Below are positions 1-64,000 of a stretch of DNA of 64,000 nt, piece after piece. The DNA comes from a virus. The stretch lies in the IMG/VR virus record IMGVR_UViG_3300020215_000052, positions 753 through 64,752 of that record. One strand, given 5' to 3'. Every line of letters begins with the position of its first letter. Positions within the stretch are counted from its first letter, which is position 1. Both the position numbers and the translations under genes were made by a program. The notes under the pieces were generated by a model, which saw nothing but the letters and a program-made list of their open reading frames with translations, had not been told where the DNA came from and did not search any database.

Positions 1-61
1 TGGCTGCTCAGATGGCTGCTGCGACTACTACCGCTGCCCCCACTGCGGGCGCTCATGGAGC

Positions 62-367
62 GTGGAGCCCGACAAGCGCATGCCCGGAGAGCCCAAGCCG
101 CACACGCCTGACACGCTTCGGCTACGGCGCGGGGCGGTGGGCCGTGACCGTCTCCCGGCCGTGTGCGATGCGGAGCGGCTGACCGGCGCTGGCTGGGTGC
201 GCTGCAGCACCGCCGCCCACGTCATACTCTCCACCGGACACCGCGTCTGCCGGCGCTGCGCCATCGAAGCGGACTGGTGGGAGTGCGTCGACCAGACGCC
301 GGCAGAGGCTGCGGTCATCCAGCGCGGACGGGCGGTCCTCGCCAGGCGCGCCGCAGGCCCATCATGA
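62..367 (+). CDS. hypothetical Cys-containing phage protein
   Basis: ORF with CxxC-like pairs; its stop overlaps the next ATG. Confidence 0.5.
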   Translation: MEPDKRMPGEPKPHTPDTLRLRRGAVGRDRLPAVCDAERLTGAGWVRCSTAAHVILSTGHRVCRRCAIEADWWECVDQTPAEAAVIQRGRAVLARRAAGPS

Positions 368-593
368 CCCGCCAGGTCACCCGCGGGACCAACCTGGGCT
401 GCACCCCGGCCTACCTCCCCCGGTGGGCCCGGGTGGTCCGGGAGATGGAGGCGGGCGGGAGGCCTGGGCCTTCGAGCTCGGGGCAGGGGAGACCACGGAC
501 GAGACGACCCCCTGCCGGGACCAGGCGGAGGCCGAGCGGCCCTTCGACAAGGCCGTGGACGCCTACCTGGGCAGGGCCAGGCGGGCGGCGTGA
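364..593 (+). pseudogene. small hypothetical gene, apparently frameshifted near 455-460
   Basis: MTRQVTRG... continues in another frame as EAWAFELGAGETTDETTPCRDQAEAERPFDKAVDAYLGRARRAA*; one extra G joins them. Confidence 0.4.
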
Positions 594-601
594 ACGAGGG
601 C

Positions 602-715
602 GGCGGCGGTGCGGGGGGAGGTGTGGGCGGCGCGGTGGGAGGTGTCGGCGGCGCGTGGCGTGGGCCCGCGGCCGCTGCTGGGAACGGTCGCGGAGATCAC
701 CGCGGCCATCCAACA
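602..715 (+). repeat. imperfect copy of 60508-60612 (3' end of gene 59873-60628)
   Basis: shared GGCGGCGGTGCGGGGGGAGGTGTGG ... ACGGTCGC(G/C)GAGATCAC(C/G)GCGGCCATCCAACA. Confidence 0.8.
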
Positions 716-855
716 GAGTCCACGGCGACTGGTACGTGGGCATCGCCGCTCCGGGCCGGCAGCCGCTTCTGGAGTGCGTGCGAATCTGCACGTCAGGTGG
801 GGCATCGGCCGAGGCCCCGGGGCTACCGGCTGCGATCGCCGCCGCCTACCGAGCT

Positions 856-1041
856 ATGGGTCCCCGTGTAGACCCCTGCGCGCTCTTCGATGGCCCGCCG
901 CCGGAGAAGGTCTCTCGTTGCATGTCCGGCAGCGACGGCGAGTGCTTCTGGAAGCACTGCCCGCAGTTGCGCGACGGCGAACCTGAGCGGTCGCATCGCC
1001 ACTGCCCGCTCGATCGCAACGGTTTCGACGACGAGGAATGA
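856..1041 (+). CDS. small Cys/His-rich hypothetical protein (start uncertain)
   Basis: C..DGECFWKHCPQLRDGEP...HCPLD; stop abuts next gene. Confidence 0.4.
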   Translation: MGPRVDPCALFDGPPPEKVSRCMSGSDGECFWKHCPQLRDGEPERSHRHCPLDRNGFDDEE

Positions 1042-1493
1042 TCCCGCCCCGTGAGGGGCTCAGGTGGAGGTGGAGCTTGGGAGTGAAGAAGTTGGTGCGG
1101 GTGCTGAGGACTGAGGAGTGGGACATCTGCGCGATCCGGCTGGTGCTGCCCTGCCGGTATAAGGACAAGTACGTCCCCCACGACTTTCCGGGACGGACGC
1201 GGAAGGTGCTCACCCTGACCTATGATCTTCTCACGGAGACGACGGGCCGGGTCCGGGACTGGCCAGCCGACCGGGGCGCCTGCGACATCCAGATGAAGGT
1301 GGGGGCCGAGGGCAGCTACGAGGTACTCGGACCCAACGATGTGGTGCTCTTCTCCCGGTCCAACGACTACGTCCCCCGCTGGGTCCCGCGAGACGGCGAC
1401 CATATCATCATCAGCATCGCGGCAGACGGGACGATGTACGACCTCCCGCGAATCAGAGCCAACGACTTCTTTGACGCTGATGAGGGACGGTGA
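1038..1493 (+). CDS. hypothetical phage protein
   Basis: globular-looking ORF, start/stop coupled to both neighbours. Confidence 0.6.
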   Translation: MIPPREGLRWRWSLGVKKLVRVLRTEEWDICAIRLVLPCRYKDKYVPHDFPGRTRKVLTLTYDLLTETTGRVRDWPADRGACDIQMKVGAEGSYEVLGPNDVVLFSRSNDYVPRWVPRDGDHIIISIAADGTMYDLPRIRANDFFDADEGR

Positions 1494-2062
1494 GCCGGCA
1501 CTTCACCCCAGACTGGGTTACACCTCCCGGGGACACGATCCGGGACCTGCTGGCCGAGCGCGGCTGGACGGTCGCCGAGTTCGCCAGCCGAATGGGTCTG
1601 GACGAGGCAGCGTGCGGTGGGCTCCTGGGCGGGCGGGAGCGAATCACGCTCCGGACGGCCCGGCTTCTCGCCTCGACCCTCGGGGCATCGGTCGCTTTCT
1701 GGGTGACGAGGGATGCCCAGTACCTCTCCGACCGGGAGAGGCTTGACTTGCACGGATCAAGTACTCACGTCGGTTGCCGCTCACGGCTACCGACGGCTGA
1801 GGACAAGGGGGAGCGACATGCAGCACAAGTGCCACGCCTACGACTGCCAGACCCCGGTCCCGCCCCGCATGTGGGGCTGCCGGAAGCACTGGGCCATGGT
1901 CCCGAAGCACCTCCAGCGGTTGCTCTGGTCGGTCTACCGAGAAGGGCAGGAGGCGCGGAAGGACGCCACCACCGATTACAGGCTGGTGGCTGGCGCTGTC
2001 CGAAACGCTGTTGCAGCTGCAGAGGGGCGCATCACCTGGGAGCGGGCACAGACCGGGGTTGA
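1490..2062 (+). CDS. HigA-like XRE HTH protein (domain in the first ~85 aa; C-terminal tail overlaps the next gene)
   Basis: PDWVTPPGDTIRDLLAERGWTVAEFASRMG...RITLRTARLLASTLGASVAFW matches the HigA antidote pattern. Confidence 0.75.
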   Translation: MSRHFTPDWVTPPGDTIRDLLAERGWTVAEFASRMGLDEAACGGLLGGRERITLRTARLLASTLGASVAFWVTRDAQYLSDRERLDLHGSSTHVGCRSRLPTAEDKGERHAAQVPRLRLPDPGPAPHVGLPEALGHGPEAPPAVALVGLPRRAGGAEGRHHRLQAGGWRCPKRCCSCRGAHHLGAGTDRG

Positions 2063-2123
2063 CCGCATGGCCGCATCTGTTGGCTTGCCCACGATCGGGC
2101 TGCAACCGGAGGGCATCCGGTGA
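1818..2123 (+). CDS. hypothetical Zn-binding phage protein
   Basis: HKCHAYDC...MWGCRKHW; GGAG RBS upstream. Confidence 0.65.
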   Translation: MQHKCHAYDCQTPVPPRMWGCRKHWAMVPKHLQRLLWSVYREGQEARKDATTDYRLVAGAVRNAVAAAEGRITWERAQTGVDRMAASVGLPTIGLQPEGIR

Positions 2124-2347
2124 CACTCAGCTTCACCGTGGCCCTCGGCATCGCCCTGGTCCTCCTGGTCGTCCTCCTGTGGCTGCGGCTCTCACCCGCG
2201 CACGAGGCTGGGCAGCAGGAAAGCGACGCCGGCGCCAACAGCATCCTGACCGCATCGAGCCCTCTGGCGAGGTCTCCCGTGATGCGGCGTAGCTTGGGCC
2301 GACGGCCCCGCGAGCCAGACCAGCCCGAGCCCTGCGCCGCTGGGTGA
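2120..2347 (+). CDS. small membrane protein
   Basis: N-terminal hydrophobic helix; coupled start. Confidence 0.5.
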   Translation: MTLSFTVALGIALVLLVVLLWLRLSPAHEAGQQESDAGANSILTASSPLARSPVMRRSLGRRPREPDQPEPCAAG

Positions 2348-2462
2348 CAGACGGTGGCCCGGGGCTGGCGCGGAGCGCGTGTCCCCGACTCGCTGGCAGG
2401 GGGTCATCTGCCGGCTCCAAGCCCTGACCCGGGATGGGCTCCGGATGTGGAGGTGGTGAGTT

Positions 2463-2684
2463 TTGAACATCCCCCTTGACGACCCTCGTACCAACCGGCT
2501 TTTGGCGCTCCTCGGTTCCCTCTCCCGGGAGGAGCGAGCGCGACTGGCCCTCCGGCTCCTCCGCGGAGTGGTTGGTCCTCTGGTGTTCGCGGAGGTGGGC
2601 GCCAAGGTCGTGGGTGTCGTGGACCTGCGGGAGCGACCCGCAGGGAGAAAGGGCGCCACTCGCGCACGGAGGAACCCATCGTGA
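2463..2684 (+). CDS. hypothetical protein
   Basis: ORF with RBS; stop overlaps next GTG. Confidence 0.45.
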   Translation: MNIPLDDPRTNRLLALLGSLSREERARLALRLLRGVVGPLVFAEVGAKVVGVVDLRERPAGRKGATRARRNPS

Positions 2685-3082
2685 GAGCCGAGCATCCGGA
2701 CGGCACGGTGGCCGCCGACGTCGCCCTGGTGGCCCTCCAACACGCGCTTGCCGACCTGGCCGGGGCCGAGGAGGGTACAGCCCCCCTGGAGAGCCTGGCG
2801 CTCCTGCGGGAGGAGCTGCGCCGACTGCGGGCGCTGCTGGAGTGGCCGAGCCGAGCGGAGCCGCCTCAGCCGGAGGAAGTGGCGCGGGGCTTCTTGTGGT
2901 GGATGCGGAGCGGTGAGCATGGCCGCTGGTACCCGCTGCCGAGTGCTCTGGTCGTGGTGGCCGGGCAGGTGGGGACGCTTTCCCAGTCTGGAGACGCCGG
3001 GCGGTTCATCCCCCTATCGTTGTCTCGCCGAGACCGTTACCGCTGTCACGATGGGGCATGCCGGCCCGCCCCTCTCCCCTGA
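2681..3082 (+). CDS. hypothetical protein
   Basis: ORF with GGAGG RBS and helical composition. Confidence 0.5.
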   Translation: MRAEHPDGTVAADVALVALQHALADLAGAEEGTAPLESLALLREELRRLRALLEWPSRAEPPQPEEVARGFLWWMRSGEHGRWYPLPSALVVVAGQVGTLSQSGDAGRFIPLSLSRRDRYRCHDGACRPAPLP

Positions 3083-3813
3083 CCCTGCTGCTGATGAGGT
3101 GCCCCGTGGCTGCTGATGTGACCGTGACCATCCCCCTGAACCTGGCCCTCGCCGTGGAGGTGGAGCGCCTGGCAGCTCGCCGGGGGCAGTGGAAGGAGAG
3201 CAACAGGAAGAAGGCGGCCCGGGCCGCTGCTCCTCCTGCTCTGCCGTCGCATTCTGCTCCCCCCCTGCCGCCGCCCCTGGCCGCACCGGAGGCCGTCCGG
3301 GGCCTGGAGGAGGAGGCCCTGGACAACGACTGCGACGACGCCTCCCAGGTGCCGTCCGTCGCTGACGCAGAGCCGGCTGGCGGGCCTGCAACGACTGCGC
3401 CGACAACGACTGCGCCGACAACGACTGCAACGACTGCGCCGACAACGACTGCGCCGGTAGCCGAACCCGTAGCTGAGGCCCCGCCCCCGGCGCCCCTGGC
3501 GGCGACGTCACCGGCTACGCCGCAGATCACCGACCCCGCCGGCTTCCTGTCCGCCGTCCAGACCTGGTGGCGGTGCAGCGACGGGACCGTCTGGGAGACC
3601 CGGCGCGAAGCCGTTGCATGGCGCCGGGTTCACGGCGGCCTCCCCGTGGTCCACCAGCGAGCAGGGGCGGCAGTGGTCGTGCCGCTCTCCCCTCCTGTCC
3701 AGGTGGGGAGGGGTCTGCTCCGCGAGGTGAGACGGGCAGTGGAGGAGGCGGGGCCGCCGGTGCGGAGGTGGTTCCCTGGGTCGAGGCCACCGCGGGAGGG
3801 AGAGGCGGGCTGA
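3058..3813 (+). CDS. hypothetical protein with Pro/Thr-rich linker (TTAP repeats; tandem ACGACTGCGCCGACA units ~3391-3453)
   Basis: translation and visible tandem repeats. Confidence 0.55.
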   Translation: MPARPSPLTLLLMRCPVAADVTVTIPLNLALAVEVERLAARRGQWKESNRKKAARAAAPPALPSHSAPPLPPPLAAPEAVRGLEEEALDNDCDDASQVPSVADAEPAGGPATTAPTTTAPTTTATTAPTTTAPVAEPVAEAPPPAPLAATSPATPQITDPAGFLSAVQTWWRCSDGTVWETRREAVAWRRVHGGLPVVHQRAGAAVVVPLSPPVQVGRGLLREVRRAVEEAGPPVRRWFPGSRPPREGEAG

Positions 3814-3833
3814 AGCAGACGGAGGAGGCGTAA

Positions 3834-4682
3834 GTGGAAGTGGACGCGTGCCAGCGTTGGCGGGAGCGGAGGGAGACCTACAGACCGGCTGGGGAGCCGA
3901 TCGACCCTCGTCGGTATGGGGTCGAGGTGGCCCTGGAGGGGGAGGCGAAGCCCTTCTGTCGCCGGCATCATTACTCCGGCTCTTGGCCCGCCACCCGGCT
4001 GGCCGTCGGCCTCTACCGGGCCCGGCGGTGGATCACGCCCGAGCTCGTTGGCGTGGCCGCGTTCTCGGTCCCCATGCAGCCAGCCGCCATCCCCCGGTGG
4101 ACCGGCCAGCCTGCAGATGCCGGGGTTGAGCTGGGCCGGCTCGTCCTCCTGGACGAGGTGGAGGCGAATGGCGAGAGCTTCTTCATTGCTCGCGCCCTCC
4201 GCCTGCTCGCCCAGGAGCTCCCCGAGGTCCGTGCCGTGCTTTCCTACTCGGACCCGATGCGGCGGACCACCGACGAGGGCCACATCGTCATGCCCGGGCA
4301 CGTTGGGGGCGTCTACCAGGCGCTCTCCGCCCGCCACGTGGGCCGGTCAGCCTCTCGCTTTCTCCTGATGGACCGGTGGGGCCGGGTCGTGAGCGAACGG
4401 GCCCTATCCAAGATCCGGCTGGAGGAGCGGGGCCATGCCTACGCGTATCAGCAGTTGCTCAGGGCCGGAGCCCCGCCCCGCCGCCCCTTCGAGGACGGTG
4501 CAGTCTACGTGGCCCGGGCCCTGGCGGAGGGGCCTTTCAGGCGCGTGAAGCACCCTGGGAACCTGGCGTACATCCTTGGGGTTGGCGGCCCGGCACAGCG
4601 TCGACAGGTCCTGGCCGGGGCTCCTGAGGGGCTCCCCTACCCCAAGTTCCTGACCGCCCCGCCGGACCACCTTGCGGCCTGA
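3834..4682 (+). CDS. Mom-like (GNAT-fold) DNA adenine modification protein
   Basis: RRHHYSGS, GVAAFS, VELGRLVL, ESFFIARALRLL, VLSYSDP, GHVGGVYQA motifs typical of Mom/XF1762-like proteins. Confidence 0.75.
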   Translation: MEVDACQRWRERRETYRPAGEPIDPRRYGVEVALEGEAKPFCRRHHYSGSWPATRLAVGLYRARRWITPELVGVAAFSVPMQPAAIPRWTGQPADAGVELGRLVLLDEVEANGESFFIARALRLLAQELPEVRAVLSYSDPMRRTTDEGHIVMPGHVGGVYQALSARHVGRSASRFLLMDRWGRVVSERALSKIRLEERGHAYAYQQLLRAGAPPRRPFEDGAVYVARALAEGPFRRVKHPGNLAYILGVGGPAQRRQVLAGAPEGLPYPKFLTAPPDHLAA

Positions 4683-5407
4683 GCGGCTAGGGACTCCCTC
4701 ACCAGCCGCCTTACCGCCGCCCCGATCCCGGGCGCCCCGCTCTCCCGGCTCCCCGCTACGTTGATCACCCTCACCCGATGCCTGGCGAGCCAGCCCACCA
4801 CCTGCTCCACAACCTCGGCTCCCACCGGCCCCGGCCATGGGAGGTGGAGCCGGGGCCTGCCCATCTCCTCCGCCGCCCGCCAGGTGAACCCGGTTCCACC
4901 GGTGAGCCTCCCCACCAGGAGCGTCGCGTCGCTCTCCCGCACGTTGGCCCGGGTCCGGGGAGGGTAGCCCGACTGGGGGTACTCCAGGAGGCCGAGGGCA
5001 GCGAGCCAGGGGGCGGGGCCATCCTCGGTCAGCCAGCCCTTCGGCGCCCACCCAGCGGTGGGTACCGCTGCATCCTGGGCGCCTCTCAGTCCGCCCTGGT
5101 CCGCCCCCGTCTGGCCACCGGAGACCACCCGCTCCACCCCGAGGTAGGCCCCGGCCGGGATGTCGGTGCCTTCCAGCCACGCCGGTTGCACACCCAGAGC
5201 TGATGCCAGCGTCAGCAGCTCCACGCCTTCCGGCCACTCCTCCAGGGCGCCGCTCTCCAGGGCAGCGAGGCGGCCCAGGGCTCCCCGCTCGGGGGTGTCG
5301 CGCCACTGGAGGGAGGAGACGAGGGAGAGCCGGTCGAGTCCCGCTGCCTCACGGGCACGGAGGAGCCGGGATCCGCGGATGCGGGAGAGGGGGGAGGAGA
5401 AGGTCAT
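4637..5407 (-). CDS. XRE-like HTH fused to MoCo_carrier/cpYpsA (SLOG superfamily) domain
   Basis: VVSGGQTGADQGGL...GWAPKGWLTEDG...YPPRTRANVRESDATL...VINVAGSRES; N-terminal RLLRAREAAGL...LASALGVQPAWL. Confidence 0.75.
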   Translation of the reverse strand: MTFSSPLSRIRGSRLLRAREAAGLDRLSLVSSLQWRDTPERGALGRLAALESGALEEWPEGVELLTLASALGVQPAWLEGTDIPAGAYLGVERVVSGGQTGADQGGLRGAQDAAVPTAGWAPKGWLTEDGPAPWLAALGLLEYPQSGYPPRTRANVRESDATLLVGRLTGGTGFTWRAAEEMGRPRLHLPWPGPVGAEVVEQVVGWLARHRVRVINVAGSRESGAPGIGAAVRRLVRESLAAQAARWSGGAVRNLG

Positions 5408-5449
5408 TGGGATGCTCCTCCTTGCGGAGCCTCTGCAGGAACCTACCAG

Positions 5450-5815
5450 CTACGCGGGGGTAGTAGTCCTTGGCCCCCCGTGCCGGTGAAGCGCATCGAA
5501 CCACTCCGCGATCTCGAAGAGTCCGGCTTCCCTCGCGGCCCGAGCCATGGCAGCGGGGTCGGCGGTGCCCCGAGGATGAGACGGATGAGCAGCCACCGGG
5601 GCCGGAGGATCCAGCCCGGGCGTCTGCTGCGGTCCTGCCCAGAGGGCCGGCTCGATGCCCTTCACCGGGATCCAGTCGCCTTGTACGCAGACCCAAAGGC
5701 CGGTACCACTACCCCGCCGCTCCACCCGGATCAACTCCTCTCCGCCCGCTGCGGTGAGGAGCCACCACCAGCCCGGGACCGCCGGGGGAGACGGGGAGTA
5801 GGTGAGGTCAGGCAT
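5450..5815 (-). CDS. hypothetical protein
   Basis: ORF coupled to upstream gene. Confidence 0.5.
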   Translation of the reverse strand: MPDLTYSPSPPAVPGWWWLLTAAGGEELIRVERRGSGTGLWVCVQGDWIPVKGIEPALWAGPQQTPGLDPPAPVAAHPSHPRGTADPAAMARAAREAGLFEIAEWFDALHRHGGPRTTTPA

Positions 5816-6188
5816 CGGAGTCCTCCAGCGCCTTGACGGCCGCTTCCAACTCGGGGACGGGCACCGACAGCCCGCCTACACTCCGGCCGGTGCGTCGCGA
5901 GAACCTCACCTCGTCGTAGTACCCGGCACCCCTGTCGATGACTACGACCGCTTGGGTTGCGGTCGCACGCTTGAGCCGGTGTTGTCCGAGCACGGGCTCC
6001 CCCTCCCGCCTCAAAGTGACTATGGGCAGGCCCACAAGTTCCGCCTCGACGAGCTGCCGCCTCGCGAGGCGGAGGCGCGAGTGCAGGTCCTGCGCCCACT
6101 CCCGAGCTGCGCGCAACTCCTCCTGCGCCTTCGCGCGCTCCGCTTCCAGGGAGGCCACCTGATGCCGCAGGGTGTCGATGTCAGGCAT
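5808..6188 (-). CDS. hypothetical coiled-coil/beta protein
   Basis: start MPDIDT overlaps the upstream stop. Confidence 0.55.
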   Translation of the reverse strand: MPDIDTLRHQVASLEAERAKAQEELRAAREWAQDLHSRLRLARRQLVEAELVGLPIVTLRREGEPVLGQHRLKRATATQAVVVIDRGAGYYDEVRFSRRTGRSVGGLSVPVPELEAAVKALEDSDA

Positions 6189-6513
6189 TGGGAAGCCGAT
6201 AGAGCCCCCACCGGACCTTGACCAGTCGCCCACGGGTCATCGCACGCCCTAGGACCGCGGCCAACTTCGCTGGCTCCATCTTGGTCTCGGCCTGCAGTTG
6301 AGAAAAGCGGGCCTCACCCCCAAGGCGTGCGAGCGCCTCCACTACATCCCGGACGAGCCCAGCGGGCAGCGGGGGGCGTTCCCCGCTCGCGGCGGCCAGT
6401 CGCTCCTTCAGCTCTCGCCGCCGCTCCCCGAGCACCCGCCGCTGCCGCTCAACCTCTTCAAGGCTTGCCCGCAATTCTTCCGCGCTTTGAGCCACCACCC
6501 CTCCCCCGAGCAT
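6181..6513 (-). CDS. coiled-coil plus winged-helix hypothetical protein
   Basis: C-terminal ...ARFSQLQAET...LGRAMTRGRLVKVRWGLYRLP. Confidence 0.55.
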   Translation of the reverse strand: MLGGGVVAQSAEELRASLEEVERQRRVLGERRRELKERLAAASGERPPLPAGLVRDVVEALARLGGEARFSQLQAETKMEPAKLAAVLGRAMTRGRLVKVRWGLYRLPNA

Positions 6514-6544
6514 CGGCGCTCGTTCAAAGATGACCTCTCAATAT

Positions 6545-6573
6545 TGCCACGCCTGCCGAGAAGAGTCAACGCA
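6545..6573 (-). promoter_or_regulatory. putative sigma70 promoter for the leftward operon (TTGACT-N17-CAATAT)
   Basis: reverse complement of 6539-6575. Confidence 0.4.
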
Positions 6574-6587
6574 CTCTGAGAAAGATT

Positions 6588-6908
6588 CTACTCGGGTGCC
6601 TTCAAAAACTCGACCACCTCTTCTAGAGCCGCGGCGGCATTAGCACGGGCAGCCGCACGCAGGTCGGCCTCGGTCCACCTCAATGCCCTGAGCCACGCCG
6701 GGAGGAAGCGACGCTGCCACTTCGGCCTGGCGTCGTCCCGTCCTATCTCCCACCTGGCCATGGTGCTATCAAAGACCCGCGGCGCGCCTGTGCCGAATTC
6801 GCTGTTTAATTCCTCCTGTACGGCTGCGGCGAGGTTCTCTTGGTTCCAGTTGAACCCTTCCTTACGCCGGGCAATCAGCGCATCGCGCTCGAATCTGCTC
6901 AGTGACAT
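6588..6908 (-). CDS. XRE-family (CI-like) repressor
   Basis: LIARRKEGFNWNQENLAAAVQ...STMARWEIG; divergent from a strong promoter; locally AT-richer. Confidence 0.65.
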   Translation of the reverse strand: MSLSRFERDALIARRKEGFNWNQENLAAAVQEELNSEFGTGAPRVFDSTMARWEIGRDDARPKWQRRFLPAWLRALRWTEADLRAAARANAAAALEEVVEFLKAPE

Positions 6909-6996
6909 CCGGTGCCTCCCTTCACCACTGATCCTACCATGTGCCTCGCGCCGTTGCTCGCCCGTGTGCTTCTCAAACTTTGCTTCAAAATATTTG

Positions 6997-7025
6997 TTGA
7001 CTCTCTTTGAACATTGTCGTATAGT
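6997..7025 (+). promoter_or_regulatory. sigma70 promoter TTGACT-N17-TATAGT
   Basis: near-consensus, in an AT-rich gap divergent from the repressor. Confidence 0.75.
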
Positions 7026-7081
7026 TTGGTCATAAGCAGCCGCCACCCACCAACGGGCAGCGGCAACCCCCGGAGGCTGAG

Positions 7082-7378
7082 ATGAGCAACGAGGCCGCGA
7101 ACCATGCGCTGCTGGCTCTCAAGCAGAAGATAGAGGAAGCGGAGTGCAAGGCGGCGGAGTGCAAGGCGGCCAGCGCCCGCAGTGCCGGTCCCTGCCCAGG
7201 CTGGGCCGGGCCGGCGAGACCCCGGCGCAGCGCCACGCGCGGGACTGAACACGACTTCCGCGGCGGTGAGTGCTGGCACTGCGAGGCGATTCAGCCCGGT
7301 TGGGGTCAGCTGCCTGACGTCGTCTCGCTGACCATTGACGAGGCCAAGGAGTTGCTGGAGGTTCTCGGCGGTCGCTGA
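7082..7378 (+). CDS. hypothetical protein
   Basis: GGAGG RBS; first gene after the promoter. Confidence 0.6.
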   Translation: MSNEAANHALLALKQKIEEAECKAAECKAASARSAGPCPGWAGPARPRRSATRGTEHDFRGGECWHCEAIQPGWGQLPDVVSLTIDEAKELLEVLGGR

Positions 7379-7414
7379 ACCCGGCCGCCCCTGCGGCAAC
7401 CCCTGGAGGCTCTC

Positions 7415-7600
7415 ATGCCGCTCTGGACCGTGACCATCAAGCGCCCCCGCCGTCGGCCCTACAGCGGCCAGTCCTTCCACGCCAGTGCCGAGGATGCGCG
7501 CTCCCGGTGGGAGCGGATCATCGGCGAGGACTGCGACAGGGTCTTCCCCCCGGGGTCTAAGGTAGTGTCGGTGGAGTTGGCGGACAACCCTGATCGCTGA
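7415..7600 (+). CDS. hypothetical protein
   Basis: preceded by GCGGCAACCCC(C/T)GGAGGCT, shared with the 7082 gene. Confidence 0.6.
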   Translation: MPLWTVTIKRPRRRPYSGQSFHASAEDARSRWERIIGEDCDRVFPPGSKVVSVELADNPDR

Positions 7601-7614
7601 ACCGGGAGGCTCCC

Positions 7615-7968
7615 ATGACCACGCGGATGTGCAGCGATTGCGGGATCCCCACCGTGCACGACGGTACCACCTGCGAGAACGCCCCGGCGCATCCCGGTGG
7701 CCCTGCTGAGCCCGTCAGCACCCGGCTTCGCCGCGAGGTGCTGTGGGCGCAACAGTCCGTGGCTGGGCGCCAGCTGGTGCTTGCTGAGATCGAGGGGTGG
7801 TTGGCCGGGTGGGAGGCCAACATCGGCATCAGCCTCCCGGACTACGTGGACTACGTGGATCTGGTGGACGAGTGGCAGAGGGAGATCGCCGGGCTTCAGG
7901 GTGCCCTCAAGGTGCTCGCCGCCGCCCGTCTCGCGCTGGTCGCCCACCTCCACAGTCTGGAGGAGTAG
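7615..7968 (+). CDS. hypothetical protein (N-terminal CxxC)
   Basis: RBS and ORF. Confidence 0.6.
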   Translation: MTTRMCSDCGIPTVHDGTTCENAPAHPGGPAEPVSTRLRREVLWAQQSVAGRQLVLAEIEGWLAGWEANIGISLPDYVDYVDLVDEWQREIAGLQGALKVLAAARLALVAHLHSLEE

Positions 7969-7974
7969 CGAATA

Positions 7975-8208
7975 ATGCGCCCCGACCCCTCCACCCTCCG
8001 AGAGCGCGCTGACACCGCGCTCGCACTCCAGTGGAATGCCGCCCGGCGTGGAGACCCCCTGCGCCATGCCCTCGCCTGCGCGGGGTTTGAGCGGGTCCAG
8101 GCCGAGGCCCGGGAGCTCGACGGCGACGTCGATGGCGCGGTGCGGTGTAGGGAGGAGCGGGACCGGTGGCTGGCGGCTGCCTACCAGCTGCTGAGGGCCG
8201 GGAGATGA
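7975..8208 (+). CDS. hypothetical protein
   Basis: ORF in operon. Confidence 0.55.
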   Translation: MRPDPSTLRERADTALALQWNAARRGDPLRHALACAGFERVQAEARELDGDVDGAVRCREERDRWLAAAYQLLRAGR

Positions 8209-8299
8209 CCTTAGCTGGCCAGGGACACCAGCCGCGCCACGACGACGGGGTCAACCCGGCGCTGGCCTTCGGGCTGGGCCTGGAGGTGGCTGCGTGCCC

Positions 8300-8315
8300 C
8301 GGCACGCTTGGTGCA
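8300..8315 (+). promoter_or_regulatory. putative sigma54 promoter CGGCACG-cttg-GTGCA
   Basis: GG-N10-GC spacing just upstream of the RBS of the Fis-HTH gene. Confidence 0.5.
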
Positions 8316-8340
8316 AGTGATAAGGCAGGAGGTCCCCATC

Positions 8341-8667
8341 GTGACTGCCGCCCAGGTGACCGAAGCCGTAGATCGTGGTATGTCTGGAGCCCCATGCCGC
8401 GGGGTTCCCATGTCCAAGACCGGCCGGAAGCCAGCCCACCCACAACCGCAGCCCCTGGACCCCGTTACAGGTCTGCCGCGGGCCACCCTGCATCAAGCCA
8501 TCGAGATGGCAACAGCTCTCATCGAGCAGAAGATGGCGCTGGAAGCCCTCAAGACCACCGGATGGAATGTCTCACGCGCCGCCGAGTTGCTCGGCATCTC
8601 AAGGCGCAGCCTCCAGCTTCTCATGAAGCGCCACGGGATCAAGAAAACCGGGTCCGTGGCCGAGTAG
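8341..8667 (+). CDS. stand-alone Fis-type (HTH_8) DNA-binding protein
   Basis: EQKMALEALKTTGWNVSRAAELLGISRRSLQLLMKRHGI. Confidence 0.8.
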   Translation: MTAAQVTEAVDRGMSGAPCRGVPMSKTGRKPAHPQPQPLDPVTGLPRATLHQAIEMATALIEQKMALEALKTTGWNVSRAAELLGISRRSLQLLMKRHGIKKTGSVAE

Positions 8668-8870
8668 TACTGCATAAACACCTTCGCACCGCGCAAAGTG
8701 CTACGCGGCGCGGTTACACCAACGAAATCAGTAGTTTACGGTATTTTCCGCTTCCGCTGTGCGTAGGATATTACGCACATTGCCGCACAGAATCGTCGCT
8801 CTCCAAAGCGATCCCCCATAATTACCCAGTGTTTTCCAATGCTTACATAATGCGTAAACGTTAACGCGCC

Positions 8871-8886
8871 TGGCACGTCCCATGCT
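8871..8886 (+). promoter_or_regulatory. putative sigma54 promoter TGGCACG-tccc-ATGCT
   Basis: -24/-12 consensus in an AT-rich intergenic region with palindromes (e.g. TGCGTA-ggatat-TACGCA, 8760-8777). Confidence 0.6.
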
Positions 8887-8942
8887 TCTATATAGGCCAT
8901 GAGCGGACGGCACGGAGCCGCCGACGAACTGAAGGAACCAAG

Positions 8943-9167
8943 ATGACCACCGACATCAAGAGCGCCCTCGGATCCCTGGTCGCCAAGCTCAACAACATCA
9001 ACGCCACCGTGGACTACCTGAAGTCCCGCGCGATGATGGGGGACCTCAGGACCACGGAGGCCCACGCAAGCAGCCTGGCCGACATGGTGCGCCAGGCTGC
9101 TGAATTGGCCGACCAGATGGCCGGCCTGGCCGGCGGGGCGCGGCGAGAAACAAAACGCGCAGCCTGA
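8943..9167 (+). CDS. hypothetical helical protein
   Basis: AAGGA RBS and ORF. Confidence 0.65.
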   Translation: MTTDIKSALGSLVAKLNNINATVDYLKSRAMMGDLRTTEAHASSLADMVRQAAELADQMAGLAGGARRETKRAA

Positions 9168-9241
9168 GGCTGGCGGTCCCTTCGCTCCACTCCGAACGGG
9201 GAGCCCGTCCTTACTACGAGCTGTTTGATGAGAGGACGACC

Positions 9242-9541
9242 ATGATGCAGCTTCTTCGGTCAATCACCCAGGCTGACCGTGCCCTCGTCGTTGCCCATCT
9301 GGCAGCCCACGAGGCACTCCGGGAGCTCCGCCGGCTGGAGTTGGCCATCGCGGCCGACCCGCTGGCGGTGGAGCAGTACTACGCCGCCCTGGAGTCGTGG
9401 CGGGCCGAGGCCGGGTCGGTCCACAGGGCGGAGAAGGAGGCCTCCCGGCTCCGGGAGGAACTCGCTGAAGCCCTCCGTGAGTCCCGGTACTACCGGGCCG
9501 AGGCCTGGACGGATTTCGCGTTCTCCGCGGAGGCAGCATGA
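9242..9541 (+). CDS. hypothetical protein
   Basis: RBS; coupled to next gene. Confidence 0.6.
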   Translation: MMQLLRSITQADRALVVAHLAAHEALRELRRLELAIAADPLAVEQYYAALESWRAEAGSVHRAEKEASRLREELAEALRESRYYRAEAWTDFAFSAEAA

Positions 9542-9852
9542 CCAGGGCATGGACCCTCTCCGAGGTGGAGGCACTCCAAGGTCACGAGATGGTCCATCGC
9601 ATAGGCCTCTCGGAGGCCATGCAGTTGGAGTTGATTCGCCTGGTCGAGGTCGGCTACCGCCACCAGCCTCGGTATGGCGTCCTCCGCCTGACCCAGGCGG
9701 CCCTCCAGAAGCGGGGCCTCGCCGTCTGGGAGGACGGGGTGTGGCGGCCCACCGACGTGGGGCACGCTGTCGCCGCCAGGATGCCGGATCCGCGGGTCCC
9801 GCGCTGGAGCGGGGCCGGGAGGACACCGAAGATCGACCCCTTTGAGGGGTAG
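9538..9852 (+). CDS. hypothetical protein (possible winged helix)
   Basis: ORF; AALQKRGLAVWEDGVWRPTDVG. Confidence 0.55.
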   Translation: MTRAWTLSEVEALQGHEMVHRIGLSEAMQLELIRLVEVGYRHQPRYGVLRLTQAALQKRGLAVWEDGVWRPTDVGHAVAARMPDPRVPRWSGAGRTPKIDPFEG

Positions 9853-9930
9853 GGATCCTCAGCCAGAAACGGCCCCCCGGTCCGGCATAGGAGACCGGAG
9901 GGTCCTGGAGCATGGTTCGACCCGGCGCCA

Positions 9931-9960
9931 GAAGGCCGGGGGGCCGTTTCGGGTTGAGGG
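9931..9960 (+). repeat. 30-bp direct repeat, copy 1 (copy 2 at 10878-10907); partly inverted copy at 9851-9880
   Basis: GAAGGCCGGGGGGCCGTTTCGGGTTGAGGG identical at both sites. Confidence 0.9.
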
Positions 9961-10094
9961 TGCCTCGCTCGCACAGCGCCTGGGCCTGGCCGCCTGAACA
10001 CCACGCCGAGTCCATCAGGGCCCGGCCCTATCCTCCGCCCCATGGCGATGACGTCGTGGGGCGAGGGATGGGACCCAGACAGATGGAGGTGGAC

Positions 10095-10724
10095 ATGGAC
10101 GCGATCAACCTGGCGGCAGCGATGGCGGCGCACAAGGAGTGGCTGGAGAGCGGTGGGGATCGGGGCCAACGCGCCGACCTCAGCGGCGCCGTCCTCAGCG
10201 GCGCCGACCTCAGCGGCGCCGACCTCAGCGGCGCCGACCTCAGCGGCGCCGTCCTCAGCGGCGCCGACCTCAGCGGCGCCGACCTCAGCGGCGCCGACCT
10301 CAGCGGCGCCGACCTCAGCGGCGCCGACCTCAGCGGCGCCGACCTCAGCGGCGCCGACCTCAGCGGCGCCGACCTCAGTCCGATCCGGGCCGATCTCCGA
10401 TCTGTGCTGGACGTCGTTCCGTTGGAGGTGCCGGCACTGCGGGCGGCTATTGTCGAGGGGCGTGTCGACGGCTCGGTCTATCAGGGCTCGTGTGCGTGCC
10501 TCGTGGGCACGATCGCCAACGCCAGGGGCTGCGACTTCGGGAGCATCCCGGGCCTGGTGCCGTCCGCCCATCGGCCCGCCGAGCGCTGGTTCCTGGCTAT
10601 CCGCCCCGGCGACACCCCGGAGCGGAGCCAGATCGCCGCGATCACGCTCCAGTGGGTCGACGAGTGGCTCGCGGAGCATTCAGCCCCGGCCGAGCCCTCC
10701 GCCCAGACTGAGTCCCAGACCTGA
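10095..10724 (+). CDS. pentapeptide-repeat protein
   Basis: 14 A(D/V)LSG-type repeats encoded by near-identical 15-bp units (10173-10382), with folded N- and C-terminal domains. Confidence 0.9.
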
Positions 10725-10820
10725 GACCACCCCCGGCGGGCCCAACCCCGGAGCCCGCCCTCTGTCCCCTCCCCGCCGCCGAGGTGGTCGGGAGCGGAGA
10801 GAGTCACCGGAGGATCACTG

Positions 10821-10904
10821 ATGGACTTCCAGCCCCACTACCTCGCCTACGCCCGTGGCCAGGGTCGCACCCCCGAGGAAGGCCGGGGGGCCGTTTCGGG
10901 TTGA
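10821..10904 (+). pseudogene. short gene apparently cut off by the 30-bp repeat
   Basis: GGAGG RBS, then MDFQPHYLAYARGQGRTPEE runs directly into repeat copy 2 and stops. Confidence 0.4.
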
Positions 10905-10999
10905 GGGGCCTCGGATCCCTGATCACATCGCTTCACGAGGCTCCCAGGCTTCCCGCCTGCCGGGGCAAGCCTCCAACGCAGGGCGGGAGGGAGTTCCCC

Positions 11000-11404
11000 A
11001 TGATCAACCTCACCGCCAACACCGTAACCGTCCGCCTGCCCGACGGCGGAGCGATCACGTTCCCGCCATCAGGAAGGGTTCTCACCCTGGAGGAGATCTC
11101 CGGGGAGCCCACCACGGTGGAGACGCCCCTGGGGGTCGTGCCCGTGGTTCCGCTGCGGGGCTACGGGAGGCTCGTGGGGGAGATCCCGGACCCGGATGCC
11201 ACCGTGTTGGTGGTGGCCTTCCCGCCCCTCATCACCGCTCTGCGTGCGGCCGGACACCGGGGGCGGATCTTCGCCCCCGGCCTGGCAAAAAGGGGGGCCG
11301 ATGGGTCCATGTTCGTGGAGGCACTCCGGGAGCACGACCCGGAGGGGACGCTCTCGGCCCAGGAGGCGGAACTGCGCCGCCTCATGGCCAACGCCATCTG
11401 CTGA
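11000..11404 (+). CDS. hypothetical phage protein
   Basis: MINLTANTVTV...ITFPPSG; RBS. Confidence 0.65.
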   Translation: MINLTANTVTVRLPDGGAITFPPSGRVLTLEEISGEPTTVETPLGVVPVVPLRGYGRLVGEIPDPDATVLVVAFPPLITALRAAGHRGRIFAPGLAKRGADGSMFVEALREHDPEGTLSAQEAELRRLMANAIC

Positions 11405-11530
11405 GCAGGAGACTGCCCGTCTCATCGAAGACGGGCAGTCTCCTTGGTTGGAGTCGCCAGCCTCCCGATGCTGGCCTGCGATGGGCCTTCCCGCCGGCCC
11501 ACGCTTTTCTCAAGCGGGATGAGGTTGCCC

Positions 11531-12799
11531 ATGGCACGCACCGACTTCGAGTCCCTCGTGGCCCTCCGTTCTCGGCTTCCGGCTGGTCCATCGTCCCCCG
11601 CACCTTCGTCCGCTGCCCCAAGCGCGCCGGAGAAACTCCCCTGGGATCCCAGCTTCCCAGGCCGCAGCCCTGCCAGTACCAGGGAGCAGGAGGAAAAGGA
11701 GCGGCATATTGGCCGGCTCCGTGATGTTACCCAGGCCGTGGCCGAGTCCTACCAGGCTGGGATCGCGAACTGGGACCGCCTGCTTGAATGCGCATACGAG
11801 TTCGCTGGCGTCCCCCGTTATCCGGGGGTGGGCTACGACGCGGAACAGGTCCTTGAGGATGGGTACCGGCTTGCGGCAGGCCGGACCGTGAGGGGTTGGG
11901 AGAAGGGCCATGGGCCCTTGGGTGAGGCGCCACCTGCGGGCTGGGAGTCGCTATCGGTAGCGGTGCTCTTTCAGTACGTCCGGCGGCACGATGGGCGCGA
12001 GGAGGCCCGGCGCAGGGCCGGGGCTTCGGCCCAGGATGCCGTCATCATCTCAGGGACCTGCCTCAGGTGGGGGACACCAGAGGTGGTCGCCCTCACTGGG
12101 AGCGGCGACGTGGTGACCGTGGAGACCTCCAGTCTCTCCGTCTCTGAGGAACGGCTCAAGGAGGGGGTGCTGGTCTCTCTTCCGCCCTTCCCCTCGCCCG
12201 GGGGGTGGTGGGAGGCGGCTCCCCACGACGACAAGTCCTACCGGGCTCTCCGCCTGGTCCAGGAGGCCCCGCGGGGCCTCCTGGACGTAACCGACGCCCT
12301 CCCTCTATGGGGGAGGCACGAGAAGGAGGGCTGGGGCAGGTTCCTGCTCACGGCCTATCGCGGCCATACGGCCGTGGGGGCCGACGAGGCGCTTTGGCCT
12401 CTTCTGGACGCTCTTTCCAGGCTCCAGCGGGAGGGGATCCTGCCAGAGGGGGCTGGCTGGATCCGGGGATCTGCCCGGATCACCAGCAACGGTAAGCTCC
12501 ACATCTCTAGCCACCCGGCATCCTCCCCGGTGGTCCTTGTCCATGTAGGGGGCCACGAGTCCAGCCGAGGCAGGTGGGGCCGGTCCGGCTACTGCCCCAC
12601 CGTCAAGCAAGGGTGTTCGGCGGCCAGGGCCGAGGTCTTCTCTTCATCACGGGGTGGAGGGCAGGCGGGCGCTGCGGTTCTGGCAGCCGTTTCTGAGGGA
12701 CGACCGCTCCTTCTCACAGACGGGGTTGGGTACGCTCTCCGGGGGAGAACCGTGGAGAGGGTTCCGGGACTGGCGGCAGGGACCCCGATTCCGGGTTGA
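11531..12799 (+). CDS. hypothetical protein
   Basis: long ORF with GAGG RBS. Confidence 0.6.
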   Translation: MARTDFESLVALRSRLPAGPSSPAPSSAAPSAPEKLPWDPSFPGRSPASTREQEEKERHIGRLRDVTQAVAESYQAGIANWDRLLECAYEFAGVPRYPGVGYDAEQVLEDGYRLAAGRTVRGWEKGHGPLGEAPPAGWESLSVAVLFQYVRRHDGREEARRRAGASAQDAVIISGTCLRWGTPEVVALTGSGDVVTVETSSLSVSEERLKEGVLVSLPPFPSPGGWWEAAPHDDKSYRALRLVQEAPRGLLDVTDALPLWGRHEKEGWGRFLLTAYRGHTAVGADEALWPLLDALSRLQREGILPEGAGWIRGSARITSNGKLHISSHPASSPVVLVHVGGHESSRGRWGRSGYCPTVKQGCSAARAEVFSSSRGGGQAGAAVLAAVSEGRPLLLTDGVGYALRGRTVERVPGLAAGTPIPG

Positions 12800-12925
12800 C
12801 CCCGGTGCCTCGCTCCTGCTCGCGGGCTTCACCGGCGAGCAGGCTCGGTTGCATCGGGGCGGGCCACGGTGGCGGGGCTGGATCGGTCATCGCATGCCCG
12901 GACGGGCCGGGCGGGGAGTGGGAGA

Positions 12926-13258
12926 ATGGACGGGTGGCACATCATTCTCAGTTGTGCAGTCTTGGTGCTGGTCCCAGCTGTGTCCTGGGTTGACGCCGAG
13001 CGTCACCGGCAGTTCAGGCGTGCTGCCGATCTGGAGGACACGCTCCGCTGTAGCCGGGGGCAGGTTGCCCAGGCTGAGCAGAGGGCATCCCGTCTGCGGG
13101 ATGGCCTCCAGGAGGCGAAGGCCCGTATCAGGGACCAGTCTCGGGTCCTCGAGGACCAGCGCGCGCAGATCGATCGGCTGAGCGCCATCGCCGAGAACTA
13201 CCGCCTCTCCTCTGAGGAGGAGGGCGAGGTGGAACTTGACGGCCCGGAGGCCGCATGA
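12926..13258 (+). CDS. membrane-anchored coiled-coil protein
   Basis: N-terminal hydrophobic helix followed by heptads. Confidence 0.6.
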   Translation: MDGWHIILSCAVLVLVPAVSWVDAERHRQFRRAADLEDTLRCSRGQVAQAEQRASRLRDGLQEAKARIRDQSRVLEDQRAQIDRLSAIAENYRLSSEEEGEVELDGPEAA

Positions 13259-13437
13259 GCACCCCCGTCAATCTCAGGCACTGCCAGGCCTGCGGGACGA
13301 CCGTGGCCCCCAGGTACTGGCGGGTCCACGTAGCCTCACCGACCCACGCGGCTCGGGAGGCGGCACTCCGCGCCGAACAGGCCGCGCTCCGGGATCTCAG
13401 CGCGCGGCTCCGCGCCCGGAAGCGGGAGCGCTCGTGA
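13255..13437 (+). CDS. small Zn-finger-like protein
   Basis: CQAC...H...H; coupled start. Confidence 0.5.
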   Translation: MSTPVNLRHCQACGTTVAPRYWRVHVASPTHAAREAALRAEQAALRDLSARLRARKRERS

Positions 13438-13823
13438 GCAACTTCCGAGACGACTCCCAGCGCTGGCTGGAGCGCAGGGAGTTCGTGGAGGCCGAGGCCC
13501 GCCAGGAGGCCGAGTGGTTGGCCAGGGAGAGAGACCGCTGGCTCTCCCTGGCCAGCGCTGATCCCGATGCCGCCGACTACTGGCGGGGGCAGGCATCGGC
13601 ACTGGAGTGGGACGCGGCCCACCACGGGATTGAGTTGAGGCCGCCCCTCCCGGTACCGGCTGTGGAGCCGGTCCGGGAGCGGGCCCGGAGCCCGTTTATC
13701 CGGCGCACGCGTCTGCCCCCGATGCCGGGGGAGGACGAGGAACTTACGTGGCCGCTCCGGATGGACGGAGCGGCTGGACGAGCGAGCACAGCGGCCGTGA
13801 GGCCGCGTGAAGGAGCAGCAGAC

Positions 13824-14795
13824 ATGAGCAGCACGGCGATCACGTTGGCCCCCAGTGCGGGGGATCTGGTCCCGATGGCGGACCTGGAGCGGATGGCGGA
13901 GGCGGTCGTCAAGTCCGGGTTCTTCGCCACGAAGACGAAGGAGCAGGCCGTCACGCTGATGCTCCTCTGCCAGGCCGAGGGCCTCCATCCGGTCCAGGCC
14001 ATGAAGCGGTACCACATCATCCAGGGCCGCCCCTCCATGAGGGCGGACGCGATGCTGGCCGAGTTCCAGCGACAGGGCGGCAAGGTCGAGTGGCTGGAGC
14101 GCTCGGACGCCAAGGTCTCGGCCCGGTTCAGCCACGAGGCCGGCGGCTCCGTGACCGTGACGTGGGACCTCCAGCAGGCCCACCGCGCCCAGCTCACCAC
14201 GGACATGTGGAAGAAGTACCCGCGCCAGATGTTGACCGCCCGAGTAGTCTCTGAGGGGGTCAGAACCGTCCTCCCGGGCGTCGTCGCCGGCATCTACACC
14301 CCGGAGGAGGTGGAGGACTTTATCCCTCCCCAGCGGACCGGCCGCGCGGTCAGCGACCTCACGCCGGCCACCGAGACACCAGCCGTCGTGGTTGACGTTC
14401 CCACGCCCGCCCAGGCCGAGTTCGACAAGCCCAGGGTGCCGCCCCACGTCGGCCGCCTTGGAGCCCTCGCCCGCCAGCACTGCTGGACCCGCGAGCAGGG
14501 CAGGGAGTTCCTCGGCTCCCTCGGGTTCGCCAGGCTGGATGATGTGCCCGCCGAGCGCGAGATCGAGATCGCCGATGTCATCCGGCGCGGGTACCACGCG
14601 TGGGCCGACGCCCGCTACCTGGAGCAGCACCCCCCCACGGAGGAGGAGCAGGACTGGCTCACAATCGCCCGCGAGGCCGGGTGGGCAGATGCCGCCGCCC
14701 TCCGCCGCATCCGCGCGTGGACGGGCAACCCGGATGGACTGGCCCTGGTGCTGGAGGGCAGCCCGGAGACCAGCGAGCCCAAGCCCGCAGCCTGA
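13824..14795 (+). CDS. RecT-like single-strand annealing (recombination) protein
   Basis: HIIQGRPSMRADAM...WKKYPRQMLTARVVSEGVRTVLPGVVAGIYTPEEV; AAGGAG RBS. The ORF is open upstream to about 13434. Confidence 0.7.
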   Translation: MSSTAITLAPSAGDLVPMADLERMAEAVVKSGFFATKTKEQAVTLMLLCQAEGLHPVQAMKRYHIIQGRPSMRADAMLAEFQRQGGKVEWLERSDAKVSARFSHEAGGSVTVTWDLQQAHRAQLTTDMWKKYPRQMLTARVVSEGVRTVLPGVVAGIYTPEEVEDFIPPQRTGRAVSDLTPATETPAVVVDVPTPAQAEFDKPRVPPHVGRLGALARQHCWTREQGREFLGSLGFARLDDVPAEREIEIADVIRRGYHAWADARYLEQHPPTEEEQDWLTIAREAGWADAAALRRIRAWTGNPDGLALVLEGSPETSEPKPAA

Positions 14796-14879
14796 GCCGC
14801 CTCCCCTGCCCCTGCCCCCGGGACAGCTCGGGGGCGGGATGGAGGGGAGGATCGGGTAACCAGTGATGGAGGCAACACA

Positions 14880-15122
14880 ATGGCCCGCCGAGATGTTCGC
14901 CAGCACGAATTCCTGTTCGAGGTAGAGGGTCCTGCTCCGTTCCCTATCGACATGCTCCGCTACGATCAATGTTTCCCGGCATCGGAGACCGACTCTGCAC
15001 GGATCGAGCAGTCCTTCACGGACTCCCAGGACCGCCCCCTCAGGGTACTGCTCCGCGGTGGGCATCCCAATGCGGAGAGATGGGGGTCGTTCCTCTGGCG
15101 GGTTGTCGAGGTGCGGTATTGA
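14880..15122 (+). CDS. hypothetical protein
   Basis: GGAGG RBS; FPIDMLRYDQCFP. Confidence 0.65.
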   Translation: MARRDVRQHEFLFEVEGPAPFPIDMLRYDQCFPASETDSARIEQSFTDSQDRPLRVLLRGGHPNAERWGSFLWRVVEVRY

Positions 15123-15125
15123 TGC

Positions 15126-15551
15126 GTGGTGCTGGCTGCCCTGCGGGGCGGAGGTTACCTGTACATGTGCCATCCGACAGCTTTCGATGTGCTCGTACTG
15201 GTGCAGTCGGCGCTCGACAACCTCTTTGCGGGCCGAGGACGCCGGGCTGCGCTTAGGCACCTGTCTGACCTCAGGAAGATGGTGAGGACTTCCCTCCCGA
15301 TCCTGCACTATCAGGATCCAGATGCGCTACTGCCAACGGGAGAGATGCTTAACTTCCGCCTCTGGATCCAGTGCCCACGCTGCGCCCACGTCCACCGTAG
15401 CTTCGGCCGCGACATCGGCCACTACGGGGGTGAGGTTACAGAGATGCAATGCGATGGGTGCTCCTTCCCCTTCAGGCGTGCGGTCGCGTACGGAATACGA
15501 ACAACCGTACGCAGGCCCATTGATTGGCGTGCCAGCAATGTCATAAGCTAA
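15126..15551 (+). CDS. hypothetical Zn-ribbon protein
   Basis: CPRC...CDGC. Confidence 0.45.
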   Translation: MVLAALRGGGYLYMCHPTAFDVLVLVQSALDNLFAGRGRRAALRHLSDLRKMVRTSLPILHYQDPDALLPTGEMLNFRLWIQCPRCAHVHRSFGRDIGHYGGEVTEMQCDGCSFPFRRAVAYGIRTTVRRPIDWRASNVIS

Positions 15552-15636
15552 TTGCGTATGACACAAGGATTGGGGTGGACTTCGCTTGCTAACATGTTGT
15601 AGGATCGTGGTTACTTCACAACTTAGGGGGAGCCAC

Positions 15637-15846
15637 ATGGGCAAGCACTACTTGCTTGGGGTGCGCACGAAGCGTTGGGCCTTTGAGGTGGCCGAGGAGG
15701 CCAGGGCTGCCACCGGGGCACGGTCGGTTGGGGACCTCCTTCGGAGGGCGCTGGGCCTGCCGGATCCCGGTGCGGCCCCACCGTCTCCGGCCCAGAGGGC
15801 AGAGCTCAGGGAGCGGCTGATCGCGGCCGCTCGACGGGCAGGTTGA
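15637..15846 (+). CDS. small DNA-binding-like protein (RHH/CopG-like)
   Basis: RBS; SVGDLLRRAL helix. Confidence 0.45.
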   Translation: MGKHYLLGVRTKRWAFEVAEEARAATGARSVGDLLRRALGLPDPGAAPPSPAQRAELRERLIAAARRAG

Positions 15847-17549
15847 TGGGTAGCCAGGAGAGGCCCACGACGGAGTGGGCCCGTACCCGGCGGCAGCGCC
15901 TGGTGGATCGCTACCACGCAGGTGGCTGGAGCACCCGCAACCCCTGCGACCCGGACCTGGCGGAGGCAATCCTCCTGGCTATGCTCTCGGACCTGAGGGA
16001 GCGCCGACGCCTGGCAGGGCTGACCGCCAAGGCGATAGCCCAGCGGTTCGGGCTGAGCCGGCCGCTGGCGGGTCAGGTGCTGGAGGCGGCCTGCTCGGCC
16101 CAACTAGAGTGGGAGGAGTGCCCGGTGGCGGCTGGGATCCTCGCTGCCTACCGGGAGGCCAGCTGGAAGGCGAGCCGACGCGAGCAGGCGAAGGCTTCCG
16201 AGCAGGCCAGCGAGCAGGCTTCCGAGCAGGGATGCGAGCAGGGAACCGGCAGGGAAGCGAGCAGGGAAAACGCTTGCGAGACCGGCACATCGACGCACAA
16301 GCGAGCACGGAACCGGCAGGCTTCCGAGCAGGGATGCGAGCAGGGAACCGGCAGGGAAGCGAGCACTATCGCGTGCGCGCGTCGAGATCCGGATCGATCC
16401 TTGAGCCTAGAGCCTGGAGCACACTCCGACGCGGGCGCGTGCGAGGCATCCGGTTGGCCAGAAGAGCAGGAGCGCACCACCATCACGCCGGCTGCAGACG
16501 AGAACACTCAGCCCCAGGTGCCCAAGGGAAGTTCGACTGATTCCCAGGTGCGTGCCGATTCCAATGGGCGCAACCTGGCGAACGCCCAACAAATCCTTGG
16601 TGCCAACGGGCAACAGGCGAATTATGGGCCCTTTTCCCCTTCGGTATCCAGAAGGATAGCCACCGCAGAGCCTCTCGGCCAGTCCTCTGCCCCAGATGCC
16701 CAGAACGTTGCCGAGGTATCACAGCTAGGGGCGATGGCGGTACACAGCGGCTTTCCCATCACGGAAACCGCTGCCACAGATGGCAACTCTCCGTCGCTGC
16801 TAAATGCGGGTGGCGGACATCTCCAGGCGTCCAAAGAGTCCGCTGAGGGCGCCCCTGGTGCGGGGTCGCCCCCGTCGAGTCCCGGGCCTTCAAGCGGTAC
16901 ATCACAGAGCGGCCCCCATCCCCGCATTTCCGCACGACTTGGGATCTCCCAGGATGTCCTCAGACCGAGGCTTGGAGCCGGCGGTAGGAATCTCACGGGC
17001 CTCAGCGCGCCGTCCGACCAAGCGCCAAAGCCTCAACCAGGGTGGGCACTTCGCCTGGCCTGGAACAACCAGTGCCGTGTCCACGGAGGCCTCCGGCTCA
17101 CGGACGAGGTGATGATTCCGCCCGAGGTTCTAGCCGTCGAGGACAGGGCGGTGGCGTTGGTGCCGGTGTACTTCCGGCTGAACCGGTCCCGCGATCGACC
17201 CGGACTCCGGGTTATGCAAGGGCCAAGGTTCGAGGAGTACTGCAGGCGCTGGTTCTGGGAGGTGGACTCATGGGCGAGGCTCTCCGGCCCAGGCGCCATC
17301 GAGGGACCCGCCGGAAGTGAGCCAGCCTGCGGTCAGATCCCTGACCGAGAGGAGCGCCATGGACGAAATGCAGGAGATCGCAGAATACCAGCGACGCCTC
17401 GAGGCGGAGCGGGTGAGGCGGGGCCTCACACCGGAGGGCCGCCAGGGCACGGTGGCGACGCTGTCGCAGGTGATGCAGAGCGGGCAGCTGCCCTCAAGCG
17501 GGTCCGGCAAAGGGCAGCAGGTCGCGCGAACCCTCCCGGCCCTGGATAG
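15843..17549 (+). CDS. putative replication initiator (N-terminal HTH, internal repeats)
   Basis: GLTAKAIAQRFGLSRPLAGQVL HTH; lies directly upstream of DnaC-like and DnaB genes. Confidence 0.55.
   Translation: MMGSQERPTTEWARTRRQRLVDRYHAGGWSTRNPCDPDLAEAILLAMLSDLRERRRLAGLTAKAIAQRFGLSRPLAGQVLEAACSAQLEWEECPVAAGILAAYREASWKASRREQAKASEQASEQASEQGCEQGTGREASRENACETGTSTHKRARNRQASEQGCEQGTGREASTIACARRDPDRSLSLEPGAHSDAGACEASGWPEEQERTTITPAADENTQPQVPKGSSTDSQVRADSNGRNLANAQQILGANGQQANYGPFSPSVSRRIATAEPLGQSSAPDAQNVAEVSQLGAMAVHSGFPITETAATDGNSPSLLNAGGGHLQASKESAEGAPGAGSPPSSPGPSSGTSQSGPHPRISARLGISQDVLRPRLGAGGRNLTGLSAPSDQAPKPQPGWALRLAWNNQCRVHGGLRLTDEVMIPPEVLAVEDRAVALVPVYFRLNRSRDRPGLRVMQGPRFEEYCRRWFWEVDSWARLSGPGAIEGPAGSEPACGQIPDREERHGRNAGDRRIPATPRGGAGEAGPHTGGPPGHGGDAVAGDAERAAALKRVRQRAAGRANPPGPG
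16183..16366 (+). repeat. iteron-like repeats (GAGCAGG units; 47-bp duplication at 16217-16263 / 16319-16365)
   Basis: GGCTTCCGAGCAGGGATGCGAGCAGGGAACCGGCAGGGAAGCGAGCA occurs twice. Confidence 0.75.
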
Positions 17550-18321
17550 CCCTGAGTGGTCCGAGCCCCCGGAGGCGAGCGACTGTTCCCGGTGCGGGGC
17601 CGTCGGCCTTCCCTGGGTGAAGCGGCTCGTCCCGAGGGAGGTCAGTCCTAGCGGGTGGGTGTGGGCACCTGGCCCATGCCTTCTATGCACCCGTCGGGCC
17701 GAGGAAGAGGGGCGGGCCGCAGCCAAGGACCGGATAGACGCGAGCCTCCGGAGGTCTCTGGAGGCATCGGGCCTGCCACAGGCCGCATGGGACCTCAGCG
17801 TCCTGGAGTTGGCCGGGGTGGAGGCCTGGGAGGGCAACGCCCTTGCCGTCGAGGCGCTGGCCGAGTTGGGCCGTGGCTCTATCGTCCTCTGGGGGGAGCG
17901 GGGAAGGGGGAAAACCCACCTGGCGATGGCCCGCTGTGCTGACTTCGTGCGGGATGGGGTCGGGGTCCTGATGCTCGTCGAGCCCCAGTTCTTCCACCTG
18001 GCCCGCCTGTTCGAGGGCAGGAAGAGCTCCAGGGACATCGTGGCCGAGGCGACGGCCGTGGACGTCCTGCTCCTGGACAACCTGGGTGCCCTGGAGCGCA
18101 TGACCCCGTTCGCCCGGGACGCCATGGTTGAGGTGGTGCTGACGCGCCACCAGGAAGGGCGCACGACCATCCTGACGATGGTCGCAGCACCTTGGCACCA
18201 GGACGGATCCGGGGAGCCTTGGCTGGCCTGCCACTTTGGTGGGGACGTTCACGCCAGGGTCGATAGCTGGCCTGCCTACGAGATCACAGGCGCCGACCTC
18301 CGTCGGCGGGAGCGGCACTGA
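17359..18321 (+). CDS. DnaC/IstB-like ATPase (helicase loader)
   Basis: Walker A GERGRGKTHLA, Walker B VLLLDNLG, CxxC pairs; precedes dnaB. Confidence 0.8.
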   Translation: MDEMQEIAEYQRRLEAERVRRGLTPEGRQGTVATLSQVMQSGQLPSSGSGKGQQVARTLPALDSPEWSEPPEASDCSRCGAVGLPWVKRLVPREVSPSGWVWAPGPCLLCTRRAEEEGRAAAKDRIDASLRRSLEASGLPQAAWDLSVLELAGVEAWEGNALAVEALAELGRGSIVLWGERGRGKTHLAMARCADFVRDGVGVLMLVEPQFFHLARLFEGRKSSRDIVAEATAVDVLLLDNLGALERMTPFARDAMVEVVLTRHQEGRTTILTMVAAPWHQDGSGEPWLACHFGGDVHARVDSWPAYEITGADLRRRERH

Positions 18322-18386
18322 CGCTGGGTGCGAGTGGGTGGCCAGAATGCGGGGCCGGGGCGGACAAGGCGGAGCGGAGGCAGACA

Positions 18387-19766
18387 GTGGGAGCCGAGGT
18401 CATCCACATACAGGGCGGGGTCTCCGTCGCGCCCTCAGCGCCCTTCGACCTGGAGGCGGAGCGCGCTGTCCTCGGGGCAATTCTGGTTGAGGTCGAGGCC
18501 ATTTCAAGGGCCGCAGACGTCGTCCGGGACGTGGATTTCTACCTGGAGAAGCACCGGCGAATTTACGGCCGGATGCTGGCGATGTGGGAAGCTGCCCGGC
18601 CCGTGGACATCGTGACCCTGGCGGCGGACTTCCGCCAAGAGGGGGTGCTGGAGCAGATCGGCGGAATCGTCTACCTGTCGAGCCTCCTGGACGCGGCCCC
18701 GCTGACAGCCCACGTGGCCGAGTACGCTCGGATCGTCCGTGAGAGGTCTGAGGCCCGGCAGGCGATGGAGGCGGGACGAAACGCGGAGGAGCGCATCCAA
18801 TCGGGCGACCCTGTCCGTGAGGTGGTCGCGGCCCTCCAGTCCAGGCTCTTCGGGATCCAGGAGGGCGCCGACGGGGGTGCGGCCGTTCCGATTGGCAGCC
18901 TCATGCAGGGGGCCTACGGGGTGATCGAGCGCCAGTCAGAGAGCGTGGGGGGGGTTACCGGGATTCCGACGGGTCTGGCCGGCCTGGACAAGATGCTGTC
19001 CGGCCTCCAGAAGTCGGACCTCCTCATCCTGGCGGCCCGGCCCTCGATGGGCAAAACCGCGCTCGCCCTGAATATCGCCGTCCATGCTGCCCTTCGGGAG
19101 GGGGTCCCGTCCCTGTTCTTCTCCATGGAGATGAGCAAGGAACAGCTTGCCTTGCGGGTGCTCCTCTCTGAGGCCAGGGTGGACGGCAGGAAGGCTCAGG
19201 GGCCGGGGCTGTCGGAAGCCGACTGGGAGCGGCTCGCGCTTGCGGCCGACCGGCTCCGGGACGGGAAGCTCTTTATCGACGACACACCCGGGCCCAACGT
19301 GCTCGACCTGCGGGCCCGCTGCCAGCGTGTTCGCCGGGAGTACGGGCTTGGGTTGGTCGTCGCTGACTACCTCCAACTCATGACGGGGGTGGGAAAGGTT
19401 GGGTCCAGGGAGCAGGAGATCTCCCAGATCTCCCGCAGCCTCAAGGCCCTGGCCAAGGACATGAACATCCCCATCATCGCCCTGTCACAGCTCAACCGGA
19501 GCCTTGAGTCCCGGACCGACAAGCGGCCGCTGATATCAGACCTGCGGGAGTCCGGGGCCATCGAGCAGGACGCCGACATCGTCATGTTCATCTATCGCGA
19601 GGCGGTCTACAAGCGGCAGGACGGGTCAGAGGATCACCTCTCCGAGGCGGCTCGGCGCCACGCCGAGGTGATCGTCGCCAAGCAGCGGAACGGACCCATC
19701 GGAACCGTGGATCTCGTCTTTATTGGCGAGCACTTCCGCTTTGAGACTATGGCGACGTGGGGGTGA
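18387..19766 (+). CDS. dnaB: replicative DNA helicase
   Basis: LAARPSMGKTALAL, SMEMSKEQL, VVADYLQLM, LSQLNRSLESRTDKRPLISDLRESGAIEQDADIV. Confidence 0.97.
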   Translation: MGAEVIHIQGGVSVAPSAPFDLEAERAVLGAILVEVEAISRAADVVRDVDFYLEKHRRIYGRMLAMWEAARPVDIVTLAADFRQEGVLEQIGGIVYLSSLLDAAPLTAHVAEYARIVRERSEARQAMEAGRNAEERIQSGDPVREVVAALQSRLFGIQEGADGGAAVPIGSLMQGAYGVIERQSESVGGVTGIPTGLAGLDKMLSGLQKSDLLILAARPSMGKTALALNIAVHAALREGVPSLFFSMEMSKEQLALRVLLSEARVDGRKAQGPGLSEADWERLALAADRLRDGKLFIDDTPGPNVLDLRARCQRVRREYGLGLVVADYLQLMTGVGKVGSREQEISQISRSLKALAKDMNIPIIALSQLNRSLESRTDKRPLISDLRESGAIEQDADIVMFIYREAVYKRQDGSEDHLSEAARRHAEVIVAKQRNGPIGTVDLVFIGEHFRFETMATWG

Positions 19767-19784
19767 CTGCGGAAGGCGGCGTAC

Positions 19785-20315
19785 GTGGAGCGAGTGTGCA
19801 AACAAGTGGGAGCGGAGAAGTTAACTGTGGAAGCGAAGAAGGATAGGAAGCCCCGTAGTCCCGGGCTGAGCGCCAATGCGGGGGTCGCCCTGACCAACCG
19901 GCTCACGGCGGCCCTTCAGCAGGCGGATAGACCCCTGCAAGTGTCCGAACTGCTCGAAGCGGCCGGATACCAGCAGGGCCACAAGCCGGTGGGCCCGGCG
20001 AGGTTCCGCCTCCAGAAGTGGACCAGGATGGGACTGGTCACGGTCTCCGTAGAGCGGGTGCCAAGGCCCCGAATAGAGGTGGTCCAACCGCAGCCGCCTC
20101 ATCCCGCTCCACCCGGGTTCCACTGGAGCGTCTACGGCCGAAAGGCCGGGCGCTGGAGCCTGGTGAAGGACCGGGCGCGCAAGGCAGGGAACCCGCCGAG
20201 GCCTCCGAAGGGGAAGCCTGCGGCTCCACTGACCATGGTAAAGGTTGTCCGCTACCGGTGGGCGGGGGTCAAGCTCGCCGACCTGATGCGGCAGCCTCTG
20301 AGGAAGGCCCGATGA
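19785..20315 (+). CDS. hypothetical basic protein
   Basis: ORF coupled to next gene. Confidence 0.5.
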   Translation: MERVCKQVGAEKLTVEAKKDRKPRSPGLSANAGVALTNRLTAALQQADRPLQVSELLEAAGYQQGHKPVGPARFRLQKWTRMGLVTVSVERVPRPRIEVVQPQPPHPAPPGFHWSVYGRKAGRWSLVKDRARKAGNPPRPPKGKPAAPLTMVKVVRYRWAGVKLADLMRQPLRKAR

Positions 20316-20521
20316 AGCGCCGCCGCCTGGTCAAGGGCACCACTGACGGCTACCTCCAGGTGGGTGGTACCTGGCTGGTACGGAGCCGCCGCCTCACCGA
20401 GGGGCGGGATAAGGGCAAGCCGTGCTGGTGGGTTGAGGTTTGGCATGGGGAGTCCCCGACCGGGGAGACCCGCTACCCCGATCGCAACGCGGCTGAGGCC
20501 GCACTGAGGGCCCCGCTGTGA
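20312..20521 (+). CDS. hypothetical protein
   Basis: ATGA overlap with previous stop. Confidence 0.5.
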   Translation: MKRRRLVKGTTDGYLQVGGTWLVRSRRLTEGRDKGKPCWWVEVWHGESPTGETRYPDRNAAEAALRAPL

Positions 20522-20737
20522 GCGACCACGTGGAGCGGGCGTGCAGAAGGTGCTCGTCCCTCCTCCATCACGAGGAGGAGTGCCCTAGCAGGGTGGCTGT
20601 GGGGTCCGCTGTGCGCCCGGCCGTTCCCCTGCAGAGTACGCCGGACGGCCAGATCATATCTGGCCGCCAAAATGATTTTTGTAGCGCTTGATCTCGTTTG
20701 CACCATTAGTTCAGGTAGTTGAGCAATCGGACAGCGG

Positions 20738-21736
20738 ATGTCCGGACCTGGCTGGCCAGAAGCGGATGATGGGGAACCACACGCCTGTCTGGGGGTCACG
20801 GTGGCAATCAAAGAAGTTGAGCAGGAGGGCGCCCGTGCGGACGCACTGGGGCGACTCATCCCGGACGTGGAGGAGTATCTGAGGGTACACCGGCTCTCGT
20901 GGGCGGTCACGACGGCCCGGACCGCTGGGATCATCCTCCGGCGGGTGGCCCGTGATCTGGTACAGGCGGACCCCTCGCTGGAGGGGTGGAGCGGGGTGAC
21001 CACCGGTCACCTGGTCGAGTGGCTGGAGAGCAGGAAGCTGAGCCCCTCGACCACGCGGGCATACGTAGAGCGACTGCAACGCCTCTTCGCGTGGCTGATG
21101 GTGACGGGTCGGGTGGAGACCAACCCCGCAGCCGCCCTGGAGGGGCCCCGGATACCACAGTCGCTTCCGCGGGCCCTCTCAGCCGACGAGGTGAGGCGGC
21201 TCCTCAACGCCCCGGACACCTCGACGCCCAGAGGCATCCGGGACCGGGCCATCCTGGAGGTGGCGCTCTCGTCCGGGGTGCGGGTCTCGGAGCTCGTGGC
21301 GTTGAGCATTGGGGATGTGGATCTCTCCCAGGCCCCGGCCACCGTGCTCGTCCGCCACGGCAAGGGGGCCCAGGACAGGGTGACCTACCTGGACGCCGAG
21401 GCGGTCAGGTGGGTCCGAAGGTGGCTGGTCATCCGCGAGCGGGGGGATGCCCCTCCCCAGTCGGACGCCCTCCTTGGGGACGTTGCGACGGGCCGCCGGC
21501 TTACGGACAAGGCGGTCCAGGACCTTGTCCCAAGGTACGGGAGGATGGCCGGGATCGCGGGCAGGGTGACGCCCCACGACCTGCGGCACACCATGGCTAC
21601 CCGCCTCGTGCTGGTCGGGATGCCCCTCCCGGCCATCCAGGCGCTGCTGGGCCACCGCACCCTCGCGGCGACCCAAATATACGTGAAGCTTACGGCCCTC
21701 CAGGTGAGGGCGGAGTTCGGCAAGCACTCCAGATAG
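20738..21736 (+). CDS. tyrosine recombinase (XerC/D-like integrase family)
   Basis: RDRAILE...GVRVSEL, HGKG..DR, HDLRHTMAT, LLGHRTLAATQIY. Confidence 0.92.
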   Translation: MSGPGWPEADDGEPHACLGVTVAIKEVEQEGARADALGRLIPDVEEYLRVHRLSWAVTTARTAGIILRRVARDLVQADPSLEGWSGVTTGHLVEWLESRKLSPSTTRAYVERLQRLFAWLMVTGRVETNPAAALEGPRIPQSLPRALSADEVRRLLNAPDTSTPRGIRDRAILEVALSSGVRVSELVALSIGDVDLSQAPATVLVRHGKGAQDRVTYLDAEAVRWVRRWLVIRERGDAPPQSDALLGDVATGRRLTDKAVQDLVPRYGRMAGIAGRVTPHDLRHTMATRLVLVGMPLPAIQALLGHRTLAATQIYVKLTALQVRAEFGKHSR

Positions 21737-21748
21737 GGGGGCGCGGAC

Positions 21749-21928
21749 GTGGAAGAGCTGATGCGGAGCCTGGAGCGGCTCCTGGCGGAGACGCGGGCCG
21801 AGCGGGACCTCTGCCAGGACCCGGTCTCGGCCCACGACCTGAGCACGGCAGCGGACGTGCTCGCGAGGGCTCTTAAGCGGGTGGAGGAGATCGCGGGGGT
21901 TGGGCGGAAGCGGAGAGCGGGGCGGTGA
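21749..21928 (+). CDS. small helical hypothetical protein
   Basis: read by eye: VEELMRSLERLLAETRAERDLCQD... Confidence 0.45.
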   Translation: MEELMRSLERLLAETRAERDLCQDPVSAHDLSTAADVLARALKRVEEIAGVGRKRRAGR

Positions 21929-21944
21929 ACTCTTGGAGGGATAG

Positions 21945-23072
21945 ATGTGGCTGTACATCCCATCAACGTGCTTGAGGTCTGCTCCGGCTACGGAGGCCTC
22001 GGCCTCGCCCTTGACGTGGCATTGGGAGGCGCTCGCACGGTCTGCCACGTTGAGAGGGAAGCATTCGCTGCCGCGACGTTGGCAAGGCGCATGGCGGAAG
22101 GCACCTTGGATGAGGCACCTATCTGGTCTGACCTGCTCACCTTCGACGGCAGGCCGTGGCGTGGAGTCGTGGGTGGAATCGCTTCGGGCCTCCCCTGCCA
22201 GCCCTATTCCACGTCCGGGAAGCGATTGGGGCATGCCGACGAGCGAGCCATCTGGCCGCACTTCTGCCGGGTCGTTGAGGAAGTCCAGCCTCAGTTCATC
22301 TTCCTTGAGAACGTCCCAAGGTTCCTTGCCTTTTTCGAGCCGGTCGCGCTCCGACTGGAGTGGCTGGGTTACCGAGTCGAAACGCCTCTCGTCCTCGGTG
22401 CGGACGATGTTGGCGCGAGCCACAAGCGCAAGCGCGTCTTCATCCTGGCACACACCGGATGCAACGGGCGCAGCGGTCAACTGGCCGACGCCGACCGTCT
22501 GCGGCAACGACAATCGCAAGGGGGCAAGCACAACGAGCGGGGATGGACTCCAGACGGCGGTGAAGATCTGGCCGACCCCGTGCGCATCGGACGGCAAGCG
22601 GGGCGACCGCACGGAGCACTGCGCGCAGGACCCGAGAGCGGGCATGGACCTGATGACTGCTGCCATGAACTTCCAGAGACCGACTCCAGTGACAGGTGGC
22701 GACCGTGGACCGACGGAGACTTCCCCGGAGATGTGGGCGACGCCGACAGCCAGGGATGGGAAGGACGGCACAGCGGCCTTTGCCGAGGTGGACACGAATT
22801 CGCTTCTTGGGAGAGAGGCGCCCCGCTGGGCCTTTTCGCATGGGGACCTGGTGACCGACGGTGGGCGGATCCACCCGCCTCAGTCGATCCGCCTCAACCC
22901 GCGCTTCGCAGAGTGGCTGATGGGTCTGCCCCTTGGATGGACCGATGCCGAGCTGTCGGCAATGGAGTGGTGCCACTGGCAGCGGCTATTTCGTTCAGAA
23001 TACTCGCGGCTCGTGCGGGTCTTGTCGAACTCTGATCTGGTCAGCGCGGTACGACGGGAGGGCGCAGCATGA
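21945..23072 (+). CDS. overlapping alternative-frame polypeptide carrying WPTP repeats and C5-MTase motif IX (beta-like subunit)
   Basis: 375 codons open; RLNPRFAEWLMGLPLGWTD; stop overlaps the next gene's ATG. Confidence 0.65.
   Translation: MWLYIPSTCLRSAPATEASASPLTWHWEALARSATLRGKHSLPRRWQGAWRKAPWMRHLSGLTCSPSTAGRGVESWVESLRASPASPIPRPGSDWGMPTSEPSGRTSAGSLRKSSLSSSSLRTSQGSLPFSSRSRSDWSGWVTESKRLSSSVRTMLARATSASASSSWHTPDATGAAVNWPTPTVCGNDNRKGASTTSGDGLQTAVKIWPTPCASDGKRGDRTEHCAQDPRAGMDLMTAAMNFQRPTPVTGGDRGPTETSPEMWATPTARDGKDGTAAFAEVDTNSLLGREAPRWAFSHGDLVTDGGRIHPPQSIRLNPRFAEWLMGLPLGWTDAELSAMEWCHWQRLFRSEYSRLVRVLSNSDLVSAVRREGAA
21947..23035 (+). CDS. DNA (cytosine-5) methyltransferase, alpha frame (motifs I, IV, VI, VIII, X)
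   Basis: VCSGYGG (I), GLPCQPYS (IV), LENVP (VI), HKRKRVF (VIII), RCRAVGNGVVP (X). Confidence 0.9.
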   Translation: MAVHPINVLEVCSGYGGLGLALDVALGGARTVCHVEREAFAAATLARRMAEGTLDEAPIWSDLLTFDGRPWRGVVGGIASGLPCQPYSTSGKRLGHADERAIWPHFCRVVEEVQPQFIFLENVPRFLAFFEPVALRLEWLGYRVETPLVLGADDVGASHKRKRVFILAHTGCNGRSGQLADADRLRQRQSQGGKHNERGWTPDGGEDLADPVRIGRQAGRPHGALRAGPESGHGPDDCCHELPETDSSDRWRPWTDGDFPGDVGDADSQGWEGRHSGLCRGGHEFASWERGAPLGLFAWGPGDRRWADPPASVDPPQPALRRVADGSAPWMDRCRAVGNGVVPLAAAISFRILAARAGLVEL

Positions 23073-23650
23073 AACAGAAACCATGGTGGTGGAGGCGTCC
23101 CATGCTGCGTGACCTCCTGTTCCGTCTGAGCGACGGCCTGCCCTGCCGGGTCATCCACCAGGTCCAGGGCACGCCGTACCTGGAACGCTACCACGTGGCC
23201 AGCGCGGGCCAGGTCAACGTGTACCTGCACCGGTTCGTCGGCGACGACGCCCCAGGCGTGCTCCACGATCACCCCTGGCCGCTCGCCCTGAGCCTCATCC
23301 TCTGGGGCGCGTACCGGGAGGAGCGGCTGGAGCAGATCCACCATGCCGTCACCCGATGGAGGGTACTGGGGCCGGGGCGTCTCAACCTCATCCGAGGGAA
23401 CGACCATCACCGTGTCGAGTTGGTCTCCCCCGAGGTCTGGACGCTCTTTGTCACCCTCGGCAAGACCAAGGGGTGGGGGTTCCTGACCGGGTTCGGAGGG
23501 GCGACCATCCACACCCCGTGGAGGACCTTCCTGGGGGAGGGTGGGGCCGCCACGCATGATGGAGCAGAGCATGGGGAATGGCGGTGGTGGTTGCGAGCGC
23601 CCCTTGGCCGGGACGCAGATGGCAGGGTTGAAGGGGCGGTGGCCCCATGA
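23069..23650 (+). CDS. cupin-like phage protein
   Basis: YLHRF..DD..GVLHDHPW...HHRVEL...WTLF. Confidence 0.6.
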   Translation: MKQKPWWWRRPMLRDLLFRLSDGLPCRVIHQVQGTPYLERYHVASAGQVNVYLHRFVGDDAPGVLHDHPWPLALSLILWGAYREERLEQIHHAVTRWRVLGPGRLNLIRGNDHHRVELVSPEVWTLFVTLGKTKGWGFLTGFGGATIHTPWRTFLGEGGAATHDGAEHGEWRWWLRAPLGRDADGRVEGAVAP

Positions 23651-24429
23651 TGCCCTACGCCAACGGCATGCGTCATGCTGTCCCCGACGCCCTGCGGTCC
23701 CCGGGTGACGCCTACATCACAGAGGGGTGGGTCGTGGCCCACTGGCTACGTCAGACCCTCTATCAGCCGCCGCCCGAGCTGCTGGTCTGGGATCCTGCCG
23801 CGTGCGGGGTTGCAGGCTGGGCCATCGGGAGAGCGCTGGGCCTCGCCTGGGATCGCCCCTTCCGGCTCTCGGACATCCGGCCTCAGGGGCCCGGGGTGGA
23901 GGTGGAGTCCTTCCCCACGGACGGCTCGCCAGCTCCGCGCCCGGAGCACGATGGGCCGGTTCTCCTGGCCACGAACCCTCCGTTCTCCGACCTATCCGCA
24001 TGGATCGTGGCGTGGCGGAGGTCCGCCCGGCTGGGCGACGCGATGCTCCTCGTCAGCGACTCGGGGGCGCTCACGACGGCGGAACCCCGCGCCTATGGGA
24101 TGGCCGAGCGGGTCCAGCCCTGCAAGCGTATGGCGTTCGGCCTCACCTCTGACGACGCAGACCACCTCCGGAGGCTCGTGGCCTCTGGGGAGAGAGCTCC
24201 TCAGCCTATCTCTACGGGAAACCACAAGACCGGCCCAACCGGCGAGGGGATGCCCAGCACGGGCAAGGCACACTGCTTGGGTCTCTGGACCTGGCCGCCG
24301 TCGCACTGGAGCGGATCACGAGAGGTCTGCGAGCCGGTCATTCCGGCGGATCTCTGGATGGGCGACCTGTTGATGCAGCGGTGCGCCGAGGCCGTCGGGC
24401 TGGTAGCGGCGAAGCAGGAGGCGGCATGA
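23647..24429 (+). CDS. putative amino (N6-adenine) DNA methyltransferase-like protein
   Basis: VWDPAACG (motif I-like) and LATNPPF (motif IV). Confidence 0.55.
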   Translation: MMPYANGMRHAVPDALRSPGDAYITEGWVVAHWLRQTLYQPPPELLVWDPAACGVAGWAIGRALGLAWDRPFRLSDIRPQGPGVEVESFPTDGSPAPRPEHDGPVLLATNPPFSDLSAWIVAWRRSARLGDAMLLVSDSGALTTAEPRAYGMAERVQPCKRMAFGLTSDDADHLRRLVASGERAPQPISTGNHKTGPTGEGMPSTGKAHCLGLWTWPPSHWSGSREVCEPVIPADLWMGDLLMQRCAEAVGLVAAKQEAA

Positions 24430-24647
24430 TCGGCCGAGTCACCAGCCGCCAATATCGAGAGCGGATCCGCGCTCTCACGGAAGCGGCCGAGCACCTGGAG
24501 AGCAAGGCCTGGGACCAACCGCACCTGGAACCGGGCGAGTGGCTCATGGCCGCCAGGGCGATCCGGGGACTCCTGCCGCGGCTCTACCGAGCCGAGAGCC
24601 GAGCCAGAGCGCTTGAGGCGGCAGGCGATCGTGGGGTTCCCACATGA
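24426..24647 (+). CDS. hypothetical protein
   Basis: coupled starts/stops. Confidence 0.5.
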   Translation: MIGRVTSRQYRERIRALTEAAEHLESKAWDQPHLEPGEWLMAARAIRGLLPRLYRAESRARALEAAGDRGVPT

Positions 24648-25623
24648 GAGATCCCGCCTGGATCGAGCCCTTCGCCGGCTCCGCCGCGGTCGCCCTCCAC
24701 CTCCTGGGCGGGTCGCCCCCGATCGGGTACGCGGGGAACAAGCGGGCCGCGGCGCCGGCCATCGCGGCCCGGCTCTGGGGTGACCGGGGAGATCCTGGTC
24801 GCATCGTCCTCGCCGACGTCGGCCCCTGGGGCGTGGTCTGGCGGGTCGCCGCTGGGGGGGGCTGCCCCGGGTTCTCCGCTGCATGGAGGGCTGGCCCGCC
24901 ATGACTGACCGCGACCTCTGGCACATCCTCGCCGAGCAGGTTCCCGAGGACCCGATCGAGTTCACGGCGGCCTACCTGCTCGTCCAGGCCCGGCAGGCGC
25001 ATCACGCTCCGATATGGGTGCGAGGAAGCGCCGGCGGGCCACGCGGGCTGTGCGACCCCACCCACCGGGCCACGGAGACGTGGGCAAAGGACAGCGGGAC
25101 CCGGCCCCATCACAAGGCAGCTGGGTCGTCGTGGCAGCGGGAGAACACCAAGCCGAGCCACCACGCGGCGCCCCGGGCGAAGCAGTGGGGTGACGCCCTC
25201 TCTCGGGCCACCCTCCAGCAGCGTGTCGCCGACCTTTGTGCCCTCCCCTGGCAGCGGGTCGTGGTCGTGCCTGACGCCGACGCAGCGGTCTCCCTGGCCC
25301 GGCGCGGGGATGTGGTCTACCTGGACCCTCCCTACCTCCACGCCAAGGTGAGGTACGCGCGGAAGGGTCTCCCAACGGAGGACCTGGAGGCGCTGGCGAT
25401 GCGACCGGCCGAGAAGGGGGCCGTCGTCGGCATCTCCGAGGGATACCCGCTGCCCGGGCTGGTCCGGCTGGGATGGCTGGTGGAGGACATCACGCGGCAC
25501 TTCCGGGGCAGGAGGTCTCCCGGCGCGGAGTGGCTTACGAGATTCGACCCGTGCTGGTGGGACGGCAGGCAGGCGACGATCTGGTCGCTGGTGGGTCGCG
25601 AGGGATGGAGGGCAGCAGCATGA
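24644..25623 (+). pseudogene. Dam/D12-class adenine methyltransferase split by a frameshift at G8 (24854-24861)
   Basis: IEPFAGSAAV and YAGNKR in ORF1, VVYLDPPY in ORF2; G9 fuses the frames. Confidence 0.7.
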
Positions 25624-25868
25624 AGCGGACACCAACGACGACGCGGACGGTCTTCTTCACCATGGTGAGGCACCCCGTCAATGGCTGGATCCGGGTGGGA
25701 AACGCCTACGCCTCCCGCAAGGCCGCCTCAGGGTGGCTGTCGTTCGTGCGCGGCGCGTGGCGCGGATGTCAAGTGCGGGTCTCGCAGTGCACCCTCCAGT
25801 ACGTCGGGGGCGTGCTCACCGAGCGGTCGAGGGCGGTGCTGGACCAGAAGTACAACCTGGACTCCTGA
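25620..25868 (+). CDS. hypothetical protein
   Basis: ATGA coupling. Confidence 0.55.
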   Translation: MKRTPTTTRTVFFTMVRHPVNGWIRVGNAYASRKAASGWLSFVRGAWRGCQVRVSQCTLQYVGGVLTERSRAVLDQKYNLDS

Positions 25869-26045
25869 CGGGGCGGCGAAGGCAGCAGGAGGCGTGGTCG
25901 CACCCAGAGGAGTGGCGCTTCGCCTTACGCCGTGGGGCCATCACGCTGTGGCTGCCGAAGCCCTCAGCGTGAGGACGGTAGGGTGTCTCTGGAGGCTCAC
26001 AAGGGCGGGGCGGGAAGCCCTGCGAGCGCTGAAGGGGGGTGTGTG

Positions 26046-26951
26046 ATGCGCATGGGAGAGGCGAGACGTGATGTGGTGCCGAATGGCGAGGCGAAGCTCT
26101 TCCACGAGGTCCGACCTCGGCGGGGGTTCGGCGACCTCTTGCTTCCACCGCTCGTTCAGCGGGCCTGCTCCGAACTGGTGGAAGAACACAACCGAGTGGA
26201 CCTCCTGCGTGCCCATAACCTCGAGCCACGTAACCGCGTCCTCCTCGTCGGCCCACCGGGCAACGGAAAGACGTCGCTCGCAGAGGCGCTCGCACAAGAG
26301 CTTGGAAACCCGATGCTCGTGGTGCGGTACGAAAGCATCATCGGCAGTTATCTCGGTGAGACCGCTGTACGGCTCGCCAAGCTCTTTGCCCACGCCCGGA
26401 CCCAGCGCTGCGTGCTCTTCTTCGACGAGTTCGACGTCATCGGCAAGGAGCGCGGCGACATCCACGAGACCGGCGAAATCAAGCGGGTCGTCAACTCGCT
26501 GCTGCTGCAGGTCGATCAGCTTCCGTCACACGTCGTCGTCGTAACCGCGACCAACCACAGCGAACTCCTCGACCGTGCCGTGTGGCGCCGCTTTCAGCTC
26601 CGGCTGGACTTGCCAGCTCCGGGAAAGGTACAGCGCATTGCGTGGCTGGAGATGTTCGAGAAGCGAAGCAGGCTCCAACTCGGCTGCACCCACGACCACC
26701 TCGCGCGCCGATTGGCTGGCCTGAGCTTTGCGGAGCTCGAGCAGTTCGCCCAGGACGTCCAACGTCGCTGCGTGCTCACCATGCCAGGTGCGGACATTAG
26801 GAGCATCATCGGAGACCGGCTGAGGCAGTGGACGAGCCGCGCCGCACCTACACCTACCTCGCCCGGGGACGAAGATACTGATCCGCCGTTGCTGATCCAG
26901 CCGGAACCCGGCACGGGGCCTGGAGGCATAAAAGGGCCCCGGCCGCCGTGA
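26046..26951 (+). CDS. AAA+ ATPase (IetA-like type usually paired with an S8 peptidase)
   Basis: GPPGNGKTSLAEALA, YLGETA, LFFDEFD, HETGEIKRVVNSLL, ATNH..LLDRAVWRRF. Confidence 0.85.
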   Translation: MRMGEARRDVVPNGEAKLFHEVRPRRGFGDLLLPPLVQRACSELVEEHNRVDLLRAHNLEPRNRVLLVGPPGNGKTSLAEALAQELGNPMLVVRYESIIGSYLGETAVRLAKLFAHARTQRCVLFFDEFDVIGKERGDIHETGEIKRVVNSLLLQVDQLPSHVVVVTATNHSELLDRAVWRRFQLRLDLPAPGKVQRIAWLEMFEKRSRLQLGCTHDHLARRLAGLSFAELEQFAQDVQRRCVLTMPGADIRSIIGDRLRQWTSRAAPTPTSPGDEDTDPPLLIQPEPGTGPGGIKGPRPP

Positions 26952-27068
26952 GGATTGGCGACCAGGGCCAGGCCCGGGGAGGAGACGGCGCTGCACTCGC
27001 AGGAGGTGGGGTTCTCGGCAGGGCCGCGGGAAGACCCGGGGCATGGGAGGACATTAGCACGCCTCGAC

Positions 27069-27105
27069 TCGTCTGGCAACCGATCGTTAAATGATCGGCA
27101 GACGA
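27069..27105 (+). terminator. stem-loop (terminator or small structured RNA) between the ATPase and the late genes
   Basis: TCGTCTG..CCGATC-loop-GATCGG-CAGACGA; no clear U-tract. Confidence 0.45.
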
Positions 27106-27209
27106 CCGTAGAACATGAGGCGATTGTGCTTGACTCGGTGCATCCCATGCCGGTACCGTTAGGGCAGACTTAACGGCCATCTGGGGGAGGCCAATGCGAG
27201 GAGCCGGGC

Positions 27210-27458
27210 ATGGAGGCGGTGCTGGCGAGTCTGCTGCAGCAGGTGTTCAGCGTATACGGGCTGAGCACGGCGGCGTTGATGGTGCTCGCCTGGCGCTTCG
27301 TCGTCCGGCTCGAACGGCGGGAGGAGGAGGACAGGGAGGAGCGGCGCCTGCAGCGCCAACGTCTGGACCAGGAGGCGATGTCCCAGACGAAGCTCTTGGC
27401 GCGTGCTGTGGAGCTCCTGGAGGACATCGAGCGGGCACAGCCCCGGAGGCGGGCATGA
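27210..27458 (+). CDS. small membrane protein, holin-like
   Basis: one TM helix plus highly charged C-terminus. Confidence 0.45.
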   Translation: MEAVLASLLQQVFSVYGLSTAALMVLAWRFVVRLERREEEDREERRLQRQRLDQEAMSQTKLLARAVELLEDIERAQPRRRA

Positions 27459-27670
27459 GCGGCACCCGGGCGGCGGGGTGCCTGTTCGTGATCGCGGCGC
27501 TGCTCATGGCGCTGGCGTGGCTGCAGGCCGTGAGGCTGAGTCGCACTGAGGCGGCGCCGATGGCCGCTCCCGGGATTGGACGGGACAGCTCCGGCGAGCT
27601 TACCAGCGGCCTTGCAACCGAGCCCAGCACGGCCACCCGGTGGCTTACGCAGGCCAGGGGCGAGCCGTGA
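27455..27670 (+). CDS. small signal-anchored protein
   Basis: N-terminal hydrophobic helix. Confidence 0.45.
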   Translation: MSGTRAAGCLFVIAALLMALAWLQAVRLSRTEAAPMAAPGIGRDSSGELTSGLATEPSTATRWLTQARGEP

Positions 27671-27834
27671 GGCTTGCGCTCGTGGGCGCCCTCCTCCTCG
27701 GAGCGTGTACCCCCGAGGAACCGGAGGAGGTCTGCCCGTGCTACCTGGTCCGCTGCCGGCCGAAGTGCCCGACCGGGACCATGGCTGAGATCCCGGTGAG
27801 AGAGCCGACGGAAGGAGGGACGGGTGGACCGTAG
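27667..27834 (+). CDS. small putative lipoprotein
   Basis: lipobox LLGAC; Pro/Cys-rich. Confidence 0.45.
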   Translation: MRLALVGALLLGACTPEEPEEVCPCYLVRCRPKCPTGTMAEIPVREPTEGGTGGP

Positions 27835-27862
27835 GCGGACGGCACACTCGACGGAGGATCCC

Positions 27863-28021
27863 ATGGTGACGCACGACGCTCTGCTGGTGTCTCTCTGGGT
27901 GGGATGTCTCCTCGTCGCCTACTTCGTCGGGGTCCTCAGCGGGATGGCCTCCGTCTTTGGGGAGTGGCGCAGGGCCGATGAGGGCCATGAAGCGCTGAAG
28001 CGGCAGAGCGAGGAGGGATGA
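27863..28021 (+). CDS. small membrane protein
   Basis: GGAGG RBS; TM helix. Confidence 0.5.
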   Translation: MVTHDALLVSLWVGCLLVAYFVGVLSGMASVFGEWRRADEGHEALKRQSEEG

Positions 28022-28323
28022 TGCGCCGCTACCCTCCCCCAGGCCAATGGGGCATCGGCCTCGACCCCCGGGCGAGGGGGTTCGACTCGATCGTCCCCCT
28101 CCACCGGAACGCCCTCGGATTCGCCTTGATGCGGAGCATGGAGATGCGGAGGACCGAGCCCCTTCCCCTGCGGATGCGGATGGTGCGCCCCGCGCTGGTG
28201 GCGCTCGCCTTCCTGGCGGGGTTGCTCCTCGGCTGCTCCGGAGCTGGCGCCTTCACGGTGCCGGGACCCGAGGAGCCTACTCCGACGCCCTGCGAGCGGC
28301 CGAGGTGCGGGGGGAGGCGATGA
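28018..28323 (+). CDS. small putative lipoprotein/membrane protein (start uncertain)
   Basis: LLLGC lipobox-like motif. Confidence 0.4.
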   Translation: MMRRYPPPGQWGIGLDPRARGFDSIVPLHRNALGFALMRSMEMRRTEPLPLRMRMVRPALVALAFLAGLLLGCSGAGAFTVPGPEEPTPTPCERPRCGGRR

Positions 28324-28511
28324 ACCTGTGCGAGGCCTGTCGCTACCGCGCCGAGAGCCGGCGTCGGGTGGAGGAGCGGAAGGGGCGCCCGATCCTGGAC
28401 CCAGCGCCGCGGGCCGAGTGCAAGCTGCACGAGGGGTACGGGGTAGAACCGGCAGAGAGCCTGGCGCGGTGCAGGGACTTTGAAGCTCGGGGTGACGGGG
28501 GTGAGCAGTAG
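28320..28511 (+). CDS. small Cys-rich hypothetical protein
   Basis: CEACRY...ECKLH...CRDF. Confidence 0.5.
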   Translation: MNLCEACRYRAESRRRVEERKGRPILDPAPRAECKLHEGYGVEPAESLARCRDFEARGDGGEQ

Positions 28512-28591
28512 AGGGGGCAGCCCGTCGGGGCGGCCCGAGCACCGCCAGGTTGTGGCATGTGCAACGGTAGAGCGATCGTTCGGAGGGCAGC

Positions 28592-30007
28592 GTGGGCAGC
28601 GAGCCATTGGCCATCGAGGACCTTCTGCCGGACCCTCGCAACCCGAGGCGTATCTCTGACCCAGCGCTGGAGGGACTCCAAGCCAGCCTCCGTGCGTTCG
28701 GCGATGTTTCCTTGTGCTGGAATCGTCGCACCGGGGAGATGGTCTCGGGCCACCAGCGGCTCGCCGCGCTCAAGGCGGAAGCCAAGCGCCGAGGCAGTGC
28801 CCTCGCCATCCACGAGCGCGGAGACGAGCGCGCCGACATCGTGCTGCCCGCCGGCAATGGGATGCCTGAGGAGCGGTTCAACCTGCGGATCGTAGACTGG
28901 GACAGGGCGACGCAGACGGCCGCCAACCTGGCGGCGAACAACCCCGGCATCTCGGGCGAGTTCACGCCGGACGTTGGCGCGCTGCTGGAAGAGGTGGAGG
29001 CGTCGTTCCCGGAGTTGTACGACGATTTGAAGCTGGCGGAGATCCTCGAAGAGTTGGGGGAGGAGACCTCGACCGAGAGCAAGCCCGAGGCGGGAGAGGG
29101 ACCGGAAGCGCAAGTGGACCGGGCTGCGGAGCTTGCCGAGGCATGGGGAACGGCGCGTGGGCAGGTGTGGGAGGCGGGGCGGCATCGCGTGATGTGTGGG
29201 GACTGCCGAGATCCCGATGACGTGGCGCGCCTCCTCGATGGGCGCAAGGTCAACGTGGCGTTCACGTCGCCGCCCTACGCATCACAGCGCAAGTACGACG
29301 AGGAAAGCGGGTTCAAGCCCATCCACCCCGATGCCTATGTGGACTGGTTCGAGGCGGTGCAGGCGAACGTCCGCGGCGTGCTCGCTGACGATGGCTCCTG
29401 GTTCGTCAACATCAAGGAGCATTGCGACGACGGCCAGCGCCACCTCTACGTCAAGGATCTGACCATCGCGCACGTTCGGCGGTGGGGATGGCGGTTCGTG
29501 GATGAACTGGTCTGGGTCCACAACGGACTGCCCGGTGCTTGGGATAACCGATTCAAAAACCAGTGGGAGCCCGTCTTCCACTTCTCGGGCGGGAGGGCCA
29601 TCAAGTTCAGCCCGAGGACGGTTGCAAACGCTTCTGAAGTTGCATTTAAGTACAAGGGCAAGTTGAAGGCCAGCGCGACAGGCAACCCGATCTCCTGGTC
29701 CGGATCAGACGTCGACCGAACGGAGGGCATCGCGCTCCCGGGGAACGCTCTGCAACTGGGCAAGTCGCGGGAGCAGAATGCGCATGAGGCGGTCTTCCCC
29801 GTCGGTCTACCCTCCTTCTTCATCCGCGCCTACTCCGACCCCGGCGACTTCATCTTCGATCCCTTCCTCGGGAGCGGCACGACCGTCGTAGCCGCCGAGC
29901 AGGAAGGGCGCGTCGGGATGGGGATGGAGTTGTCGCCCAAATACCTTGGCGTCATTCTGGAGAGGCTGTCTCAGATGGGCCTCACCCCGCGCAAGGTGGA
30001 GGGCTGA
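28592..30007 (+). CDS. ParB-like domain fused to beta-class N4-C/N6-A DNA methyltransferase
   Basis: DPRNPRR...SGHQRL; FTSPPY; IFDPFLGSGTT; upstream of terminase. Confidence 0.88.
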   Translation: MGSEPLAIEDLLPDPRNPRRISDPALEGLQASLRAFGDVSLCWNRRTGEMVSGHQRLAALKAEAKRRGSALAIHERGDERADIVLPAGNGMPEERFNLRIVDWDRATQTAANLAANNPGISGEFTPDVGALLEEVEASFPELYDDLKLAEILEELGEETSTESKPEAGEGPEAQVDRAAELAEAWGTARGQVWEAGRHRVMCGDCRDPDDVARLLDGRKVNVAFTSPPYASQRKYDEESGFKPIHPDAYVDWFEAVQANVRGVLADDGSWFVNIKEHCDDGQRHLYVKDLTIAHVRRWGWRFVDELVWVHNGLPGAWDNRFKNQWEPVFHFSGGRAIKFSPRTVANASEVAFKYKGKLKASATGNPISWSGSDVDRTEGIALPGNALQLGKSREQNAHEAVFPVGLPSFFIRAYSDPGDFIFDPFLGSGTTVVAAEQEGRVGMGMELSPKYLGVILERLSQMGLTPRKVEG

Positions 30008-30579
30008 TGGGCCGCCCGACCGACTGCACACCGGAGTTCATCGACGCCGTGTGCGCGGAGATCCGCAAGAACGGGACGCCCCTCAACATTGCGGCCGAGG
30101 CTCTGGGGGTCAGCAGAACCACGATCTATCAGTGGAGGACACGAGGGGCAGCGGGAGAAGAGCCTTTCCGAACGTTCCGAAACGCTATTGAAGCAGCCAT
30201 TCCAGAGGGGCGCCGCGCCCTCCTGGAGGAGATCCGCCAGGCGGGCAAGGGTGGGGCAAAGCGGGTCAGGGTGACGGTAAAAAAAGAGGTCAAGCGCGGG
30301 CCCGACAAGCGGCCGGTGCTGGGCCCCGATGGAAAGCCCGAGATGATCGAGGTGGAGCGGACCGAGGTAGTCGAGACCCTGGAGCCCCAATGGGCCGCGA
30401 ACGCCTGGATCGCGGAGCGGACGTGTCCCGAGGAGTTTGGGCGGCGGGAGAGGATCGAGCACTCAGGCCCCGATGGTGGACCCATTGAGACGAAGACGCG
30501 GATCGACCTGAGCGGGCTGAGCGAACAGGAGCTGGACATCCTTGAACGGCTTGCAGCACGGAGCCATCGAGATCCCTAG
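30007..30579 (+). CDS. terminase small subunit
   Basis: MGRPTDCTPE, HTH (AAEALGVSRTTIYQW), AWIAERTCPEEFGRRERIEHSGPDGGPI. Confidence 0.8.
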   Translation: MGRPTDCTPEFIDAVCAEIRKNGTPLNIAAEALGVSRTTIYQWRTRGAAGEEPFRTFRNAIEAAIPEGRRALLEEIRQAGKGGAKRVRVTVKKEVKRGPDKRPVLGPDGKPEMIEVERTEVVETLEPQWAANAWIAERTCPEEFGRRERIEHSGPDGGPIETKTRIDLSGLSEQELDILERLAARSHRDP

Positions 30580-32020
30580 CTTGGAGGTCATCCGGGCTGA
30601 ACGGCAGCGGCGTAGAATTGAGCGGGCCCGGGAGTCCTTCCGTGACTTCATTCGCCTTGCCTGGGCCCAGGTTGATCCCCACACCCTCGTGGACGGCTGG
30701 TACCTGGACGCCTTGGCGGAGCACTTCCAGGCCGTGAGCGCCGGCCAGATCCGCCAGCTCGTGGTCAACATCCCGCCCCGCTTCGCCAAGTCCACGATCG
30801 GCTCCGTCCTCTGGCCCGCCTGGGACTGGCTCCAGGATCCGTCGAGGGGGTGGCTGACCGCATCCCACAGCCACAATCTCGCGATCCGGGACGCGGTCAA
30901 GGCACGGCGGCTCATCGAGTCCCCCTGGTACCGTGAGGCCTTCGGCGTGGGGTGGGCCCTGCAGGCGGACCAGAACGCCAAAGGCCGGTACGACAACACG
31001 GAGAAGGGCTACAGGCTCGTCACCTCCGTCGAGGCGAAGACGACCGGCGACGGCGGGGACATCACGCTCTGCGACGATCCCCTGGACGCCCGGGACGCCT
31101 ACAGCCCCGCGGCCATCGAGACCTGTCGGATCTGGTGGAAGGAGGTCTGGAGCTCCCGGGTCAACGACCCCCGGACGTCCCGACGCGTGCTCGTCATGCA
31201 GAGGATACACGAGCAGGATCCAGCGGGCGAGTGCCTGACGGACCCCGGGTGGGAGCGGCTCATCCTCCCGCAGGAGTACTCGCCCAGCGTCTACGTCACG
31301 GCCCTCGGGTGGACGGATCCTCGCACCGAGCCCGGTGAGCTCCTCTGCGAGGAGCGGATGGGGCCGGTTGAGGTGGCGGCCGCCAAACGCAGCCTGGGGC
31401 CGGCCTACGAGGGCCAGCACAACCAGAGGCCGACCCCTCCCGGGGGGCGCATGATCAAGCGGGCCTGGATCCAGCGCTACGACGAGACGCCCCGGGCCAT
31501 GGCGCGGCGCTGCGAGAAATTGATCCAGACGTGGGACTGCACCTTCACCGACGCAGAGGGCTCGGACTGGGTTGTCGGCAACGTCTGGGGATTTGTGGGT
31601 GCTGACGCCTGCCTCCTGGCGAGAGTCCGGGAGAAGCTGGACCTGCCTGGCACCTGTGAGGCGATTCGGAGGCTGACTCTGGCCTGGCCGGCGGCTGCGG
31701 CCAAGTACGTCGAGCGCCGGGCGAACGGCCATGGTGTAATCTCGTCGATGCGCCGGGAGGTGCCGGGCCTTATAGCCTGGCCCCCGGAGGGGTCAGAGTT
31801 CGCCCAGGCGAACAAGATGCAGCGCGTGGCGGCCGTGTTGCCCTACTTCCAGGCGGGGAACGTCTGGCTCCCCACCGAGCCCTGGGCCGACGAGGTGGAG
31901 GAGGAGTGGTGCCGGTTTCCCCTGGGGTCGGATGACCAGGTGGACGCGATGACGATGGCGCTCATCGCCCACTACCTCGAGGGCGACGGCGAGGGGCCCA
32001 CTGTCTGGGCGGTGGAGTAG
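30542..32020 (+). CDS. terminase large subunit
   Basis: VNIPPRFAKS, TLCDDP, VMQRIHEQD, QTWDCTF, DDQVDAMT. Confidence 0.92.
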   Translation: MNGLQHGAIEIPSLEVIRAERQRRRIERARESFRDFIRLAWAQVDPHTLVDGWYLDALAEHFQAVSAGQIRQLVVNIPPRFAKSTIGSVLWPAWDWLQDPSRGWLTASHSHNLAIRDAVKARRLIESPWYREAFGVGWALQADQNAKGRYDNTEKGYRLVTSVEAKTTGDGGDITLCDDPLDARDAYSPAAIETCRIWWKEVWSSRVNDPRTSRRVLVMQRIHEQDPAGECLTDPGWERLILPQEYSPSVYVTALGWTDPRTEPGELLCEERMGPVEVAAAKRSLGPAYEGQHNQRPTPPGGRMIKRAWIQRYDETPRAMARRCEKLIQTWDCTFTDAEGSDWVVGNVWGFVGADACLLARVREKLDLPGTCEAIRRLTLAWPAAAAKYVERRANGHGVISSMRREVPGLIAWPPEGSEFAQANKMQRVAAVLPYFQAGNVWLPTEPWADEVEEEWCRFPLGSDDQVDAMTMALIAHYLEGDGEGPTVWAVE

Positions 32021-32028
32021 GTTTCCAG

Positions 32029-33636
32029 GTGACGGCTGACATGCTCGATAGGGCCCTACGAGAGAGACCCAGTTTTGCGACCAGGTCACACCTGGATGGA
32101 GCCACTATGACTCGCCTGAGCTACAACGCCGCCCTCCAGGCTGACCGCCACCACCGCGCCGTCTATGCCTGCGACGTCTGGAGCCGGGACGTCCGCTACT
32201 ACCAGGGCGAGCTCGGTGGCCGGCTTGGGGCCAAGGTGATGGAGTGGTTCCGCCGCTGGTTCACCCGACCCGCTGACCAGCGGCGGGCGCAGCAAGCGAA
32301 CTTCGCCCAGACGGGCTACCACCACCAAAGATACCTGGCCCGGGTCCTGTCTCTCGCCCACAAGCGGCCCGTGCTGGTCACCGGTGAGGCCACGGCGGCC
32401 GATTGGTGGCCGGCGCTCAGGGACAGTGCTCGCTGGGACTCGGCTTTCCAGCGCAAGTCGCACCTTTTCCACGGGATCGGCAGCTGCGCAATCCGCCCTA
32501 CCTGGGACGATGCAGCTGGTCGGGAGCCGGGGCTGCAGGTACTCCCCCCCACCCACTGGATCGCCCTGGGGACAGCCGCGCGCCCCGAGGAGCCGCTGGC
32601 GGTCTTTGAGCCCATAGAGCCGCTGCCCAGCGATGGCGGCCTCTGGCAGTCGCACTGGATCCAGCACGGCGACTGGGCCGGGAGGCCTGTCCGGGTCTGG
32701 AGCGTCGAGGACCCGCGGGACCCGGTCTACGGGGTTTGGCCCTCGGTTCAGGCGTTCCTAAGGGGGCAGGCGTCCAGCGACTCGGGGCAACTGCTCAGGG
32801 GCTCCTCGTACCCCTGGTGGATGGGCGCATCGCCCGTCCTGCTCCACACCGTCTATAGGGCGGGCGTGGGGGCCGAGGAGGTGAACGACCTGGGGCCCTT
32901 CACAACCCTCGTGATGGCGCTCCAGACGTGGGCGCACTTCGGCACCGTCACCCGGGGCTGGCCCATCCCCGTGGTGGGGACCCACTCGCAGAAGGGCGGA
33001 GCCGGCGCAGACCCGGGTACAACGACTGCCGATCAGGGATCCCTGCTCGCCACGCCGCTCGCGGTGCTGGCCATGCGGAACGTGGACCTTCTGGGGAAGG
33101 TTGAGAGCGCGGTGCCTGACGCGAAGGCACGGCTTGAGATTATCGCCGACATGGCCGCTCAGGCCGCCGAGGTCCACGAAAAGCGACTGGTGAGGCAGCG
33201 GGACGCTACGAGCCCAGCAGCCTCTGGGGTAGCCCTTTCCTGGGACGCCGCCCAGGAGGGCGAGGCGTTCGAGGAGCAGGCCACAGCCTGGGCGGCGCTG
33301 GACGCTGGGGCGGTTCAGCGGCTGCTCATCGTCCGCAACGAGCAGGTAGCAGCCGGCCTCCTCCCTGGACCCGTAGTGCCTGTGGGGGACATCACAGTCC
33401 AGCATCGCTATCGCAAGGGTCCGCAGGTGCTGAGGGAGGAGGCAGCCCGGGAGCTCCAGCTGTTCGACAAGGGGGCCTCAGACCTCGCGCGCCTGCGCCT
33501 CGCCATGCAAGGGAGGGAGGCCACGCCGGAGAACCTAAGATCCGTCCTCGAGGAGTTCGAGCGGGAGGGGGATGGGATCCTGGCGCTTCGCGAGCGGCTC
33601 GCGGGCAGGCTGGCTGACCTCCGGCCTGGAGCTTAG
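32029..33636 (+). CDS. putative portal protein (divergent)
   Basis: 535 aa, positioned between TerL and the head protease. Confidence 0.55.
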   Translation: MTADMLDRALRERPSFATRSHLDGATMTRLSYNAALQADRHHRAVYACDVWSRDVRYYQGELGGRLGAKVMEWFRRWFTRPADQRRAQQANFAQTGYHHQRYLARVLSLAHKRPVLVTGEATAADWWPALRDSARWDSAFQRKSHLFHGIGSCAIRPTWDDAAGREPGLQVLPPTHWIALGTAARPEEPLAVFEPIEPLPSDGGLWQSHWIQHGDWAGRPVRVWSVEDPRDPVYGVWPSVQAFLRGQASSDSGQLLRGSSYPWWMGASPVLLHTVYRAGVGAEEVNDLGPFTTLVMALQTWAHFGTVTRGWPIPVVGTHSQKGGAGADPGTTTADQGSLLATPLAVLAMRNVDLLGKVESAVPDAKARLEIIADMAAQAAEVHEKRLVRQRDATSPAASGVALSWDAAQEGEAFEEQATAWAALDAGAVQRLLIVRNEQVAAGLLPGPVVPVGDITVQHRYRKGPQVLREEAARELQLFDKGASDLARLRLAMQGREATPENLRSVLEEFEREGDGILALRERLAGRLADLRPGA

Positions 33637-33929
33637 GCTGCCTCGCGGACGCTCAGTCCCGCCGCCAGGGCATCGATCGCCGTGGCCGTCACGACCAGGC
33701 CGCCTCTTTCGAGGTGCCACTGTACAGCGAGCGCCGCCAGCCGGGGTGCCTCCCCTGGCAGGCGGAGTGCGGCACACACGGTCACGATTCTGGGCACGGT
33801 AAGCGGTGCCTCCCGCCCGTGCTCCACTTGCCACAGATAGGCCCGGGACACACCAGCCTTGCGCGCGAGCTGGCCGTAGGTCAGTCCTCGCGCCTCCCGC
33901 AGCCTCTTTAGCTCCAGCCCAAATTTCAC
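33633..33929 (-). CDS. XRE-family HTH regulator inside the head module
   Basis: FGLELKRLREARGLTYGQLARKAGVSRAYLWQVEHG. Confidence 0.85.
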   Translation of the reverse strand: MKFGLELKRLREARGLTYGQLARKAGVSRAYLWQVEHGREAPLTVPRIVTVCAALRLPGEAPRLAALAVQWHLERGGLVVTATAIDALAAGLSVREAA

Positions 33930-34072
33930 GGCAGCCCTCCCGTCAGCGTATAGGACCAGCCTAACGGATTTCCGTTGTACCGTCCATCCTTAACTGGACC
34001 CCCGTCCGTCTTTCGTGCTTTTCATGTACGTGTACCGTTTATGTGTGGCCGAAACCGCCGGAGCAGCCCCAG

Positions 34073-35695
34073 ATGCCCGCCATCTCCAGGACGGAGCAGA
34101 GACGCTACGACCCCGACATGGGCCGCGCCGTGCTTGCTGAGTTCCTGGCGGACCCCGCGGTCAGCCTGTCGCCGGACGGGATCTTGGCGCTCGATAGGGC
34201 GGTGCGGAGCGGGGAGCCGATGGGCTTCCTGAGCTTCGGCATGATGGACGATGAAGAGGTGCCGCCCTATCGGGTGGAGGACGGGGTGGCGCTCATCGAT
34301 ATCGCCGGCCCGCTCTTCAGCAAGTGCTCCGAGTGGGCGCGCTGGTGGGGTATCTGGGACTACCAGGCCATCGCCGACGCAGTTCTGCTGGCGGACGCTG
34401 ACCCTCTGGTCTCGGCCATCCATATCGACTGGCACAGCCCCGGCGGTCACTCGGTGGGCGCGGACGACTGCGCGGCGGCGCTCGGCAAGGTGAGCAAGCC
34501 GGCCCGCAGTTACACCCGCACCGCCATGTGCTCGGCCGCCTATCACGTCGGCAGCGTCTTCCCCGTGGGCCTCGCCCGCGATGCCACGGTAGGGTCGATC
34601 GGCACCTACGTGGTGCGAGCGGACCTGTCCGAGGCGCTCGCCAAAGAGGGCATCAAGTATGAGGCGGTGGTCGAGGGTGAGCAGAAGCTTGACGGCGCCT
34701 TCTGGCAGCCCATGAGCGAGGCTGAACGTGCCCGCACCGCAGCCCGGGTGTTTCGGCTGGCGGACATGTTCCGCAGCCGAGTCAGCAAGTCCAGGGGGAT
34801 CAGCAAGGCCGACCTCAAGGCGTTCGACGGAGCCGTCTTCATCGGCTCCGATGCAAAGTCGGCCGGGTTAGCTGACGACATCTTCACGCTCGAAGAGTCC
34901 GTGGCTGAGGCCCGCCGCATGGCCCGGCGCACAGCCCGCGCCTCCTCGGCTGCGGTAGTGGCCCATGCCGCCCCCGCCACCACTTCATCCGCTTCTGCCG
35001 GCGCCCCCGAGCAGCCGGCCATCCTGACCACCGCGGAGGCGCCGAGCCCCGCACGCACGGAGGGCGTCATGCCCAAGCTCGTCCTGACCGCGCTCGCCGC
35101 CATGGCGGGCCTCCCCGAGATCACCGAGGGCAACGAGACCCAGGCGCGGGACTACCTGGCGCAGCTGCAGGCCAAGGCCCAGCAGGCGGACGCCCTCGCC
35201 GCGCAGGTGGAGGCCGGCAAGCAGGTGGCCGCCGAGCTCGGCATTGCCCGCGCTGCCGCCCAGTCGGCCCAGACCCAGGCGCAGGAGGCGTCCGCCAAGC
35301 TGACTGCGCTGGAGGCCGAGAACGCCACGCTGAAGGCCGAGGCCAAGGCGATGCGGGACGAGACCGAGCGCGCCCAGTTCACCGAGGCCGTGCAGGCCCG
35401 GGTCAAGGGGACGCAGTCGGCCGACCTCATCGGGCACGCCGTCACCAAGGCCCAGGCCATCCGAGCCGAGGGGCAGACCCCTGACCAAGCCGTCAAGGCG
35501 CTGGTGGAACGCGACCCCTTCGTCGCCATGGTCCTGCATGCCGACCGGCCCAAGACCGAGAAGCCTCTGCCTGCCGCCGAGCGGGCGGCGCGTGCCTCCG
35601 GCGCCGGTTCGGGTGTGGACCTGAGCGTCTCCGAGACGGGGCGCACCCCTCGCTCCCTGGCGGTCGGAAAGAGCATGCCCGTAGTTCAGGGCTGA
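34073..35695 (+). CDS. S49-family prohead protease fused to scaffold-like coiled coil
   Basis: DWHSPGG, MCSAAYH, VGSIG; Ala-rich helical C-terminus. Confidence 0.85.
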   Translation: MPAISRTEQRRYDPDMGRAVLAEFLADPAVSLSPDGILALDRAVRSGEPMGFLSFGMMDDEEVPPYRVEDGVALIDIAGPLFSKCSEWARWWGIWDYQAIADAVLLADADPLVSAIHIDWHSPGGHSVGADDCAAALGKVSKPARSYTRTAMCSAAYHVGSVFPVGLARDATVGSIGTYVVRADLSEALAKEGIKYEAVVEGEQKLDGAFWQPMSEAERARTAARVFRLADMFRSRVSKSRGISKADLKAFDGAVFIGSDAKSAGLADDIFTLEESVAEARRMARRTARASSAAVVAHAAPATTSSASAGAPEQPAILTTAEAPSPARTEGVMPKLVLTALAAMAGLPEITEGNETQARDYLAQLQAKAQQADALAAQVEAGKQVAAELGIARAAAQSAQTQAQEASAKLTALEAENATLKAEAKAMRDETERAQFTEAVQARVKGTQSADLIGHAVTKAQAIRAEGQTPDQAVKALVERDPFVAMVLHADRPKTEKPLPAAERAARASGAGSGVDLSVSETGRTPRSLAVGKSMPVVQG

Positions 35696-35741
35696 ACCGG
35701 ATCTGACGATGTTGCCGGGCTACCCGGCTGGAGGCTGACCG

Positions 35742-36779
35742 ATGGCTTACACGAATCCCTGGACCGCCAGTGATGTTTCGCCGCTCACGAACGGGCTGAT
35801 CCCCGGCGTGCTGATGTTCGAGGACTCGTGGTTCCCCCACCCCCTGCTCGATCTCGTCGGCATCTCCGAGGCTGTGACCGGCGGCACCGGCATGACCGCC
35901 AACCGCATCCCCGACTTCACGGCGGCTGGGAACGCTACCGAGAACGCGGCCCTGACGCCCACCGACATCCCGACCATCACGGAGATCCAGCCCACCCTGG
36001 TGGGTCGTGGCATCGAGATCGTGCGCACATCCGAAGCCTACAACACCCTCGTGAACCGCGCCGAGTTCGATGAGATGGTGAGGGAGCTTCTCTTCCGGCT
36101 CGCCATCGACGACATCACCCACCTGTCGAGTGCGGCCGGCATCGCCGGGGCGACCTCGGGGGCGACCTCCATCACCACGGACCAGGGCGCCAACGCGACG
36201 CTAACCGGGCTGATGAACGCCATCGACGGCGCAAACAGCGCCGGTAGCGGTCCCACACGGGGCATCTACGACGACGTCGGCATCCGTGGCCTGGTGGACG
36301 ATATCATCACCAACGGTGCCGCGTTCGTAAGTTCGAACGCCCTGGAAGAGTCGGTCCGGCGTCTCGTGGTCGAGGGCGCCCACAACGTGGACAAGCCAGG
36401 CGATACCGGGATCGTCTTCTACGGCTGCCGGCTCTACCGCACCAACAAGACCGCGCAGTTGTACACCAACGGAGGCAATACCTACGGGATCGTCATGCGC
36501 GACCTGACCCGCGACCCGAAGGTGCAGCCCCCTCTGCGGCTGATGGGCCGCCGGGACCCCATGGCTGCCTGGCAGGGGACGCCGATGGCGCGAGCGGGCT
36601 TCGTCTCCATGTTCGCCACGCTGGGCCCCAACGCCGAGATCGGCATCGGGCACGGTTACGACCTCAGCGACGCCGGTGCCTCTACGGCCAAGGCGGAGCG
36701 ACTCCAGTGGGTGGTTGACACTATCCTGGCCAACGCCACCAAGATCCGCACGCACCAATACAGCACCACCTTGGTCTGA
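35742..36779 (+). CDS. putative major capsid protein
   Basis: 345 aa after protease/scaffold; ATENAALTP..I motif of capsid E-loop region. Confidence 0.7.
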   Translation: MAYTNPWTASDVSPLTNGLIPGVLMFEDSWFPHPLLDLVGISEAVTGGTGMTANRIPDFTAAGNATENAALTPTDIPTITEIQPTLVGRGIEIVRTSEAYNTLVNRAEFDEMVRELLFRLAIDDITHLSSAAGIAGATSGATSITTDQGANATLTGLMNAIDGANSAGSGPTRGIYDDVGIRGLVDDIITNGAAFVSSNALEESVRRLVVEGAHNVDKPGDTGIVFYGCRLYRTNKTAQLYTNGGNTYGIVMRDLTRDPKVQPPLRLMGRRDPMAAWQGTPMARAGFVSMFATLGPNAEIGIGHGYDLSDAGASTAKAERLQWVVDTILANATKIRTHQYSTTLV

Positions 36780-37360
36780 TGGCTTGGAATGCCTTCCGCA
36801 CCCCTGTGGAGCGCCACATGAAGTACCCATACATGCTGGACGTTTGGGACCTGGGCGGCGGGTTCGACCCTGATGCTCTGCCCGACATCCGCGTGCTGGA
36901 GATCGGCGGGCCCAGCGACGAGGCCAACATCAGACTCCAGTTCCGGCCGCAATGTGTGCCGACGCTCTTTCCGGTTACCGACGTGATTGGCCCCAGCCGG
37001 CTCGAATGGCATGGGCGGTTGGAACGAGGAAGCGACGAGGCAGCGGCTTACGAGCACTATAAGCGACAGGTGCTGACGCCGCAGGGGCTGCGGGCCTTCC
37101 TGGCGGCGTACGGCGACAAGGCCCCAGCTTCGGTGCGCAGGATGGCGCAGTCAGTGCTGGACAACAACCCAAACACCGAGGAGAGCGGTGATGGAAGTAG
37201 GCCACCCCGAGCGGCGGAATACGCGGACCCCGAAGGGCACGCCAGCCACGAGGGAGCCCCGGAAGGGGTCAAGGACACCGATCCCTCCCGAGGGACCGAG
37301 CGGCGGCAGCCGGGACGTCCGCTGGTACATAGACGCGGAAACGCGGGCGGTCATCGCTGA
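36779..37360 (+). CDS. hypothetical virion-module protein
   Basis: TGATG coupling to the capsid gene. Confidence 0.5.
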   Translation: MAWNAFRTPVERHMKYPYMLDVWDLGGGFDPDALPDIRVLEIGGPSDEANIRLQFRPQCVPTLFPVTDVIGPSRLEWHGRLERGSDEAAAYEHYKRQVLTPQGLRAFLAAYGDKAPASVRRMAQSVLDNNPNTEESGDGSRPPRAAEYADPEGHASHEGAPEGVKDTDPSRGTERRQPGRPLVHRRGNAGGHR

Positions 37361-38075
37361 GGGGCGCCTGCTCGACGTCAAGCGGCACCTCCACCAGGAG
37401 GCGGAGATCGCTGGCATCGGGATGACGATCGGCATACGCGAGGACCACTACCAGGAAATAGTGGACCTCTGGGCCGTCGAGACCAAGGACGGTGGACTCG
37501 TCCCCGATCTGACGACCGGGGAGATCGTCCCCCACGTTCTCACCGTGCCCTACGCCTACCCGAGACCGCAAGAGGTGGGGCCAAACGGGCTGCGGATGCT
37601 GGAGCGCCAGCGTGTGAGCGCCTTCGCCACCGACCAGGCGCGCTATCACCTCCCCGTGCACCAGGTGATTGGCCTCTCAGAGCCGGCATGGGTGGGCACC
37701 ACCAATGCCGCCCACCTTCGGGACCGCAGGAAGTGGTCGCGGCGCCTGTTCGAGCCTGAACGGCTTCAGGCGTTCATCGACATGTTCGAGCACCGCTTCC
37801 TGCTCAACTGGGACGTGCTCGACGCCAGCAAGGTGACGCACCGGATCGAGTTCCGCATCAGCCAAGCCTCCGGCAGGAACGCCACCGACAAGGCAAGTCG
37901 GCTCACCACGGCGCTGCAGCGAGCGCGGGCGGAGTTGGCGCTACTGCGGGGGATCTACGTGGCGGTGCGGGAGCGGGACATGAGCAAGGCCAAGAGCCTC
38001 CACGCCCAACTCGCCACGATAGATGCGAGGTTCGAGGCCGCCACGCAGGCGGCAAACCCCTTCGTGGGGAACTGA
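37188..38075 (+). CDS. hypothetical virion-module protein
   Basis: ORF with RBS; overlaps previous ORF by 173 nt. Confidence 0.55.
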   Translation: MMEVGHPERRNTRTPKGTPATREPRKGSRTPIPPEGPSGGSRDVRWYIDAETRAVIAEGRLLDVKRHLHQEAEIAGIGMTIGIREDHYQEIVDLWAVETKDGGLVPDLTTGEIVPHVLTVPYAYPRPQEVGPNGLRMLERQRVSAFATDQARYHLPVHQVIGLSEPAWVGTTNAAHLRDRRKWSRRLFEPERLQAFIDMFEHRFLLNWDVLDASKVTHRIEFRISQASGRNATDKASRLTTALQRARAELALLRGIYVAVRERDMSKAKSLHAQLATIDARFEAATQAANPFVGN

Positions 38076-38133
38076 AGACCCGGCGCCGCCTCCTCGGAGA
38101 GGGAGTGGTGGCCGACCCGGCGAGCCTGCCGGG

Positions 38134-40431
38134 ATGATGCGCGAAAGCGCGGGAGGCGCTGGGACCATGTTCATCAACGGGAAGGCTGGAACCAAGTCCA
38201 GGACTCTGGACGCAAACATCAAGATCCTCGTCGCCTCCCACGTCGTTCAGGTTCTGGACCCGGGTGGGGCCAGCCGCAACGCTGACATTCAGCACTATAG
38301 GGCGGGCTACGGCTATCTGTTTTACAACAGCGCGGATGCGGATGGGGAGAACCTCGTTATCCGCAACCGGGCCGGCGGCACGATAGCCACGGTGAATCGG
38401 GGGGAATTCGCCATCGTAGCGGCGAACGGGAGTGCTTGGACACTCGTGGCCTCTGGGTCCGCCGACCGGGCCACCATGACGGTACTCACCGTCACGACGT
38501 CCATCACCCTTGAGGACGACGTGGAGCTCTACGTCGGCACCAGCCTCGACCACCTGATCAGCTACATCTCCGCGTCCAACCGCACTGACTTCGTGGGCCT
38601 CGACATATCGGCCGGGGGCGCTACGGCGGCCACGGCCGCCCTCAGGCTTGACACCGGCAACCGCACCAAGACCGACACCAACGCGGGGGTCCCCGGGTCG
38701 GGGGCGATCGCGATCGAAACCGGGACCACCTCGGTGTCCGCGGCGGCGACTGGAGGGGCCTCCGGCGCCCTCACCCTGGCCTCGGGTACCACGGACGTCA
38801 CGGCGGCAGGCACGGGCGGAGCCTCGGGCGCGGCATCTCTCAAGAGCGGCAACACCGACAGCAACCACGCTTCGGGAACGGGCGGGGCAACCGGCGCCGT
38901 GACGGTGGGGAGCGGTAACGCCGCGGCGACTTCCGGTACTTCGGGGGCGTCGGGCTCCCTGACCCTGAGCACGGGGACTTCGGTGTCGAGCACGTCCGGC
39001 AACGTCTCCGTCCAGACGGGGAACGTGACCGGCGGCAGCGGGAACTCGGGGTCAATCATCCTCTTGCCCGGCACCAGCTCCGGCGGCAGCCGCGGCACCG
39101 TGCAGCTGGATGCTGACGATGTGGCGCTGTCCGTGGGAGACGACGCAGACGGACTCCTCGACTACACGAACGGCTCGCACCTGGTCCGCCTGCGCTCCGC
39201 TGCGGTGACGGGAGGCGGCGCCGGGGCTGCGTCGGCCGCTCTCACGGTGACGTCAGGGGCGCGGACGAAGAACGACACCAACGCCGGGGTGCCCACCAGC
39301 GGCGCCATCACCCTGGCGTCGGGAGCAACCGATGTCACGGCCGCTGCGACCGGCGGCTCTTCGGGGGCCCTCACCGTCCAGTCGGGTGCCACCGACTCGA
39401 ACCACGCGGGTGGGACCGGAGGGGCATCCGGGGCCGTCACGGTCCAGTCGGGGAACGCCAGCTCCACCCTGGGGACCTCCGGGGCCTCCGGGAGCGTGAC
39501 GATCAAGAGCGGCAACAGCGACGACGGCAACAGCGGCAACGTGGTCCTGGAGACGGGCTCGGCCGGGGGCACGAAGGGCATCATTGATATCAACGCCGCC
39601 ATCGATAACGACGTCGCGCTGAGTGCCGCGGGGTCCGCGGCCGACATCGCCTTGACCTTCAACCATGCCACGGGCGTCGGCGTCGGGCTCTCGGTCTCTG
39701 CGGCCCAGGTCACCACCAACCGGACCGCAGGGACACTCTCTGCCATCAAGGGATCGATCACCTCGCTCTCCGGCGACACGGCGGGCGTGGACTACTACGC
39801 ATTCGAAGCCGCCGTGACTGTTGGCGCCGCCGGGGCCGACCACTTCGTTTTGAAGCAGGGCGCCGGGTTTGACCAGACCCTCGACGCGAGTGCTGCGGCC
39901 ACTACCGAAGCCGGGGTGGTGGTCGGGGCAGCCCTGGCTGACGCCTGGCACTGGAAGACCTCTGCGGTGACCTATGTCGTCCTCCGCACCACGACTGCGA
40001 CTCCGGGGATCGATGAGACATTCACGCTGACCGCCACAGGAGATGCACACAACATCGCGGCCACGGTCAACAGCGCCACGGGGGTCGTCCAGGCCCTGGA
40101 CGTCAGCATCACCACGGCCACAACCAATCACACCTCCGGGAACATCTCGGCCGTCAGGGCAGCAGTGACGAGCCTCGCCGGTGACACTGGGGGCGTCTTC
40201 GCGTGCGTTGAGCTCGCGAGCACGGATGGTGGTGGTACGACGCCGACGCACGCTGGGTTCCTGTGCGCATCGCCGCTGGATGCCCTGCTCTACGTGGACG
40301 CGAGCGGCAGCGGCAGCGTCGTCGTCGGCGCAATGACGGCGAAGAATCCGGAGAGCGACACCGAGGCAGGCTACTTCTCTATCCGGGTCGGTGCGACCCG
40401 GTACGAGGTACCCATGTACGCCGTGGCCTGA
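38134..40431 (+). CDS. Gly/Ser/Thr-rich fibre or spike protein with internal duplication
   Basis: repeated RTKxDTNAGVPxSGAI... and SGxxxLxSG units. Confidence 0.65.
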   Translation: MMRESAGGAGTMFINGKAGTKSRTLDANIKILVASHVVQVLDPGGASRNADIQHYRAGYGYLFYNSADADGENLVIRNRAGGTIATVNRGEFAIVAANGSAWTLVASGSADRATMTVLTVTTSITLEDDVELYVGTSLDHLISYISASNRTDFVGLDISAGGATAATAALRLDTGNRTKTDTNAGVPGSGAIAIETGTTSVSAAATGGASGALTLASGTTDVTAAGTGGASGAASLKSGNTDSNHASGTGGATGAVTVGSGNAAATSGTSGASGSLTLSTGTSVSSTSGNVSVQTGNVTGGSGNSGSIILLPGTSSGGSRGTVQLDADDVALSVGDDADGLLDYTNGSHLVRLRSAAVTGGGAGAASAALTVTSGARTKNDTNAGVPTSGAITLASGATDVTAAATGGSSGALTVQSGATDSNHAGGTGGASGAVTVQSGNASSTLGTSGASGSVTIKSGNSDDGNSGNVVLETGSAGGTKGIIDINAAIDNDVALSAAGSAADIALTFNHATGVGVGLSVSAAQVTTNRTAGTLSAIKGSITSLSGDTAGVDYYAFEAAVTVGAAGADHFVLKQGAGFDQTLDASAAATTEAGVVVGAALADAWHWKTSAVTYVVLRTTTATPGIDETFTLTATGDAHNIAATVNSATGVVQALDVSITTATTNHTSGNISAVRAAVTSLAGDTGGVFACVELASTDGGGTTPTHAGFLCASPLDALLYVDASGSGSVVVGAMTAKNPESDTEAGYFSIRVGATRYEVPMYAVA

Positions 40432-40456
40432 TGCGGTCACACCGATGGAGCCGCCC

Positions 40457-40783
40457 ATGAAGTTCTTGAGACTCAAAGAAGTGGAGATCCCCGCTGGGGT
40501 CGTCTCCGGCAAAGCGATAGGGAACATCTCTACGGCGGACCTGGTCCGCACTTGCGTCAACGACACCCCACAGGGCGGCCTGAAGGTGGAGGATCTGCGG
40601 TCCCGGATCCGCGTTCTCGATGCCCTGGACCGGTCCGTGGGGTGCCTTTCCCTGGAGGACGCGGACGCCAAGACCCTTCAGTCCTGCGTTGCGGGCATGC
40701 GCTGGACGGCCGTATCGCGGGAGATAGTCACCTTCTGCGACGCAGTGGCAAATCTGGCTGACGAACCGCCGACCACCCGGTAG
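40457..40783 (+). CDS. putative fibre-assembly chaperone-like protein
   Basis: small helical protein directly after the fibre gene. Confidence 0.45.
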   Translation: MKFLRLKEVEIPAGVVSGKAIGNISTADLVRTCVNDTPQGGLKVEDLRSRIRVLDALDRSVGCLSLEDADAKTLQSCVAGMRWTAVSREIVTFCDAVANLADEPPTTR

Positions 40784-40793
40784 GAGCGGACCG

Positions 40794-41180
40794 ATGGCCT
40801 ACGAGGCAACCGTCACCCAGACCTACCGCGGCCTCCAGGGAGGGCGACGGGTCTACGTCTATACGGTTACGGAGACCGACTGCGCGGGCACATCAGAGTA
40901 CAGCATGACCGTCCCGAAGCAGGGCCGCGTGGTCTCCTGCAAGGCCACCAAGACGGCGGGGGACGGGGCGACGATCGCCCCTACCTTCGGTCCTGCGACA
41001 GGAGTGGCGGCCAACACCCAGGCGCGCACCCACGCCTACTCGGCATCGGCACACGTCAACGACCGAACGGCCATCCCCTACGTCGCGACGGCGGGCCTCC
41101 TGTACGTTCGATCCACTCCCGCCAGCGGGTCAAACAACGCCGTGACCACCGAATGGGTCGTCGTTGACGGGGTGGTGTGA
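40794..41180 (+). CDS. putative virion beta-sandwich protein
   Basis: Thr/Val-rich ORF with RBS. Confidence 0.5.
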   Translation: MAYEATVTQTYRGLQGGRRVYVYTVTETDCAGTSEYSMTVPKQGRVVSCKATKTAGDGATIAPTFGPATGVAANTQARTHAYSASAHVNDRTAIPYVATAGLLYVRSTPASGSNNAVTTEWVVVDGVV

Positions 41181-41950
41181 TGGCCCTCGTGGCCGTCTAC
41201 GCACTGGACGTAGCCCGGCCGCGGGAAATCGTCCGGGGCGAGGCCACCACGGTGGACCTCTACGTGGAGGTGGACGGGGCAGCTCCGAGCACGCTGGCGA
41301 GTGCCACGCTGCACGTCTACCGTGGCCAGACTCTGATAGAGCAGCCGGCGGTCACGATCACCGGGGCCAAGATGACGGCGACGGTCGCCGGTTCCTCCAC
41401 GAGCGACCGAAGCATCGGGGAGCGCGTTGGCCTCAGCTGGAAGTTCAGCGCCAACGGCCAGGTCTGGCGCGAGCAGGAGAACGCAGTCGTCACCGACATG
41501 AGGGCGCCCTGCCCCCTCCGGATCCAGGAGATCAAGGACGAGTACCAGGAGTTCGCGGACGCCAACAACATCCCCTCCGGGAACACGAACATCGCTTACA
41601 TCGTGGCTCGGGAATGGGAGGAAACCCGCATTCTACTGGACGCTGCGGCGCCCGGCCGGCTCCACGCGATGCTCCGGGAGGTTCACAGGATCAAGCCGTA
41701 CCTGCGGGAGCGGTGCTGCGCCCGGTACGCCAAGCTTCTGGCTGCGAGTGTCGGCAGCGCTGATTTCCTCACCCTGTCCCGAGACCACGAGACGCGGGCC
41801 GCGGAGCTCTGGATCGGTCTGCGTCCTTGGTTCCGGGAGGTGAGCAACGTGGCCCACCCGGAGCAGCCCAGCGGCCAGACGTTGCCCGCGAGCCCCGGAA
41901 TCTGGCTCGGGGACGTGGGCGGCGGGGACGGAGCCCCCGGGGGCATTTGA
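41177..41950 (+). CDS. putative head-tail connector/adaptor
   Basis: position and size. Confidence 0.4.
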   Translation: MMALVAVYALDVARPREIVRGEATTVDLYVEVDGAAPSTLASATLHVYRGQTLIEQPAVTITGAKMTATVAGSSTSDRSIGERVGLSWKFSANGQVWREQENAVVTDMRAPCPLRIQEIKDEYQEFADANNIPSGNTNIAYIVAREWEETRILLDAAAPGRLHAMLREVHRIKPYLRERCCARYAKLLAASVGSADFLTLSRDHETRAAELWIGLRPWFREVSNVAHPEQPSGQTLPASPGIWLGDVGGGDGAPGGI

Positions 41951-42029
41951 GTCGGCGGTGGTCCGCTCGGCGCCACGGCGCCCGTCTCTTCGCGGACCGG
42001 CCGCCCTTCTGACGTAGGAGGAGTGACGA

Positions 42030-42479
42030 GTGGCCTTCGCGGACATCAAGCGCAGCGACGTCCGCGCCAGAGTTACGTCGGCCCTTGCGACCGTAGATGG
42101 ACTCCGCCCAAACTCCCGGGCCACGGATCATGACCGGGGCGGCGGCGTTCAGATGGATGGGAGTTGGACAGCCCAACTCCGCTGGGTGCCCCAGGGGCAG
42201 TTGACGGGCACCGGGAGCAATGGGGCCCACGCGTCGGTGGGCTCGTGGGTAGTTGAGATCGCGATCCGGGTCAAGGCAGACGCCGACGGGGACAGCGCTC
42301 AGACCACCCTGGATGCGCTGTATGACGCGGCCTGGAAGGCGATGTGGACCACAGCGCCTTCGCAGAACCTGGAGGAGTGGTACGGGGAGGCCGACGCAGA
42401 CATGCGGCGAATAAACGACAACCGCTTTTTGGAACAGATTATGACCTTCCGGGTGGTCGTCACCCGCAGGCACTCGTGA
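42030..42479 (+). CDS. putative tail terminator/completion protein
   Basis: position before the tail tube candidate; size. Confidence 0.4.
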   Translation: MAFADIKRSDVRARVTSALATVDGLRPNSRATDHDRGGGVQMDGSWTAQLRWVPQGQLTGTGSNGAHASVGSWVVEIAIRVKADADGDSAQTTLDALYDAAWKAMWTTAPSQNLEEWYGEADADMRRINDNRFLEQIMTFRVVVTRRHS

Positions 42480-42486
42480 GGCGTAC

Positions 42487-42777
42487 ATGAGTCAGAAGCA
42501 AGAGACTCCCAGGACGATGGCCGAAATGACCCTGGAGGAGCACATGGCTGAGCTTCAGAGGCTCAAGCCCGCCTCCGACCGGTGGCCTGCCGATGTGCGC
42601 AGGCTCGGCACTGACATGCTGCGAAGGGAGCTTGCCAAGGTGCCAGCGGCTGCCTTCAAGGACATCCGCAAGCGGCTCGCGGACTTCGGAGCCAACAACA
42701 CGATCCGGCTCAGCGCGGAGGAGATGCGGGATCTCTTCGCGGCGACGAGGCCCGCTCAGCCCGCCCGGAAGGAGTAG
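42487..42777 (+). CDS. hypothetical protein
   Basis: ORF in tail operon. Confidence 0.55.
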   Translation: MSQKQETPRTMAEMTLEEHMAELQRLKPASDRWPADVRRLGTDMLRRELAKVPAAAFKDIRKRLADFGANNTIRLSAEEMRDLFAATRPAQPARKE

Positions 42778-42780
42778 GTC

Positions 42781-43332
42781 ATGGCCCAGAACGATAGGTT
42801 GCTGCCCTCGCAGACCCTCAAGATCCAGTTCCGGGACGGCACCGGAACGCCGCTGACCTACGAGTGTACGGTGGCCGCCCTTCACAGCGAGAACTGGCAG
42901 CCCCTTCTCCCCCGCGGCTTCACGCCGGTACTGGGCAAGAGCGGGGGCGCCGCCCGAATCCACGGTATCAACGCTGAGGGAATTACGGGGCCGGCCCCGA
43001 TCAAGCTCAAGGTAAAGCTCCTTGACCCGACCAATACCGCCGACGTCACGCTCAGGGCGATCCTCGACTCACTCACCCTTGGTGCCGCCCAGGGTGGCCT
43101 GAGCTCCGCCACCTGGGTGAGCACGAATCCACTCCCCGACACCACACAGTTTATGGTCGATTTCCGGCTGATCTGGTTGAACGTCGCTTCCACGACGGAC
43201 TGGGTACAGGACCTGGGAGCGATCTACCTCCCCGAGGGATACCAGATTCAGGCCGCTGAAGGCGGTGCAGAGATCGACCTCTCAATCATGCATGTCGAGG
43301 ACGTGGCCTATTCCACCACGACCACGGCCTGA
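42781..43332 (+). CDS. putative major tail (tube) protein
   Basis: 183 aa upstream of the chaperone and tape measure genes. Confidence 0.5.
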   Translation: MAQNDRLLPSQTLKIQFRDGTGTPLTYECTVAALHSENWQPLLPRGFTPVLGKSGGAARIHGINAEGITGPAPIKLKVKLLDPTNTADVTLRAILDSLTLGAAQGGLSSATWVSTNPLPDTTQFMVDFRLIWLNVASTTDWVQDLGAIYLPEGYQIQAAEGGAEIDLSIMHVEDVAYSTTTTA

Positions 43333-43359
43333 TCCCAGCGACGCGAAGGAGAGACAGCG

Positions 43360-43725
43360 ATGCGCTTGCGAGAGACACCCAGGACGGCAGGACGAAGCAT
43401 CCCCGTCAAGATCGCCGAGGGGTTCACGATCCACATGCAGCCGATCCTCCCATACGAGGCCAAGAGGATGGACGAAGCCGTGAAGGTGGACGCTCCGGAG
43501 GGGGAGACTGGAGATGAACTCTCCCTGTGCGCCCTCTTCGCCCGCCGTTGTCTTTCCTGCGACTTCGATGCCGTTCCCCCTGCTACGTTCGCAACTCCGG
43601 GCTGGCATGCCTACGCTCTCGCTCTCCACGCGGAGATGTCCGAGGCGGCCCTGCTCAACCTGGCCGAGGTGGGCCGGGCCATCACGCAGGCGATCGGGCT
43701 GGACTCGGGCCCTTTGGGGCTCTGA
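43360..43725 (+). CDS. tail assembly chaperone (G-like)
   Basis: slippery C CCT TTG at 43710-43716 just before the stop. Confidence 0.6.
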   Translation: MRLRETPRTAGRSIPVKIAEGFTIHMQPILPYEAKRMDEAVKVDAPEGETGDELSLCALFARRCLSCDFDAVPPATFATPGWHAYALALHAEMSEAALLNLAEVGRAITQAIGLDSGPLGL

Positions 43726-44039
43726 GCCACCTTGATGCGGCCAGGGAGGCGCTGAAGGATCCCCTGACGATGGCCGCCGTCGAGTTGGCTCTGGTGACCG
43801 GCCACGACCCCCATTGGTTCTTTTCCCTCTCTGGATGGGAAGCCGCCCTGGCACTGGCATGCGCCGAGCAGGGTGGGATGCCTGTTACGGTCCGGGCGCT
43901 TACCGCGCTCGGAGCGGTTGCAGCAGCGGCTCCGGACAACGAACCGGGGCCGTTGACCACCGAGCGTCTACAGGATTTGTTGTCCAGGCCTGGGAGGTGG
44001 TCGGTCGTGTCCACGCCGGAGGGACTGCGCCTTGTCTGA
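43710..44039 (+). CDS. -1 frameshift extension of the chaperone (GT-like)
   Basis: -1 frame reads PFGALSHLDAAREALKDP... to 44039. Confidence 0.55.
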   Translation, partial: PFGALSHLDAAREALKDPLTMAAVELALVTGHDPHWFFSLSGWEAALALACAEQGGMPVTVRALTALGAVAAAAPDNEPGPLTTERLQDLLSRPGRWSVVSTPEGLRLV

Positions 44040-44484
44040 CGCCGACACATCCCTTGCAGTAGCCGCCTGGCTTCGCGCATATGCATCCTCGCTCAGGGGT
44101 GCGGCGGTGGAGTCACTCCCCATCGCAGCCTCCGCCTACGTGGCTCAACTCCGTCGCGATGCCCCCTCCCCAACCAGGGGCAACCCTTACAGTACGGGCC
44201 TTACGCAGGCCAGATACACCTTCCGAATCGTGGGCGGCCAGGCCCTCATCACGAACCACCGCGGCTCTGCCGAGGGGAGGCGAGGCCAGGGGTACGGGGA
44301 GGAGGTGGCAGATCTCATCGACAGGGGCAGCACCAGCAAGGGTCCCGGAACAGCCCGCGCCTTCCGGCGCCGTCGAATTGGCGATGCTTATCACCTGGCC
44401 GCGTGGCGTCACGTGCGGCCCGAACTCAGGAAACAGTACCTGAGCGCGGTCCTCAACTCCGCCCGCGGGAGGCTCCATGGCTGA
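44032..44484 (+). CDS. putative neck/tail-completion-like protein
   Basis: basic ORF coupled to the tape measure gene. Confidence 0.4.
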   Translation: MSDADTSLAVAAWLRAYASSLRGAAVESLPIAASAYVAQLRRDAPSPTRGNPYSTGLTQARYTFRIVGGQALITNHRGSAEGRRGQGYGEEVADLIDRGSTSKGPGTARAFRRRRIGDAYHLAAWRHVRPELRKQYLSAVLNSARGRLHG

Positions 44485-47434
44485 GGTCCTGCAAATCCCC
44501 CTGGAGGCTTACGACCCAGAGCGCCTGGCCAGGTCGTTCGCCGCACTTCACGGCGACCTGGTCCAGGGGGTATCCCGTTCGGTGAAGGCCGCCTCGGAGG
44601 CCGGAGCCAGGGTAGTGGTAGAAAGCCAGACGCGGGCAGCCAGGGCAGCCGCCAGGGTCCACAGTCGGGCCGCATCGGAAGTCGCTGCCGGCATCCAGGG
44701 GATCGGCAAGGCTGCCGAGAAGATGGCCACGGAGTATGTCAGGGAGCAGACAGCAGCCGCTCGCGCCGCTCGAATGGCATATCTTGCTAGTGAGCGCGAC
44801 GCACTTGCAGCGTCGAAGCTTGCCGAGAAGCAGCGGGCGCAGGCGGCCAAGGCGGCAGAAAGGCAGGCCGCAGAGGTGGCCAGGACCCTCGCTTCTCGGG
44901 TAAAGGCGGCTGAGCGCGAGGAGATCAAGCGCGTCCGGATGGCTCGGCAGGCGGCAGACGACGTAGCCAAGGCCTTTGTCGCTGGGAAGCGACAGGAGGC
45001 CGCTGCACTCAAGGAGCGCATCCGCGAGGAGGCAGCAGCTGCGCGCGCCGCCCGCAGCGCCTACCTCACCAGCATCAGCACTGCGGACCGTCTCCGCGTC
45101 AAGCAGCAGGAGGTGAACACCGCATACCGCCAGGGACTGCTGACCTTGGAGCAGTACGGACGGGCATCCAGGTCCGTGCATGCCCGGATCGCCAGAGCTG
45201 AAGGCCGCGGGGGCCTCGTCGGAGTGTTGGACGGGCTCGCGACGAACCTGCAGAAACTCCCCGGCACGGCGGGAGTGGCCGGCGGAGCCCTTTCCTCTCT
45301 GACCGCCAGCGTGACGGCGCTGGGAACTCCTATGACCGCGGTCGCGGCTTCCGTTGCCGTAGCCGGCGCGGGGCTCTTCAAGCTCGCCACCGGAGCCGCC
45401 GCCTCGATCAACGCCGTCCGCCAGGCGGCTCTTGCCAGCGGTTTCAATGCCACCGAACTCTCCCGCCTCCAGGTCGTGGCTGCCCGGACTGGGTTCCAGC
45501 TGATAGAGCTGGCAGATGCCAACCTCAACCTCGCGGAGAAGATGAAGAATTCACCCCAGGTGATCCAAGACCTGGGGATCCGCGTGCGCGAGGTAACGGA
45601 TGGCAGCCTTCGCCCCGTCTCCGCGGTGTTCCTGGAGGTGGCCGACCACATCTCTACGATGTCAAATGAAACAGAGCAGTTGGCCGCAGCCGGCGCGCTC
45701 TTCGGCGAGGACACGGCCAAGAAGCTCCTCCCCGCCCTCCGGTCGATGCCAGGCGCTTTCGCGGCAAGCGCAGCCGAGGCGGACCGGCTGAACCTCACCA
45801 TGAGCTCTGAGCGCCTTGCCCAGGCCCAGGCATACCAGCGAGCGATCACCGACCTGGGGCTGGCTCTGGAGGGACTCAAGCTTTCGACAGTCGGGCTCCT
45901 TGGCCCCCTGACGACCTTTGCGGAATCCATCAACCCGAGCCGTAAGAAGGGGGGTGCAGAGAGCCTCCTGAGCACGCTGGCGTCGGTTCACCCGGTGCTC
46001 GGGACGTTGTCGGCGGCCTGGGGGTATGTGTCCGTGGAGGCCGGGAAGGCTGACACGGCGATGCGCAAGGCCGTGGAGGGCATTCCGGCGCTGCTGGAGG
46101 ACCTGGACTCAAGGCCCCAGGGCACAGGGTCCCTCCTCTTCCGGGATAAGGGCTGGGAGAAGAAGCTGGAGGAGGAAAAGCGCAAGGGCCAGGAGGCATT
46201 CCGGGAGCTGGAAAAGTCGGTCCGCGAGTACGAGGAGACGGTTTCGGACAAGCTCCAGAGAGCCGAGGAGGAGTTCGGCGACCTCGGCCGCTCGATCCAG
46301 GTGCCAGCGATGCAACTCACCGATGCCTTCCTCGGGGTCAACGATGTCGTCGGCGCGGCTGAGGAGGCCTTCGCGAAAGCCGCAGAGCGGGCCGCCAAGC
46401 TTGGGGCAGCGATCGCGGACGTCGGGTCCATCGCCGGCTCCGTTGGAGCCGGCGGCCTCTCTTCGGTGATCGGAGCCTTCGGTGGACTGGTGGATGCGCT
46501 CAACAGCCCAGGGGCCTCCAAGCTGAGCCAGATCAGCGCCGCCTTCAGCCTGGGGGCTGTGGCGGCGAAAGCCATCGGGGCCGTCCTCGACAGGCTGACG
46601 CAATCCCTGGTGGGGTCAAGCCTCATGGAGATCCTCTCCGGCGAGGGACCAGCCAGGGCGCTCGACCGCGTGGTCGCCGGCCTACCGCGCCTGCTGAACG
46701 ATATCCAGGCCAAGCTGCCGGGGTTCTTCGAGAAGCTCTCGGGAACCGTCATCCCGGCCATCGGAAACATCCTCGGCCAGGCGGTCCGCTTCGCGCTCCG
46801 CAACTGGGACGTGATCCTGGCCGGGCTGCTGCAGGCACTGGGAGCCATCGTCGGGACTCTGATCGTCGAGATCGGACGGGGAATCCGGCGAGCCGCCCAG
46901 AACTTCTGGCGCGACATGCGCCACGGCGCCGACGGCCTCGGGGCGAGGCTCCTGGCCTTCGTCCCCGACTTCTTCGAAGTGGTGGTCCGGGGTCTCGTTG
47001 GGGGGCTCGCCGAGCTCCTGGCGCGGATATTCGACGCGATCGGAATGGACAAAATCGCTGAACGGCTGCACGGCTTCGCCACCGCGATGACCGCCGGGGC
47101 CGACAACCAGGACAACTCAACGGCATCCACCGGCGAGGCAGCGGGTGGAGGCTCCGGAGCAGGAGGGCGGGGGACCGCCCGCAATGCGGCTCACCCGGTC
47201 TCTGATGCATTCCTCCCGCCGGGGCCGGCCCGGACGGTGCAGACCACCAGGGGGGATGCCGTGCTCGCGTACCAGGGGGGAGGCCCCAACGACCTCCCCT
47301 CGCTCCTGCGGGAGGTGATCCAAGCCGTGCGCGAGAACACGGACGAGGTGAGAGCGGGCAACGAGGCGATGCGAAGGGCCCTTCAGCCGGCGGGTCTCAG
47401 GACCAACATGACGCCAGTCCCACGCCTCAGGTAG
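44477..47434 (+). CDS. tail tape measure protein
   Basis: 985 aa, Ala-rich helical with hydrophobic segments; follows the chaperones. Confidence 0.85.
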   Translation: MAEVLQIPLEAYDPERLARSFAALHGDLVQGVSRSVKAASEAGARVVVESQTRAARAAARVHSRAASEVAAGIQGIGKAAEKMATEYVREQTAAARAARMAYLASERDALAASKLAEKQRAQAAKAAERQAAEVARTLASRVKAAEREEIKRVRMARQAADDVAKAFVAGKRQEAAALKERIREEAAAARAARSAYLTSISTADRLRVKQQEVNTAYRQGLLTLEQYGRASRSVHARIARAEGRGGLVGVLDGLATNLQKLPGTAGVAGGALSSLTASVTALGTPMTAVAASVAVAGAGLFKLATGAAASINAVRQAALASGFNATELSRLQVVAARTGFQLIELADANLNLAEKMKNSPQVIQDLGIRVREVTDGSLRPVSAVFLEVADHISTMSNETEQLAAAGALFGEDTAKKLLPALRSMPGAFAASAAEADRLNLTMSSERLAQAQAYQRAITDLGLALEGLKLSTVGLLGPLTTFAESINPSRKKGGAESLLSTLASVHPVLGTLSAAWGYVSVEAGKADTAMRKAVEGIPALLEDLDSRPQGTGSLLFRDKGWEKKLEEEKRKGQEAFRELEKSVREYEETVSDKLQRAEEEFGDLGRSIQVPAMQLTDAFLGVNDVVGAAEEAFAKAAERAAKLGAAIADVGSIAGSVGAGGLSSVIGAFGGLVDALNSPGASKLSQISAAFSLGAVAAKAIGAVLDRLTQSLVGSSLMEILSGEGPARALDRVVAGLPRLLNDIQAKLPGFFEKLSGTVIPAIGNILGQAVRFALRNWDVILAGLLQALGAIVGTLIVEIGRGIRRAAQNFWRDMRHGADGLGARLLAFVPDFFEVVVRGLVGGLAELLARIFDAIGMDKIAERLHGFATAMTAGADNQDNSTASTGEAAGGGSGAGGRGTARNAAHPVSDAFLPPGPARTVQTTRGDAVLAYQGGGPNDLPSLLREVIQAVRENTDEVRAGNEAMRRALQPAGLRTNMTPVPRLR

Positions 47435-47438
47435 AGGG

Positions 47439-47735
47439 CTACAACCCCCCAGATGGCAGCCTCCACCGAGGGCCGCATCTGCCCAGAAGCGAGGTGATAG
47501 CCACGGCCAGTGCGAGGACATGCGCAGGACCCACCGCGACCACAGGTTCACCCTCCCCCGCCGGAAGCAGCGTGACCGACGCCTCTCCGCCGTCGCGGCT
47601 CGCTCCGAAACAGACGTACCAGCCGCCTGTCCCCAGCATCCAGACCGCCTCAAGCAGGGACTCGGCAGAGCCGGGCCCACCAGCCTCCAACAGCGCCACC
47701 AACTCTTGCAACCGCGCCTCGTCCCGGTCCCTCAC
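47439..47735 (-). CDS. hypothetical protein
   Basis: last ORF of the leftward unit. Confidence 0.45.
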   Translation of the reverse strand: MRDRDEARLQELVALLEAGGPGSAESLLEAVWMLGTGGWYVCFGASRDGGEASVTLLPAGEGEPVVAVGPAHVLALAVAITSLLGRCGPRWRLPSGGL

Positions 47736-47750
47736 GGGTCACCTCCCTCC

Positions 47751-49703
47751 TCACGTGAGTGCGAGGACCGCCCGGCCCCCGCCATCTGCCGAAAGCTCGA
47801 CCTCCTCGACCCGCCAGCGGCTCGCCTCCCTGACGACGGTCTCGTCGTCCAACTGGAGCAGCATGCCGGCCCGGAGCCACCTACCCGCCTGCGTGAGGGT
47901 CACCCCCAGGGTGACCCGCGGCCGACTGTGCTCCCAGAGCCAGGCATTCGCTGCCTTCTGGACCGTCGCCAATTCCCCTATTGAATCGGTCTTGAAGACG
48001 TGATGGCGGATGGTGCGCTGTGCGCGCTCTCCGAGCCAGCGTATCTGACTCGCATCGGCGAGTGCGTGGATCCCGATCACCGCCGAAGGGGTGACGGGAG
48101 CGCCAGTCCTCGTGAGCGCTCCCGTCGCAGTGAAGGGACGGTCGTACCGCTCGGAGCGGATATTCCACCGAAATGAAGTTCGGAACTCGTTCCGCACATC
48201 GGTGGGGTCCACCTCCGGACCCCAGTCGTGCCAAACTCCTTCGGACCCGTCCAGCGAAACCGTGCAGACCGGCTCGTCTTCCAGGAGGGGGCCGCGCCAA
48301 TAGAACCTGAGTCGCGAGCCCTCCAGATATGGGCGAATGGGCACCCAGGGGAGAATGTGACCCGCGATCCAATCCAGCGGAGGGGTGTCCTCCCGGAGGA
48401 CGGTCGTCACGTACCAGCCCGAGGTCCTCTCGGTGAGGTTCCGGAGATCCCCCCAGGCAACCCTGTACGGGAGACGGGACCGGGCAAGGCCCCACAGCAC
48501 AACCTCCGCCGGGTTCCCGAGGGCGCCCCCGAGGGGACCAACGATACCAGACCCAATCGAGATGTAGGCCGCGTCTAGCACCAACTTGGGTCCTCTGATA
48601 AGGAGGCCCGTCTGGTTGGTTTCGGTGCGCCGGTAGGTCGAGGCGAGTACAACGGACCCGCCGTTCGTCAGAGAGATGACCCTCTTGTAGTCGTAGTCGA
48701 AATTGTTAGGATTCGAGATCCGAACGTAAGAATCGATGTGAACCGCATCGATTCTGTCACCCGTGAAAGTGGTGCTGCCTGCGGTTGTGTCGCAGGTGCC
48801 GGCAGCGAGGTTCTCGACGAAGGCCGAGCCCTCGAAGAACGTGTACGTGTCCCCGAGGTCGTCCGTGCCCACCTCCAAGAGGGCGAAGTAGGTGCTGGCG
48901 TTGAAGATCTGGTCCCGTCGGTCCACGATTTCAAGCCATGCTGTCCGCAGACCGGACAGCGAATTGAGCGGCTCGTAGGTGACGAGCCATTTCCAGTGGG
49001 TCAGCTCGGTCAGGGTGCTGTGGTTCGCGTCCACAGCATCTCCAATCACCTGGCATGGGTAGAGAAGGGTCGTCGCCCAGGATGTGCCGCCAGGTATGGA
49101 CGGCACGATCGGGATCGACGGCAGCATCCCGTTCGCCTGATGGGCCCTCCCTCGGCCCCCATTGGCCGTAGATGCCGTACCGATATCGGCGTGGCGGAGG
49201 GAAGAAAGCGCCGCGCCAGGAGGCCAGAAAGAACCGGTGTCCTCGACAGGGTAGCCGCTCACCTCCACCTCTACCGGTTCCGATAGGGTCCGCACCTTGA
49301 GCCGGGCCGGCCCCTCCACGAGCTTCCTCCTCGCCTCCCAGGCGGTCGCGATGCTCCGGCCGTCCGGGGCCTCTTCCACCTCCGACACCTCGGCGTAGGC
49401 CTCCTCCAGGCGCCAGTCCACGGTGTCCACCAGGGTCGCGGCCGAGAGATCCAACGTGAAGGCGACAGACGGCGGGGTGAGGTCGAGGCCCATGCGCACG
49501 GACCCCATGGTGAGGACGATTGGGTCGAAGGTCGCATAGTCCTCGCCCCAGGGCAGGGTGAGCGTGACTGAGGGATCGAGGAGTCCCTGTCCAGAGAGGG
49601 AGCCCGTCGCGGCCCTGACGATGACATGCGCCTCAGCATCCACCCTGGTGTAGAGGGTGATGATCCAGTGGACGCGGCGGCCCTCGGCCCCCCGGCGGGT
49701 CAT
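47751..49703 (-). CDS. putative tail/baseplate hub-like protein
   Basis: ~650 aa; C-terminal ...LQLDDETVVREASRWRVEEVEL resembles tail-protein OB-type ends. Confidence 0.55.
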   Translation of the reverse strand: MTRRGAEGRRVHWIITLYTRVDAEAHVIVRAATGSLSGQGLLDPSVTLTLPWGEDYATFDPIVLTMGSVRMGLDLTPPSVAFTLDLSAATLVDTVDWRLEEAYAEVSEVEEAPDGRSIATAWEARRKLVEGPARLKVRTLSEPVEVEVSGYPVEDTGSFWPPGAALSSLRHADIGTASTANGGRGRAHQANGMLPSIPIVPSIPGGTSWATTLLYPCQVIGDAVDANHSTLTELTHWKWLVTYEPLNSLSGLRTAWLEIVDRRDQIFNASTYFALLEVGTDDLGDTYTFFEGSAFVENLAAGTCDTTAGSTTFTGDRIDAVHIDSYVRISNPNNFDYDYKRVISLTNGGSVVLASTYRRTETNQTGLLIRGPKLVLDAAYISIGSGIVGPLGGALGNPAEVVLWGLARSRLPYRVAWGDLRNLTERTSGWYVTTVLREDTPPLDWIAGHILPWVPIRPYLEGSRLRFYWRGPLLEDEPVCTVSLDGSEGVWHDWGPEVDPTDVRNEFRTSFRWNIRSERYDRPFTATGALTRTGAPVTPSAVIGIHALADASQIRWLGERAQRTIRHHVFKTDSIGELATVQKAANAWLWEHSRPRVTLGVTLTQAGRWLRAGMLLQLDDETVVREASRWRVEEVELSADGGGRAVLALT

Positions 49704-52700
49704 CAGCTGATCTCCACGTGCGCGATCTCCGTGTCCTGGACGTGGCCGGCGCCCAGGCCCCTGAACTGGCCCTTTTGCCCCGTGATCGTGGCCCCCTTGG
49801 CGAGGAGCCCGTAGATCCACCGCTCAGGGAGGAGCCCCCCGGTCATCGTGTAGGCCGCGCTGCTCGGGTCCTGGGTCATGTCCGCCTGTGGCACCAGGGT
49901 CAGGGGGAAAACGGTGCCGACCTGGCGGCCGAGGGAGAGGAAGAGGCCGGGTATCCCCTCCAGAGTGGCCCGGATGGTCGAGCTCGGCCCCGTTGTCGGC
50001 ACGGAGCCGGCCGGAGAGGTCTTGAACCGCTCCCCGTGGACGAGTACCTGAGGATGGGGCCAGCGGGTCACGCGGATGGGAGGGGCGTCCCGGTTCGCGA
50101 CGACGTACCCGCCCCGCCCCCGCTCCACCCGCTCGAGTACCTGCTGCTCGACGCTCCACCCCTCCCAGTACTGAAGCGGGACCATCAGCGCCTCGCCAAG
50201 AAGGAGTTGTCCCACCGAGAGGAACGTCTCGTAGGGGTTGCCGGTCAGGACCACACGGTCGTAGCGCTGAGTGCTCGCGGACTGGGCCGCGATCGTGAGG
50301 CCAGAGGGCCAGAAGATGCGCACCTGGGCGGCTCCGGAACTCGCCGAGGTCGCGAAGGTGGCCCAGTCGCCGGAGAGCGGGGTCGCCTCACACTCGAACC
50401 AGAGCTGTTTGTGGGAGGAGCCGGTGTTCTGCTGGCCCTCCACGTTGCCCGTCATGCGGGCCGCAAGGATATCCCCGCCCCCCAGGGCAGTCAGCTCCAG
50501 GATAGCGCCCTCGCAGGAGTTCCGCTCCAGGAGCCTCCGCAGCGTGGCCCCCGTCGGCTGCACCCAGACGCCGTCCCGGCTCCAGGCCGTGTCGTAGACC
50601 TCGCGGAAGTCGCAGGTCCCGACCGTGCTGTAGGCCGCTCCCGTCCAGCGCTGGTAGGCAATCGTCGCCAGGTTGCAGCGGAGAGCCCCTACGCCGATCA
50701 GTTCGCCCAATCGGAACGTGCTGTCCGTCCCGTGGTCGAACGTGAGGGTGACTACCCCGGAGGCTCCTTCGGTTCCGCTCCGATAGTCCTGGCGGGGTGA
50801 GTAAGCCAGCGTGCCCGGGAGGATTCGGTCCACGGGCTTGCGACCCCGCGTCCAGATCGACCAGGTGTCGCCCACCGTCGTGGGTCCGCCCAGGGCGCGG
50901 ACCCGGATCAATTCCACGGTCGGCGCAGGGACCAGCGTCCAGGGGTGGCCCCGGAGGTCCGGGGATGGCTTGCCGGTGCCCCCGGAGGCCAGCCCGTCGT
51001 AGAGCCCCTCGTCGTAGCCGTAGGGCCAGACGAGCCTCCACTGGGATGTAGCGGTCCCGCCGCTCGCGATGTGCCCCCACCGAATCAGGTTGTCGGTAGA
51101 CGCGTTCGCCGTGAGCGACTGATCCACGGCGATCTCCACCCACTTCCTGGAGCCGTAGAGCCGATACCAGGCCGACCCCTCGGCGGTCCCAGCGCTCACG
51201 GCGACCTTCCACTCAATGGATGCCGCAGTGAGCGCGGTGCTCGGCGTGACGGTGGCCAGAGTGGTCCCCGCCCAGGTGTCCAGCATGCGAATCTGCGTGC
51301 CGCTGAACCGCAGCGTGACGCCGTAGCTGTTCGCCGACCCGTCGTACCGGTACAGGCGAACCGCGATATCGTCAGCAGCGATCGTGCCGCCGCTGACTAC
51401 CTTCACGATCCCGTGCGCTTTGGCCGTCGTCCCGGCTATTGCGCGCTCGTGATAGCGCTCGTTGGCCGTGGTCACGATCTCGTCGCAGAGCTGGTTCAGT
51501 GCGTCCAGCTTCAGCGTGTCCGTACCAGCCCCGGTCGTCGTGTAGCCCCGGTTGGCCGGCGTGTCGTAGGGGAGATAGGGTAGTGGGTACCCTCCCCCCA
51601 GCAGATTGTCCTCGTCGGTGACGGAGCTCCATCCCCCGAAGATCAGGACGTGAGCGCTGTTCTCCCAGTCGTTGCTCACGGTGTCGAGGTTCCCCGTGAG
51701 GTACGCCTTCCCCTGCTGGTAGCAGACGCTGTGGGGCTTCAGGGCGCTGGTCAGCGTCGCCCCGCCGTCCCCCGTGTCGTCCAGGACCGGCCGCCCAGTG
51801 GACTGGTACACGGCCCGGCTCGTCTCCCGCCAGACGATCAGCTTGTCCGGGTCAGCGTTGTTCCTGCCCCAGACCTCGATCTTGCCGTCGGGGCATACCC
51901 CGGCGCACAGGTAGCTTCGGTGCGTGCCGGCGGTCACCGTGAGGGAGACTTCGGTGAACGTGGCGGCAAGCGCATTCTTCTCCAGGAGGACGAGCTTCGG
52001 CGTTGCGGCACTGGAGGTGGTGAAGAGGCAGATCCGGTCGTTCACTCGGATCAGATCGAATGCCTCCATCCCGGTGTAGGTGGATAGTGTCTCGGCCAGG
52101 GTCCAGGACCGCCCGTCGTCGTAGGAGACGTAGTGCTTGATTGTGTGAGTGCCCGTGGCGTTGTGGTGGATTCCAAGAGTCCAGTTCCCTGAAGCCTCGT
52201 CGTACACAGCACGCAGGTTGTCGTAGATATTGCTGGCCCCGGCAGTGGTCAACTCGATTAGCTGTCGTCCTATCCGCGTCCAGGTAGCGCCCCCATCGCG
52301 GGACTCGTCCATGCGGAGCCAGGCGGATGTTGTGGACGCAGGAAAGTGATTCTCAAGTGAGAACACCCGCAGGATCGGGGCTCCGGCGCCATTTGGGACC
52401 TTGGCGAGGCAAGGGGACGGGTGACGGTTGGAGCTGAAGCCGGTGCTCGTGCTCCAAACATCGATGTAGCCCCCCCACGTTCCCTTAGCCGTCTTGGTAT
52501 CGGCCGACCGGATGTTGACGACCACGCCATCGGTCCCGGCCCAACGCTCCGTGACCTTGACGATCGTGCCGTCGGGCAGGGCCATCATGTGGGGCAGCCG
52601 GTGGCCATCAGACGTGCTGGTCGGGGCGTTGCTCACCTCGCAGTCGGTGAGCACCGACATCCCGTCCTGGCCGTACCAGGTGATACCGCCGTCGTCGGAG

Positions 52701-52987
52701 TAGCACCAGGACGCGCCGCCGTTGGGGTAGCCGCCCACCTGGGTGCGGACGGTCAGCGAAGCCGACGCAGACGGGGCCCCCGTGGCCTCCACCCGGAGGG
52801 AGTCGTCCCCCGAGCTACGGTCGGAGCTGTTGTTGGTTCCGGCCTCGGGGATATCCACCCGGAGGTCGGCCTCCGTGTAGTCGGACGCCGTGTTCCCCGC
52901 TCCCTGGGTGGTCACGAGGGTCGCGATCGTGTGCCGTCGGCTCTGGGGGATCATGAAGGCAGGTGCGGCAGCGGTCGAGTGTCCCAC
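49703..52987 (-). CDS. large virion protein with Asp-box (BNR/sialidase-like propeller) repeats
   Basis: YSDDGGITW, ESRDGGATW, SYDDGRSW. Confidence 0.6.
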   Translation of the reverse strand: MGHSTAAAPAFMIPQSRRHTIATLVTTQGAGNTASDYTEADLRVDIPEAGTNNSSDRSSGDDSLRVEATGAPSASASLTVRTQVGGYPNGGASWCYSDDGGITWYGQDGMSVLTDCEVSNAPTSTSDGHRLPHMMALPDGTIVKVTERWAGTDGVVVNIRSADTKTAKGTWGGYIDVWSTSTGFSSNRHPSPCLAKVPNGAGAPILRVFSLENHFPASTTSAWLRMDESRDGGATWTRIGRQLIELTTAGASNIYDNLRAVYDEASGNWTLGIHHNATGTHTIKHYVSYDDGRSWTLAETLSTYTGMEAFDLIRVNDRICLFTTSSAATPKLVLLEKNALAATFTEVSLTVTAGTHRSYLCAGVCPDGKIEVWGRNNADPDKLIVWRETSRAVYQSTGRPVLDDTGDGGATLTSALKPHSVCYQQGKAYLTGNLDTVSNDWENSAHVLIFGGWSSVTDEDNLLGGGYPLPYLPYDTPANRGYTTTGAGTDTLKLDALNQLCDEIVTTANERYHERAIAGTTAKAHGIVKVVSGGTIAADDIAVRLYRYDGSANSYGVTLRFSGTQIRMLDTWAGTTLATVTPSTALTAASIEWKVAVSAGTAEGSAWYRLYGSRKWVEIAVDQSLTANASTDNLIRWGHIASGGTATSQWRLVWPYGYDEGLYDGLASGGTGKPSPDLRGHPWTLVPAPTVELIRVRALGGPTTVGDTWSIWTRGRKPVDRILPGTLAYSPRQDYRSGTEGASGVVTLTFDHGTDSTFRLGELIGVGALRCNLATIAYQRWTGAAYSTVGTCDFREVYDTAWSRDGVWVQPTGATLRRLLERNSCEGAILELTALGGGDILAARMTGNVEGQQNTGSSHKQLWFECEATPLSGDWATFATSASSGAAQVRIFWPSGLTIAAQSASTQRYDRVVLTGNPYETFLSVGQLLLGEALMVPLQYWEGWSVEQQVLERVERGRGGYVVANRDAPPIRVTRWPHPQVLVHGERFKTSPAGSVPTTGPSSTIRATLEGIPGLFLSLGRQVGTVFPLTLVPQADMTQDPSSAAYTMTGGLLPERWIYGLLAKGATITGQKGQFRGLGAGHVQDTEIAHVEIS

Positions 52988-53187
52988 GGGAAGCTCCTAT
53001 CCAGGGCAGAACCAACGGGATTAAGCCTAGCAGAAATCGAGTCGTTCGTCATCCGTGCGCTTACGGAAGCCGGACAGCTCGGGTCTGCAGGGGGTTGCAC
53101 CCACAGATTGCCCCGCCCCCTTGACACCGCATCCTCCTGGTGGTAAGCCCCCAACCGATGCGGCTAGTTGCCTTCAGGAGGTGGTTC

Positions 53188-53895
53188 ATGAACGGTCGGA
53201 TTGTGCTCCTTGCCTCGTTCCTTGTAGCTTCGGCCTGCTCGGTGCTAGGCAATGACAACGAACCTGCGCAGCGAGACGCAGACGGAGACGGCTACGAGGA
53301 AGGTGTAGACTGTGACGACGGGGACCCGCTGGCCTGGACTGAGGACGAGGCCGAGGTCTGCGACCTCGGGGACAACGACTGCGACGGGGCGACGGACGAG
53401 GGGTTCGAGACTCAGGGCTACTTCCCCGACGCGGACGGTGACGGCTACGTCACCGGGTTCGACGAGTCGGTGACGATCACAGCCTGTATGGAGCCGGAGG
53501 GCTACAGTCCGTGGGTGTCTCCGATTCCCCAGGGACTCATCACCGACTGCGACGACTCCGAGGCGAGCGTGTACCCGGGGGCAGCGGAGGCCTGCAACCA
53601 CAGGGACGACGACTGCGACGGGGCGACGGACGAGGGGGCCCCGACGTTGCTCTATTGCGCTGACTATAACGGCGATGGGCAGGTATGCAGTCCCTGTCTG
53701 GCGGTGTGCTCACAAGCTGAGCTGCCAAGCGATTGTTCCGATAGCTCCTCTTGGGAGTGTCAGGGACTTCTATCGCAGTGCTTCACCTGGGTCCCGATCG
53801 ACGGACAGCCGGATGAGAACTGTTGCGATGCAGACACCGACTGTGACGGAAGCTCGGACAGCATTGAAAACCAGTGCAAGGTATCGGAGGGCTGA
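53188..53895 (+). CDS. lipoprotein with acidic 'putative metal-binding' (MopE-like) Cys/Asp repeats
   Basis: lipobox ASAC; DADGDGY..DCDD...E.CD..DNDCDGATDE repeated; TTGACA-N17-TAAGCC upstream at ~53120. Confidence 0.8.
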   Translation: MNGRIVLLASFLVASACSVLGNDNEPAQRDADGDGYEEGVDCDDGDPLAWTEDEAEVCDLGDNDCDGATDEGFETQGYFPDADGDGYVTGFDESVTITACMEPEGYSPWVSPIPQGLITDCDDSEASVYPGAAEACNHRDDDCDGATDEGAPTLLYCADYNGDGQVCSPCLAVCSQAELPSDCSDSSSWECQGLLSQCFTWVPIDGQPDENCCDADTDCDGSSDSIENQCKVSEG

Positions 53896-54587
53896 TGAGA
53901 CGTATGCCTGTGGCACTCTTCCTGGTCATCATCTCATCGGTTGCCACCCTTCAGCTACTTGCTTCCCAGCCTCCCAAGCCCCCGGCCTTGGAGGTAGCGC
54001 CCTCAAACCCGACGCCCTCCGTTGTCGCCAAGGAAGACCCCTGCGTCAAGCCCTCGTTGGCCGTGGACGGCGGCATATTGGTTGGTGCCCTGCTCAACGT
54101 CTGCGACGCTGACGTCATCCTGGACCTTGACAAGTCCTATCTGGTAGATCGGCACTCGGTCACGTACCAACTCAGGCAGGGCAGCACCCTGAGGATGAAC
54201 CTGCTTGCGCCCTCTGCGCCTATCGTCGTGCCGGGCGGTGCGGCTACACTCGTATCGCTGGTCATCGTGTCAGGGGAGCCTCGGTCCCTTGACGCAAGTC
54301 TCATCCCTGCCCGAGTGAAGCTCCAGTTTCAGGAACGACCACCGGTTGACATCTCGATACTCGTAGACGATGCGGCCCAAGCGGCATTCGATGCCGAAGT
54401 GGCCAGAGTCAAGGCTGCGAACGAACAGGCCATGGCTGACCACCGGCTGGCATTGGCTGAGCATGAGAGGCGGGTGGCCCAACAGAAAGAGGCCGACACG
54501 AAGCTGGTTAAGAAGTTCCTCCTGGCTGTCGGCGTCGGCTGCCTGAGTCTCCTGCTCCTGGGGGGCCTGATTGATATGGCCGGGTGA
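53895..54587 (+). CDS. membrane protein (signal anchor plus C-terminal TM helix)
   Basis: hydrophobic termini; coupled to the lipoprotein gene. Confidence 0.65.
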   Translation: MRRMPVALFLVIISSVATLQLLASQPPKPPALEVAPSNPTPSVVAKEDPCVKPSLAVDGGILVGALLNVCDADVILDLDKSYLVDRHSVTYQLRQGSTLRMNLLAPSAPIVVPGGAATLVSLVIVSGEPRSLDASLIPARVKLQFQERPPVDISILVDDAAQAAFDAEVARVKAANEQAMADHRLALAEHERRVAQQKEADTKLVKKFLLAVGVGCLSLLLLGGLIDMAG

Positions 54588-54593
54588 GCCGAC

Positions 54594-55052
54594 CTACCCA
54601 TCACGCCACGCTTCGGGCGCCAACCAAGCCCGCATCAGCAATAGGTCCAGCCTGAGACGATCCTGGGGGTCCACGGGGTTGCCTCCCGGCCCATCCAGAC
54701 GCTCCAAGATGAAGGTTGCCTCTACCCGGTCGAATGGCCCAGCGGGCTGAAGCCTCTCAATGAGGCAAAGCGCATCCGCCTCAGCCCGGCTCAGCAGGTG
54801 GCGAGACTCTGGAGACACCCCGCTGATGCGCCGAACGTCCCGCCGATCTGAGACGAGTTGGAGCGCCCTCCCGCTGACCTCAAAGGGCTGGGGCCAGTTC
54901 ACCGCTCGGTATGTGGCATCCGGAACAATACTCGGCCGCATCTGCACCCCCAAGTGTCCGTCCCTCCGGAACGTTGCCAGAAGCCTACCGGATTGGACCG
55001 CTGACCGCAAGGGACCCGAGTTGCGCTTGATGAACCACTGGATGGCCCCCAC
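54594..55052 (-). CDS. hypothetical protein
   Basis: ORF. Confidence 0.5.
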   Translation of the reverse strand: MGAIQWFIKRNSGPLRSAVQSGRLLATFRRDGHLGVQMRPSIVPDATYRAVNWPQPFEVSGRALQLVSDRRDVRRISGVSPESRHLLSRAEADALCLIERLQPAGPFDRVEATFILERLDGPGGNPVDPQDRLRLDLLLMRAWLAPEAWRDG

Positions 55053-55196
55053 GCCAGGAGCCCCCCTGGCTGTCCGCCCCCACTGTCACCGCATGTCCGA
55101 TCCTCCTCTCAGAGTATCCATGACCCCGGGAAAGCATCCAGTAGACCGCCGATGTTCGGACATCCCCGTGTCCAACCGGGTCGAAGCGCTGGCCCC

Positions 55197-55225
55197 TTGC
55201 CATGGGATTGCGCCTGCGCTATAGT
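55197..55225 (+). promoter_or_regulatory. sigma70 promoter TTGCCA-N17-TATAGT
   Basis: directly upstream of the XRE gene RBS. Confidence 0.6.
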
Positions 55226-55242
55226 CAGGAAGGGAGGTAGGT

Positions 55243-55482
55243 ATGCAACGGCCCATCGCAGAGCAGATACGGCTTCGCAGGGAAGATCTGGGCCTCACCC
55301 AAGCCGAGGCCGGCCGGCGCGCTGGTGTCGCCCAGAGCTGGTGGGCCCAGTGGGAGGGCGCCGAGCCAGCAAAGGGCGCCCGCACGCCCAGCGCCGAGCG
55401 CATGCCAGCGATCGCGGAAGCCCTGCGAGCGCGGTGGGTGAGCTCGGCCGAGGGGTGGTCCCTGGAGCCCCTTGAAAAATAA
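55243..55482 (+). CDS. XRE-family HTH regulator
   Basis: IRLRREDLGLTQAEAGRRAGVAQSWWAQWE. Confidence 0.85.
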   Translation: MQRPIAEQIRLRREDLGLTQAEAGRRAGVAQSWWAQWEGAEPAKGARTPSAERMPAIAEALRARWVSSAEGWSLEPLEK

Positions 55483-55503
55483 TTACGCACACGTTATTTG
55501 CCC

Positions 55504-55532
55504 TTGACTATATAGCGCTGGCGCTATATATT
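55504..55532 (+). promoter_or_regulatory. sigma70 promoter TTGACT-N17-TATATT overlapped by palindromic operator TATATAGCGC-tg-GCGCTATATA
   Basis: perfect 10-bp inverted repeat at 55509-55530. Confidence 0.75.
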
Positions 55533-55581
55533 ACTCTCATAAGGCTGGCGATGGACGCCAGCCACCCAATCGGAGCAGCAA

Positions 55582-55812
55582 ATGACCTACTTCCTCAACT
55601 ACCACCAGGCAAGCAAAACGTTGACCCTTTCGAAGGTCAACGCCGGAGACGGCACCCTGGTGCGCGGTGACAACATCCGGGAAGCCTACAGTCGCATGGT
55701 GGAGATCGCCGCGATGCAGGACTTGGCGGCCAACGTCGGTGACGACGTACTCGAGGAGGCGGTGGCGGCCGGCCTCATCGAGCCCGAAGCCCCGCACGTA
55801 GCCCAGAGGTAG
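55582..55812 (+). CDS. hypothetical protein
   Basis: GGAG RBS after promoter and hairpin. Confidence 0.65.
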   Translation: MTYFLNYHQASKTLTLSKVNAGDGTLVRGDNIREAYSRMVEIAAMQDLAANVGDDVLEEAVAAGLIEPEAPHVAQR

Positions 55813-55984
55813 TAGCATGCCGAACCAAGCTACTGCAGATCGCAGGGCCCGCCGTAGGAGGCAGACCCTCAGGCGGCGGAACCCGACGCTTGGCACCATT
55901 TTTCTGGGCTCGGGGGAAGAGATTCCCTCCGTGTAGCTGTCAGGATCCAGGGTCCTGCGGTGCAACCAGAGGATAGGGGCCGCC

Positions 55985-56554
55985 ATGCTGGCGGCTCCTG
56001 ATCTGGAGCACCGCATGGACTACACCGACCCTGCCACCTGGAGCCGCCTTGACGATCTCCTCCGCTCCCTCCCCCGCCTGGATCCGAGGCCTCCAGCCCT
56101 CCGAGAGATCGTGGGCCTCGCGGCCGGCCTTCTCAGCCCCGGCAGAGCCGCCGAGGTCCGGGCATGGACGATCACCGTCCCAGCCCTCAGGGCCGCCGTG
56201 GCGGCCCTGACCGAGCCCGCCCCCGAGGTCTGCCGGGCCGTGCTCGCGGCGCTTGGCCGAGACGCGCCGCCGCCCCTCTCGGAAGAGGAGGCCCAGGAGA
56301 TCCTCGTCGAGATTCGGGAGGAGGAACTGCTTGGGGAGGAGGCGATCGGGGCGCCGGCCCCCACCCTGGACGAGCTGCAGCGGTATGCCGCCCTTGACCT
56401 GGACCCGAGCCGGGTCGCCGAGGTCGAGCGGTGGATGGCCCTCGACCCTGGCCTGGCCCCGCTCGTGGACGCGATCCGGCACCCGGACGAGCACCTACGG
56501 GGAGTCGGGGTCCTGGTAATCGAGGTGGTCACCTGGCTGCGGGAAAGGTGTTGA
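55985..56554 (+). CDS. hypothetical helical protein
   Basis: ORF with RBS. Confidence 0.6.
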   Translation: MLAAPDLEHRMDYTDPATWSRLDDLLRSLPRLDPRPPALREIVGLAAGLLSPGRAAEVRAWTITVPALRAAVAALTEPAPEVCRAVLAALGRDAPPPLSEEEAQEILVEIREEELLGEEAIGAPAPTLDELQRYAALDLDPSRVAEVERWMALDPGLAPLVDAIRHPDEHLRGVGVLVIEVVTWLRERC

Positions 56555-56803
56555 CACCCCTCCCGGGTCTGTTGTAGCGTTGTCGTGCTCGGCCGAGCCG
56601 ACGCATCTCCCAAGGGCGCTAGAAGGGAGGTGGTCGCATTCCGTGCCTCTCAGCCCGGGGAGGCGCGGCCCCATTGAAGCAGCGTATAGGGCAGGATGCT
56701 GCCCTCGACCGAGCGCACGTCCCCGGCATCCCTCAAGGGTGCCGGGGCTTCGTGTTTCTGGACCCGCCCATCAGAAAATATATCTTGCCGTATATTTTTC
56801 CTC

Positions 56804-56832
56804 TTGACCAAATTCCCGCTACGATATATATT
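56804..56832 (+). promoter_or_regulatory. sigma70 promoter TTGACC-N17-TATATT with upstream inverted repeat AAAATATA...TATATTTT
   Basis: AT-rich island in GC-rich DNA. Confidence 0.7.
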
Positions 56833-56885
56833 ATATCCATGAACGCTGCGGTGGTCGCAGCGAGACCTGCCACATGGGGGAAAAC

Positions 56886-57623
56886 ATGCATCACAATTAC
56901 GAGGCGACTCTCACGCTCCGATGCTCTGCGGCGCCGGCCGGGCTGGCCAGCATTCTGGAGCCAACGCACGACGTGCGGTGGCTCTCCAAGACCACGGTTT
57001 GCGACCGGTTCACCCTGCGGGGGGTTCCGGCCAAACAGATCTACGTCCTCGCGGAGCAGGCGGTCGACCTTTCGGTGCAAGGTGACTTGTGTGTTGAGAT
57101 CGGGCGGAAGCTTGGTCGTTATGATAGAGAGGAGACGTCCGTCCTCACGATCCGCAGGTTCCGGGCAGGGATGCCAGCCCCCGGGGGGACGGCCACAATC
57201 CTTGCAACCGAGTCCGAGGTTCAGGTTGACCTCCAGGTGGTCGGCGGCGCATCCTGGCGGCGAGCTTTTCGCCGTCTCCGCTCCGACCTCAATGACTACA
57301 GCGCCGAGCGGCTGATCCTCTGGCACTTCTGGCGCTATTACACCCACCTCCTCCCCGAGTTGGAGGAGGTGCAGAAGTTCGCCGCAACCTGGACGATTCC
57401 TGGCGGCATGGGACTGGCTGAGGCCAACAGGTGCGCATCCCGGTGCCTGTACGACCTTAGCAGGGCACTGGGGTGGCGTAAGCTCACGCTGCGCGAGCGA
57501 GGGAAGCTCGGGTTCGATGAAGACGCTGCCCAGTGGCAGCGCATCTCCGAGTGCGAACGCCGGTACTCCGTTACCCTCTGCGGAGAGGCGACGACGTGCT
57601 CCTCCTACGGCATGGACGAGTGA
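56886..57623 (+). CDS. hypothetical protein
   Basis: ORF after promoter and hairpin. Confidence 0.65.
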   Translation: MHHNYEATLTLRCSAAPAGLASILEPTHDVRWLSKTTVCDRFTLRGVPAKQIYVLAEQAVDLSVQGDLCVEIGRKLGRYDREETSVLTIRRFRAGMPAPGGTATILATESEVQVDLQVVGGASWRRAFRRLRSDLNDYSAERLILWHFWRYYTHLLPELEEVQKFAATWTIPGGMGLAEANRCASRCLYDLSRALGWRKLTLRERGKLGFDEDAAQWQRISECERRYSVTLCGEATTCSSYGMDE

Positions 57624-57666
57624 CTCCCGGTGCGGCCTCCCTGGCCCACCGCAGAACGGGGGCCCC

Positions 57667-58020
57667 GTGAGCATCCCAGACCAGATTCGCTCCCGCCGCT
57701 TGGCCCTCGGGCTCACCCAGACCGAGGCAGCCGAGCGGGCCCGCACGTCCCAGAGTGCCTGGGCCCAGTACGAGAAAGGGGGTAAAACCCCAGACCTGGG
57801 GACCATGGAAAGAATCGCCTACGCCCTCGGGTCCAGGTGGGTACAGCGTGACGACGGTTGGGTCCTCGTGCCCGCCGAGGACCAGGCCCCCCTTTCTCCG
57901 TCTGAGTGGCGGCGGATTGTCGTGGAGGACGCTCTCCGAGGCGTCCCCTCCGCGATCGAGACGGGTCTTCGTCTCGGCTTTTTGCGCCGGGAGGGTGACC
58001 AGATAGTTCCGGTGGAGTAG
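57667..58020 (+). CDS. XRE-family HTH regulator (paralog of 55243)
   Basis: IRSRRLALGLTQTEAAERARTSQSAWAQYEKG. Confidence 0.85.
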   Translation: MSIPDQIRSRRLALGLTQTEAAERARTSQSAWAQYEKGGKTPDLGTMERIAYALGSRWVQRDDGWVLVPAEDQAPLSPSEWRRIVVEDALRGVPSAIETGLRLGFLRREGDQIVPVE

Positions 58021-58022
58021 AC

Positions 58023-58703
58023 ATGGCGAGGTTGCGGGCCCTGGACTACACCGAGGTTCAGGACTACTGGGACGAGCACCCCGATTCCAGCATCCCGGAG
58101 GTGGCCCGTGCCTTCGGCGTGGCCGTTAGCACGCTGAAGACGGCCAAGTACCGGGGACTGCTGAGCGACCCCCGGCCGGACCCCGGCAGATCGCACACCG
58201 GGCCCACCGGCACCTGGAAGATGGTCTGGGACCACGACGACCGCTTCCCAGGTCAGGATGCCGCGCACGTGGCGCAACTCCTTCGGCTCCGTCCCGGGAC
58301 CGTCATTTCCGCGAGGAAGGCGGCGCGCAGGCGAGCGGCCCCGGCTGCGCCAGCGGCGGCAGCGGCGCCACGGACCGGCGTGGCGGAGGCCATCCGGAAG
58401 GCCCGTACCCGCGCATCCCAGGAGATAGCCTCGGCTGCGGCCAGGGCCGAGGTCTCGGAGCAGACCTGGGCTGCATGGGAGGCGGGGGTCCGGGAACCGA
58501 CGCCCCTTGAGATGCTCGCCATCGCCCGGGCGCTGGGTTGCCGCTGGATCGGTGACCCGGACCGGGGCTGGATGCTCGTCCCCCTATCTGGCACGCCGCG
58601 TGCCTCTGAGGTAGCGGAGGTGCAACATGGGACGGAAGAAGGGGCTGTGGGGGATGCAGGAAGGTCGGCTCCAGGACGCGTTCGTGGCGTTGGCGCGGGC
58701 TGA
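58023..58703 (+). CDS. double-HTH regulator (N-terminal HTH plus C-terminal XRE)
   Basis: SIPEVARAFGVAVSTL; SEQTWAAWEAGVREP. Confidence 0.7.
   Translation: MARLRALDYTEVQDYWDEHPDSSIPEVARAFGVAVSTLKTAKYRGLLSDPRPDPGRSHTGPTGTWKMVWDHDDRFPGQDAAHVAQLLRLRPGTVISARKAARRRAAPAAPAAAAAPRTGVAEAIRKARTRASQEIASAAARAEVSEQTWAAWEAGVREPTPLEMLAIARALGCRWIGDPDRGWMLVPLSGTPRASEVAEVQHGTEEGAVGDAGRSAPGRVRGVGAG
58589..58604 (+). promoter_or_regulatory. putative sigma54 promoter TGGCACG-ccgc-GTGCC (also palindromic)
   Basis: GG-N10-GC just upstream of the RBS of the second Fis-HTH gene. Confidence 0.5.
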
Positions 58704-58878
58704 AATCCGCGCCGCCCTGGAGGAAACCCGCGGCAATCGGCAGCGTGCGGCCCACCTTCTGGGGGTGGACCGCCGTACCCTCTACGGATATCTCGACCGG
58801 CTCTTCACGCCGGAAGAGGTGGAGTCTCTCGGACCTGGGGATATTCTCCCCAGTAACGAGTCCAGAGAAACCGCCTAA
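58627..58878 (+). CDS. stand-alone Fis-type (HTH_8) DNA-binding protein
   Basis: EIRAALEETRGNRQRAAHLLGVDRRTLYGYL. Confidence 0.8.
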   Translation: MGRKKGLWGMQEGRLQDAFVALARAEIRAALEETRGNRQRAAHLLGVDRRTLYGYLDRLFTPEEVESLGPGDILPSNESRETA

Positions 58879-59047
58879 ATCCACCGCTTCTACGCACACT
58901 TAGACCACGCTGTAGATATTCGCCTCACCATGGGTCACCTTGACGGGGAGAATATCCACACACATGCCTGCCAGATGTGGTCTGCCTACTTAACCAAAAC
59001 TCAACGATTTCATGCACATACATGAGTGTGCATGAATATACACACAG

Positions 59048-59063
59048 TGGCACGCTGTGTGCT
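59048..59063 (+). promoter_or_regulatory. putative sigma54 promoter TGGCACG-ctgt-GTGCT with flanking palindromes
   Basis: matches the 8871 site (TGGCACG-N5-TGCTTCTATAT-N4-CATGA); inverted repeat TTCATGCACA/TGTGCATGAA upstream. Confidence 0.6.
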
Positions 59064-59115
59064 TCTATATCTATCATGAAGAGCGGCGATGGACGCCGCC
59101 GTGAAGGAGAGGCTC

Positions 59116-59715
59116 ATGAGCACCAAGACCATCCGTGAGGTAGAGGCCATCATCGAAGCCATCAAAACCGGCATCCAGGCCGGAGGAGACCCCGAGGACT
59201 GGGAGGCGGGCGAGTTCGAGGAGGCCCGCTCCCTAACCGCTGCTGTCGGGTGGCAGTGGGAGTTCACCACATGGCTCGCTACCCTCAGGGTTCTGGAGGG
59301 GGGCGACATCCCCGGCGCCGGGCGGCGCTGGGATGAGGAGACGAATGCCGCCGAGCCGACCCCTGCCCAAAGGGATGCCTTGGCGCGGCACGATTCCCTC
59401 GTCGCGAGGGCGAGGGAACTTGACGAGGCCCGGGCCTCCCTGGGCCCAGACGCGGCGGAGGAGGAGGATGAGCGTCTGCGGCTCGCCGCCGTTGAGGCGT
59501 GGGCTGAGGTTGCCCGGGATGCCGAGGCTTTGGAGGCGGCCGAGGCCGTCACACGGGCCATGGCCGTCACCCCGCCCGGACAGCCGGTGTGGGGAGGGGT
59601 TCGCGTCGGGCTGCGGCCCGACGATCCAATCCACGGAACCGTGGGTTTCCGTGGCATGCCCCGCGGGGCATGCGCGTGTCCGGCCTGTGTGGAGGCCGAC
59701 TACCTGACTACCTGA
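59116..59715 (+). CDS. hypothetical acidic protein, C-terminal CxCxxC
   Basis: GGAGAGG RBS. Confidence 0.65.
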   Translation: MSTKTIREVEAIIEAIKTGIQAGGDPEDWEAGEFEEARSLTAAVGWQWEFTTWLATLRVLEGGDIPGAGRRWDEETNAAEPTPAQRDALARHDSLVARARELDEARASLGPDAAEEEDERLRLAAVEAWAEVARDAEALEAAEAVTRAMAVTPPGQPVWGGVRVGLRPDDPIHGTVGFRGMPRGACACPACVEADYLTT

Positions 59716-59872
59716 CGTCCAGGTAGGGAGGGGATCCCGCCACCCCGGCGGTTATCCGGGGTCCAGCCCAGTCGCCGGGTGGGCGCCGGCAGCATGGAGG
59801 GAGGGGGGTCACCCTGCCTCACCCCTCGGGGCTACCCGCAGGACCCCCCCCGGTCCCAACAGGAGGTCGTAT

Positions 59873-60628
59873 ATGTTGTTGGACCTGGATCACGTCATGT
59901 TCTCCTACGGTGGCCACGCCACCGGGTCCGCGCGTAGATGCGCGGCCGAGGAGGTCAACGCACAGCTTGGTCTCCCCTGGGGGGCCAGCTGCCCGCCCTG
60001 CGTGCACCCCGCGGCCAGGCCCCTATGGGGCCTGATAGTCCCGCTGAACGACGCGTTTCCGGACCAGGCCGATGCCGATGCGGCGCGGACGGCCGCGATG
60101 GTGCCACTCCTGCGGGCGATCCTGTCCGCAGGAGCGGCCCCGCCGGAGAGCGGAGGCTGGGAGTTCGTCCTGGCGGACCTCGCGGCCCGCCGCTTCGCGC
60201 CCCGGGCGCTCCGCGCCGCGGGCCTCGACGCGGAGGCCGAGCGGTTGGAGGCCATGCCACAGGTCTCCGCCGCGACTGTGCGGGCGGCGGAGGAGGCGAC
60301 GCGGGCGGTGTGGGCGGAGGCGGCGGCGCGGTCGGCGCGGGCGGTGCGGGGGGATGTGTGGGCGGCGCGGGCATATGCGCGGCGGCTCCGGTGCGCGGCG
60401 GAGGCTGCGGAGGTGGCGACGCGGGCGACGCGGGCGGCGGAGGCGGCGGACGAGGCGACGGTATCGTGGTGGACGGTGCGGGCGGCGGAGGAGGCCACCC
60501 GGGCGGCGGCGGCGGTGCGGGGGGAGGTGTGGACGGCGCGGGTTGGCGTGGGCCCGCGGGCCTTGCGCCTGTTGCAGGAGACGGTCGCCGAGATCACGGC
60601 GGCCATCCAACACCCCCCTCCAAGCTGA
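59873..60628 (+). CDS. hypothetical Ala/Arg-rich helical protein
   Basis: GGAGG RBS; internal AEEATRA repeats. Confidence 0.6.
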   Translation: MLLDLDHVMFSYGGHATGSARRCAAEEVNAQLGLPWGASCPPCVHPAARPLWGLIVPLNDAFPDQADADAARTAAMVPLLRAILSAGAAPPESGGWEFVLADLAARRFAPRALRAAGLDAEAERLEAMPQVSAATVRAAEEATRAVWAEAAARSARAVRGDVWAARAYARRLRCAAEAAEVATRATRAAEAADEATVSWWTVRAAEEATRAAAAVRGEVWTARVGVGPRALRLLQETVAEITAAIQHPPPS

Positions 60629-61139
60629 GTCCCGTTCCCCTCGCCGAGGTGCATGCCGGTTCGATGATCGGTCTCGGTACCGTCGGACGGGCCGTTTCCT
60701 GACGGCTCTGGGAGGGCCAGGTTGGTTATCCCGGACCGCATTTTCGGTCCCTGGGTGACCCAATGGGAGGGCTACCCCCCTCCCCAAACCTAGCTACGGG
60801 ATTGACCCATCCCCCCAACCTTGCCGCCTCCCCTGCAGTGCTATCCTGGGTCACGTCCTCCCCGCTCCATCCAGCCCCCGCCGCCGGAGTTCGGCCTGCA
60901 GGGCGTCCACATGGCAGCCGGAGCGACATGGGGGTAGGCACAGCCCCGCACGAACGGCCGGCTCCTCCACTCCATCGAGGTCTACGACCCAGCCAAGCAC
61001 GACCCCCTCCTGGCCGCGGACTTCGCCCAGCTGGCCCGCCTGCGCACGGAGGCGCTGGACCTGGTGGAAGGCGAGAAGAGCAAGGACCTGCTGCGCGAGG
61101 TCCGGCGGGTGCTGCTGCGCAGCGGAGGACTGGGGTAGA

Positions 61140-62519
61140 GTGGGGAGGCCGCCGACGCTTCAGCTTCAACTCAGCTGCGGGCCGGCGTCCGAAAACCCGC
61201 GGGACAATTCGGTTGATGCCACCCGTGTGCTTGCGGTACGGTCATCTCCTACATCCGCTTTGCATGGCGTCGGGCGAGACGAACTCCAGCCCGAGGCGTG
61301 CGTAGGAGGAGGAGCTGTGGAAGAGCTTCTGCCCAACGGCGCCGGCAGCGCGCTGGATGCGGACGACAGTCCGCCGCAGAAGGAACGGCGCGAAGTCGGA
61401 GTTGAACCCGAGGTGTCGACACCGCTGCTCTCACAGGCCAAGGCCGACAGGCTGCTTAAAACCGCTGTGGCGGAAGTGGTAGGTCAGCGAGATTGCGACA
61501 TCATTACTTACAACGGCCACGTCACCCGCGGTGGCTATCAGCGGCTGTTGGCGATGCTGCTGAAGAAGGCCCATCCGAACCTGCTCCTTTGCTTGTCCAC
61601 CTGGGGTGGCGATGCACATGCTGCGTACCGCATAGCGCGCCTCCTGCGCAGTCGGTATAAGAAGTTCGCGGTCTACGTTCCCGCCTTCTGCAAGAGCGCG
61701 GGAACGCTCGTGGCCATCGGTGGATCAGAGCTGGTCATGACCGACGAGGCCGAGTTGGGTCCCCTTGACGCGCAGATCCTCCGCCGCGGGGAGATTGGCG
61801 AGCGGGCGTCAGGACTTGAGGTGGATGAGGCGATTGACTGGCTCCAAGACCGGCTGCTCGACAGCTTCCGGGAGTACTTGATGGACATCCGCCTGAGTGG
61901 TATGCCCACGAAGCTGGCAGCAGAGTTGGCGGGCACCCTCTCGCTGGGTTTGGTCACGCCTATTATCGCCCAGGTGGACCCAATGCGCATTGGGGAGATC
62001 CAGCGCGCGGTTGCAATCGCTTTGGAGTACGGCAGGCGCCTCGGTACCTCGCTCAAACCGGGAGCTCTGGACCGCCTCGTTACTTCCTACCCCGACCACT
62101 CCTTCGTTATCGATCGCGAGGAGGCGTCGGAACTGTTCAAGGTCGTGTCGCCCCAGACCGACCACGAGTATATAATGGCGCTGCTGCTCGGCCTCTGCGG
62201 GCATCCTGTTGCCGGCGAGCCAGCGGTGAAGATGATCTCTGGCGACATTGCCGCCCAGGAGACGACGACCCATGACCCGAATTCAGCACACGGATCTGCG
62301 GGATTGCCAAAGAGAAAGGCACGTTCCACAACGGCCTCTTCCAAGGTACAGCCTGTCCCGAGAACTCCGAAGGCTCCGAGCGGAGCGGGCGGAAGAGCCA
62401 ATGGGCCTTCCAGCAGAGGTGGTGGAACATCTGCTGCAAAGGGTCACCGAGGAGACAAAGTAAACGGTGAAGAGCCTCCGGACCAGCCGGCGAATGGTCC
62501 ATCGTCGTCCACACCCTGA
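61140..62519 (+). CDS. SDH_sah (ClpP/crotonase-like) serine protease-family protein; start uncertain
   Basis: LSTWGGDAHAAYRIARLL...VYVPAFCKSAGTLVAIG...ELGPLDAQ...YPDHSFVIDREEA. Confidence 0.8.
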   Translation: MGRPPTLQLQLSCGPASENPRDNSVDATRVLAVRSSPTSALHGVGRDELQPEACVGGGAVEELLPNGAGSALDADDSPPQKERREVGVEPEVSTPLLSQAKADRLLKTAVAEVVGQRDCDIITYNGHVTRGGYQRLLAMLLKKAHPNLLLCLSTWGGDAHAAYRIARLLRSRYKKFAVYVPAFCKSAGTLVAIGGSELVMTDEAELGPLDAQILRRGEIGERASGLEVDEAIDWLQDRLLDSFREYLMDIRLSGMPTKLAAELAGTLSLGLVTPIIAQVDPMRIGEIQRAVAIALEYGRRLGTSLKPGALDRLVTSYPDHSFVIDREEASELFKVVSPQTDHEYIMALLLGLCGHPVAGEPAVKMISGDIAAQETTTHDPNSAHGSAGLPKRKARSTTASSKVQPVPRTPKAPSGAGGRANGPSSRGGGTSAAKGHRGDKVNGEEPPDQPANGPSSSTP

Positions 62520-62749
62520 GCCGTCACCCCATCCCCCTTGCCTCACCTCCAGCCAGCGCCCATCCTCATCTCCAGCCCCACCCGGGCCCCGCATCCTGCC
62601 GGCCCGGGACCAGCAGCCAGCGACACGTCCGGGAGGCTGCGCCCACGTCGAGACGGGAGCCAGCATGCGCTACGAGGATGGTGAGGTAGTGATCGAGGTC
62701 GTCGGCGAGGCCGAGCGGTCGGAAGTGGACCGGCGGGCGGGGGAGGTCG

Positions 62750-63298
62750 TCAGGGTCGATCTGGTGGGGCGTCAGCAGGTGAGGGAAGCCCAGCAGGGCT
62801 GACGGTCACCGCGACGCCCTCGGGCCGGCCCACGGCCCAGCGGCGCTCCACGGCCAGGCGTACCACGGCGGCGTCGTCCTGGTAGGCGATGCCGTTGAGC
62901 GCGTCCAGGACCAGCTTGCAGACGTTGTCGACGTCGGGTTTGCCCATCGGGAGGGAGCGCCCGGCCTGGGCCTGCTCCTTCCTCCACTTCGGCCAGCTGG
63001 CCGGCACGGCGTGGTAGGCCACGAGATCGACGGCGACGGGGCCGACCAGGGGCCCGCGGCCGCGCATGACCCTTCGAGCTGCCCAGGCCACGGCATCCTC
63101 GTGCTGACGGGTCGCATCCGGCGTGAAGGCGTGGCCCTGGCCGACCCGCGGCCTGGCCTTCCCCCGGGGCGGGCCCGCGACCTCGAACCTGATGGACTCC
63201 TGGGCCGCCTGGACGCCCGTCTCCGGGTTGGGGCGGGTCCTGCGCTGACCGGCGCTGCGGGGCCGGGGCGCCCGGTGGAGAAGGCGGGTGGTGCTCAC
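62750..63298 (-). CDS. rusA: RusA-family Holliday junction resolvase
   Basis: PRGKARPR...KPDVDNVCKLVLDALNGIAYQDDAAV. Confidence 0.9.
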   Translation of the reverse strand: MSTTRLLHRAPRPRSAGQRRTRPNPETGVQAAQESIRFEVAGPPRGKARPRVGQGHAFTPDATRQHEDAVAWAARRVMRGRGPLVGPVAVDLVAYHAVPASWPKWRKEQAQAGRSLPMGKPDVDNVCKLVLDALNGIAYQDDAAVVRLAVERRWAVGRPEGVAVTVSPAGLPSPADAPPDRP

Positions 63299-63597
63299 AG
63301 CTTCACCCGCAAGGCGGGGATGCCCTCGTCAGCGAAGAGGTCCATGAGGCGCTTCGCCCCCACCGGGTTGGCGCTGTGCACCCAGACCTTCGCCGGCCGG
63401 GTATCGTGCACCCACAACATCATCCTGGCGCAGTCGTAGCCATCGGAGTCGTCGGGGCCGAGGTCATGGTCGAAGCTCACCAGCTCCAGCGTGGGCCGCT
63501 GCGCCACGATGGACAGGAACTCCGGCACTGTCCGCGCATGAACCCAGTCGGTCCCGTCATCAGGCGGAACCCTCATGTCGTCCAGAAACAGCCGCAT
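63295..63597 (-). CDS. cyclic-phosphate-processing receiver-domain protein
   Basis: LFLDDMR...VSFDHDLG...GYDCA...VHSANPVG. Confidence 0.8.
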   Translation of the reverse strand: MRLFLDDMRVPPDDGTDWVHARTVPEFLSIVAQRPTLELVSFDHDLGPDDSDGYDCARMMLWVHDTRPAKVWVHSANPVGAKRLMDLFADEGIPALRVKL

Positions 63598-63769
63598 CTG
63601 TTACCCTCCTGCGCAGCTTCCCACTGCCACCTCAGCCTCCAGCACCTGCACCAGCTCTTCGGCCCGGTCTCCGTCAGCCTCCCGCCCGCCGCCGGCACGG
63701 CCCGCAGGCAGGCGAGCCGGGTCCCGGGCCAGGTCGAGGAAGTCCCGGCGGGTGACGGGGGGTGGCGGG

Positions 63770-64000
63770 TCACGACTCCCTCCGGCGGACGGGGATGACC
63801 ACGGGCCAGGGCGAGGCGTCGCCCCGCTCGATGGGCAGCTGGTCTCCGTCGGGTAGCTCGATCAACCCCTTGTCGCAGTCGCGGCTGAAGCCGGTGATCC
63901 GGAATGGAGAGCCATACCCGTCGCTGCGCCTCCACCACCCACCGATGGGCGCCGTCGCCACCGTCCAGCGGCTCCCATCCGGTGCCGTGGCGGGGCGGGT
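63770..64000 (-). CDS. hypothetical protein, 5' end beyond the window
   Basis: frame is open from the window edge to TGA at 63770. Confidence 0.5.
   Translation of the reverse strand, partial: TRPATAPDGSRWTVATAPIGGWWRRSDGYGSPFRITGFSRDCDKGLIELPDGDQLPIERGDASPWPVVIPVRRRES

Follow-up and report, generated by a model that had tools for sequence, protein, structure and literature searches.

Does a stretch of phage DNA of about 1.1 kb encode one protein or two? The question is raised by positions 21945-23072 of a 64,000-nt piece of viral DNA (the whole of which is called the window here) that corresponds to positions 753-64,752 of the IMG/VR virus record IMGVR_UViG_3300020215_000052 and has a GC content of ~67%. 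Two same-strand reading frames, termed A and B below, are open across the locus. Same-strand genes that overlap fully over more than 1 kb are a great rarity among bacteria and phages, and the rules of annotation pipelines exclude them. To our knowledge, the alternative-frame two-subunit design has so far been proven for one E. coli enzyme. The original prediction for the locus was a two-subunit phage methyltransferase, a reading that the comparative data presented here favor. As judged by sequence comparison and structure modeling, positions 21945-23072 probably encode the two subunits of a C5 cytosine DNA methyltransferase, a heterodimer, in same-strand frames that overlap fully, and we put the probability of this reading at about 0.75.

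Two Open Reading Frames behind One Shine-Dalgarno-like Element

The start region, the two ORFs, and the gene that follows them are located as listed, with coordinates referring to the window.

21935-21940, plus strand: Shine-Dalgarno (SD)-like element GGAGGG, putatively serving both start codons (direct reading)
21945-23072, plus strand: ORF of frame B, 375 aa from an ATG; putative recognition (small-domain) subunit whose N-terminal half is filler
21947-23035, plus strand: ORF of frame A, 362 aa from a GTG; putative catalytic (large-domain) subunit
23069-23650, plus strand: cupin-like next gene, phrog_4786 (named 'cysteine dioxygenase'); its ATG overlaps the TGA of frame B

Direct reading of the DNA confirmed that a single ribosome-binding site, GGAGGG, precedes the ATG at 21945 and the out-of-frame GTG at 21947, and that these two codons overlap as ATGTG. 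Both frames then continue for about 1.1 kb without a stop codon (375 aa in B, 362 aa in A), as the prediction had it, until frame A is terminated by the TGA at 23033-23035 and frame B by the TGA at 23070-23072. The third sense frame has 16 stops across the same span. The predicted overlap between the TGA of frame B and the ATG of the next ORF was likewise present, in the form of ATGA at 23069-23072; an overlap of the same kind is found in the homologous locus L051.

The locus is preceded by a tyrosine integrase gene (20738-21736, PF00589) and a 59-aa ORF. On its 3' side the methyltransferase is followed by the cupin-like gene and then by a 260-aa ORF without a family match (together 23069-24429), with overlapping stop and start codons. 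The minus strand carries a 538-aa antisense ORF across the locus (21179-22795) that has no family support and shows how easily long spurious ORFs arise at such a GC content.

Methyltransferase Motifs Are Divided between the Two Frames

In the following list, codon positions in the two frames are denoted A1-A3 and B1-B3; A1 coincides with B3, and A3 with B2.

21977-22450, plus strand: frame A selected block, motifs I-VIII; A more conserved than B, substitutions mostly at A3
21980-21997, plus strand: motif I (C12-S-G-Y-G-G17), frame A; G14 and G16 invariant in 28 sequences
22193-22201, plus strand: motif IV PCQ, A residues 83-85; P83, C84, and Q85 invariant
22307-22315, plus strand: motif VI ENV, A residues 121-123; E121 and N122 invariant, V123 nearly so
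22427-22435, plus strand: motif VIII RKR, A residues 161-163; R161 and R163 invariant
22454-22822, plus strand: frame A filler, Gly/Arg/Asp-rich, ~120 codons; open, yet unconserved as protein
22823-22912, plus strand: selected block of frame A (residues 293-322), FAxGP..W..P..PA; W306 invariant
22958-22975, plus strand: motif X GNGVVP, A residues 338-343; the DNA is still within ORF B
21945-22469, plus strand: frame B filler, ~175 codons; open, yet unconserved as protein
22479-22760, plus strand: frame B selected block with four WPTP-type modules, putative target-recognition region; B more conserved than A, substitutions at B3
22479, plus strand: module WPTP, frame B
22566, plus strand: module WPTP, frame B
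22677, plus strand: module RPTP, frame B
22731, plus strand: module WATP, frame B
22887-22943, plus strand: motif IX-like segment of frame B (RLNPRFAEWLMG.. / RLNPRFAEWLMGLPLGWTD)

Frame A matches the Pfam family PF00145 over residues 7-169 only (E 6e-25), which corresponds to profile positions 2-161 of 324, and matches phrog_363 over residues 4-354. Invariance of its motifs was judged in an alignment of 28 sequences (alignment A1). The C5-methyltransferase motifs I, IV, VI, and VIII are all found in frame A, as is motif X, of which G338 is invariant and N339 and G340 are nearly so. Motif IX is absent from frame A, and a motif IX-like segment occurs only in frame B. The division of motifs stated in the original prediction was therefore seen in full, and neither chain holds motifs I-VIII, IX, and X together, as the IX-like segment lies in B and motif X in A. 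The filler between motif VIII and the FAxGP block of frame A differs in length among loci and has a column conservation of 0.16-0.41.

In frame B the four W-x-T-P-type repeats and the motif IX-like segment lie where they had been predicted. Residues L317, N318, L325, M326, and P329 of the motif IX-like segment are invariant. No Pfam family was found for frame B, and its residues 79-337 match PHROG 1008 'DNA methyltransferase' (phrog_1008). With B residues 175-345 as the query, a database search returned 666 proteins, mostly without a Pfam family and named 'hypothetical'. Many of these relatives start with MSWLFSQALVAEY, the sequence that motif I (NELALFAGAGGG) gives when read in the +1 frame, indicating that they are frame B ORFs preferred by gene callers.

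The Missing Stop Codons Are Not Due to Chance

The +1 frame of the ordinary genes in the window (49 genes) contains, on average, 2.42 stops per 100 codons and is free of stops in none of the 49. For a gene of the length of frame A or B ~9 stops are expected, and 0 were observed. The same point was addressed at 14 loci with synonymous-codon shuffles, which keep each protein and its codon usage. For frame B over the A-coded part, the probability of zero stops ranged from 0.007 to 0.54 per locus, and for frame A over the B-coded part it ranged from <0.001 to 0.10; zero stops were observed in 14 of 14 loci in both cases. Within the frame B filler, 0.5-3 stops were expected per locus and none was present in any of the 14. 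When the B-coded middle of the window itself was shuffled, frame A stayed open in 0.6% of trials. Multiplied over 11 non-redundant loci, the probabilities come by our calculation to ~1e-11 for frame B and ~1e-22 for frame A; at such divergences, synonymous choices are in effect independent. Selection keeps both frames open, and chance is no explanation for the missing stops.

Measures of base composition and silent-site identity were less informative. GC3 by frame is suggestive, being too weak at 67% GC for frame assignment. Identity at four-fold sites in the N region of frame A was 0.42, compared with 0.29 expected, a difference computed without a matched control gene set. This excess fits extra constraint, and we give it little weight, as site-specific stop avoidance may inflate it. 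Family-wide, the four-fold third positions of frame A (21977-22450) are, again without a control gene set, only ~65% G+C, which is plausibly a cost of the second frame.

The Two-frame Layout Is Conserved in Related Phages

Relatives of the locus were drawn from IMG/VR, from contigs encoding database hits, from GenBank phages, and from bacterial genomes. The prediction had made the fate of frame B in homologues decisive, and here it was borne out; the two-frame layout is kept in essentially all of ~30 related phage and prophage loci, which span 55-70% GC, and motif conservation alternates between the frames. In 13 close relatives, which share 38-59% identity with the N-terminal part of A, neither frame contains a stop over its whole length. 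In nine distant loci, whose translations were read, the +1 frame has 0-2 stops, all of them upstream of the start of B. The +2 (third) frame of the homologous loci has 10-18 stops, and frame A itself is uninterrupted in all of these homologues. The layout is also present in L050, in L051, in a Hydrogenedentales genome, and in Burkholderia phage phi1026b and Synechococcus phage Yong-M2-251. At the low end of the GC range, in L053 (55% GC), frame A is open through the B-coded middle and frame B starts ~65 codons into A. A pseudogene created by sequencing error was considered and ruled out, the layout recurring in independent assemblies and in cultured phages.

In most loci the start of B (mostly ATG) lies 2-5 nt from the start of A (mostly GTG), often directly after an in-frame stop of B. 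An SD-like element is typically found 4-10 nt 5' of the paired starts in most homologous loci. The pair recurs in particular forms. One is ATGTGG, the form seen in the window, in which the ATG of B is followed 2 nt on by the GTG of A. Another is GTGAATG, in which the GTG of A is followed 4 nt on by the ATG of B and an in-frame TGA of B stands immediately 5' of that ATG. The third is ATGACATGG. The alignment consensus has no conserved internal Met in B ahead of the first repeat. By analogy with this geometry, B would be initiated in the window at 21945 via the shared SD element. The exceptions are L052 and L053, where frame B is broken near its 5' end and an internal ATG has its own SD-like element; these internal starts indicate that the filler is dispensable and that the shared start is common, not obligatory. 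The predicted use of one ribosome-binding site for both subunits thus holds for most loci, with their paired starts and single SD-like element, and fails for these two, which start B internally.

Some loci depart from the layout in the window in other ways. In L054 (phi1026b, NC_005284), positions 1902-4026, frame B runs stop-free into an annotated ParB-like gene, and B runs on in the same manner in L040 and L047. The B product of L054 could be a fusion of the recognition subunit with a ParB-like protein, or the ParB-like gene could have an ATG of its own. In L026 (2950-4100), the FAPGP block has to be read in the +1 frame and the motif IX-like segment in +2; this further change of frame is either genuine or due to misassembly. 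Seven prophage loci from Streptomyces genomes (L057-L063, ~1700-2600 of each) have a frame A that ends a few codons past motif VIII; in their +1 frame, LPTPTA-type modules are accompanied by motif IX as well as motif X (IGDGVVPQQA). Such a split is either a division like that of M.AquI or a candidate for +1 recoding.

Selection Alternates between the Frames

Column conservation in the two frames was mapped to the window. Frame A is the more conserved at 21975-22450 (motifs I-VIII), frame B at 22485-22755 (the WPTP repeats), frame A at 22815-22845 (the FAxGP..W block), frame B at ~22905 (the motif IX core), and frame A at 22935-22995 (motif X), so that the order along the gene is A, B, A, B, A.

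The periodicity of substitutions was measured by assigning the nucleotide differences in 11 related pairs to A-codon positions. In the N region the differences at A positions 1/2/3 numbered 190/98/416, with the A3 peak normally seen when frame A is coding. For the middle region the corresponding counts were 333/194/232, with the peak at A1, which is B3; this is the signature of coding in frame B. The B3 signal in the middle region was clearest in close pairs (29/8/8 for L040/L042 and 22/4/7 for L040/L047). As judged by the variability of B3 in the middle, the higher conservation of B than of A, and the homology to single-chain enzymes described below, the second ORF is selected as a protein.

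Since A3 is also B2, the many A3 changes mean that the first 175 residues of B drift freely, yet without acquiring a stop. The middle of A likewise drifts while staying open. On this comparative evidence, each frame is a set of selected parts plus filler that is merely kept open. Drifting but open filler in both frames is expected if both are translated at full length and is not expected if the ribosome hops between them.

Single-chain Relatives Contain Counterparts of Both Frames in One Protein

A few of the matches to the B segment are single-chain PF00145 proteins of metagenomic origin (P0051, P0111, and P0032). Between motifs VIII and X these carry, in frame, WPTPTVCGN.NRKGAS-type modules and an LNP.WVE.LMG segment. 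Frame B of the window aligns with residues 189-320 of P0051 (39% identity, E 3e-23), and frame A aligns with residues 1-170 and 344-371 of the same protein. Taken together, these alignments identify the second half of B as the counterpart of the small domain, made up of the variable region and motif IX, and A as the large domain. They also fit the suggestion in the original prediction that the WPTP repeats may form a recognition region, the repeats and motif IX together aligning with the VIII-X segment of a single chain. In P0051, P0111, and P0032, unlike the present locus, everything is in one frame and motifs IX and X are ~40 residues apart; in the window, motif IX lies just 5' of motif X on doubly read DNA, and the conserved residues of A that precede motif X share its nucleotides. 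Two further database proteins, P0041 and P0074, both from short contigs, follow frame A as far as motif IV or VII and then continue with B-type sequence in one frame. These could be natural fusions, indels, or assembly errors.

A structure model of the complex of A (alignment A1) with B residues 170-352 (alignment A2) gave a score of 0.87, compared with 0.00 for the best of three controls. Of 80 solved complexes, 58 reached this level, as did 2 of 110 mismatched pairs. Model runs agreed in at least 39% of contacts, with a partner pLDDT of 48-50. The predicted interface brings B residues 314-337 (motif IX) into contact with A residues 152-161 (motif VIII), 293-302 and 315-322 (the FAxGP block), and 330-348 (motif X). 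Solved single-chain C5-methyltransferases share this packing, so the score may reflect likeness to them rather than binding. Modeled alone with AlphaFold2 (120 sequences), B 170-352 had a mean pLDDT of 58 and a pTM of 0.28, and only the motif IX helix was confident (pLDDT 87). A profile search of the PDB with the B alignment found no solved-structure match, the only hits being chance matches of the filler to MS2 coat protein.

A Proposed Two-subunit Enzyme and Its Alternatives

In the enzyme that we propose, ribosomes recruited to the single Shine-Dalgarno element would initiate at either the GTG at 21947 or the ATG at 21945. Initiation at the GTG would yield A, consisting of the catalytic large domain (motifs I-VIII), a disordered filler loop, the FAxGP block, and the motif X helix. 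Initiation at the ATG would yield B, in which the filler N-terminal half is followed by a small domain of tandem WPTP modules and motif IX. A and B would then assemble, with motif IX of B packing on motifs VIII and X of A, and the assembly would restore the architecture of a single-chain enzyme. We infer that both proteins are made, that they bind one another, that both are needed, and that the repeats set the specificity. A more elaborate version is tentative: with one SD element and starts 2 nt apart, 1.1 kb would be decoded twice, the choice between GTG and ATG might set the subunit ratio, and the WPTP modules might be independent, exchangeable units of a multispecific enzyme. If this modular version is true, recognition could change as modules are acquired or lost, the sole demand on frame A being that it stay open, and the locus would belong to the longest and most widespread cases of same-strand dual coding in prokaryotic viruses.

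The case for regarding frame A as the only gene, with a long low-complexity insert, and frame B as an untranslated GC-rich open frame is that long spurious ORFs are common at 67% GC, the 538-aa ORF of the minus strand being one, and that cultured phages have frame A alone annotated (for example, gp67 of phi1026b). Such a by-product is extremely improbable, because an open +1 frame accompanies 0 of 49 ordinary window genes, the shuffle tests reject chance, and the layout holds at 55% GC. Moreover, the least constrained position in the middle region is B3, showing selection on the protein of B there, single-chain enzymes contain, in frame, a homologue of the B segment, and motif IX is missing from frame A. 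If frame B is translated, its product might still begin near the repeats, at an internal start as in M.EcoHK31I, and not at the ATG at 21945. The early frame B stops of L052 and L053, which have an internal ATG with an SD-like element, point in this direction, as does the lack of conservation of the N-terminal half of B as a protein; the β chain of M.EcoHK31I is nested and able to use internal Met codons (PMC2836561). However, a start 150 codons later leaves unexplained the paired start and the stop-free B of the window and most homologues, and no internal Met is conserved in the alignment before the first repeat. We therefore regard an internal start in the window as unlikely.

The original prediction also allowed for a programmed frameshift that makes a hybrid chain. 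Here the ribosome would read A, shift +1 into B after motif VIII, and shift -1 back to A after motif IX, producing a single canonical methyltransferase. A chain made of A 1-170, B 178-333, and A 334-362 would carry its motifs in the order found in P0051 and similar single-chain relatives, which show that it would be a sensible enzyme; one-frame proteins exist in the database (P0041 and P0074), and frame A of the Streptomyces loci stops directly past motif VIII. The Streptomyces relatives count against the two-subunit reading in that they show the wider family to include recoding or other kinds of split. On the other hand, the gene contains no X_XXY_YYZ heptamer, no homopolymer longer than 5 nt, and no frame A stop near 22450, and two efficient shifts in opposite directions would be required. 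The conserved frame A block FAxGP..W..P.LAP falls within the stretch that would be read in frame B and so would go untranslated, and the ~175 codons of B and ~120 codons of A that drift without a stop, together with the paired start of B, would have no explanation. With no slippery site, open drifting filler, and a conserved A block inside the B-read stretch, recoding is disfavored, and we consider it quite improbable for this locus.

Relation to Known Methyltransferases

Two frames of one gene, each of them selected in alternating blocks, are found in phages whose hosts include Burkholderia, Synechococcus, and Hydrogenedentales as well as many uncultured organisms. We found no account of this phage layout in the literature beyond M.EcoHK31I and M.AquI, and two papers on Burkholderia phages mention only ordinary methylases. 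If the two-subunit reading holds, a large phage family of 'DNA methyltransferase' and 'hypothetical protein' entries is half-annotated, and the design of M.EcoHK31I, hitherto a one-off, would be a common phage strategy. The loci would then also offer a natural system for the co-evolution of two proteins on the same nucleotides and for the way in which paired start codons could set a subunit ratio. There is a bearing on predicted anti-restriction methylation specificity in phages as well, since it is in the unannotated frame that the recognition part would be found.

The closest precedent is M.EcoHK31I of E. coli, which recognizes YGGCCR (Lee, Kam and Shaw 1995). As described in two sources (PMC2836561, PMC3404938), its α chain holds motifs I-VIII, motif X, and what is predicted to be the target-recognition domain (TRD), its β chain holds motif IX and comes from a different reading frame within the α gene, and the enzyme requires both chains. 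The original prediction cited this enzyme as a case of motif IX supplied from an alternative-frame β polypeptide, in agreement with those descriptions. The present locus shares with it the placement of motifs I-VIII and X in one frame, here A, and of motif IX in an alternative-frame ORF on the same DNA. The layouts differ in that the β chain of M.EcoHK31I is small and nested and the TRD is predicted to lie in α, whereas B (375 aa) is co-extensive with A (362 aa), and it is in frame B that the repeats are under selection. The start codon of B also lies 2 nt from that of A, behind the same SD element, and B carries the whole repeat region together with motif IX, again unlike M.EcoHK31I.

M.AquI (CYCGRG) is a two-subunit C5-methyltransferase with a small chain that contains motifs IX and X (PMC3404938). 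It resembles the present locus as a natural split into a catalytic chain and a chain with the variable region and C-terminal motifs. Unlike in M.AquI, motif X of the window stays in frame A, and the Streptomyces loci L057-L063 are nearer to the M.AquI split. In cultured phages, gp67 of phi1026b and the 'cytosine-specific DNA methyltransferase' of Yong-M2-251 belong to the same family and have the same two-frame layout, with only frame A annotated. The multispecific C5-methyltransferases of Bacillus phages SPR and phi3T are single chains in which short recognition modules stand in tandem between motif VIII and motif IX. The tandem modules of B resemble this arrangement, with the difference that the SPR and phi3T enzymes keep it within one chain.

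Follow-up and report, generated by a model that had tools for sequence, protein, structure and literature searches.

The DNA analyzed here (the window) is a stretch of 64,000 nucleotides that covers most of a 68,012-bp phage record from IMG/VR, and it appears to carry two paralogous regulatory cassettes, or modules, each of which leads into the next operon (Table 1). In module 2, a sigma-70-type promoter at 56805 heads an operon that ends in HTH_8 gene 2, the start of which is overlapped by the tail of the second of two tandem XRE-type ORFs. The gene is followed by an AT-rich spacer, by a strong -24/-12-type site at 59048, and by an operon whose first gene has no relatives that we could find; downstream of this gene lie 59873-60628 and then a gene for a ClpP/SDH-type protease ending at 62519. 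Module 1 is arranged in the same manner, with HTH_8 gene 1 closing the operon that starts from a sigma-70 promoter at 6997, and with its strong site at 8871. The motifs, palindromes and repeats that the original prediction had quoted for these regions were all found in place.

Table 1. Features of the two modules, with positions given in the window
Feature	Position	Strand	Details
Weaker -24/-12-like site cGGCACGcttgGTGCA, module 1	8300-8315	+	One-mismatch site
HTH_8 gene 1 (module 1)	8341-8667	+	108 aa from GTG 8341, AGGAGG upstream; PF02954 E 2.9e-12
Module-1 spacer	8668-8870	.	203 nt, AT-rich; TGCGTAA half-sites, palindrome 8852-8867
Putative strong sigma-54-type promoter region, module 1: TGGCACGtcccATGCT	8871-8945	+	Followed by TATAT, CATGA 8898-8902, ACGGA-loop hairpin, SD, ATG 8943
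Sigma-70-type early promoter	56805-56838	+	TTGACC-17-TATATT, then CATGA and GUGGU pentaloop hairpin; read from sequence
Two tandem XRE-type (HTH_3/HTH_31) paralogues	57517-58703	+	Ends 58020 and 58703; Pfam
Weaker -24/-12-like site TGGCACGccgcGTGCC, module 2	58589-58604	+	GG 58590-91, GC 58602-03
HTH_8 gene 2 (module 2)	58627-58878	+	83 aa, activator-type DNA-binding domain only; Pfam PF02954 E 3.5e-11
Module-2 spacer	58879-59047	.	169 nt, AT-rich, non-coding
Putative strong sigma-54-type promoter, module 2: TGGCACGctgtGTGCT	59048-59063	+	GG 59049-50, GC 59061-62
Shared start region, module 2	59066-59118	+	TATAT, CATGA 59075-79, leader hairpin, SD AAGGAG, ATG 59116
First gene of operon from 59048	59116-59715	+	199 aa, orphan

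The phage genome

The same sequence is present, at 100% identity, in two other assemblies with different break points, one of which joins the end of the record to its start through a 17-bp overlap. Differing break points and an assembly that bridges the ends mean that we have the whole of a circularly permuted genome, 67,995 bp in unit length, for which the CheckV completeness estimate of 61% is too low. The phage, which is probably temperate, encodes a large terminase, an S49 prohead protease, an HK97-like capsid protein and a tyrosine integrase, as well as DnaB and a DnaC-like loader, a RecT-like protein, RusA, several DNA methylases, and a Mom-like protein; no tRNA genes were found in the genome. 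A scan of genome contigs with DnaB returned matches of 38-46% identity, mostly from Clostridia among the matches listed. For TerL, the Acidobacteriota matches reached only 39-43% identity, no better than those of Aeromonas phages, and no relatives were found in IMG/VR.

Neither RpoN (PF04552) nor the sigma-54 activator ATPase domain (PF00158) had a match in the complete record, and a GAFTGA-like loop (pattern G[AS][FYW][TS]G[AS]) occurs in no real gene of the complete genome, where AAA+ proteins number just two, the DnaC-like loader and, at 25932-26951, an ATPase of the classical PF00004 type. Because the genome is complete, these absences are valid for the phage as a whole.

The HTH_8 proteins

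The site at 58589 had been said to precede a second HTH_8 gene, and this was indeed the case, as the ORF that follows it is an HTH_8 gene above the Pfam cut-off. With PF02954 scores of 43.1 and 46.6 bits, both proteins exceed the Pfam gathering score of 22, and a six-frame family search found only these two HTH_8 genes in the whole record. Gene 2 has an SD sequence, GGAGG, at 58616-58620, 6 nt before its ATG. Protein 1 seems to consist of a Pro-rich linker and an activator-type DNA-binding domain (DBD), and protein 2, with only ~24 residues ahead of the HTH_8 match, looks like a bare DBD. The two can be aligned over just 29 residues, in the helix-turn-helix, with 48% identity; their recognition helices differ, and the palindromes of the two modules differ too.

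In a search of PDB sequences, the nearest solved sequences were activator DBDs (the ZraR C-terminal DBD; 2m8g); a designed HTH_8 peptide was also returned, and Fis gave no significant match to either protein. Close relatives of either HTH_8 protein were absent from IMG/VR, from a collection of 5.8 billion proteins, and from GenBank phages, and an exhaustive HMMER search yielded domain-level matches only. Because the receiver and AAA+ (GAFTGA) domains are entirely absent, these proteins cannot remodel sigma-54, and with no AAA+ domain neither of them is a bacterial enhancer-binding protein. Judging by the PDB search, neither would be Fis proper, a protein of ~98 aa with N-terminal beta-hairpin arms.

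When protein 2 was modeled as a homodimer, the ipSAE was 0.44, versus 0.20 for the best control, with runs that share at least 96% of their contacts and with pLDDT values of 74-75. The ipSAE mark used here is reached by 20 of 30 solved homodimers and by 1 of 23 single chains. It is possible that this pass reflects memory of solved Fis/NtrC-type dimers.

The strong -24/-12 sites

The two strong sites, at 8871 and 59048, have the form TGGCACG-N4-RTGCTTCTATAT and match 11 of the 12 specified positions of TGGCACG-N4-TTGCW, with the exact GG-N10-GC spacing. Both are intergenic, close an AT-rich island on its 3' side 54-57 nt before an ATG, and are co-oriented with the downstream gene; they continue as twin strings in register, TGGCACGctgtGTGCTTCTATATctatCATGA at 59048-59079 and TGGCACGtcccATGCTTCTATATaggcCATGA at 8871-8902. 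The exact word TGGCACG-N5-TGC occurs three times in the window (8871, 58589 and 59048, all on the forward strand) versus 0.24 occurrences expected, and none of 100 shuffles reached three. In the 68,012-bp record, the shorter word GGCACG-N5-TGC is found four times on the forward strand, always within the two modules and flanking the only two HTH_8 genes, and three times on the reverse strand, where one of the occurrences is the palindromic partner of 58589; the control in which the word is read backwards gave 1 and 0 over the whole record. The claim that the order promoter, HTH gene, operator and promoter recurs by more than chance held up on these counts, as the order is found twice and far exceeds expectation by the three exact words, by the location of all four forward sites, and by the shuffles.

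A sigma-54-type promoter is the best-fitting reading of the two strong sites, and we consider it fairly likely that they are sigma-54 promoters. No sigma-70 promoter or -35 box was detected at 8871 or 59048 by a scan that does detect the promoter at 6997. When the four sites are compared, TGGCACG on the left hardly changes, whereas the right half takes several forms (ATGCT, GTGCT, GTGCC, GTGCA), an asymmetry that fits sigma-54 recognition rather than a symmetric operator. Some features count against sigma-54. The base that precedes TGC is A or G at the strong sites, unlike the usual T; if transcription starts at the A of CATGA, 14 nt from the C of GC where ~12 nt would be expected, the GC falls at -15/-14, about 2 nt beyond the canonical position; and the TATAT downstream of the strong sites could serve as a sigma-70 -10 box. 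With regard to the first of these, characterized sigma-54 promoters of Myxococcus xanthus have the -12 variants CTGCT, GTGCT and GTGTT (Table 1 of PMC9765219), and the RTGCT of the strong sites lies within this range.

The phage has its own sigma-70 promoters to compare. In addition to the one at 56805, near-consensus sigma-70 promoters are found in AT-rich islands at 6997 (TTGACT-17-TATAGT) and at 55504 (TTGACT-17-TATATT), the latter directly preceded by a third XRE gene. At 55504, 56805, 8871 and 59048 alike, CAT(A/G)A follows and then a leader hairpin whose loop has five bases, and the promoter at 6997 shares the layout from the -10 box to CATAA. Folding reproduces all four leader hairpins, whose loops are AUGGA, GUGGU, ACGGA and AUGGA (in module 2, GCGGCG-AUGGA-CGCCGC at 59083-59099), and no Rfam family was matched. 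The strong sites thus share the initiation region of the sigma-70 promoters, but with TGGCACG-N4-RTGCT in place of the -35 box.

Late promoters of Mu or P2 have a -10 box and no -35 box, and the strong sites might likewise be activator-dependent sigma-70 promoters, in which TATAT is the -10 box and TGGCACG-N5-TGC is a binding site for a phage regulator of the HTH_8 or XRE type. The common layout of TATAT, CATGA and hairpin is in keeping with this reading, as are the at least five small HTH regulators encoded beside the promoter sites, the lack of any encoded sigma-54 machinery, and the partly palindromic GCAC-N5-GTGC, which recalls NtrC-type half-sites and becomes a perfect palindrome at 58589. 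We nonetheless regard it as unlikely. An invariant left half with a variable right half is unlike the operator of a dimer, TATAT is 2 nt nearer to CATGA than are the -10 boxes of the three sigma-70 promoters, and the match of both sites to 11 of 12 consensus positions would have to be a coincidence, with 0.24 expected per window. The extended word, moreover, marks bacterial sigma-54 promoters elsewhere. TGGCACG-N5-TGCTTCTATAT was found in 57 metagenome loci, the unconstrained base before TGC being T in ~80% of them, which gives the TTGC consensus, and the sites that were read stand upstream of gene starts; because of these two properties the extended word appears to define a bona fide class of sigma-54 promoters in bacteria.

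Spacers, palindromes and activator cassettes

Between each HTH_8 gene and the strong site that follows it lie inverted repeats. In module 2 the palindrome is formed by TTCATGCACA (59009-59018) and TGTGCATGAA (59027-59036), with 10-nt arms separated by N8, and was matched in 3 of 2000 dinucleotide shuffles (P ~0.0015). That of module 1, TGTGCGTA-N6-TACGCACA at 8758-8779, has 8-nt arms and was matched in 84 of 2000 (P ~0.042). The module-2 spacer also holds the repeats TGTAGATATTC and GAATATCCACA (58911 and 58950), GAATATACACA (59034) and TACGCACA (58891), and its strong site is flanked by CACACAG (59041-59047) and CTGTGTG (59055-59061). An enhancer would be expected to have inverted repeats 80-150 bp ahead of the promoter and to be bound by a protein that dimerizes. 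Here the palindromes exceed shuffles and the dimer model passes its controls; what counts against this reading is that the distances to the promoter differ, the palindrome of module 1 sitting at about -128 and those of module 2 at about -51 and about -138. IHF-like words were noticed in the spacers, by eye only.

The phage modules can be compared with bacterial activator genes. Five full-length activator genes among the 57 metagenome loci (L111, L113, L127, L135 and L136), with HTH_8 as their last domain, end ~160-640 nt upstream of a promoter and are co-oriented with it; in four of the five the distance is 160-240 nt, and the phage spacers measure 203 and 169 nt. Because this geometry of gene, spacer and promoter matches, and because the nearest solved sequences are activator DBDs, the modules would seem to have the anatomy of activator cassettes minus the receiver and ATPase parts. 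We slightly favor the view that each HTH_8 protein would bind its own downstream spacer.

The 8-mer TGTGCGTA, which occurs four times in the window versus ~1 expected (an estimate from base composition), is found only in regulatory DNA, including the module-2 spacer (58891) and a position just upstream of the 55504 promoter (55484), and this distribution hints at cross-talk between the modules or at a different binder. The HTH_8 proteins could, in fact, act elsewhere, as decoys on host enhancers or as Fis-like architectural proteins, with the palindromes serving other regulators such as the XRE paralogues. The placement of TGTGCGTA suggests a regulator shared across modules, an XRE gene stands immediately before the 55504 promoter, and other phages carry HTH_8-only genes without sigma-54 sites. 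We hold this to be distinctly unlikely, as the gene-spacer-promoter geometry is that of bacterial activator cassettes and as each module has its own recognition helix and its own main palindrome. A weaker argument in the same direction comes from an activator fragment, P0040 of locus L088, which shares 60% identity with HTH_8 protein 2 in a stretch of ~40 residues and whose own enhancer carries GTGTGCGATGAA inverted repeats resembling the module-2 half-site TGTGCATGAA; the relative orientation of the GTGTGCGATGAA arms is opposite to that in module 2, and we treat it as a lead only. A copy of TGTGCATGAA in another phage locus (L091) was set aside as an operator candidate, as it belongs to the context of a start codon instead.

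The weaker sites upstream of the HTH_8 genes

A weaker site, matching 10 of 12 consensus positions, precedes each HTH_8 gene, at 8300 in module 1 and at 58589 in module 2. Their spacing is mirrored, in that the GGAGG of the HTH_8 gene begins 13 nt after the GC of the former and 12 nt after the GC of the latter. The site at 58589 is a perfect palindrome, GGCACG-ccg-CGTGCC, and falls inside the upstream XRE ORF, in its 3' tail, so it is not intergenic. Because one-mismatch sites occur at chance frequency (11 found versus 8 expected), the one at 8300 counts only through its position. These two sites may belong to the class of the strong ones, as internal promoters or as promoters for autoregulation, and they appear to be the least secure part of the arrangement. 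We also asked whether RNA structure could account for the sequence conserved ahead of the HTH_8 genes and rejected this, since in module 1 the shuffles fold better than the real region (z = +1.68); no RNA fold is common to the surroundings of 8300 and of 58589.

The chance frequency of one-mismatch sites would also suit a reading in which no promoter function exists at all. The terminator scan flags CACACAGTGGCACGCTGTGTG and a T-rich tail, and places the 59048 site within a terminator-like hairpin; the stem-loop at 59041-59061 would then terminate the upstream operon intrinsically, the GC-rich palindrome at 58589 would be incidental, and the resemblance of the modules would be a remnant of duplication. 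We find this very improbable. A hairpin of this kind is missing from module 1 (fold z = 0.22), where the -24/-12 word, its spacing and the layout downstream are nonetheless retained, and the lack of a common RNA fold around 8300 and 58589 speaks against it as well. The proteins have, in addition, diverged to 48% identity over 29 residues, so that neutral DNA would not be expected to keep 23 identical bases in register. A related idea, that of an "insulator" in which the promoter CUUC of a read-through RNA pairs with the SD, was dropped, as the fold favors it in module 2 (z = -2.34) and not in module 1 (z = 0.22).

Occurrence in other genomes

The recurrence of the cassette had been taken to indicate a modular sigma-54 unit, with the expectation that HTH_8-only genes elsewhere would be enriched for sigma-54 sites at their flanks. 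Such enrichment was not seen, as none of nine HTH_8-only genes in other phage contigs has a strong -24/-12 site within 2.5 kb, and the nine records that carry them (~555 kb in total) contain one strict match, which is the level of chance. Because those genes are only domain-level relatives, this negative result argues against generality and not against the modules of this phage. The modular unit therefore survives in part, as recurrence within this genome with strong sites best read as sigma-54-type, and not as a general rule. Genes from three further loci (L087, L088 and L161), which had been candidates for HTH_8-only genes, were discarded, as they are broken or contig-truncated full-length activators.

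In two unrelated phages that share the promoter word of the strong sites, genes for an activator and for an HTH_8 protein are both absent, and scans of viral and metagenome contigs for the word returned bacterial or unrelated-phage sigma-54 promoters and no kin of this phage. The link between HTH_8 genes and sigma-54 sites would thus seem to be specific to this genome among those sampled.

A possible mechanism

Sigma-54 promoters are silent until an ATPase activator opens them, and these activators are the output end of many signaling pathways. The motifs with their statistics and geometry, the identity of the domains, the completeness of the genome, and the lack of an ATPase are established by the analysis; to these the model outlined here adds, by inference, that sigma-54 is used, which protein pairs with which site, in which direction regulation works, and that a host activator takes part. 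Host RNA polymerase with sigma-54 would occupy the -24/-12 element, and, because genes for RpoN and for an activator ATPase are both missing from the phage, opening of the promoter would need an enhancer-binding protein of the host. A dimer of the phage HTH_8 protein would bind the palindromes and decide whether the host activator can act. The likeliest mode would be competition or gating, competition being the simpler expectation because the protein is a DBD without an ATPase, and tethering of the host activator would be less likely. Once open, the -24/-12 promoter (TGGCACG-N4-RTGCT) would start the next operon through the conserved leader hairpin. Sigma-54 promoters before whole operons, together with DBD-only halves of activators, would couple the phage program to host signaling, unlike the classical logic of repressor and SOS. 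The combination of host sigma-54 holoenzyme and host ATPase gated by DBD-only dimers of the phage is, in our judgment, evenly balanced between being right and wrong.

It is also conceivable, if quite improbable, that the phage proteins are one part of a split enhancer-binding protein and recruit or retarget a host AAA+ activator, or another remodeler, to the phage enhancers instead of blocking it. If this were true, two operons, one of which leads into the recombination and replication genes, would fire only when sigma-54 signaling is active in the host, and the route of lytic expression would be set by host physiology and not by SOS.

We found no description in the literature of phage sigma-54 promoters paired with DBD-only regulators, and we know of no DBD-only protein that gates sigma-54 promoters in a phage. 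The value of these observations is limited by their origin in a single uncultured genome and in a single lineage without relatives. Within that limit, the two cassettes would represent a natural pair of putative orthogonal protein-operator sets on otherwise identical promoter cores.

Comparison with known systems

A close likeness is to the sigma-54 enhancer cassettes of bacteria (NtrC-glnAp2; Nla28, Nla6 and ActB of M. xanthus, PMC9765219), which share with the phage the same -24/-12 word, a co-oriented gene that ends in HTH_8 160-240 nt upstream, and palindromic sites in the spacer. In myxobacterial cascades, as in the phage, a -24/-12-like site also precedes the regulator gene. The phage cassettes differ in being viral, in that their genes have no receiver or AAA+ (GAFTGA) part, and in the phage-specific leader hairpin after the promoter.

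A small, dimeric, HTH_8-only protein without an ATPase is also what Fis of E. coli is, the phage dimer being a model. Fis is thought, in a view reportedly due to Morett and Bork in 1998, to descend from the NtrC DNA-binding domain. Unlike Fis, phage protein 2 has little room for Fis-like N-terminal arms, and the apparent targets of the phage proteins are discrete palindromes beside sigma-54-type promoters. Activators that lack a DNA-binding domain are, on the other side, known in FleT of Cereibacter, FlgR of Helicobacter and CtcC of Chlamydia; they indicate that ATPase and DNA binding can be uncoupled, and the phage would provide the complementary half, a DBD without an ATPase.

With the early and delayed-early control of lambdoid phages, finally, this phage shares serial promoters with a small HTH gene before them and a pentaloop leader hairpin after them (lambdoid nut/boxB). 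Unlike in the lambdoid system, no N-like protein was identified, and two of the five phage promoters have -24/-12 elements in place of -35/-10 boxes.

Regulators, promoters and candidate operators

Three paralogous XRE-type genes share the C-terminal motif ALGxRW...GWxLxP and, because each of them is located immediately 5' of a promoter region or of the HTH_8 gene, a serial cascade in which a regulator is followed by a promoter is suggested across the 55-59 kb region. The second of the tandem XRE genes (XRE2) overlaps the first 77 nt of HTH_8 gene 2 (58627-58703) in a different frame, and carries a 39-residue tail that is absent from its paralogues and within which the 58589 palindrome falls. 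The 8-mer TGTGCGTA occurs four times in 64 kb, versus about one expected, with all copies in regulatory spacers belonging to three different promoters. In the sigma-70 promoter at 55504-55532, the spacer holds a perfect palindrome with 8-nt arms, TATAGCGC-tg-GCGCTATA, which overlaps the -10 box and is a likely operator.

Downstream of each of four promoters, two sigma-70-type and two sigma-54-type, come CAT(G/A)A and then a leader hairpin whose loop has five bases. In position these hairpins resemble the boxB/nut sites of lambdoid phages, and no N-like protein was identified in this phage. In module 2, the predicted fold of read-through RNA (59040-59121, z = -2.34) has the promoter's GCUUCU base-paired to the region around the Shine-Dalgarno sequence that serves the next gene. 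In RNA initiated at the promoter itself the Shine-Dalgarno sequence is predicted to be unpaired. Module 1 shows no such pairing.

The promoter word TGGCACG-N4-RTGCTTCTATAT is also found 5' of genes in unrelated low-GC phage contigs (loci L001/L002 and L003), and both phages lack genes for activators and for HTH_8 proteins. In L001, two copies of the direct repeat GCGTAGATTGTCACAT lie about 60-90 nt upstream.

Features in the window and, where a locus is named, on other phage contigs
Feature	Position	Remark
Leader hairpin	8904-8923	loop ACGGA
Leader hairpin	55543-55563	loop AUGGA
Leader hairpin	56844-56862	loop GUGGU
Leader hairpin	59083-59099	loop AUGGA
TGTGCGTA copies	8758, 8772, 55484, 58891	
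XRE-type paralogues	55243-55482, 57517-58020, 58023-58703	
Classical-clade AAA ATPase gene	25932-26951	PF00004, E 1e-30
cREC_REC (cyclic-phosphate-processing receiver) domain protein gene	63295-63597	
RusA gene	62750-63298	
Promoter word	L001/L002, 431-453	
Promoter word	L003, 11545-11567 (- strand)	

Genome completeness and other genes

Three assemblies of this phage genome, 67,999-68,040 bp in length, have different break points (G000, the whole record, 1-68012; locus L159), and one of them spans the junction of the record's two ends with a 17-bp overlap, which gives a unit length of 67,995 bp. The genome is complete and circularly permuted, and the CheckV completeness of 61% is too low. The PF00004 ATPase gene is situated among DNA methylase genes, and its product lacks the GAFTGA loop and is therefore not recognisable as a sigma-54 activator. 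The cREC_REC protein gene adjoins RusA, both in a leftward operon.
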